Shown: positions 1 to 64,000 of the stretch, piece after piece
How the letters are laid out: each line of letters begins with the position of its first letter
How positions within the stretch are numbered: the stretch's first letter is position 1
Source of the DNA: Salpingoeca rosetta
Lineage: Eukaryota > Protista > Choanoflagellata
NCBI GenBank assembly: GCA_033442325.1
Contig: JAWQFM010000014.1
Span: forward strand, 1,074,241 to 1,138,240
Direction: 5' to 3'
Length of the DNA stretch: 64,000 bases
Notes under the pieces: model-generated
Told to the model about the DNA's origin: nothing
Seen by the model: the letters and a program-made list of their open reading frames with translations, nothing else
Database searches by the model: none
Made by a program: the position numbers and the translations under genes

Positions 1-287
1 TCGTCATCACACCAGCGCTGGTGTTGATTTGCAACCTGTGGACATGCATCGCATGTGTGCTGCACAGCACACAGACACACACACACAGACACACAGACAC
101 ACAGACACAGACACACACACACACACATACGCAGTGCGCCCGAGACGCAACAACAGCATGTACGTGGCGCATCCTGCCCACCTCCCTCACCTGCATTTCT
201 CACCCTTTCGTTGTTGCTGACTGCGCGTTTTGCTGCTGCTGTTGTTGCTGTTGCTGCTGCTGTTGCTGTTGCTGCTTGTGCTGACAG

Positions 288-1344
288 CTCGGCAGGGCGC
301 AATGCAGGACGAGGTTGATGAGCTGACCCGCACCGTCAAGGCCATGCAGCACGACGTGCAAGCGCTGGAAGAAGAGAACCAGCGCCTGCGTGCGGAGCGC
401 AAGCGCAACGTGGAGGAGATTCAAACTGCACGGCGCGAGTTGGAGCGGCTCATCGCTGCGCACAAAGACCTCAACAGCAAACACAGCCAGGCGCTGGCAG
501 ACCTCAAGGCGGCAAGGCAGGCCGCGCAACAGAGCAAAGACCAGCTGCTGGCTGAGCGGGAGGACATGGAGAGGGAGCGGGCAGCCATGCAGAAGGAGCA
601 TGAGGAGCGAACAGCGGCCCTGCGTGACGCACAGGCCAAGCTGGACGTCGAGCGACGGCAGACGCACCTCATGTTTGAGGATCTGCGGTCGCGACAGCAC
701 ATGTTGGGGCCAGATGGCCACTTTGCCCCATATGAGCTCGACAGCTTTCCCGAGACTGGCAAGTATGGCTTTGGGCCGACGCAGCAGCGGCAGCGGCAGC
801 GGCACGGTGATGGTGGTCGTGATGGTGGTCGTGATGGTGGTCGTGATCACGATCATCGTACTCATCATGGTGAGGAGCATGAGGATGATGACGATGACGA
901 TGACGACCACGAAGTGTACGAGGCGGAAGCGACGTTGCGTTCAAACGACCCTGATGCATATGGACAACGCCCAATGGTGCTGGAGATTGAACGGATGGGC
1001 GACGTGGACAGCAAGGTTGATCTTGTGGACTGTCAGCGGCGGGCAGAGGACATGGCGTCGCAGGCGTTTGACATTGCACGCCAGTACGAACGCACGCAGC
1101 ACGTGCTGCAGACCGCACACGGGGCAATCACGCGCCACTTGGTGCAGGAGCTGATGGGGTTGGAGGAGGAGCACACGCGGCTGCGCCTCGCCCATAGCGC
1201 CCTCGCCGGTGTGTATGACAGGCTGGCCCAGCGGGTGAGCAGGGAGAACCCCGACCTTTCCTCTGCCGTCTGGCCGCTGCCAAGCCTGCATGCATTGCCA
1301 ACCCCAAGCCCAAGGTACATGGCACTGCGAGAACAACACGTCAG

Positions 1345-1389
<45 letters not shown>

Positions 1390-2206
1390 GAAGAAGAAGA
1401 AGAAGAAGAAAAAGAAGAGCAAGCAACAGCAACAACAACAGCAACAACAACAGCAGCAGCAGCAGAAAGGGGAGCGGCATGGACGTGGTGATGAGGATGC
1501 GCATGATGTTGAAGATTGGGAAAAGGCAGAGAGGCAGGAGGGCCATGATGATGATGGTGATGGCATGACAGAAGCCGAGGAACAACACACCGGCGTATCT
1601 CCCCACCACCATCAAGTGGAAGAGGACGATGACGATGTGGACGATGAGGAAGGTACTGAACAGGGAAAGCAAGCAGAACGCACGGCAACGACAACAGCAA
1701 CATCCCAGTCATCAGAATCAACAGCAGCACAGCACGCGATCATGTCGCCTTCCACGCCAATAGCACAGGTGCTGCCCCACCCACATGCACAGCAGCAGCA
1801 CCACCACCAACAACAACAGCAGCAGCAGCAGCAACGGCGTCAGCTGTCGGCATCTGTGCCTGCGAAGGGCACGGCGAGTGGGCGGGAGCGCAGCCGCGAT
1901 CGTGGTGGGCGTGGCAGCGCAAACGTGAGCTTTGGGGCGTTTGACACCGTGTATGAGATCAGCCCCGCACAACAACCCGGTATGTTTGCAGGTCTTCCAC
2001 CACGGCCCGCACGCCACGTGTCTTCGAAATCATCGCAGCTGTCCCCGAATGTGCGGGCAGGCGACACTGCGGGCGTGGTGGGAGAGCGGCAATATGGGAC
2101 TGGTGGTGGCATGCTGTCATTCTCGCCAGATCGCAGACACAGTGACGAGGAGGAGGAGCATGATGATGGCAGCGTGGGTGGTGAAAGAGTGAGGCTGGGC
2201 GCAGCA

Positions 2207-2244
<38 letters not shown>

Positions 2245-4051
2245 GCCACCGCCTCGCATTCGCGTTGTTGCGCCGGATCAGCACGACGATGGTGGTGATG
2301 ATTCTGAAGATGACGATGGCGAGGAGGAGATTGAAGAAGACATTGTCACGGACAGCGATGGAGAGCAGAATGAAGCAAGCAAGCAGAAGAAACGCGAAAA
2401 GAATGCTGCTGGCGGCGGTGGCGCCGAAGCATTGCGTGGTGCCATGCGCACACCCCAGCGCGAGACAAGTGCTGACGTCAATGACGACAATGACAGCTGG
2501 GGTGATTCGAGTAACGATGGTGAGGCACGCCATGCTAAAAGCAATGTCAGCGGTGCACTCGGGCAGCAACAACTACAGCAGCAACAACGGCAACAGCAAG
2601 TGCCGGGGAGAATTCGCCTTGCGCAGAACTCCCCCGGTGACACCAACGCAGACGCACGCCCCCAGCGTGTGCGAGGGGCGTTGCGCGACACCTACATGTT
2701 GAGCGGGTCCCTACCACGCCGACAGGAAGAAGAAAGGGAGGCAGAAGAACGCCGGTTTGCGTTTGCACGTGCGCCACACGCTCGCGTACGTGCTCGACCG
2801 TCCACACGCGTGTCCACGGCAGGGGCAGTGGAGGCTGTTGCTCGCGCGCGATCGCAGTCACTGGCGCGTCTGGAACAGCAACGCCGCGCGCTGCGTGGCG
2901 TGGTGGCGGAGTCCTTTGAGCGGTCATCACTCACATCGGCGTCCATCCACTCTGCAGCGACAGCCACGCCCTCAACGTCCTTCTTTGAAGACAGCGTGCT
3001 GGCGTCCTCCCGCTACACGCACGCATCTTCGCTGACATCGTCGTTTGGCGACGAGCCGCGCTCGTTTGCCCCACAGCAGCGCTTCCACCAACACCAGCAC
3101 CAGCACCGGCACCCCGCCAGCCCTGACGCCCTGTCGACATCGTGGCGCGCGCGTGGCCTGGAGTGCTCCCCGCTCACCACCAGCGTGGAGGAGAGTGCAC
3201 GACGAGCGCGCCGCACACGCACACGTGTACGTGGTGGCACACGTGGCGATGTTGGTGATGATGATGGTGGTGATGTCGATAATGGTGGGAGTTTTCTATT
3301 TGGGACGCAAGGGTCGAGGGTGCGACGGGCACCAAAGGCTGGGCGGCGCGCTGATGCTGGTGGTCATGATGGTGGTCATGATGGTGGTGGTCGTCGTCGT
3401 CATCGTGATAATCGTGGTGGGCTGGAGACTGGAGATGTAAGCGCCATCCTGAGCAGTGATGACGAGGCAGAAAGGGACGAGAGGCAACGGGGGCGAAAAC
3501 TTGTTGCTGGTGGTGGCAAGCAGAGTGGCAGTGATGATGCTTTTGAGAATGATGGCACTGATGCCGAAAGCGACGAATTGGATGGCGACTCGACGTATGA
3601 TGTCATCAACACTGGCGGTGGAGGTGCGAATGGACATGGAGATGGGGATGGTCGTGACGCTGACGACTCAGAGGCATCAGCACTGACCACGAGCACGCCT
3701 GTGCGGTCCAACCCTGATCGCCGCAGGCGTCGCCCAGCCAATTCGGAGAGCGCGCAGCGCACACGCCAGCGGCAACGAACGCAGGACAAGCAGCAGCAGT
3801 GCAACGGACGACGACATGATGATGTGGATGACGATGATGATGATGGTGATGATGATGCTGATGACGATGAGTGTGAGGATGAGTGGAGCAGCGAGGGCGA
3901 GGGCAATGGTGGTGGAGATTGGAGTGCGTGGGATACGACAGTGGATGCGGATGAATCTGTATCTGTCCTGGATCTGTCACAGCAGGTGGACGACGCGACA
4001 AAGGCTGCACGCGCCATCCATGACCGTGCACAAAAATTGGCCACAGAATGA
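288..4051 (+). CDS. Large terminal exon of an uncharacterised protein (N-terminal coiled coil followed by poly-Q/poly-K/acidic low-complexity region); 5' exons lie at or before the window start
   Basis: Acceptor ctgacag at 281-287, then a stop-free frame to TGA 4049-4051. Heptad-like QDEVDELTRTVKAMQHDVQALEEENQRLRAERKRNVEEIQ...; no catalytic motif recognised. The poly-L start of ORF 230 is intronic (ctg/ttg repeat). Confidence 0.7.
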
Positions 4052-4080
4052 TTGTGTGCATGTGTGTGTGTGCATGTGTG

Positions 4081-4135
<55 letters not shown>

Positions 4136-4459
4136 TGAAGAACAGTGGCTTCGTGGTGGGGTCTGTGTTGTTGTGCTGCGTGAGAGTTTCCTTCCCTGTT
4201 ATCGATCCATTGCGTGTTTCCTTGTCACCCATGTTCATTCCTGTTTTGTGTACATACACACCCGATATGTTGTGCTCCGACACAAGCAGGCGAGAGAGAA
4301 AGAGGAGGGAAGTGACAAGCAGAAGAGGAAAGGGGAAAGAGGACGCATGCACACAGCGTCGGTGCCTTGTTTGTGTGCACCCACACATCACACACAATCA
4401 AACGCAGCTTGCTTGCTTCCTTGCTTGCGTGTTGTTGCACACGCACGCAACCAACAAAG

Positions 4460-4471
4460 TTTGGCGCGAAA
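4460..4471. promoter_or_regulatory. Candidate E2F/DP binding site TTTGGCGCGAAA upstream of the ISWI-RCC1 gene
   Basis: Exact reverse complement of the classic DHFR-type overlapping E2F element TTTCGCGCCAAA, in the intergenic gap about 560 bp upstream of ATG 5028. Confidence 0.4.
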
Positions 4472-4537
4472 CCGCTGAATGCAAAGGCCGTTTTTTTCCT
4501 CGCACGACTTTTCTTCCGTGAAGACGACTACGCACAC

Positions 4538-4595
<58 letters not shown>

Positions 4596-5027
4596 GTGCG
4601 TGTGTGTCCGTGCGTGTGTGTATGATGGTGATGATGATGCTGGCGACAGTGCCGTGTGGCGTGTGCATGTGGATGGGCCAAAGGAAACGCTGTGTCACAT
4701 CATGCGACATGACATGACATCACATCCCTAGACGCTCACCTTCTTTCTTGCTTGATGGCGCTGTCTTGTGTGCGTGCACTCTGCCCGTTGGCTGCTTGGG
4801 CAGACGTCACAAGCATCCAAAGGCCAGCGAAGGAGATCCACGCGCGCGCTTGCTTGCGTCTTGCTTTTTGTTTCACTGGGATTGTTAGGGTACAGTTGAG
4901 CCATCACGGTAGCTTCGAGATCGACACCAACCACCCCCGACCCCTTCCAACAGACGGCAGCTCGCTGCAGCCTTGCTGCGCTGGTGTGGAGCACTAGTTT
5001 CCCACCCGTTCTCGCCATCTCACCGTC

Positions 5028-18751
<13,724 letters not shown>

Positions 18752-18772
18752 AGGAAACGTGGGGCTGTGTCG

Positions 18773-18831
<59 letters not shown>

Positions 18832-19065
18832 GTTTACTTATACTTGTTTGGTTGGAGGTATTAAGCTTGCATGAAATCCCAGGACTGGAAAACAAACTTT
18901 GCTTTGCAGCAGCTGCTTGCAACAAGCAAGCAAGCAAGTTAGTGGAAAACAAGGAAGGAAACAAAAGCGGCGGGTGTGGCAGTTGTCATTGTTTTGGTTG
19001 GCTCTCTGCATGTGGCTCTCTGCGTGTGGCACAGCTTTGGTTTTGTTGCGACGAGAGGAAGAGGG

Positions 19066-20893
19066 ATGACTGAGGCCACGCTACGGCTGCTGGCGTCGAC
19101 GACGCTCGTGCTGCTGGCTGTGCTGGTGACAACGACGCCAGCCTCGGTAGCTGCGCGAAGCGTGATTGGCGACATCACACCGGTGTGTTCAGTGACACTG
19201 TGCACTGTGCTGCGTGTGGGTGCTCGCCTTCCTCAGTGTGGAGAGCAGTCCCTCATGCTTGGATGGGTAGATGGGTGGATGGGTGGATGTGGATGGGTGG
19301 GTTGTGCAGTGCCTATGCGTCAGTGAGTGCGGCGTGCGACGTGGTGTGGCTGAAGAGAACAAGTCCTTCATTGCACACTACTGTTGTGATGTACTGTGTG
19401 GTGTGCTGTAAGGGTACAAACTCATCGGCATTATGATCTCCTCCCCTATCCCGTCCCATTCAGGTCGCACGCAACTATGTGCTTGCAAATGAAGAGTTCT
19501 GCCATGGCCAGCTGGTGAGCGTGTTCAAGTTTCCACACCTCTTTGCCCAGATTGGTTACACTTACGGAGGTCAGTCGACTGGCACGCTGCAACGGTGAAC
19601 GGGCTGGTTGGGGGCACAGTGTCGAATGCACGTGCTTCTGTGCTTGACCCTTGGGAGCAATTGCTTGCTGCTGTTGTTGTACCACCAATCTCACTGTGGT
19701 CATTCGTGCTAGTTGGTCTGTGTACTCCTCACCTGCACGTTTCATCACACTCACACTCACATCACATACACTCACACTCACATCACATATACTCACACTC
19801 ACATCACACACACACACACTCACACATAACACTCACTTACACTCACACTCACACACACATCACATACACTCACACACACACATCACACACAACCCACGCA
19901 CTGCGTGCGCGCTTGCTTGTTTGCGCAGGAGATGGTCGCAACTTCTTTCGGCTGCCTGACTTGCGTGGCTCCACAGTGCTGTCTGCAAACGAGACGTCGA
20001 GCATTGGGACCACACGCAATGAGGACGACGCGTCTGCGCTGCTGATGATCAAACACCTTCCCCAGCACAAGACGCTCACCACGCCGCTGCAAGCTGCGGC
20101 GGCCAATGAGCCCACCACGGGCCTGGCAACGTGCACCAGCGCTGACACAGGCTGCGTGGACGTGTATCCCTCCATGCTGGTGGGCAGCAGCACAGAGAAG
20201 ACGGTGAACGGCGTGCGTGCTCCTGGTGTTGCAATGCACTTTGTCGTGTCCACACGCGGCATCTGGCCAACCTCGCCTCAGGACAGCCTGCAAAGCATCA
20301 CCGAAGGCACAGCCCGTCCAGATGAGTGAGTGAGTGAGTGAGTGAAAGTGTGTATGTGTGTGTGTGTCTGCGTGTGTGTCTGTGTCTGCATGTGTGTCTG
20401 TGTCTGCATGTGTTGTGTTGGTTTAATGTGTGCGTGCGTGTGCGTAGCTGTGTGCTGTGTGGCTCTTTTTTCTCCTTTGCCTCCTTCCAACTCAAGAACC
20501 CAAGCGTGGCTGTCATCGCTGTCTTTTTCTTCTTGCTTGGATGTCTCCTTCTCACCACCGCGAACAGGTCAAGCACGAACACCGAACCAGTCGTCATCAG
20601 CTTGGTAAGCCACGTGCTTCCACCATGACAACACATGCCCATTCACATGCTGTGTTGTGGGAGTGGATGCCTTGTGTGAACCAGTGCCACCACGCTCACG
20701 TGTGTTCTGCCCAAAACGTGCCCTGTGTTCCTTCGTTCTTGTCATTCCTATGCCTGGTTGTATCAGAGCACTGCGGATTCCGATCGCCTTGGACACCTTT
20801 CCTTCGCAGATCCCACGCTCGACTTTAACGCGCGCCGCGATATCCCTGCCTCCTTCGCCACATCGACCGGCGTCGAAGGTACCTGTGGTGTCG

Positions 20894-20943
<50 letters not shown>

Positions 20944-22893
20944 TGTGTGTGTGTGTGTGTGTGTTCTTGTTGTGCTCGAGCTTGTGCATTGGGGTTGATA
21001 TATGTGTGCGTATGTGTCGACAGTGCACGTAGTGTGGATGCCACCACTGCATTGGTTTTGCTTATTGCGCAATGTTTGTCCACTTATTCGCACGGTCTGC
21101 ACCAGGATGGTAGTGGCAGCCCCGCCTCCGTGGCCACGGTGGGCAACGGGGAATCATTTTCCGTCATTGGGCCAGGCCTCTTCCTCGCTGCGCACGCCGG
21201 CTTGGCAGACATGGAGACGCACACGCTTGGCGACGTGGCTGCGTTCCCTTTCTCCACCCCGTCTTCCTCTGATTGGCTGCCTTGTGATGGTCGTGCCATG
21301 AACAAGCTGGTGTGTTTGTGTCACGTGATGCGAACAGGACGTTGTCGCTGCTTGCCTTCCAACTTCTCCCATATTTTGAATGCCGCGCTTGTGGTGTTGC
21401 TGTTGCTCACAACCTCCACCCATCTTTTCCGCCTCTTCCCCTTTATCTGATTGCTCATGCTCTGTACAGAGCAATTTGCAACTCTTCACGGTCATTGGGG
21501 ACGCATTTGGCGCCAACTCGACCCACTTCCACCTTCCAAATCTCAATGGCCAGACCATCTACGGCGCACGCACAGACGACAGGTTGGGCGGAGCACATCA
21601 ACTGCCTGTATGCAATTATGTCGCGTTGAATTTCGTGTTGCGTTTGGCGTCGTCCTTTGTACACCGCTGCGCTGTTGTGCGTGTCTCGTATGCGCACTTG
21701 ATTTGTTCTGTGTTTGCCTCCACTGATCATGTGGCTTGATACCCGATGCTTCGCATGGGTCTGTTGAAACCAACACCCGATGCTTTGATGGTCATTCATG
21801 TCAACATCATTGTTAAAAGCAGCCCAAGTTTCGGCTCGCGTGTCTCTGGGATGCCTGCGCTCGGCTGGGATGATGTTCCTGGCTTTTCCGGCAATGCCCT
21901 TCCCAACACCATTGCTCTCAAGACCTGTGGCACCGGACCATCTTGCACAGGTGCATGTGTGTGTGTGCGTGCGTGTATGTGTGTATGTGTGTGTGTGTGT
22001 GTTTGGCAAGGTGTATGCCACTTGCCACCGTCCTGAGTTGCATGGCATCCGATCTCATCGAGGCACACATCACGTATCTACTGCTTGTGTGTTCTGCGCT
22101 GCCTGCCGACTGCCGCAGAATTGCTGAATCCAACAACGAGCACGTTCTCCACGTCTAATGCCGATGCCATTCTGAATCACATTCGGGTGGCCTCGGTGGC
22201 GTTCTACATGTACGCGGCAGGTATGTTGTAACAACCTTCATGTCAAGGCAATCAAGCCTACGCCATGCAGCTTGCCTTGAACATTCTTTCATCCTTTGGT
22301 ACCCAGTGGAGTTACATCACGTGTAACAAGTGGAGCAATATAACAGCAATGTCTTTGCCGGTTTCCGACACCACCTGTGGTTTTGTGCTTGGGGTTGCCT
22401 GCAGGCACGGCGCCATCTCCGAGCCAGTGTGCCGATGGCTTCTATTCCGACGACGTGGATCCCCTCTGCTCCAAGCGTGTGGAGGACATTCTTGGCTTGG
22501 CAGTCGTTAATCAGACGCTCACGCCCGCATTCAGGTCAGAGAGAAGGGGAGGGAGGTGTGTGTGTCTGTGTGTGTCCGTGTGTCTGTGTCTGTGTGTGTG
22601 TGTCTGTGTGTGTGTCTGTGTGTGTGTCGATGTTTGCGTGTATTTGTGGGTATATTCATCTATTCACGGCCATGTTTCGCCCCTCACTCCTCGCTGACCA
22701 TGCTTCAGTCCAAATGTGAGCGAGTATACGGTGTATTTGCCATCCCTGCAAGAGATTGTCACCATCAACGTTCAAGCTCCAGACGGTATGGTACATTAGT
22801 GCTTGTGCTCATGTGTGCTTGGGTGAATGAACGTTGAGTTTGCGTATCGATGCCTTGCGTGTGTGTCTGTGTCTGTGTGGTGGGGTGTGCGTG

Positions 22894-22969
<76 letters not shown>

Positions 22970-23790
22970 TGTGCAGCTGTCATCACTGCCCAAAAGTTGC
23001 TTGTTGCTGACTCAAATCGCCCGGTGTTCTCTTTGCATCCAGGCTCCGGCGTGGAGGGCGATGGTTTGGTTGTCCTACGTGGCGGGCCCCAAGGCGAAAC
23101 AGAGCACACTGTTCGCGTGGTGGCTGGAGCAAACACAGAGTACACATACTCCATCACCTTTATCCAGCCGGTACGCCGCTTCCCTTTTCTTTGTCCTGCT
23201 TGCCCGCAAGCAACTGCGTCAGCTGGAGCGGCAGCTGTCTTGCTTGAGTGTACCAAGTGTGTTTGCTTTCATCAGTACGGGTGCGAGCACGCCTCACTGT
23301 TATTGTTCGATGACTGTGCTGCGCAGTACATTTGTGGCTCCGGAACGGTGAGCGCTGGGGAGCGGTCGCAACCCGTCGCAGTGGAACGAAGCACAATCTC
23401 GGGCGACATGTGAGTGAATGTGTGTGCATGCGTGCGTGCGTGTGTGTGTGTGTGTGTGTGTGTGTTGCCTGCTCCTGCTGGGATCTATGCTGCCATGACT
23501 GCGCTGCTGCTGGCAATGCTGCTCCAAAGCTGTTGTTGGCGGTCGTGGTGGATGTGTGGGCGCCCGCTCCTGATTGTCTTGGGGTTCTCCTGGCAGTGCC
23601 CTCATTATCATCTGTCGCTTGTGTGCTGCCGTGCTTGGACAGCGAGGAGTATTCCAAGAACGCTGACTGCCCGCAAGGCACGATTGGTTCGCTGACAGTC
23701 ACGTGTTCGCCGACATCCCCACAGTGGCGCGTCTCAACAGACACCTGCGCTGTTCCAGGTGTGTGTTTTGTGTGCATGTGTGCATGTGTG

Positions 23791-23869
<79 letters not shown>

Positions 23870-24983
23870 CTGGACAGAAGACTGCGTGTTTGTCTTCATT
23901 CTGATCGAACATCCCCCCCTCCTCCATCCGCCATGCTGCGTCACTATTGCCGTCAGATTGCGTTGGCGGCCGCGTGAAGAGCCGGCGCGTTCGTGTGATG
24001 CTGCCGCCAGGAAACGTTGGCGACACAGCGTACGCAGACTGCCCTGCTGGCTATCGAGGTGCGGGGTAGGGAGGAAGGCGCAAGCAGTCTTAGTCAGGCG
24101 GTGCTGTTGGTGGCGTGCTGTTGATGTGCTCGTGCAACTGTTGATGTGTCTTGCGCTCGTTTTGGTTTCGTTGCCTTTTTGTCTTGTTGACCAGCGGGAT
24201 CAGCTTGCTTGCTCGCTTCCTTGTGTTGCTTGGGGTGCCATGGTTGACCTAGAGCTATGCGAATTGCTTCGTTGGTGCCTGACTGGATGAATATCAACAT
24301 CATGGTCGCATATGTTCACACCGACTCAACTCTTCCACTGCACACAATCCTCCCCCCCCCCAACCCTTTCTCCCTTTTAACACGGCAGGCCGGCTGTCGT
24401 TTGAGTGCCAGCAAGCTCACCAGCGCCGTGCTGCCTACCGCCGCACGAGTGGGCAATGCAGAGGTGAGTGCACGTGCTTGCAGGTACTAGATGGTACACA
24501 GGCGCCGTGCTGGCGTGTGCGAAGACGCAAGTCACATTCACAGCGCACTTGCTTTGGGTTTGTATGCACCCCTGGCTCACATGCACATCTCCACATCACC
24601 CTGTGTCCTCCCCCCCCCCCCTTCACTTGCCTGCATGCGCGCAACTTGTGACCAGGCTGTGCTGCGCATCACCAGGACACCACGGGTGATGCGTGCGAGG
24701 CCGCATGCCAGCGCCAATACAATGCTCCCTCACGCTACACCCTCATTGATGCAAACCCAACAACGGGCTGCAAGGGGCGCTGTGAGTGTTTCCTTCTCCC
24801 TCCATAGCACCTTTGAACTCTGTGTGTGTGTGTGTGTATGTGTGTGTGTGTGTGTGTGTGTATGTGTGTGTTTCCTTTCCTCTCCAACCGTCGTTGACAA
24901 CCCGCACGCGTTTCGTTCTTACAGTGTTGCGTCACATGTTCAATCGCGTGGGAAAGCAGCCACATTGGCATGTTTCCGTCTAA
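19066..24983 (+). CDS. Secreted multi-exon protein: signal peptide, tandem phage tail-collar/MdpB-like units, cadherin-like beta-sandwich and Cys-rich C-terminal modules (3' end uncertain)
   Basis: Signal peptide MTEATLRLLASTTLVLLAVLVTTTPASVAA. Exons 19066-19182, 19464-19569 and 19929-~20325 splice to VIGDITPVARNYVLANEEFCHGQLVSVFKFPHLFAQIGYTYGGDGRNFFRLPDLRG..HLPQH..VRAPGVAMHFVVSTRGIWP, matching the tail-collar consensus GEI..CxGQ..LF..IGxTYGGDG..FxLPDLRG. A second clear collar is LGDVAAFPF..DWLPCDGRAMNKL|SNLQLFTVIGDAFGANSTHFHLPNLNG (~21227-21550). ILGLAVVNQTLTPAFS|PNVSEYTVYLP..VTINVQAPD..YTYSITF is cadherin-like. No transmembrane helix seen. Confidence 0.8.
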
Positions 24984-25095
24984 ACGCCCAACCCTCTCCC
25001 CAAATACAGCCATCTGCACCTGAAGTCATGTCACAACAATGCTCAGAAGGACACGTGAACTACGCACAATCACAACTGCAACACGTGGACGGTCA

Positions 25096-25380
25096 TCATC
25101 TGCGGAGGAGACGGCGGCCAAGCGTGGTGAGCGACATGAGCGTGCGTGCAGCAGGATACACCGTGCGCTGTGCACAGGCGGTGGTGGGGAGGGCACGGGG
25201 CACAGCAGCGACGGCAGCAGCGCACGTGTGCATTGCGCGCTTCTGTGCGTAGTAGCGCCGTTCCAGGCTGTCGACACGATCCAGGAAGAACGTGCCGGGA
25301 AACAGGTTCGTGTCGCGAGACTCGGGCGAAAAGTCAAACCGCGTGTACTCCTGCAGTCGTGGGGTGAGAGCAACATGAGT

Positions 25381-25434
<54 letters not shown>

Positions 25435-25508
25435 AACATATGAGCGACAAACGGTTGCACCCATGGCTGGGCAAGCGACGAACAGACACGCGCACTAACA
25501 GAGACTTA

Positions 25509-25551
<43 letters not shown>

Positions 25552-25573
25552 TGTACGCACCCACACACACCAA

Positions 25574-25656
<83 letters not shown>

Positions 25657-25813
25657 TACCTTGGGAGACGCCGTCGTAGGCCTCAAGGTCTTGCTGGGAG
25701 ACATACATGGAAGGGAAGTAGACGTCCATGGCGACGATGCCCACATCCTGCGGGCGGCCGCCGAGCCACGATGGGACGTGGGTGGCAAAGTTGTTGGTCT
25801 TGCTGGTGTTCAT
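25096..25813 (-). pseudogene. HMGCS: HMG-CoA synthase, only first (25660-25813) and last (25096-25350) exons present; internally deleted copy or assembly collapse
   Basis: Exon 1 RPQDVGIVAMDVYFPSMYVSQQDLEAYDGVSQG is the HMGCS N-terminus; the last exon DFSPESRDTNLFPGTFFLDRVDSLERRYY is the HMGCS C-terminus. The donor is phase 1 and the acceptor phase 0, so direct splicing frameshifts. The catalytic core (ACYG motif) is absent. Confidence 0.75.
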
Positions 25814-26956
25814 CTTTGGCGTCAAGGGGAGCGAGAGACAAGCAGGGGTTGGTTGATCTGCCGAGGTGGACGTTCAGAGATGCTGAAGATCAGGCAAGGG
25901 CGAAGGCATCGAGAAAATGTCACCAATGGATGGTGGTGGTGGTGGTGGTTGATGGTGCACCTTCAAAACAACAACTAACCAAGCCCTCGAAGGTGGCGTG
26001 ATCACGTTAATCATGTCTCACACCACATCACAACTGCTGTTGTTCCTCGTGACTTCACAACACAACAACAACGTCACAGACAACACCCACTGCTTTTGTG
26101 TTGTGTGTTGTGTGTGTGGCAACAGCCATCATGATGGCGTGTGCTGGTGGTGGTGCCACCTCCTTTAGCCTGTTTTTCAAATCGCGCGGCAGGTGTCCGC
26201 TTTCCTAAACCGCATTTTGTGAGTTTCGCACATGTCAGCAATAAAAGCGCTGACTCATGCGTGGGTTGGGTTGCACTTTCAAAAAAGTGGCGGCGGGACA
26301 CAACTCAGTCGAAGAAGATTTGCTGCGGCACTCGTTCACCGCGCAAATTGGGGGTTGTCAGATGAACGATGGCGATGATGGTGGGGCACGACAAAGGCTC
26401 ACTGATCACCTGTGCCAGTAACGTCTGCGAGGATGGTGCGCACGATCCAGGTGAGCGGGAGTGTGAGCGGGTGTGAGTGAGAGAGCGGCAACTCGGCTCA
26501 TACCTCCCGCAACACTGCATGCTTTCCCTTGCTGTGGCGCGGTGTTTTTTTTTCTTTGCAGGCCTGTGTGTTGTGAGTGTGTGTGAGTGAGTGTGTGTGT
26601 GTGTGTGTGTTTGTGTGCCTGCCTTCTCCTTGCGTTGCTTGCTTGCTCGCCATCCTCCCGCACACACGCACACGCACACGCACACACCTTCATGCCACCT
26701 TTTTCTCTCTCTTGCTCCCTGTGTGTGCGCTCACTTATCCAACCACCCACTCTCCACACCCTCCTCGCTTGTCTCCTCCCTTCCCTCCATCTGGCATCGA
26801 TCACAGGCCCACTGGCAAGCAAGAGGGTGTGCCACCACCCTACCCTCCGGTACACTGCCAAGGAAACACCACGAACGCACGCCCCGGCTGTCGCGGATCT
26901 CCGGGATCGGGATCCCTTCGCAGGCCCACGGGACAACACGGCGGTGACTGGCAGAA

Positions 26957-28321
26957 ATGGAACAACACCAAGGCATGCCACGACTCACAGGCCTGACTGA
27001 TGGCCATGAACGTGTTCCAACACGTCCGCACACCATGCCTGCAGCGTTGTCAACGCAGGCTGCCGCGCCCCACTCAAATGCCTCCTCTTCGGTCAATCCG
27101 TACGCCGATCACAAGTCAACGAGCCCGGAGCCATTTCGCCGTCAGCCCCCATCAACGCAAGCCGTTCTGCACCCAACGCCGGCCCACGGGAACCCCTCCG
27201 CACGCCCGCACGCAACCCAGGCCGCACAGGCAACGCTAGCAACCAGCCCTCAGTCACAGGGGTTTCCGCCGCAGGCTCAGCCCACCCCAATCCTCTCACG
27301 AATTCCAAGTCAAGACACACGGTCAAACAGGGTTCTCAACTTTGGCGAGTCTGCTCCACGGAGCGGTGCAGACGGCGGCCCATGGCCCGGCGTCAATCAG
27401 CCACCACTGTACGGCGACCTCCAGCATGGCAACCCGTCTTCGTTCCGCGACTTCCTTTCTCACCCTCAACACTCGACGAGCTCTTCCGCCATGGGCCCCA
27501 ACGCCACCAACGCCATAAACGACCTTCTCCCTTCTGCTTTCCCGTTCTCGTTCGACGAGTCACAACTTCCTGGCATCTCCAATACGCCGCCAAGCTTTGG
27601 GGCACCTGCTGAGCTCACGGAACTGCCAAGTCCACCCAACCAAGAAGCGGCTTCTCGTCAGCTCGAGTATGCAACCGACCGTCCCGCCACCGCGCCTCCG
27701 ACCATCCCCACAATCCCCGCCACCGCCGCTTTCGCGACCACAACTACCACTCCCCCAACTCCCTCCTCCTTCTCCCCTTATGCGTCCGCTTTGATGACCG
27801 GACCCGCCACCCAGCGTGTGACACCTGACACGGGCGAAAACACCAACGCCCGCAGCAACGATGCCGGTGACCACGACGATAACAACAGGGATGAGGAGGG
27901 GGACGATCATGACTGGGAAGACTGCGATGATGATGATGATGATGACGATGAGAACAATGACCACAACAATGGCGGTGCTGAGGACGACCGTGCCGTGAGT
28001 CGCCAAATGCACGCTGTACTTCAGGCACGGCGGCACCTGAAGCGGCTGCAGCGGGGCGCCAGGCGTTGGCTTGATATCACTCATGTGATGTCACTGCTTC
28101 CATCCGAGGCTGACATGACCCGGCTTCAACACGTTCTGGCCCGAGGCATCACACTCAACGACACCGACACTCGCGCGCTCTCCCGCAGCACATTCACAAG
28201 GATTCGCCGGCGTATGAAGCAGACTTATCAACTGCTGTCACGACTTCGCCACCTCTTTGGCCTTTCTCGCCGCCGGGACCAGAACTGCAAGGCTCAGCGC
28301 AAGCATCGTGGCCAAAACTAA
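26957..28321 (+). CDS. Intronless 454-aa hypothetical protein (Pro/Ser/Thr-rich, acidic tract, basic helical C-terminus)
   Basis: Long stop-free ORF not driven by microsatellites; no recognisable domain. Confidence 0.5.
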   Translation: MEQHQGMPRLTGLTDGHERVPTRPHTMPAALSTQAAAPHSNASSSVNPYADHKSTSPEPFRRQPPSTQAVLHPTPAHGNPSARPHATQAAQATLATSPQSQGFPPQAQPTPILSRIPSQDTRSNRVLNFGESAPRSGADGGPWPGVNQPPLYGDLQHGNPSSFRDFLSHPQHSTSSSAMGPNATNAINDLLPSAFPFSFDESQLPGISNTPPSFGAPAELTELPSPPNQEAASRQLEYATDRPATAPPTIPTIPATAAFATTTTTPPTPSSFSPYASALMTGPATQRVTPDTGENTNARSNDAGDHDDNNRDEEGDDHDWEDCDDDDDDDDENNDHNNGGAEDDRAVSRQMHAVLQARRHLKRLQRGARRWLDITHVMSLLPSEADMTRLQHVLARGITLNDTDTRALSRSTFTRIRRRMKQTYQLLSRLRHLFGLSRRRDQNCKAQRKHRGQN

Positions 28322-29099
28322 CACAATCGCTCGTAGAAGGCACCTTCCGTGATCCGGCCTGTCGATGTCTTGTCTTGGCTCGTCTGGTCAGCACAAGCCC
28401 TCGTCTTCACGCGTCGCTTTGTATGTCTTCAGCTGAGTTGTTGTGCAAACGCCGCTGCGTTTCCGCCAACACTCCCTCGCAGTTCTTCCTTGCGCTCGTT
28501 TTGTGCCGTTTCTCCCCTCTGCTTTTGTTCCTTCTTTCTCCCTCTTCCTGCTTTCTTTCTTTTCCCCCTCTTTGTGCTTCCTTTCTGCTTTCTTTCTTTC
28601 TTTTCCCCCTCTTCGTGCTTCCTTTCTGCTTTTCTCTCCCCCCCCCTCTCTCTCTCTTCTTGTTTCCGCATTGCTGATGTGCGTGCCTTCCCGTAGTCCC
28701 CTCCTTTCCATTGCATTTGTCACCATGCATCTGATCGAAAAGCTCTTGCTTCATGCTTGCTTGCTTGTGTTACTGTTCTTTCACTCGTTCTGCCGCTTTT
28801 GTATTGCCAAACTCCCTTTCGACTGCACCTTTGCATGGCCATGCATTGTTTGCTGCGTCGTTTACTTCCCCCGTCAAAAGAAAATGTCTTCACAAATGGC
28901 AGACGGACGGGGAGAGAGACAGAGAGACACGCAGAGAGCGAGAGAGACAGAGAGAGATCCAGAGAGACAGAGAGAGACAAACATAGTGGCCAGCAAAAAC
29001 CACCGAAACTAACTTCGACACCACTGACAAGGAGTGTGGCAAGTAACAATGTGTCGAACCAAGCACAAAACCAAACATGAACCTGATCCAGGCACCACT

Positions 29100-31141
<2,042 letters not shown>

Positions 31142-31585
31142 GACGCTGATGGTCTGCCACTCTTACGCTTAGGCTCACGCCCTCGCAGTCACGCTCCCAC
31201 TTGCTTCCTTGCTGCCACTTGTCAACTTTGCCTCACGCTCCGCTTCCTCCGCTCGACCAAGGCGATTGTGGGCGATTTGTGGATGATTTGCGCTGTTTTT
31301 CCTCTTGGACGATTTTTGCCATTTTCAGCGGCCACCAGCAGCCCGCGTGCCACGCTTCCATGCTCACTGCCACGCGTCATTCTCCCTTTTTTGCACCACC
31401 CTCCTTGAGCGTGTGTGTGTGCGTGTGCCTCCACGTGCAGATATCCACTGTGTTCACAACAACCAGAAGACCAGACGTTGGCACACGCAATCGGCACTGA
31501 GCCCTTGCAGTGAGGCCACCGCACCGCTCGCAACCTCATTTTTCACCGCGTTCAGTTGAACTTCTCTCGAAGCGCACCCACAACC

Positions 31586-34500
31586 ATGTCGCACCACAAC
31601 AAGCAACCCCGCCACTACGCTCAAGGCCGCCACCCACAGTACTCGCCCTACCACCAGCAGCAGCAGCAACATCAGCAGCACCTCCCGCACCACGCTCGCC
31701 ACCACCAGCCGCACCAGCCCGGTCATACATTCACCCCAACCATGCAGCCCATGGCACAGCAGTACTTTCAACCCACCCACGTCGCCCCGCCCATGCACGC
31801 CCAAATGCAGGCCGGCACGACGCCCATGGGCGTGCCCAGCTCTTACGCCAGCCCGTATGGCTCGCACATGATTGCCCCACAGCACCAGCAGCACCAGCAG
31901 CAGCCACACACCATGCCTGGCCAGCCTCCTCACCAGCACGGCCAGCGCCAGCCCATGCCCTTGCGCACAGGTCCCACCATGCCAGCTTCCACCACCGCCG
32001 CAACCAACCCCACCACCACGACGCCATCTGCTCCGCCGAGCAGCAAGCCGGCCGGAAGCACGCTCCTCTTCAAGCTCGGAGATAAGCCGCCCACCCCGAC
32101 CACCCCTGAGGTGCAAGGCGACGCCACAAAGTCAGTCCAGCAACCGCAGAAGGAACTGGAGGAGGCAGCCACGCCCCCGGCCGCCACCATTACCAAGCCC
32201 ACAGGACCCAAGCGCCTCTTTGAGATTACCAAGCCCAAGGAAGAGGAGGCGGACAAGAACGCAAAGCCCGCCCAGGAGCCCGCCAAGGCACCCGAGCCGC
32301 AAGCCCCGGCACCGGCTGCCGTCGCCACCACCACCGCCTCCGCCGCCGAGCAGCCCAGCAAGAAGGAAGAGGAGCAGGCCCCAGCACCAAAGGCAGAGGC
32401 ACCAGCCAGCAGCGCTGCGCCCCAGGCTGCCGAGGCCACGCAAGCACAACAGCCCGTCAGCGAGCAAGCGCATCCCGCTGACCAGGAACAGCAGGAGCAA
32501 CAACAAGAGGAAGCAGTCGAAGAAGAGGAGGAAGAGGACCAAACCCCACCATCTCCCTTGCCCTTCGAGGGACCCTACACCATGGCTTTTATGATGAGCC
32601 TGCGCGGGAAGCCCCAGTGTCGGGAATCCCCAACCAACCCCAACAAGTCGCTCAGTGGTCTTCTTCCAGGCTGCAAGAACCCGCTCAACCAGTTCGGCCG
32701 CGCCCGCACAGACGATCGCCCGAGCCGCCAGCCTCGCACAGGCCCCAACAACCAATCCTCCTCGCTGCTTGTTGGTGGCACCCGCCGTCGTGGCGGTGGT
32801 CGCCGGCCCATGCCGCCACCCCAGGCTCGTGGCCCACACCTCATCTCCGTCCACATCCCCGACACGGATGTCACTCTCAAGCGCTCCGAGAACGCATTCA
32901 AGCGAGGCGAGCAGAGCATCATTGGCAACCTTCGTGGCCACCTGGGCAAGATCACCCTGGACAACTTTGACGATATTGTCCTTGACATTATCCAGGAGGC
33001 AGAGCAGCTCCCTCCTGACAGCGAGGAGTTTGACAAGTTCATCGAGCTCATCCAGGACACGGTACGACCCCAAAGCCTTGCCGTGTGATGGTTGTGTTTG
33101 AACGGAACCGCGCGCGTGCATGTGCGCGAATCGAGATGTGTCGGCCTTGGTTTGGCGCTATGCGTCGCTGTTGTTCCAAGTGTGACGCTCTGTTCTTGAC
33201 GCAAAAGAGCAAAGTGGTGATCCTGTCTCTCGCTTATTTCCATGTCCCCACGTTGTCCTCACCTAAACGCACGCGCATGCGGTTTGTTGCCCATCACAGG
33301 CCAAGGATAGCGAGTTCTTCTCCATGATCTACGCAAAGCTGTGCAAGTCCCTGAGCAGAGCGCGAACGGAGAAGTTGGGGGCCAAGTTCCCCACCTTCCA
33401 GAACAAACTCCTGGCCATTTGCAAGAAGGATGTGCAGGAAGACTTCAAGACACTTGACACGGAGATCAAGAAGCTCGAGAAGATTGTCAAGGAGCTGCAG
33501 CAAGGTCGGTCACTCTGTTTGCATGTTTGCGTGCGTATGTTTGTACGTGCATGTTTGTTTGCGTATGTTTGTACGTGCATGTTACGTTTGTTTTCTTTGA
33601 GTACGCGTGCATTGTTCCGCTTTGGTGCTTGTGTCTCGTTGCATGTGGTCTCACATCACTCTGCTCCTACTTCTCCTCGCTGTCCTCCCCCCCCCCCTTT
33701 GTTTGTTACAACTTTGTCTCTGCAGGCAACCCCAACGATCCCGAGCTTCAGAAGCAGGGCGACGAGCTGTACACGCTCAACCGCAAGCGCCAGAAGCTCA
33801 TTGGCAACGCTGTCTTCGTCGCTGAGCTCTTCAACGAAACTGTGGTACGTTACAGTGCAGGGTTGAATGCGACTACCCAACAGCAACCAAGCACGACAAA
33901 CACCAAAACAGCGACAACAACATCAACATCACCTCCTCCTCCTCCTCCTCCTTCTTCTTCTTGTTCTTGTTCCCTGTTCTTTCGCCATTCTACCTGTTGT
34001 GTACGTTCCGTCGTGGGTTTTTTTCCTTTCGTTCTTTTTTTTTTTTCGGCCGAAGTGGTATCTGCAGCCTTGAGTTTTCTTATCCCCATCTCGATGGTTG
34101 TTCGAGTCAGGCCAAGACCGACACTATATGTTTACTATAGTTGTGCACGAGCTATCGCTCCTTTCGCAAGCATGCGTGGCGGTGTCAATACCGCTATGCA
34201 TTGCATGAAAGTGGACGAGTGCATGCATTCATGCCTTGAGCACACATTCAACCCAATCCGTTTCTTTGTCTTCTGTTTGTCGTTTCTGTGTTTTTCTTCG
34301 TGCTGTTCTTGTGCTTGTTTCTGCGCTCGGCTTTCAACCGCGTGCTGTATGCTTTCTTCCTTCATCTCCCTGTACTTTCTTTCGTTCTGATGTTTTGCTT
34401 GCCAAGTTACTGTGATGGCGTAGCTCTCACCGTTTTGATCCGCACCACCCATGCACTGCAGGTGAGCCTTGACCTGCTCAAGCAGGTTGTGGAGACGTAC

Positions 34501-37261
34501 TGGAAGCAGAACGAGGCCGAAGACGCGGTCATGTGCATGTGCAAGATTGTGGAGAAGGCAGGCGCCAAGCTTGAGAAGGAGCAGAAGCCGCTCCTCGAGG
34601 AGTACCTCGGCCGACTCTCCGGCTGCAAGCACATCCCCAACAAGCTCCAGTTCTTCATCATGGACATCAAGGACCTTCGCAAGAAGGGGTGCGTTGCATG
34701 TGTGGGTGAGTGTGAGAGAAAGAGGCAGAGTGTGTGTGTGTGTGTGTTTGCGTGTGTGAAGGGGGATTGGGCGTGCAATGAAGTCGACGCACCCTGAACA
34801 GCCTCGCGTTTTTCCATGCATTTTCACTCATTCACCACTGCTCCGGTCATGATGATGACTGCTTGCATCACACACCCCACAGATGGGTCAAGCCTGAAGA
34901 TGGTCCGCGCAAGCGCAAGGATGTTATTGCCGAGGCGCAGGCTGAGATGAAGTCACATGGCCGCCCGCTGCAGGGCAGGCGCACCAGCTCCTCCTCACAG
35001 GTATGCCGCGCGCGCGCACACACACACAGAGCACGTCTGTATACAAGATTTTGATGGTGGTGGCATGATGATTGTTACATGATTCTTGAACATCAATAGG
35101 AAGTGTCGTCTGATCGGGCGATGAAAGCCAGCGCTGGAGCCCATGACGATGAATCATGTCTCTGACCACCACCCACCAGTTTCGTTTGTTGCGGTATCTT
35201 TACGATTTGTTGCTGTATCGTAACTATCGCAGAAGTGCTCCATTGTGCCACCAACAACGTCTTGACTCACCCCTGTTCTCTCTGCTCGTCCTGTCTCCAA
35301 TTTTTTTTCTCTTCCTCGTACAGCCGGGTGCAAAGGCAAAGATGACGCAGGAGCGCCGCGACGTGAACAAGATTGGTCTTCAGGGCAAGCTTGCGCCCAT
35401 GCGCCGCGCCAACCAGGCGTCCCGCTTCTCCCGCGGTTCCCGCCCGACGCTGCCCGGAAGCCAGTCAGCCACGCCGGCCCCAAGCAAGCCCGCCAACCGC
35501 TACAAGCTCCTTGGCGAGGCTGAGCCCACTCCCGAGCCTGAGACCCCTGCCGCAGAGCCCGCCCAGGACCTCGACAAGCTCAAGCGCTCCTGCAGGAACA
35601 CCATTGAGGTGCTTCGCTCTGCGTGCTGTGTCTAGTGTTGTGTGTGTGTGTGTGTGTTTGTGTACCGGGTTGGTCGTGTTTACATGTCCGTCCACAACCC
35701 CATTTCGACCACTGATCATTTCCTCTTGCTCGCTTGCCCCTCCCCAATGATTGACATGAATCATTTCACGTGCGCAGGAGTATGTGCTGAACAAGGACGA
35801 CAAAGAGCTGTACGCGTGCGTGCGTGAGCTTGGCGAGGACCAGTACCACGTGTTTGTGTCTGAGCTTGTGGCCGACCTGTTTGGTCTGATCAAGGCCCCG
35901 AAGCGCGAGGCCCTCCTCCAGCTGCTGCAGAAGCTCATGTCCGAGAAGATTCTCACCCACAAGCACGCCCTGCAAGCGTAAGTCGCTGTGTGTGTGTGTG
36001 TTGTCGATACATGTTGTTGCGCATTGGGTTGTGTTTTTGTTTTTGTATTTTTGTGTGTGGCCTTTGTTGAAGCTTCGAGCTTTTTAGCGGCAGTGATTGG
36101 CCAGATGTCTATGATGTGAATTAACCATGCTAATCCTGAATGCCCCTTCATTTACTTGGAGGTGCATACCGTGACGAGCAAATAATCTCGTTAAACTGAG
36201 ACATCTTGTCGCTGTGCTGTGTGTTTGTGTGCCATCGATTCTGCTCCTCCTCATTTCCCCACCCGAGTGCTGACCTGCGCGTGATTCTCACACCATGTTT
36301 TTGTTTTCGCTGTCTATTTGCTTGCTTGCCTGCGTCACGCCATCATCTTCGTATCTGTTCGTATCTATCTTTCGTGGTTGGTGTACACAGCACGCACGAC
36401 CGCCTGGAGACGCTCGATGACGACAGCATGGACTCGCCAAAGGCCCCTGCATTCCTGGCGCAGTTTGTTGTCAACGTGAGTTGTTGTGAATGTTGAGCTC
36501 CACTGCGTTTTATCGGTTTTGTCTATGCCTCGTCGCTGAGTGTGCTTCTGTTCTAGTTTTACGCTACGCGGCGGATATTGGGCACTCACTCACACTCGTT
36601 GCTCCTTGGTCCTGTGGTGGCATCATTGGAAAGGGTCTTGACGACAACGAGATTGAGACGCTGCTGAAGGATGAGTCCACGCTCAAGCCGCTGATGAACC
36701 CCTTCAGCTTTGTTGTTGAGGTTGTTGCCGCCATGAACGAAGCCAAGGGCGAGGAAGCCGCCAAGAAGCTCACCGCTGCCCTGGGCGGTGACCTGTCCTC
36801 CTTCCAGAAGAGGAAGAACGAGGCGCTGTTTAAGCGCACGCTGGAGCGCAAGGTACGCCTTTCTTTGCACTTTGTTGTTCCTTGTACTGTTGGTTGCTCT
36901 TGTGTATGTATGTCGCTGTTTGACTGTGTCCGGGTGATGAACTCGTGTTTTGAATCAAGATGTATCAGAGTGACCTTTGCGTCACGTGCTGAAGAGAATC
37001 ACATGCACCACCTTCTGACGGGCTGTTGTTGTCATTGTGCTGTCGATGTTGTTGTTGTTGTTGTTGTTGTTCATGGTTTTGGCTTGTGACGTCTGTGAGA
37101 CGTACGTACGAACGAGCATGTGTTCTAATCTAACGTTGGCTCTTCCCACTTGTATCTCACGACATGGCTTGTCTTGTTGCACACGTTGCACTGCCTCCTG
37201 TTGTCTCCTGTGACTGTTGTGATTGCAGGGCTTGTCCTTCCTGCTGCCCACGGAAGCTTAA
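31586..37261 (+). CDS. EIF4G: Eukaryotic translation initiation factor 4G (eIF4E-binding motif, MIF4G and MA3 domains)
   Basis: Pro/Gln-rich N-terminus; YTMAFMMSL (32576-32602) at the eIF4E-binding position. MIF4G: LRGHLGKITLDNFD..FFSMIYAKLCKSL..FQNKLLAIC..LIGNAVFVAELF..MCKIVEKAGAKLE..KLQFFIMDIKDLRKKGW. MA3: RNTIE|EYVLNKDDKELYACVREL..LDDDSMDSPKAPAFLAQF. The last exon 37229-37261 encodes GLSFLLPTEA*. Confidence 0.9.
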
Positions 37262-37379
37262 CGCGTTTGCAACCTCGTTCCTCTTTGGCTAAGCTAATTC
37301 GTCTCTGTTGTGGTGAGTTTGGTCAACTGCGACATGTGCTCGCCTAGTCTCGTCTTCCTCGTTTGTGTGGCGCTTTGTT

Positions 37380-37447
<68 letters not shown>

Positions 37448-38290
37448 TCTTCCTCTTCTTTCTGCTTTTCAACCGCCTTCTCTTGAACGCAGCTGCTAGA
37501 GCCTTTCAGCCCTTTTTGTGAAGACTTGTGGGCTGTTGAGGTTTGGGAATTTACATTTCGCTGCAAGATCACCTTGGGTGCTCTTAGAGTCGACTACGGC
37601 TGCTTCCCATCAGCTACTAGTCGCTACCGCACTCGTACATTTTCATTTGTCGTCAAACGACTCTTTGTTTGGTCGCTCTGTTTCTCCCACCCCCACAACC
37701 TTTTCTTCCCCCTTCCTTCGTTGCTCTTCGATCTGTTCCCCATTTCCTTTCACACAGCCTGGTGCGCTCGTGGTGTTTCTCCAGCTCACCCTTGATTTGC
37801 CCTTGCCTTGTGTTTCCTCACATCATGGTCATTTCAGATTTATTTTATTGTCCAAGCTACGTCGGTTGGCTTCCTCATCGTGCTGATCCGGCCGCTCTTT
37901 TTGTTTGCTCTGTGTGTGTGTGTGTGTGTGCGCGCGCTTTGTTGTGCGTTTCTTTCTCTCGTGCGCTGTCAGCGTGTTTTGTTTTTGTTTTTTGTTTTTT
38001 GCCTGTAAGGGCTCAACTGTCCTGAGCGATGTGTAACCGTATCCGTGGTTCATTTCATTACATTAACGACAAACAAACATAAAGTACAACACCGCCAATG
38101 GAGTGGTGTGTCAGTGTTGCGTGAGGTGTCAGTTCGGTGGTCAAGTCTCTCTAGTTTCCGCCTTTCGCTTTGCCTGTCGTGGCATCCTTGGACGTAAAAT
38201 GTAACAGACATGGCGACAGCATACGGGTTGTCTGATGGTGCTGTTAAGCAAACCTGAAAAACAAGTCAAAAACAAGCAAAAAACAACGGC

Positions 38291-38364
38291 TGCTCCATAC
38301 CAGGCTCGAACTGATGACCTTGAGTTTATTAGACTCACGCGCTAACCAACTGCGCCAATGGAGC
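38291..38364 (-). tRNA. tRNA-Ile (anticodon AAT)
   Basis: Minus strand GCTCCATTGGCGCAGTTGGTTAGCGCGTGAGTCTAATAAACTCAAGGTCATCAGTTCGAGCCTGGTATGGAGCA. Acceptor stem GCTCCAT/ATGGAGC, anticodon arm TGAGT-CTAATAA-ACTCA, T-loop TTCGAGC, followed by an oligo-T Pol III terminator. Confidence 0.95.
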
Positions 38365-39010
38365 TTCTTTGCTATGTTGGGGCATGCAAAATTGAAAATA
38401 AAAAAAAATTGCTGCGCTGCCGTGACTTCCTTCCCAAGCAAGCGAACACTCACCCTTCCTTTCCTTGCTTGACATTGATCTCATGTCACGCCATTTTCAC
38501 ATCACACAAAAACTTCTTGCATGCATGCTGCACTGCTTTCTGCATCTTTGTATGTACACACGACCATCGTAGCTGTCGCCGTAACAGGGTAACAACAGTT
38601 TGCACAGCCAGCGGCAGCGAGTCGAAGCAAATCCGAGCAAGGGATCAACAACGCGCAAAGGAGAGCAGCAATCAAGTAGCAGCAATGCAAGCAAGCAACT
38701 AAGCAAGCAGCAGCAGAGGTTCAACAGTGACAAGCCAGGAGCGACAACCCAGACAAAACAGCCCCCTCCCACCCCAAACGGCCAGAACCAATCCACAATG
38801 CAGTGCAGCAAACGGAAGATCACCCTTCACACACCTTTGTTACCCTCCTCCTTGCTGTCATGCAACCCAAAACCAGCAAAACCCAAACCCACTGGCTTTG
38901 GGCTAGGCTCTCTGTACTCGAAGACTTTGATTACCGACTCTCGTCCAATGTCACGCCACACACCACACACCCTGCACACACACACGCACGCGCGCACATC
39001 CCACGCGCCA

Positions 39011-42015
<3,005 letters not shown>

Positions 42016-43321
42016 CTTGTTTTGCGCTCCGGGCAGCAGCATTGCATGCACAACCGCACACGAAGAAGACAGAGAAGAGAGAACGAAGGATCGTGGTCAC
42101 AGCAATACGCAACAAAGGCAACAACAATGAAGACGAGTGGATGGAAGAACGGAACACACGCGCTCGCGCAAGTGGAAACCAAGAGATCGTGTGTGAGAAG
42201 GAGAGAGAAAGTGTGTGTGTGTGTGTGTATGTATGTGTGTGTGTGTATGTGTGTATGTGTGTGCGTGTGTATGTGCGTGTGGGAACCGAGAGGGAGAGAG
42301 AGAGAGATACTTGTGATCAAGCGCCCAGCGCCCTCGTGCAGGAGATGAAAAGGCGAGTGAAGGCAGACACAGAGATCAGAAGAAAAGAGAGGTCGAACCC
42401 ACTCGACAACAACAGCTGTCCGATGTTGTGGTTTGCGTTGCTTGCAAGCAACCGGCTTTCGCTCTCAAGTGCTTGCACGCAGGCAAGTCTCCTCGGTAAT
42501 GTACAAAACACCAGGCGCAGATGAAGATACTTTGATCTGCTGCCGTTACTAGCTAGCCAGTTCGTGGCGGTGGGACAAAGATGTGCGCACCCACAATTGA
42601 CACACAAGTCGAGGGAGGGATCTTCAGGTGACAAGATGGCTGACTTTTGAGTGTGTGTTCGTTGTCAAGCCTGTTTGCGCCAAGGAAATGTGCGAGTGCG
42701 CTTGGTGTGGAGTGGAGAAAAGGAGGATAGGATGCAAGAGGAGGGAGGAGGGAGTGGGAGGATACACACGAGCACGCGTTCAATGACGACGATCCCTGGG
42801 CCGGGCTAGGATGCGTGTGAATAGAGAGGAGCGAAGGCGAGGAAGGAAAAGGGGGAGGAGAAGGGAGGACGCAGGTCGGTCGGTGATGGTTTTTTTGGTT
42901 TGTTGGCTGGCTGCTGTTGGTTGCAGGTGATGCTGATGGTCGTGGGCCACGGCCGGCAAGCAACAAGAAAGCAAGAACGAGCAGAGCAAAGCAAAGTTGG
43001 CAGCAACGCCAAAAATCCGAGCGTGTGTGTTTGGTTGGGGCTTTGCGTTGCCTGGGACATTCGAGGCAGCGATGCATCAAGTACAGCAATTGTGTGGCGA
43101 ATGATGTGGCGAATGGTTTTGATTTGATGGCACACAAACGAAAGCGACGAAGGAACGACGGAAGCGGATGGATACCAAAACTGTGCAGTGTGCAGGAACA
43201 GACACACACACACACACACACACACCACCACACACACTACCCCACACACACGACTAACACACACTAACACTACAACCCCACACACCCTCCCCCCCCCCCT
43301 CTCTCTCTTTCCCACCCCATC

Positions 43322-49659
<6,338 letters not shown>

Positions 49660-49660
49660 C

Positions 49661-49817
<157 letters not shown>

Positions 49818-49999
49818 GAACCACCACCACAACAGGCGTTTTCGAATCGGACGCGGCAACCGCTCATGCACTTTTTATGCTGTCGAAAACCGCACGCACG
49901 AGCTGAGCACACGACTCTGCACACACGCACACACGAACACACACACACACACACACACACATCGTTCGGCTGCACGCTTGCTTGTGTTATCATTTCAAG

Positions 50000-52309
50000 T
50001 CAATTCTTGTTGGCGTTCTGCTGCTGCTTCTCCTTCTCCTTGCGCTCCTTCATGCGTCGCTCCATGTCCTCGTGCCGCGCCTTGAGCTTGGCCTTCTCTT
50101 CCGGCGGCAGCAGGAACATGGGCACAATCTTCGAGCATATTCTCCACGGCGCAGATGGCGACACCACCCGCTTCTCAAGCACCTGCGCAGCAGCACGGCG
50201 GAGGGGTTGTGTGAGGTGCGTGTGGTCGTGTGTGCATGTCAGATGTATGTGAGATGCGTGTGCGTGTGAGGTGTGAGATGCGTGTGCGTGTGTGAGACGT
50301 GAGATGTGTGGTAGTTTGTGTGTGTTTGTGCAATTGTATGGTGCGTGTGTGAGGTGCGTGCTTGTGTGTTGATCTGGCATGCGCGAATGTGCATCTCAGC
50401 GTACCACGTAGTCGACGACGTCTCTCTCCTCGAGGGGGTGGCCAAGTGGGGCATATCGCTGTCAAGGGACCGTGGTGGGCACAGTGGGTGGGAGCACGGA
50501 TGGGGGGGGGGCAGCATTCACGTCAGCAAGCAGCAGTAAGACAGAGTTCAAACACCATTGGGAAGCAACACACAGACATAGAGACAGACACAGACGCACA
50601 GGCACGGCCACAGACGCAGACATACACACAGACACAACTACCAACAGCTACCAACCTGCTTCATGTGCAATCGGACGGTGACCTGGCCGTACAGGTTGTT
50701 CTTGTCCTCCACAGGAAACGTGAATGCGTTGACGACGCGCGGGCGCTCCACTTGCTCCACAAACTCCCACACGTGCGGCGTTTGCGCCTGCTTCTTCATC
50801 GCCTGGTGTGGTGTGAGACAAAACAGCGAAGAAAGGTAGGGTGGTGGTATGTTACGAGGCTGGACACGAGGTTTGCGGGTGTGTGTGTATTTTTGTGATT
50901 GTGTCGCATGTACTCCTTGCGAAATGTGCATCTCTCTCTCGCTCTGCACTCCTCGTTTCCCGTCGCACTGTCGCGCTGCGTCGTGCTGTTGAGTGGGATG
51001 TGGCATGCCAGGCCCCCCGCGCGCCCACCATGCATCTACGCTATCAACGGACCGAGAGGGCCTGGGCGGTCAGCTTGTCCTGCAGTCGCAGCGGCGAGTG
51101 CTGTCGGGATGCCCTACAGAGGCAAGATAAGGGGCAGGGAGGCAAGTGGGTGTTGGAGAGCAACGTGCAAGGCATGCATGAAAGTGAGAGGGAAGACAAG
51201 GGTGTTGTAATAATCTTGCTTGGAGCGTGGACGAGCATGAGCAGGGGGGGGGGGTGGTGGTGGTGATAACAAGAGCGATATGCGGAACGAAATGCGGACT
51301 GGCAGCGGTAAGTATTGGTGTTGCTGCTTGCACTTACTCTGAGAAGGCGGTTTGGACTTCAACCAGCATGTCCTGCAAGGAGATATGATGAGCGCAAGGT
51401 CACCACAGGCGTGTGAGCTGTCCACGACTCGCACATGGAAGACAAACAAGCAAGCAGGCACACTGAAGGACACGCAGGCACACACTTGTCATCTTCACGC
51501 CAACCCCCTCTCCCCAACACACACAAGCAAACACACACACACAAACACAAGCAAACACACACACACAAGCAAACACACAAACGCACACAAGCAAACACAA
51601 GCAAACACACACACACACATGCACACGCATCAACGTGCCTGCACTTGCTGTGCAAAAGGGACGGGCTTCCAGGACTTGTCGTAGCGGCGAATGACACCAA
51701 CGCTCAACGTGGAACGGAAGCGCTTCTTCACGTGCTCCCACCGCTGCTTCAAGCCCTGCAACGCAATCAGCGATGCACATGCGCATTCGGTCGGGTTGAG
51801 AAACACGGAAAAGGAAGGAAGCGGAGTCCTAAGAAGCGGGGAAGGTCGGGGGATACTCCAAACTCAGGGCAACTCGAGAAGCAGCAGGCAGCATGAAGCA
51901 CAGCAAAGTTGCATTGCCTGCCCAGGCATTGATTGTGCAATGAGTGGCGACGAACCTCGAGGGAGAAAATGGACGCCTTGTGGGAGGCAGGAATGGGAAC
52001 CCAGTGGTCCACAACGATACCCAACGAGTCAAGCTGCAAGTGCTGTGTCTCCTGGATCTCCTTATTCATGGCACTCGTCTTTGCGGCAGACTCGCGCTTC
52101 GGTGCCCGCGACATCACTGAGGTGATTGGGAGGTGAAGGAGTTGAGACAGCGGTGTGGGGGCAGTGGCAACAGGCAAAGCAGCGAAGCCTCAGGAGAGGG
52201 CAACGAAGGTGCGGGTACGGAGGAACGAAGGTGCGGGCACGGAGGAACGAAGGTGCGGGTACGGAGGAACGAAGGTGCGGGTACGGAGGAACGAAGGTGC
52301 GAACACAGT

Positions 52310-52380
<71 letters not shown>

Positions 52381-52515
52381 TACATACAACGCACTTTGCT
52401 TCATCATCTTCTTCTTGCGCTTCTGGTAGGACATGGCGCGCACTTGGGTGCGCAGCAGTGGCGCTTGCATCGTCACGCGGGACGACCGCCACATGGACAC
52501 CAACAGCATCGACAT
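50000..52515 (-). CDS. MRPL45: Mitochondrial ribosomal protein L45 (Tim44-like domain)
   Basis: Presequence-like MSMLLVSMWRSSRVTMQAPLLRTQVRAMS, then SIFSLE|GLKQRWEHVKKRFRS..IRRYDKSWK..F, HVWEFVEQVERPRVV..NLYGQVTVRLHMKQ|..RDVVDYV|VLEKRVVSPSAPWRICSKIVP. These match mL45 motifs as I recall them (WSFVESLE, NVYGQITVRMHTRQ, DVLEYVVFEK, WRMHTKIVP). Confidence 0.85.
52202..52301. repeat. 22-bp minisatellite (AACGAAGGTGCGGGTACGGAGG) x~4.5 in an MRPL45 intron
   Basis: Head-to-tail near-identical copies with no spacers. Confidence 0.9.
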
Positions 52516-52661
52516 GAGCGAGCTCGGTGTGGCTGGCTAGCAGAGGTTGGAGCACAGCAGCAGAGGAGCAGCACAGCAGCACGTTGTTGTTGGTTGTTGT
52601 GGGGCAAGAGTGGAAAGGCAATTTTGACTTTAGCGGGATTTTAATCGAAAGGCAAATTTGA

Positions 52662-53316
52662 CTACGACTCCAATCGCAGGCACTTGTGGTTTTGTGTGCG
52701 GAGGCGGAAGTTGACCAACCGCACCACGTCGCCCGGCTTTGAGGTGCACGAGCCAACAGTGGCCGGCTTCCCTTCCTTCTCAGCAAGCAGGCACAGCCCA
52801 GACTGCATCACCTGCACAGTGCAGCATTGGAAAGAAAGCCGAGGGAGGGGGGATATGTGTGTGTGTGTGAGGAGAAGGGCAGAAGGCAAAGAAGTTCAAA
52901 GAACTAAAACGCAGGTCAGAAAACACTGGAAGCGGGAACAGAGAACGAACAAGCAGCGCCTCTTACACCCACAGTCACACTCTGTCCCTCCCACGCAGGA
53001 ACTATTACCTTGACGGCCTTGGTGTTGGGGGCGAGGTCAAACTTCTGGCCAACACTGGGGGCATTTGGATGCTTTGTTAAGCGGATCACGCCATTCTTCG
53101 GCTCAAGCACAAAGTCCTTGGATGTCTGCGGTCGGATGGCACCCACAGCACCGCGCATCCACATGGCCAGCGCCCCATCGCTGACACGTGTTGGTGTTGG
53201 TTTGTGTGTGTGTGTGTGTGTGTGTGGAGGGGGAAAGAGGACGAAGGTGTGAGCAAGAAGGCGAGTAAACGTGTGTATGTCCAGACACGAAGGCGAACCG
53301 ACAGGCAGCCGTACAG

Positions 53317-53384
<68 letters not shown>

Positions 53385-53785
53385 AAGTACACAGACAGAC
53401 AGATACACAAAGACACAGACACAGACACACACACACACACACACATACACATACCATGATCCGACGATGACGTTTGTGTTTTCTGTGACGGCAAAGTCAA
53501 AGGGGACGTCGAGGCGGTCTGCAATCGGGTTGGAACCGCCCCACATGGTCGTGCGGGAGTGGTGGAAGTGGTAGAACCCATATACCTTGAGCCGCTCGCA
53601 CTCAAAGCCCTTGGCATCAAACCTTGCACAGTGCACGCATCGGCAACATGAGAAGGTGATGATGGCGGTAGAAGGGGGGGGGGGAGGAGCAGGGCAAAAG
53701 TGGGCGATCCAACAACATAATCTCGCAGCCCGACTCAACACGCGACAATGCGCTCACACACACGTGTGTGTGTGTATGTGTGTGT

Positions 53786-53854
<69 letters not shown>

Positions 53855-54009
53855 GCACCTATCGAGCATGTCCCAGTCCTCGCCGCCCCACTGGTACTTG
53901 TACTTCTGCACATTCATCCCGCCAATCGCGTCAAAGTCTTTCTTGTACATCGCAAAGAGCCCGTACCCAAGCATCTCCCAAAACCCCTGCAGATGCATGT
54001 GTTTGTGTA

Positions 54010-54052
<43 letters not shown>

Positions 54053-54117
54053 TTTAGAGATGAGGCTTGGTTGAAAGTTGGGCATGCAAGGCAAAGACAC
54101 AAAGACACGCACACACG

Positions 54118-54211
<94 letters not shown>

Positions 54212-54495
54212 GCCACTCTCAGGAAACATGCACACAATTAAACAACCAAGACGAACAGGCAGACACGGACACCTTTGGTTCGTTCTGAAAGTTGCCGCAG
54301 CCGAGACGAGCAACGACCGGGTTGTAGCCGGCCTTTCCCTGCAAACACACACACACAAATACATCACCATACATACATGGGCAGAGCCGTGCGTGCGTGA
54401 ATGTGTGCATTGGACCAAAGGAGCGATAAACAAACGCCGCATTTCCAGCCATCACGCGGCTGCTACAAATCACGACGACGACGACGACGACGACG

Positions 54496-54564
<69 letters not shown>

Positions 54565-54785
54565 GCAGCAGCAGCAGCGGACGTACGTAGACGCAGTGCT
54601 TGCGAATGTCCTCGATCAATATCGGGGGCATCTCGAGGTGAAGGTCGCACGTGAAGATAATGTCCTCATCACTGTCCACGGCATCGGCGCCCCGCTGCAC
54701 GCCGAGCGACCGGGAAAACGGACCGTCGAGCGACACCACCTGATACCTGGCAGGCGTTGGGTGGTGTTAGGCGTGGTGGCACGGT

Positions 54786-54859
<74 letters not shown>

Positions 54860-55130
54860 GTGTGTGAAGCGGTATGGCGGAAGCGGGAGGCACGTGTGTG
54901 AGGGAGAAAGGTCGGGGGTTGAGTGTGAGCACAAGTGTGTATGCGTGGTTGATGGTTGCACGCAGTGCAGCAGTGGCAGCCGCGTGAACACGGACCGTTT
55001 GAGCGGGCTGTTCTCCAGTGCAGCCTGGATGTCAATGTCATCGCTGGATACGAGGGAGGGTGTAGGTGTGAGCAGGCGTGGGGTGGGGTGGGGTGGGGAG
55101 AATGGGTGGACAGAGGAGGCAGAAGACGAG

Positions 55131-55212
<82 letters not shown>

Positions 55213-58039
55213 ACACACATACACACACACACAGACGATGTCGATAATGACAAGTCATGGCAGCACAAAGCGTGTCCGCATACCTGCCAAAGTCAACGAG
55301 GATGAGGTTGAAGCGCTCGTCCTTCGTCGTCTCGTACACATGTCCGAGGTTTTCAATGAGATGGCGCACCCACGCGCCCTGGTTCAGCACCTGCACACCG
55401 TGCGTTTGCGTGTATGCACGCACGTGTGGATGAACGAGTGTGTGCGTGTGTGAGTTCGTGTGTGCATGACGGTGACATCGCACATGCAGAAAAATTGAAA
55501 TGGAGAGTCAACCTCAGATGTTGCGCCGTCAAAAGGAAAGACACGTGACACACACACACACACACAAACAAACGAACGAACGAACAAACAAACAAACAAA
55601 CAAACAAACAAACAAACAAACAAACAAACAAACAAACAAACAAACAAAAGCAAAAACAAAAACAAAAACAAAAAAACAAACAAACAGTCAAGCAAGCGAG
55701 CCACCGCACCGGCACGATGATGTGGACCATGGCTTGCTTGCGCCACTGGAAGTTGTTTGCGTCGCAGAGTTCGCCGTTGCCCTTTGAGACAATGTAGCGA
55801 GACACGCGCAGCACCCGGCCGTCCCGCTCAACGTCGAGCTCGGCCAGCACGCTGACGGGAGGGGTGGTGGTGGTGGATGGAATGATGGGATGAATGGACG
55901 ATTGAGATGATGATAATGACGACAAGGATGATGATGATGATGTGCGTGTGATTGCGCGCGCGTGAGTTTGAGGTGTGTTCGTAAAGGCTGCGTGCATGTG
56001 ACGAGCATAACGAACACAAGAGCCGTCCCTCCACTACATCCACCAGCTACAGCGCCAACACCAACACCAACACCAACTGCAGCACCGACCGTGTTTGGCC
56101 CGCGTGCTCCTTGGACTCCATGTGGACAATTTTCTTCAGCGCCACTGCGCTCTTGCCGTCCTGCTGCCGCTTCGCATTGATCTTCTGCACATACGCCTGG
56201 CGGCCATGGACGCGCGCGCGTGTGTGTGTGCATGGAAAGACGAGATGTGTGTGTGTGTGTGTGAAGCGTGTGGTTGACAGAGTGCATGCATGAGTGCGCG
56301 TAAAAGTGTTCGGGATGTCAAGCAATGCTCGTTCAGCGAATGCCACTCGCTGATACCCCACGACCGTCACCACCACGTGCATGCACCAGCTGACCCAGGC
56401 CTCACCTTTGCAATGCGCTCTGCAAAGGACTTCTGCATGCTCTTGTTTGGGCCGCGTGCCTGGTGGGACCCGAGCAGCGTCGTGTGGTCGTCCGGATACA
56501 CCGCACTGCACACAGACACAGACAGGCGGGCACACACATGCACACGGGTAGACAGACACAGGCAGGCGGGGAGCAGTGAGTGGCGGGATTGGATGACGAT
56601 GTGATGGCGCACGCACTGGGATTGCAGTTGTGTGTTCGCCAGGTTCCTCCCCCTCACACACAGACACACACACACACACACGCACGCACACACACACACA
56701 CACACACCTCATTTTGCAGACGTATGAGTTTGCGGCCTGGTACTGTGAGACGCGGTGTGGCCGGGCATATGACGGCGACCAGCTGCATGCAGGCAGCACG
56801 CTCTTCAGCTCCGCATCCGGGTAGTACATGGGGACTGTGAAGGACGGCAGGTGCTTGTCGGTGTACTGCTCTTGCGTAAACACCTGCTCCACCTCCCACT
56901 CGCCTTCCGACGCATCGCGGGAGAGGATGGAGCTGACGGTCGTGTCCTCATATGCGCTGAGGTGGTCGCCTTTGATGATGGTGAAGGGGCCGTCGTCACG
57001 CGACCACGCCACTTGCAGGTGCTCGCTGCCATCGCCGGCCTTGTGCAGGACGTCAAAGTAGTACTTCTTCCCCGCGTGCAGCTTGAGGGGTTTGGAAACG
57101 TGCGAAAAGTCGTTTGGCTCCGTGAACTTTTCTTCCCGCCCTTTGCACAGGCTCACAATCAGCTGCGCATTGGCTGTACATGAAGGAAAGGGGCGGGGGG
57201 ATGTTTGCGTGTGTGTGTGTGTGTGTGTGTGTGGATAGAGGGTTGGACGAGGTTGGACGAGGTTGGACGAGGTTGTGAGGACAGCCTCACAAGGCAACAG
57301 CAACGCACAAACATACATGCGCACATGTACACAGACATGCGCACATGTACACAGACAGGTACACGGGCAAATGCACACGCAGGCACGCACACGCAGGCAC
57401 GCATACACAGACACAGACAAAGACAGACAGACAGACAGACTCACGCACGCACACACAGACACAGACAAACACAGCCACACAGCCCCCTCCCCCCCCACAC
57501 ACACACACACACAGACGCACACAAGGTGGACACCAACCTGGAAAAGTGTCTGTGCTCATGTGCATTTCGGAGCAGCCGCGCGAGGAGAGGGCAAAGCGAT
57601 AGCTGCCATCGGATGGTGGGTGGATGAAGCCCAGCAGGCGTTGGGCGTAGTTCACCGTGTGGTAGCGGATCTGCAGGTCCTCAAGGAAGGAGACAAAGTG
57701 CGGCTTGCCCGGGAAGTGGGGGTGGTTCTTGAGGATCCTCAGGCTCTTGCCGCACATGTTCAGCCAATAGTGTGCGTTGACCTTGTTGCGCAGATCGCCT
57801 GCATTCGCCACGTCCTGCTTCTTCACCGCGTCCTCTGGTAGCTCTTGCTTCTCCGGTTCTGGCGTCACGGGCTCCATGGGGCTGTCTTCCCTCTCCGCAT
57901 CGTCATCGTCGGCGCCACCGGCATCTTTGCCACCCGCTGCGTCGCCACCACCACCACCACCAGCAGTGCTTGCGTTGGTGTTTGTCTGTTGTGCAGTGGT
58001 GGATCTCTTCTCAGGCACCTCTTCTTCTCTGTTTTCTTC

Positions 58040-58083
<44 letters not shown>

Positions 58084-58294
58084 GCTGCTGCTGTTCTGGT
58101 GGTGGCGTGGATGGGAAGGAAGGTGCCTGTGTGGGGAGATCGATGACATGGCCAGTGGTTGGGCAAGTGCACTTGGTGGACAGTGTTGATGTGGATGTCG
58201 TGGATGATCCCGGATACATGTACGAGATGGCGGACGACAGCACAAGGCCCACCACAATGCCCACCAAGAACGACAAGCGGCCCCGCTCTACCAT
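52662..58294 (-). CDS. B4GALNT3/4-like: B4GALNT3/4-like beta-1,4-N-acetylgalactosaminyltransferase (type II TM, PA14, GT-A catalytic domain) with an extra C-terminal ricin-B-like lectin region
   Basis: [23 protein letters not shown]14: [63 protein letters not shown]. Then [17 protein letters not shown] and the catalytic VHIIVPV|[87 protein letters not shown] further ~140 aa includes [26 protein letters not shown]. Confidence 0.88.
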
Positions 58295-58788
58295 GGTGAC
58301 CTAGGCGAGCCGAGCTACGGGCACTGACAAGTGGTGGAAGACGATGTGTGAGGCTTGGTGAGGGAAGGGGAAGGGTGCCAAGCGCCAGCCAGGAAGCAAG
58401 TGCTGTGCTGCTCGTTTGGTGCCTCTCCTTCTCCTTTCTACCGTTCAAACTAAAAATAAGCCAGCTGTCCTATCTCAAGGCCAACACACATCCTCCCACC
58501 TTTGCCTTTCCTTGTTCGTGCGTTTGTTGTCCTCCCTTCTTCCCTCCTCGCTGTCTCAGCGTCTCGGCTTGGTTGCTTGGTTGCCGTGCCTCCTTCTATT
58601 CCTGTTGTTGCGCTCTCTGCTCGTGTCGGCAGTGCTGGCTGGGAGACGCGTGTGTGGTGGTACACGGTAGGCGAGGAAGGAAGTTGCGTGGTTTTGTTTG
58701 TTTGCTGCATTTGGCTTGAGCGGGCTGTTTGTGCGCCACCTTCTGGGACGCTTTGTCTGCCCGATTGGATTGCATCAACTCATCCACG

Positions 58789-60791
<2,003 letters not shown>

Positions 60792-61025
60792 GATGTGTGC
60801 ACTGTGATGTTACTCTTTGTGGTCGTGTTCGTGTCCACAAGTGTGATGCAGGTGTTACGCGTCCATGTTATGTATGTGCAAGGATGTAAGGATGTGTGTA
60901 TGTGTATGTATGTGCATGGATATGTGTATGTGTGTGTATGTGTGAACCATAAGTTGGCTTGAATCCATATGGAACCCCTCCTTCCGTTTCTTCGTGCTTG
61001 GTGCGCGGTAACGTTCGCCCGCCCC

Positions 61026-61064
<39 letters not shown>

Positions 61065-61583
61065 TGTGTGTGTGTGTGTGTGTTGTGTGTGTGTGTGTGT
61101 TGTGTGATGAGGTAGGCGTGCGTGTTCGGTGATGAGGTAGGCGGTTGCGCTGAGCACTGCTCTATTGAATAACGAGAAGAAACAGCAGCAACCGAAGGAA
61201 GCAGGGCGGATAGAGACGGAGAAACATGGTGGGATGGGTGGCAGGTACACGATGCGATTGGTGGGTTGAGCCAAGCAGCAGCACTGCTGGCCCAACGCAC
61301 AGCAGCGCGCAGCAGCGTGTAANNNNNNNNNNNNNNNNNNNNNNNNNNNNNNNNNNNNNNNNNNNNNNNNNNNNNNNNNNNNNNNNNNNNNNNNNNNNNN
61401 NNNNNNNNNNNNNNNNNNNNNNNNNNNNNNNNNNNNNNNNNNNNNNNNNNNNNNNNNNNNNNNNNNNNNNNNNNNNNNNNNNNNNNNNNNNNNNNNNNNN
61501 NNNNNNNNNNNNNNNNNNNNNNNNNNNNNNNNNNNNNNNNNNNNNNNNNNNNNNGATGAGCATCTTGTAGGCAGATAGAACGC

Positions 61584-61627
<44 letters not shown>

Positions 61628-62553
61628 TCAGCTTGAGCCATTGGCCATCTGTTGCTTGTGAAACGCTTCCAACTCCTCCATCGCCTCAGATGTCATCGGT
61701 GCATGCGCCTGAACGACAGCGAGGAAGATGAGTAGATCGAGCGTGGTGGATGGCAACGCCAAAGATCAGATGGACGGATGGAAGGAGTGATGCAAGGTTG
61801 CGCAGACAGACACACCCACACAGACAAACACGCACGGTGTCTCTCCCCTGCGTCATCACCACACCTCCTCTGCGACAACTGCGGCCTGCGGCCACGTGAC
61901 GGCGGCGTCGTTGCTCTGGGGATGCGATTCCAACTTCCACATGGTCAGCGTCTCAAGCTCATTCACAGGCGCCCACGTGCGCTCCTGTGCAGGTGCATGT
62001 GTGTGAGTGTGCGAGTGAGTGAGTGAGGTTGAGGACGCAGACAGAAGACAGAGGGTTCAACCGGCACAGAACGCCGTCCGCATGCGCAATACCTCAATGT
62101 CGCTCTGTGTTTGTGTCGTAGGCTGCAGATGGAGTGCTTTCATGCCCTTGGGTGGCTGAACCTGACACCCCTTGATGCTGCGTCCACGAAAGGTTGTGCT
62201 GAACAAATCACCTGAGCACGCACACGTGCAAGCGAGATCCGTCGTGAACAGAGACACAACGGTGAAGGGGATGGATGGTGAAGCGAAAGGCAAACGGGCT
62301 CCACCCGCATGTAAACGTATCTGAAGGCACCAGCACACGCACAAGCCGACGACAAAGGTGGCAAAGGAGGCGGGAGACACGATTCGCGTGCATCTCACAC
62401 ACCTTGGTCACCGTCAGGTTGCGGGTCCTGCTGCACAAGTGGTTCAAAGTACTTCTTGGCGTTGGCTTTGCCAGTCTGCGGTTGCCAGCGCTGGTATGAG
62501 AGGCGAAAGAAGAGTGTGGGGGGAGACGCATGCAAGTGCGCGTGTGCACAAAC

Positions 62554-62588
<35 letters not shown>

Positions 62589-63286
62589 NNNNNNNNNNNN
62601 NNNNNNNNNNNNNNNNNNNNNNNNNNNNNNNNNNNNNNNNNNNNNNNNNNNNNNNNNNNNNNNNNNNNNNNNNNNNNNNNNNNNNNNNNNNNNNNCAGCC
62701 TGGCTGGCAGGTTTTGGTGCTTCGCCCTCGCCAGTGATGCTTGTCTTCTCCCGTGCCTGGCTGCCTGGAACACTGAGCAGCAACGCAACACACACCACAA
62801 CAACAATCGTTTGGAGTGCGCCAAAAACAGCACAAGCGCACAGGTTTTCTGCTGACACACGCACGAAGTCTTGTTGACGTTTGGAGAGTGGTGTAGATTG
62901 GTGTCGTGTGATGTTGTGCTGCTGCTGTTGAGAGCGTGAGAGCCAACAGCAAGGGACAACAGCAAAGGACAACAGCAAGGAGTGGCTGTATTCTTCTCTT
63001 CCTTTCCCCGCCGTCCTCGTTCCTCTGCCGCAGGATGGCCCTGCTGCCGAGCAAATGGAGCAGCTTCAACCTGCCCACAAAGTAAGCATTCTTGTTTTGT
63101 GTGTGTGAGTGAGTGATTGAGTGAGTGAACGAGTGAGTGAGTGTCTGTGTGTGTGTCTGTGATTGAGTGAGTGATTGAGTGAGTGTCTGTGTGTGTGTGT
63201 CCGTGATTGATTGAGTGAGTGAGTGAGTGTCTGTGTGTGTGTGTGCTGTAGTTGCTGACCTTGAGCTTCGTTCGCATCTCGCTCAT
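61628..63286 (-). CDS. RNASEH2C: Ribonuclease H2 subunit C (part falls in N gap 62589-62695; 5' exons uncertain)
   Basis: TGKANAKKYFEPLV..|DLFSTTFRGRSIKGCQVQPPKGM..|ERTWAPVNELETLTMWKLESHPQSNDAAVTWPQAAVVAEE|AHAPMT matches RNASEH2C motifs as I recall them (G.A.V..FF.P, SFRGR.L.G..V..PPG, FTLWGLE..P..D..W..AAAIHA). Confidence 0.75.
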
Positions 63287-63327
63287 TCCACACCTCTGCT
63301 CATACGCCCACAAAACCACCACCCTGT

Positions 63328-64000
63328 ATGACGTGTAGCCGCCGGATATTGCTAGTGGTGTTCATCATACTCCTGCTCTTCTCCATTCACTGGCTCTACA
63401 CACCACGGACCGTCACCACGCACCAATGGCAAACAGGTACGTACACACGCTGTGCGCTGCTCGCGCGCGTGTATGTGTTGTGTATGTGTGTTGTGTGTGT
63501 GTGTGTGTGTGTTGTGGCATTGTAGGCGTTTGTGCGTTCACGCCATCACTGCTCTTGTTGTGGAGTTGAGCGAGATTCCACTCTCCGTCTCCGTCTCTGT
63601 CCCTGTCTCCGTCTCTCCATCTCTTCATGCACCAGCCCTCCCCTGTACATGCATGTGACGAATGCAGGGTCCATCGCGACAGACACAACGTGCATCGGTG
63701 CATACATACAAGAAGTGCAATCGCACGTAAGATGCACACATGTGTTGTGTGTGCAGCTGTGTGTGCAGCTGTGTGCGTACATTCAACGTTTGTCTCATCA
63801 TCTCATTGCTCAAACCTTGCGTGCACTGGTTGCAGGTTGACTATCGCCTCATCCCGTTGCAGGGCAGCGATTCCAAGGCAGCCGCATTGCCCGCTCTCAT
63901 CGGTACACACTCGCGCATGCACATTGAGGCCTTGGCACGACAGAACGACGCGTGTGCTTCACCTGCTTCGCTTGCTTCGCTTGCTTCGCCTTCGCTTGTG
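63328..64000 (+). CDS. 5' part of a type II membrane protein (Golgi enzyme-like topology), runs off the window
   Basis: MTCSRRILLVVFIILLLFSIHWLY (short basic tail plus TM), a donor after 63436 and a probable next exon at ~63837. Confidence 0.5.

What the first reader, a model, noticed from the sequence alone, without database searches (positions are those of the whole stretch)
19066..22220. Domesticated phage tail-collar (MdpB-like) units in a secreted, intron-containing eukaryotic protein, arranged as a possible single-chain trimer
Seen: after a signal peptide come two clear tail-collar units (19160-20275 and ~21227-22220). Between them is a degenerate unit (~20568-21215) that keeps the second-half features (LG..TL..DIPA, TVGNGESFSVIGPGLFL). 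The clear units have a parallel TC-x(5-6)-C pair (TCTSADTGC, TCGTGPSC); the middle unit may have TCGVAC, but its splicing is uncertain. Spliceosomal introns interrupt the collar motifs, so this is a nuclear gene and not contamination. Established: the tail-collar domain comes from trimeric phage tail fibres and is widespread in bacterial MdpB-like proteins. From memory, not verified, these often occur as three tandem genes. Inference: horizontal acquisition and fusion into a pseudo-trimeric secreted protein that might bind bacterial surfaces (prey capture or sensing) or the extracellular matrix.
Basis: partly seen in the sequence, partly recalled or inferred. Interest (0 to 1): 0.85.

Follow-up and report, generated by a model that had tools for sequence, protein, structure and literature searches.

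The report
Bacterial tail-collar modules in choanoflagellate protein
A 17-exon nuclear gene of the choanoflagellate Salpingoeca rosetta encodes a secreted protein whose front half descends from a bacterial three-module "phage tail collar" protein; it is a likely old gene transfer that has since decayed and been remodelled, and its function is untested.

Summary
The observation mostly holds. The gene is S. rosetta PTSG_05312. Its 723-aa annotated protein is reproduced exactly from window 19066-24807 by 17 exons and 16 GT-AG introns. It has an N-terminal signal peptide and two Pfam Collar domains (PF07484, E 6.7e-29), both split by introns, and it is the only Collar gene in the 55-Mb genome.

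The "degenerate middle unit" is not detectable by any statistic. Only its position and the Collar-to-Collar spacing (261 aa) fit a shrunken module.

Relatives were found in only two other eukaryote-like sources, and both share the positions of introns 1 and 2. In contrast, at least 1020 bacterial proteins match a profile of the region, and all 68 sampled have three modules in one chain. So the fusion predates the transfer.

A bacterial representative is predicted to fold as one compact body (pTM 0.83) resembling trimeric phage-fibre receptor-binding domains, with three invariant HxH motifs. The choanoflagellate protein keeps 1 of these 6 histidines, lacks the middle Collar, has paired-cysteine loops, and is not confidently modelled (pTM 0.47). 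A pseudo-trimer is therefore ancestral but unproven here. No read-level RNA evidence could be obtained.

The parts
19066..24807 (+). Whole coding region of S. rosetta PTSG_05312 (723 aa), 17 exons. E1 19066-19182; E2 19464-19569; E3 19929-20325; E4 20568-20604; E5 20767-20871; E6 21106-21309; E7 21470-21582; E8 21823-21950; E9 22119-22220; E10 22405-22534; E11 22709-22785; E12 23043-23170; E13 23327-23409; E14 23643-23758; E15 23957-24058; E16 24389-24463; E17 24656-24807.
   Evidence: These exons reproduce P0001 exactly, and all 16 introns are GT-AG.
19066..19152 (+). Signal peptide, residues 1 to about 29. It has a hydrophobic core and small residues before the likely cleavage site.
   Evidence: It is the only strongly hydrophobic 19-mer in the protein. 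The cleavage site follows the -3/-1 rule and was not checked by any tool.
19159..20284 (+). Unit 1, residues 32-193: a complete MdpB-type module made of Collar 1 (residues 35-90), an HxH position reduced to H-K-T, a Cys loop and the tail strand. It is interrupted by introns 1 and 2.
   Evidence: Pfam Collar covers residues 35-90. The bacterial module HMM covers residues 32-193 with E 1e-23. The tail-HMM score is reached by 0 of 500 shuffles.
20129..20155 (+). Cys loop 1, TCTSADTGC (C143, C150).
   Evidence: Read from the sequence. The second Cys is kept in the Barroeca-like sequence and in L001, and the first in L001.
20285..21192 (+). Middle region, about residues 194-283 (end of E3, E4, E5, start of E6). 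It sits where module 2 would be, but no significant similarity to a module remains.
   Evidence: All similarity tests were negative. The Collar-to-Collar spacing of 261 aa matches the bacterial C1-C3 spacing of 262-400.
21193..22220 (+). Unit 3, residues 284-436: Collar 3 (about residues 296-352; 21229-21309 and 21470-21559, split by intron 6), an HxH position replaced by F-S-G, Cys loop 2 and a tail-like strand.
   Evidence: Pfam hits on E6 and E7. The module HMM covers residues 293-358. BLASTP against unit 1 gives E 4e-6 over 148 residues.
21923..21946 (+). Cys loop 2, TCGTGPSC (C395, C401).
   Evidence: Read from the sequence. It aligns with loop 1.
22515..23155 (+). Cadherin-like beta-sandwich candidate, residues 474-543 (E10 to E12).
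   Evidence: PF12733 scores 19.5 bits, E 0.0014, below the 24.2 cut-off. The Atlas structural neighbours are all PF12733 clusters, at TM 0.31-0.43.
23327..24807 (+). Cys-rich C-terminal region, residues 549-723 (12 Cys). It matches no family and has no paralogue in the genome.
   Evidence: No Pfam family. Only self hits in the own genome. It is conserved in P0018.

Best explanation
PTSG_05312 is a genuine nuclear gene of Salpingoeca rosetta. It encodes a secreted, cysteine-containing 723-aa protein.

Origin and history (inferred):
- Residues about 30-440 descend from a bacterial MdpB-like protein in which three Collar-HxH-tail modules were already fused in one chain.
- In the bacterial proteins the three modules are predicted to pack around a pseudo-threefold axis, like the three chains of a phage tail-fibre receptor-binding domain, with 3 x HxH forming one metal site.
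- The gene entered the lineage leading to S. rosetta and Barroeca monosierra by horizontal transfer and then acquired spliceosomal introns.
- It was then remodelled. The middle Collar decayed beyond recognition. Five of the six metal-binding histidines were lost. Each surviving module carries a paired-cysteine loop.
- The region is joined to a cadherin-like beta-sandwich and a Cys-rich tail.

Most likely function (inferred, untested): an extracellular carbohydrate or cell-surface binding protein, acting on bacterial surface glycans or the choanoflagellate's own matrix, using the surviving Collar modules as binding scaffolds.

My odds: foreign bacterial-type origin about 0.8; descent from a three-module chain about 0.6; binding function about 0.3.
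For: Gene model:
- The exon model reproduces the annotated protein exactly, with 16 GT-AG introns.
- Collar scores E 6.7e-29. This is the only Collar locus in the genome.

Distribution:
- Searching 1.84 billion representatives with exon 3 gives only 17 hits at E <= 0.001. The only close ones are the protein itself, a Barroeca-like sequence and an unnamed metagenome sequence.
- The metagenome contig L001 and the Barroeca-like contig L002 carry introns 1 and 2 at the same positions.
- Exon 2 has dN/dS of about 0.06 against L001.
- No closer kin turned up in JGI metagenome or IMG/VR scans.

Bacterial relatives:
- At least 1020 hits to a profile of the region at E <= 1e-10; most come from metagenomes and the named ones are bacterial. 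68 of 68 sampled have three Collars and 64 of 68 have three HxH motifs.
- Both circular permutations occur: tail-first 63, Collar-first 5.
- AF2 of P0014 gives pTM 0.83.
- The top Foldseek rows (all above E 0.001) and nearly all VIA-align matches are trimeric phage fibre domains: T4 gp12, T4 gp37, cyanophage A-1(L).
- HxH motifs from three chains form an octahedral metal site in such fibres (PMC6116203).

This protein:
- It aligns colinearly with the three-module proteins.
- Its Collar spacing of 261 aa matches the bacterial C1-C3 spacing.
- It has 22 Cys, 4 N-glycosylation sequons and no transmembrane segment beyond the signal peptide.
Against: - The middle module cannot be shown statistically.
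- The module tree is unresolved and the choanoflagellate units sit on long branches. No donor can be named, and an internal duplication of one module is not excluded.
- AF2 of residues 30-470 is poor (pLDDT 60, pTM 0.47), and the Atlas's own model is poor too (pTM 0.40).
- No direct RNA read evidence exists for any splice junction. The E5 donor is a weak GTCGAA next to a GT repeat.
- There is no functional, localisation or expression datum. The gene ID appears in no searched paper or held supplement.
Confidence: 0.6

Rival explanations
1. This is a two-module protein. The donor, or the early eukaryotic gene, had one or two Collar modules. Units 1 and 3 are lineage-internal duplicates, and the roughly 90 residues between them are an unrelated linker, not a decayed module.
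For: - The middle region shows no detectable similarity to any module.
- Units 1 and 3 share Cys loops that the bacterial consensus lacks, and they align with each other.
- The three choanoflagellate units group together in the tree, though with weak support of 56.
- Two-module bacterial proteins exist (P0005, P0007).
Against: - The Collar spacing of 261 aa lies just outside the bacterial C1-C2 range (124-227) and at the lower edge of the C1-C3 range (262-400).
- The Barroeca protein keeps an LP-containing stretch and a GPGL..AH stretch at the aligned mid and tail positions of module 2.
- Most of the best non-self hits of exon 3 are 450-510-aa proteins with 3 matched stretches; the three scanned or sampled each have three Collars.
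Confidence: 0.25
2. The protein is a homotrimer like a phage fibre. Each Collar module trimerises with the same module of two other chains, rather than packing intramolecularly.
For: - The structurally characterised Collar domains sit in homotrimers, such as T4 gp12 (PMC3004832).
- Only two intact Collars are present, so an intramolecular three-fold ring would be incomplete.
Against: - Its nearest profile relatives are single-chain three-module proteins predicted to be compact monomers.
- There is no coiled coil or fibre shaft in the sequence.
- The HxH axis ligands that hold such trimers together are lost.
Confidence: 0.15
3. The modules came from a virus (a phage carried by prey, or a giant virus of the choanoflagellate) rather than from a bacterial chromosome.
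For: - The Collar domain is a phage tail domain. PHROG tail families hit unit 1 at E 5.4e-10.
- 217 phage records match unit 1 by tblastn.
- Some of the nearest Atlas clusters are viral.
Against: - Phage matches are weak: about 26% identity and E 1e-5 or worse among the listed rows.
- The full module, including the tail strand, matches the cellular three-module profile at E 1e-23.
- No close relative was found in IMG/VR.
Confidence: 0.1
4. It is bacterial contamination or an assembly artefact, not a eukaryotic gene.
For: The domain family is otherwise prokaryotic or viral.
Against: - There are 16 GT-AG introns with eukaryote-style microsatellites.
- The gene sits inside a Mb-scale contig.
- The intron 1 sequence is held at 1.00 by 20 runs from 6 studies.
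- Orthologues with the same introns exist in two other sources.
Confidence: 0.01

Closest known systems
Bacterial three-module 'microcystin-dependent protein (MdpB)-like / tail fiber protein' family (3 x PF07484, many with a PEP-CTERM anchor; for example P0009, P0014, P0017)
   Same: - The Collar domain, and the module order of Collar, then the HxH position, then the tail strand.
- The overall length of the region and the Collar 1 to Collar 3 spacing.
- An N-terminal signal peptide, which the PEP-CTERM members also have.

   Different: - Only 2 Collars are recognisable and only 1 of 6 conserved His is kept.
- Paired-Cys loops replace the Gly-rich loop.
- There are 16 introns.
- It is fused to a cadherin-like and a Cys-rich region, and has no PEP-CTERM.
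- It keeps 42 of 81 highly conserved columns.
- It is not confidently foldable.

Phage T4 short tail fibre gp12 receptor-binding domain (PDB 1OCY, 5IV5) and related fibre tips (T4 gp37 2XGF, cyanophage A-1(L) 8KEC)
   Same: The Collar sequence motif matches (E 0.02). The bacterial relative's model matches these chains at Z 5.6-6.2 and Foldseek probability 0.99-1.0. The HxH metal motif is shared by the bacterial relatives.
   Different: The phage proteins are homotrimers of three chains with long shafts and a baseplate attachment. This protein is one chain, without a shaft and without HxH. Phage sequence matches are only about 26% identical.
Other candidate bacterial-to-choanoflagellate transfers in S. 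rosetta (Matriano et al. 2021, PMC7971027)
   Same: The gene is intron-bearing and embedded in the genome, is related to extracellular functions, and is restricted to part of the choanoflagellates. The paper describes the same pattern for many of its 175 candidates.
   Different: PTSG_05312 is not in the held part of their tables, which do list the neighbours PTSG_05303 and PTSG_05324. No paper in the library links a tail collar domain to choanoflagellates.

Membership tests
Pfam Collar (PF07484) | Whole-protein score above the gathering cut-off of 24 bits | tested here: met
   100.1 bits, E 6.7e-29, with two stretches. The single exons E2 and E7 each pass alone.
MdpB-type module (Collar + HxH + tail strand) | Full-length match to a module profile, tail strand included | tested here: met
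   Unit 1 covers HMM positions 3-140 of 146, E 1e-23, and its tail score is reached by 0 of 500 shuffles. In unit 3 only the Collar matches the profile. The rest of unit 3 is supported only by its alignment to unit 1.
MdpB-type module (Collar + HxH + tail strand) | Conserved HxH motif after the Collar | tested here: not met
   These columns are 97-100% His in 68 bacterial proteins. S. rosetta has H-K-T in unit 1, a gap in the middle and F-S-G in unit 3.
Single-chain three-module (pseudo-trimer) proteins | Three recognisable Collar domains in one chain | tested here: not met
   Two are found in S. rosetta against three in 68 of 68 bacterial proteins. Nothing is detected in the middle region.
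Single-chain three-module (pseudo-trimer) proteins | Spacing and colinearity of first and last Collar | tested here: met
   The spacing is 261 aa, against a bacterial C1-C3 range of 262-400 (median 283.5) and a C1-C2 range of 124-227. The alignments are colinear.
Single-chain three-module (pseudo-trimer) proteins | Modules packed into one compact body | tested here: inconclusive
   Bacterial P0014 gives pTM 0.83. The S. rosetta fragment gives pTM 0.47 and pLDDT 60.
Phage tail fibre (T4 gp12-like) | Homotrimeric fibre with a shaft and virion attachment | not testable with these tools
   No shaft repeats or other phage domains were found by Pfam. The oligomeric state is unknown.
Cadherin-like beta sandwich (PF12733) | Score above the gathering cut-off of 24.2 bits | tested here: inconclusive
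   19.5 bits, E 0.0014, over profile positions 5-84 of 89. The structural neighbours are all PF12733 clusters, but at TM 0.31-0.43.
Horizontally acquired gene | Patchy eukaryotic distribution with relatives otherwise bacterial or viral | tested here: met
   Three eukaryote-like sources against at least 1020 profile hits that are bacterial wherever named. The nearest Atlas clusters with recorded taxa are bacterial or viral. A supported tree naming a donor was not obtained.

The most novel reading that the evidence does not exclude
A close unicellular relative of animals has kept, under purifying selection, a remodelled bacterial or phage-type receptor-binding module. In it, disulfide loops replace the metal site and two of the three collars are retained. 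The cell secretes it to recognise bacterial surface glycans, for prey capture or for sensing the bacteria that steer its life cycle. This would be a eukaryotic re-use of phage-style host-recognition hardware.
Probability: 0.15. Interest if true: 0.8.

Novelty: new variant of a known kind. Interest (0 to 1): 0.45.

Why it matters
S. rosetta is the main model for how bacteria steer choanoflagellate feeding, mating and colony formation, and genetic tools exist for it. A secreted protein built from bacterial or phage-type surface-recognition modules is an obvious candidate for a bacteria-facing or matrix protein, and no searched paper discusses it.

Two further points:
- It is a clean example of how a transferred gene is naturalised. 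It gained introns inside the conserved motif, lost a metal site, gained disulfides and was fused to other extracellular domains.
- The by-product may interest structural biologists. It is a large bacterial family whose three modules occur in both circular permutations and carry exactly three HxH motifs.

The domain itself is already flagged by automatic annotation (UniProt F2UA27), so the find is incremental rather than a surprise.

Tried and rejected
- Indirect RNA evidence only. Runs X4-X11 hold 0.35-0.41 of the words of 19000-22600, near the exonic fraction of 0.40. They are not among the holders of intron 1, although three RNA places in that list stayed unfilled. This is suggestive, not proof.
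- The module tree of 207 modules left the choanoflagellate units on long branches with weak support, so no donor and no module-by-position orthology could be shown.
- AF2 of S. rosetta residues 30-470 with a 70-row alignment was confident only in the two Collars. Its Foldseek rows at high rmsd are meaningless.
- The word-index search with residues 30-470 returned only the protein itself because the candidate list was saturated.
- Two metagenome scans and one IMG/VR scan found no further relatives.
- Gene-ID searches in papers and in the supplements of PMC7971027 and PMC4054682 found nothing. At least one of the supplement files was cut when stored.
- My longer version of E12 (acceptor at 22978) and the TCGVAC-including ends of E5 were set aside. 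The Barroeca orthologue agrees with the annotated E12. The E5 donor remains open.
- Complex prediction was not run. The single-chain model was already unconfident, and a 'no support' result would carry no weight.
- NCBIfam has no family for these proteins apart from PEP-CTERM in P0009.
Full report
**What is there.** The window is eukaryotic: GC is about 55%, microsatellite-rich introns are present, and the source is a 55.4-Mb genome in 68 contigs.

- Reading the region by eye gave an exon chain starting at the ATG at 19066.
- A search of 1.84 billion representative proteins with the largest exon (19931-20323) returned a 723-aa protein, P0001, at 100% identity.
- The cluster look-up names it hypothetical protein PTSG_05312 of Salpingoeca rosetta. 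Its accessions are XP_004993884 and UniProt F2UA27, which is auto-named "Phage tail collar domain-containing protein".
- A script that threads P0001 through the window reproduces it exactly with 17 exons (19066-24807) and 16 introns, all GT-AG.

**Check of the observation.**

- Pfam Collar (PF07484) hits single exons above or near its cut-off: E2 24.2 bits, E7 26.1 bits, E6 17.3 bits, and the start of E3 12.2 bits.
- It hits the spliced protein at 100.1 bits, E 6.7e-29, in two stretches.
- Collar 1 is cut by introns 1 and 2, and Collar 3 by intron 6.
- These are the only Collar matches in the whole genome.
- A profile of the full bacterial module (Collar, HxH region, tail strand) covers unit 1 from residue 32 to 193 (E 1e-23). 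In unit 3 it covers the Collar only.
- Unit 1 and unit 3 align with each other over 148 residues (E 4e-6). The alignment includes the two TC-x-C loops and the tail strands, so unit 3 is also a whole module.
- The N-terminus holds the only strongly hydrophobic segment. The protein has 22 cysteines and four N-glycosylation sequons, which fits a secreted protein.

- Residues about 194-283 have no Pfam match even at E 10.
- They have no module-HMM domain at domE 100 with filters off.
- Their best tail-profile score is reached by 52 of 500 shuffles.
- They have no BLASTP similarity to unit 1's second half.
- What speaks for a decayed module is position only. In multiple alignments with bacterial three-module proteins the region falls on module 2.
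- The distance between the two Collar starts is 261 aa. That sits at the lower edge of the bacterial Collar 1-Collar 3 range (262-400, median 283.5) and outside the Collar 1-Collar 2 range (124-227).
- The TCGVAC motif lies after the annotated E5 donor (20871/20872, a weak GTCGAA) and is not in the annotated protein. Alternative in-frame donors at 20889 and 20895 exist next to a GT repeat and could not be tested.

**Splicing evidence.** The support for splicing is therefore indirect.

- The published gene set was refined with RNA-seq, and 98% of genes have transcript support overall (PMC4054682).
- Eight runs from two studies hold 0.35-0.41 of the sampled words of 19000-22600. Exons make up 0.40 of those bases.
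- Those runs are not listed among the holders of intron 1, although places reserved for RNA runs stayed empty.
- The metagenome contig L001 and contig L002 carry the homologous exons. L002 encodes P0002, which shares a 90%-identity cluster with a Barroeca monosierra protein.
- Both contigs have introns at the same two positions inside Collar 1: after ..PV, and within the codon after ..YG.
- Exon 2 differs from L001 at 20% of bases but only 4 of 35 residues. dN is 0.089 and dS 1.4, so the ratio is about 0.06, a sign of strong purifying selection.

**Distribution and origin.**

- Exon 3 found only 17 proteins at E <= 0.001. Three are close: the protein itself, P0002 (the Barroeca-like cluster, which contains the 686-aa EukProt protein P0018) and P0003 (the metagenome sequence).
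- P0018 is colinear with P0001 through the middle region, Collar 3, the cadherin-like part and the Cys-rich tail. Its N-terminus is truncated in the gene model, but L002 shows that the missing exons exist.
- Two scans of JGI metagenome contigs and one of IMG/VR found nothing closer.
- All nearest ESM Atlas clusters with recorded taxa are bacterial or viral.
- A profile of the region recovers at least 1020 proteins at E <= 1e-10. Most are 450-510 aa and come from metagenomes. Sources call them microcystin-dependent protein or tail fiber protein, and many carry a PEP-CTERM anchor.
- The records that name an organism are bacterial (Accumulibacter, Burkholderiales, Planctomycetes, Phycisphaeraceae, Verrucomicrobiota).
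- Phage proteins match only weakly, at about 26% identity and E 1e-5 or worse among the listed rows.
- This pattern supports horizontal acquisition by an ancestor of S. rosetta and Barroeca, followed by intron gain.
- A tree of 207 modules did not resolve the donor. The choanoflagellate units sit on long branches.

**The single-chain trimer idea.**

- All 68 sampled bacterial proteins have exactly three Collars.
- 64 of the 68 have exactly three HxH motifs, in columns that are 97-100% His.
- They occur in two circular permutations: tail-Collar x3 (63, of which 51 end in a PEP-CTERM-like anchor by a pattern match) and Collar-tail x3 (5). Tolerance of circular permutation is what a closed ring of three equivalent modules predicts. 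This is my inference.
- AF2 of P0014 gives pTM 0.83, with only three variable loops and the C-terminal end disordered.
- The top Foldseek rows, and seven of the eight VIA-align matches among 48,161 chains, are receptor-binding domains of phage or phage-like tail fibres (T4 gp12, T4 gp37, cyanophage A-1(L), Pa223, a Photorhabdus injection-system fibre). No Foldseek row reached E 0.001.
- In such fibres, HxH motifs from three chains build one octahedral metal site on the threefold axis (PMC6116203).
- In one metagenome contig a 166-aa one-module gene sits directly before a 341-aa two-module gene, again three modules in all.
- So a pseudo-trimer is well supported, by prediction, for the bacterial relatives, and the fusion happened in bacteria.

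**What the choanoflagellate protein kept and lost.** S. rosetta keeps 42 of 81 highly conserved columns. It has two Collars, only His121 of the six histidines, and Cys-pair loops where bacteria have a Gly-rich loop. AF2 with a 70-row alignment gives pLDDT 60 and pTM 0.47, confident only in the Collars. The Atlas's own model is no better. Whether the remodelled protein still closes a three-fold ring is open.

**The rest of the protein.**

- Residues 474-543 give a sub-threshold Cadherin-like (PF12733) match, and their structural neighbours all belong to that family.
- Residues 549-723 are Cys-rich and match no family. They have no paralogue in the genome but are conserved in Barroeca.
- There is no transmembrane segment or hydrophobic C-terminus.

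**Function.** Nothing was measured. The family's characterised relatives are phage fibre tips that bind cell-surface molecules, and the bacterial relatives are secreted, surface-anchored proteins. The choanoflagellate protein is secreted, disulfide-rich and joined to an adhesion-type beta-sandwich. The most likely role is extracellular binding of a carbohydrate or cell surface, either bacterial or the cell's own matrix. I put this at about 0.3.

**Literature.** The gene is absent from the held HGT tables of Matriano et al. 2021, from the stage-specific lists of Fairclough et al. 2013, and from all searched full texts.

**Verdict.** This is a real, intron-bearing, conserved choanoflagellate gene of bacterial-type ancestry. 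It is a remodelled, partly decayed eukaryotic variant of a known bacterial three-module family.

Noticed in passing
window 25252-25813, minus strand: Just downstream of the gene, an exon encodes the first 45 aa of HMG-CoA synthase (25813-25679; PF01154 positions 1-25). About 300 bp of CA/GT repeat follow, and then an exon encodes only the extreme C-terminus (25371-25252; PF08540 positions 240-275 of 280). Exon-level searches of the whole genome with both families find only these two pieces. About 390 codons seem to be missing. This could be a real deletion, an assembly collapse at the repeat, or a miss by the search.
   Followed up: partly
window 19183-24655 (introns of the gene, outside 19846-19887): Most of the gene's introns carry a long (GT)n or (CA)n tract, for example around 20340-20400, 20895-20965, 21955-22005, 22555-22625, 22860-22965, 23410-23465, 23760-23870 and downstream at 24825-24870. 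Three annotated donors (E1, E6, E14) read GTGTGT. Such tracts offer a ladder of alternative in-frame donors every 6 bases.
   Followed up: no
L002:161-670 (contig encoding P0002, which clusters with a Barroeca monosierra protein): The EukProt model P0018 starts inside exon 3. The contig carries the missing upstream exons: a signal-peptide-like start ending ..IGDVYPV, and an exon ..VFKYPHLFAQIGFSYGG. The first Collar is therefore intact in that organism and its published model is N-terminally truncated.
   Followed up: yes
P0008-P0139 (bacterial proteins): The bacterial three-module Collar proteins occur in two circular permutations: tail-first in 63 of 68 (51 of those end in a PEP-CTERM-like anchor by a pattern match) and Collar-first in 5 of 68 (the two read, P0014 and P0017, have no signal peptide). 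Nearly all have exactly three HxH motifs. No solved structure of this family was found by sequence.
   Followed up: partly
window 19464-19569 compared with 19929-20325: Constraint within unit 1 is very uneven. Exon 2 (the Collar core) is 31 of 35 residues identical to the metagenome relative L001, while exon 3 is only about 40% identical.
   Followed up: partly
window 17096-18751, plus strand: Upstream lies a 551-codon open frame made largely of homopolymer runs (poly-Q, poly-D, poly-G, poly-K). It is probably a low-complexity exon of the neighbouring gene.
   Followed up: no
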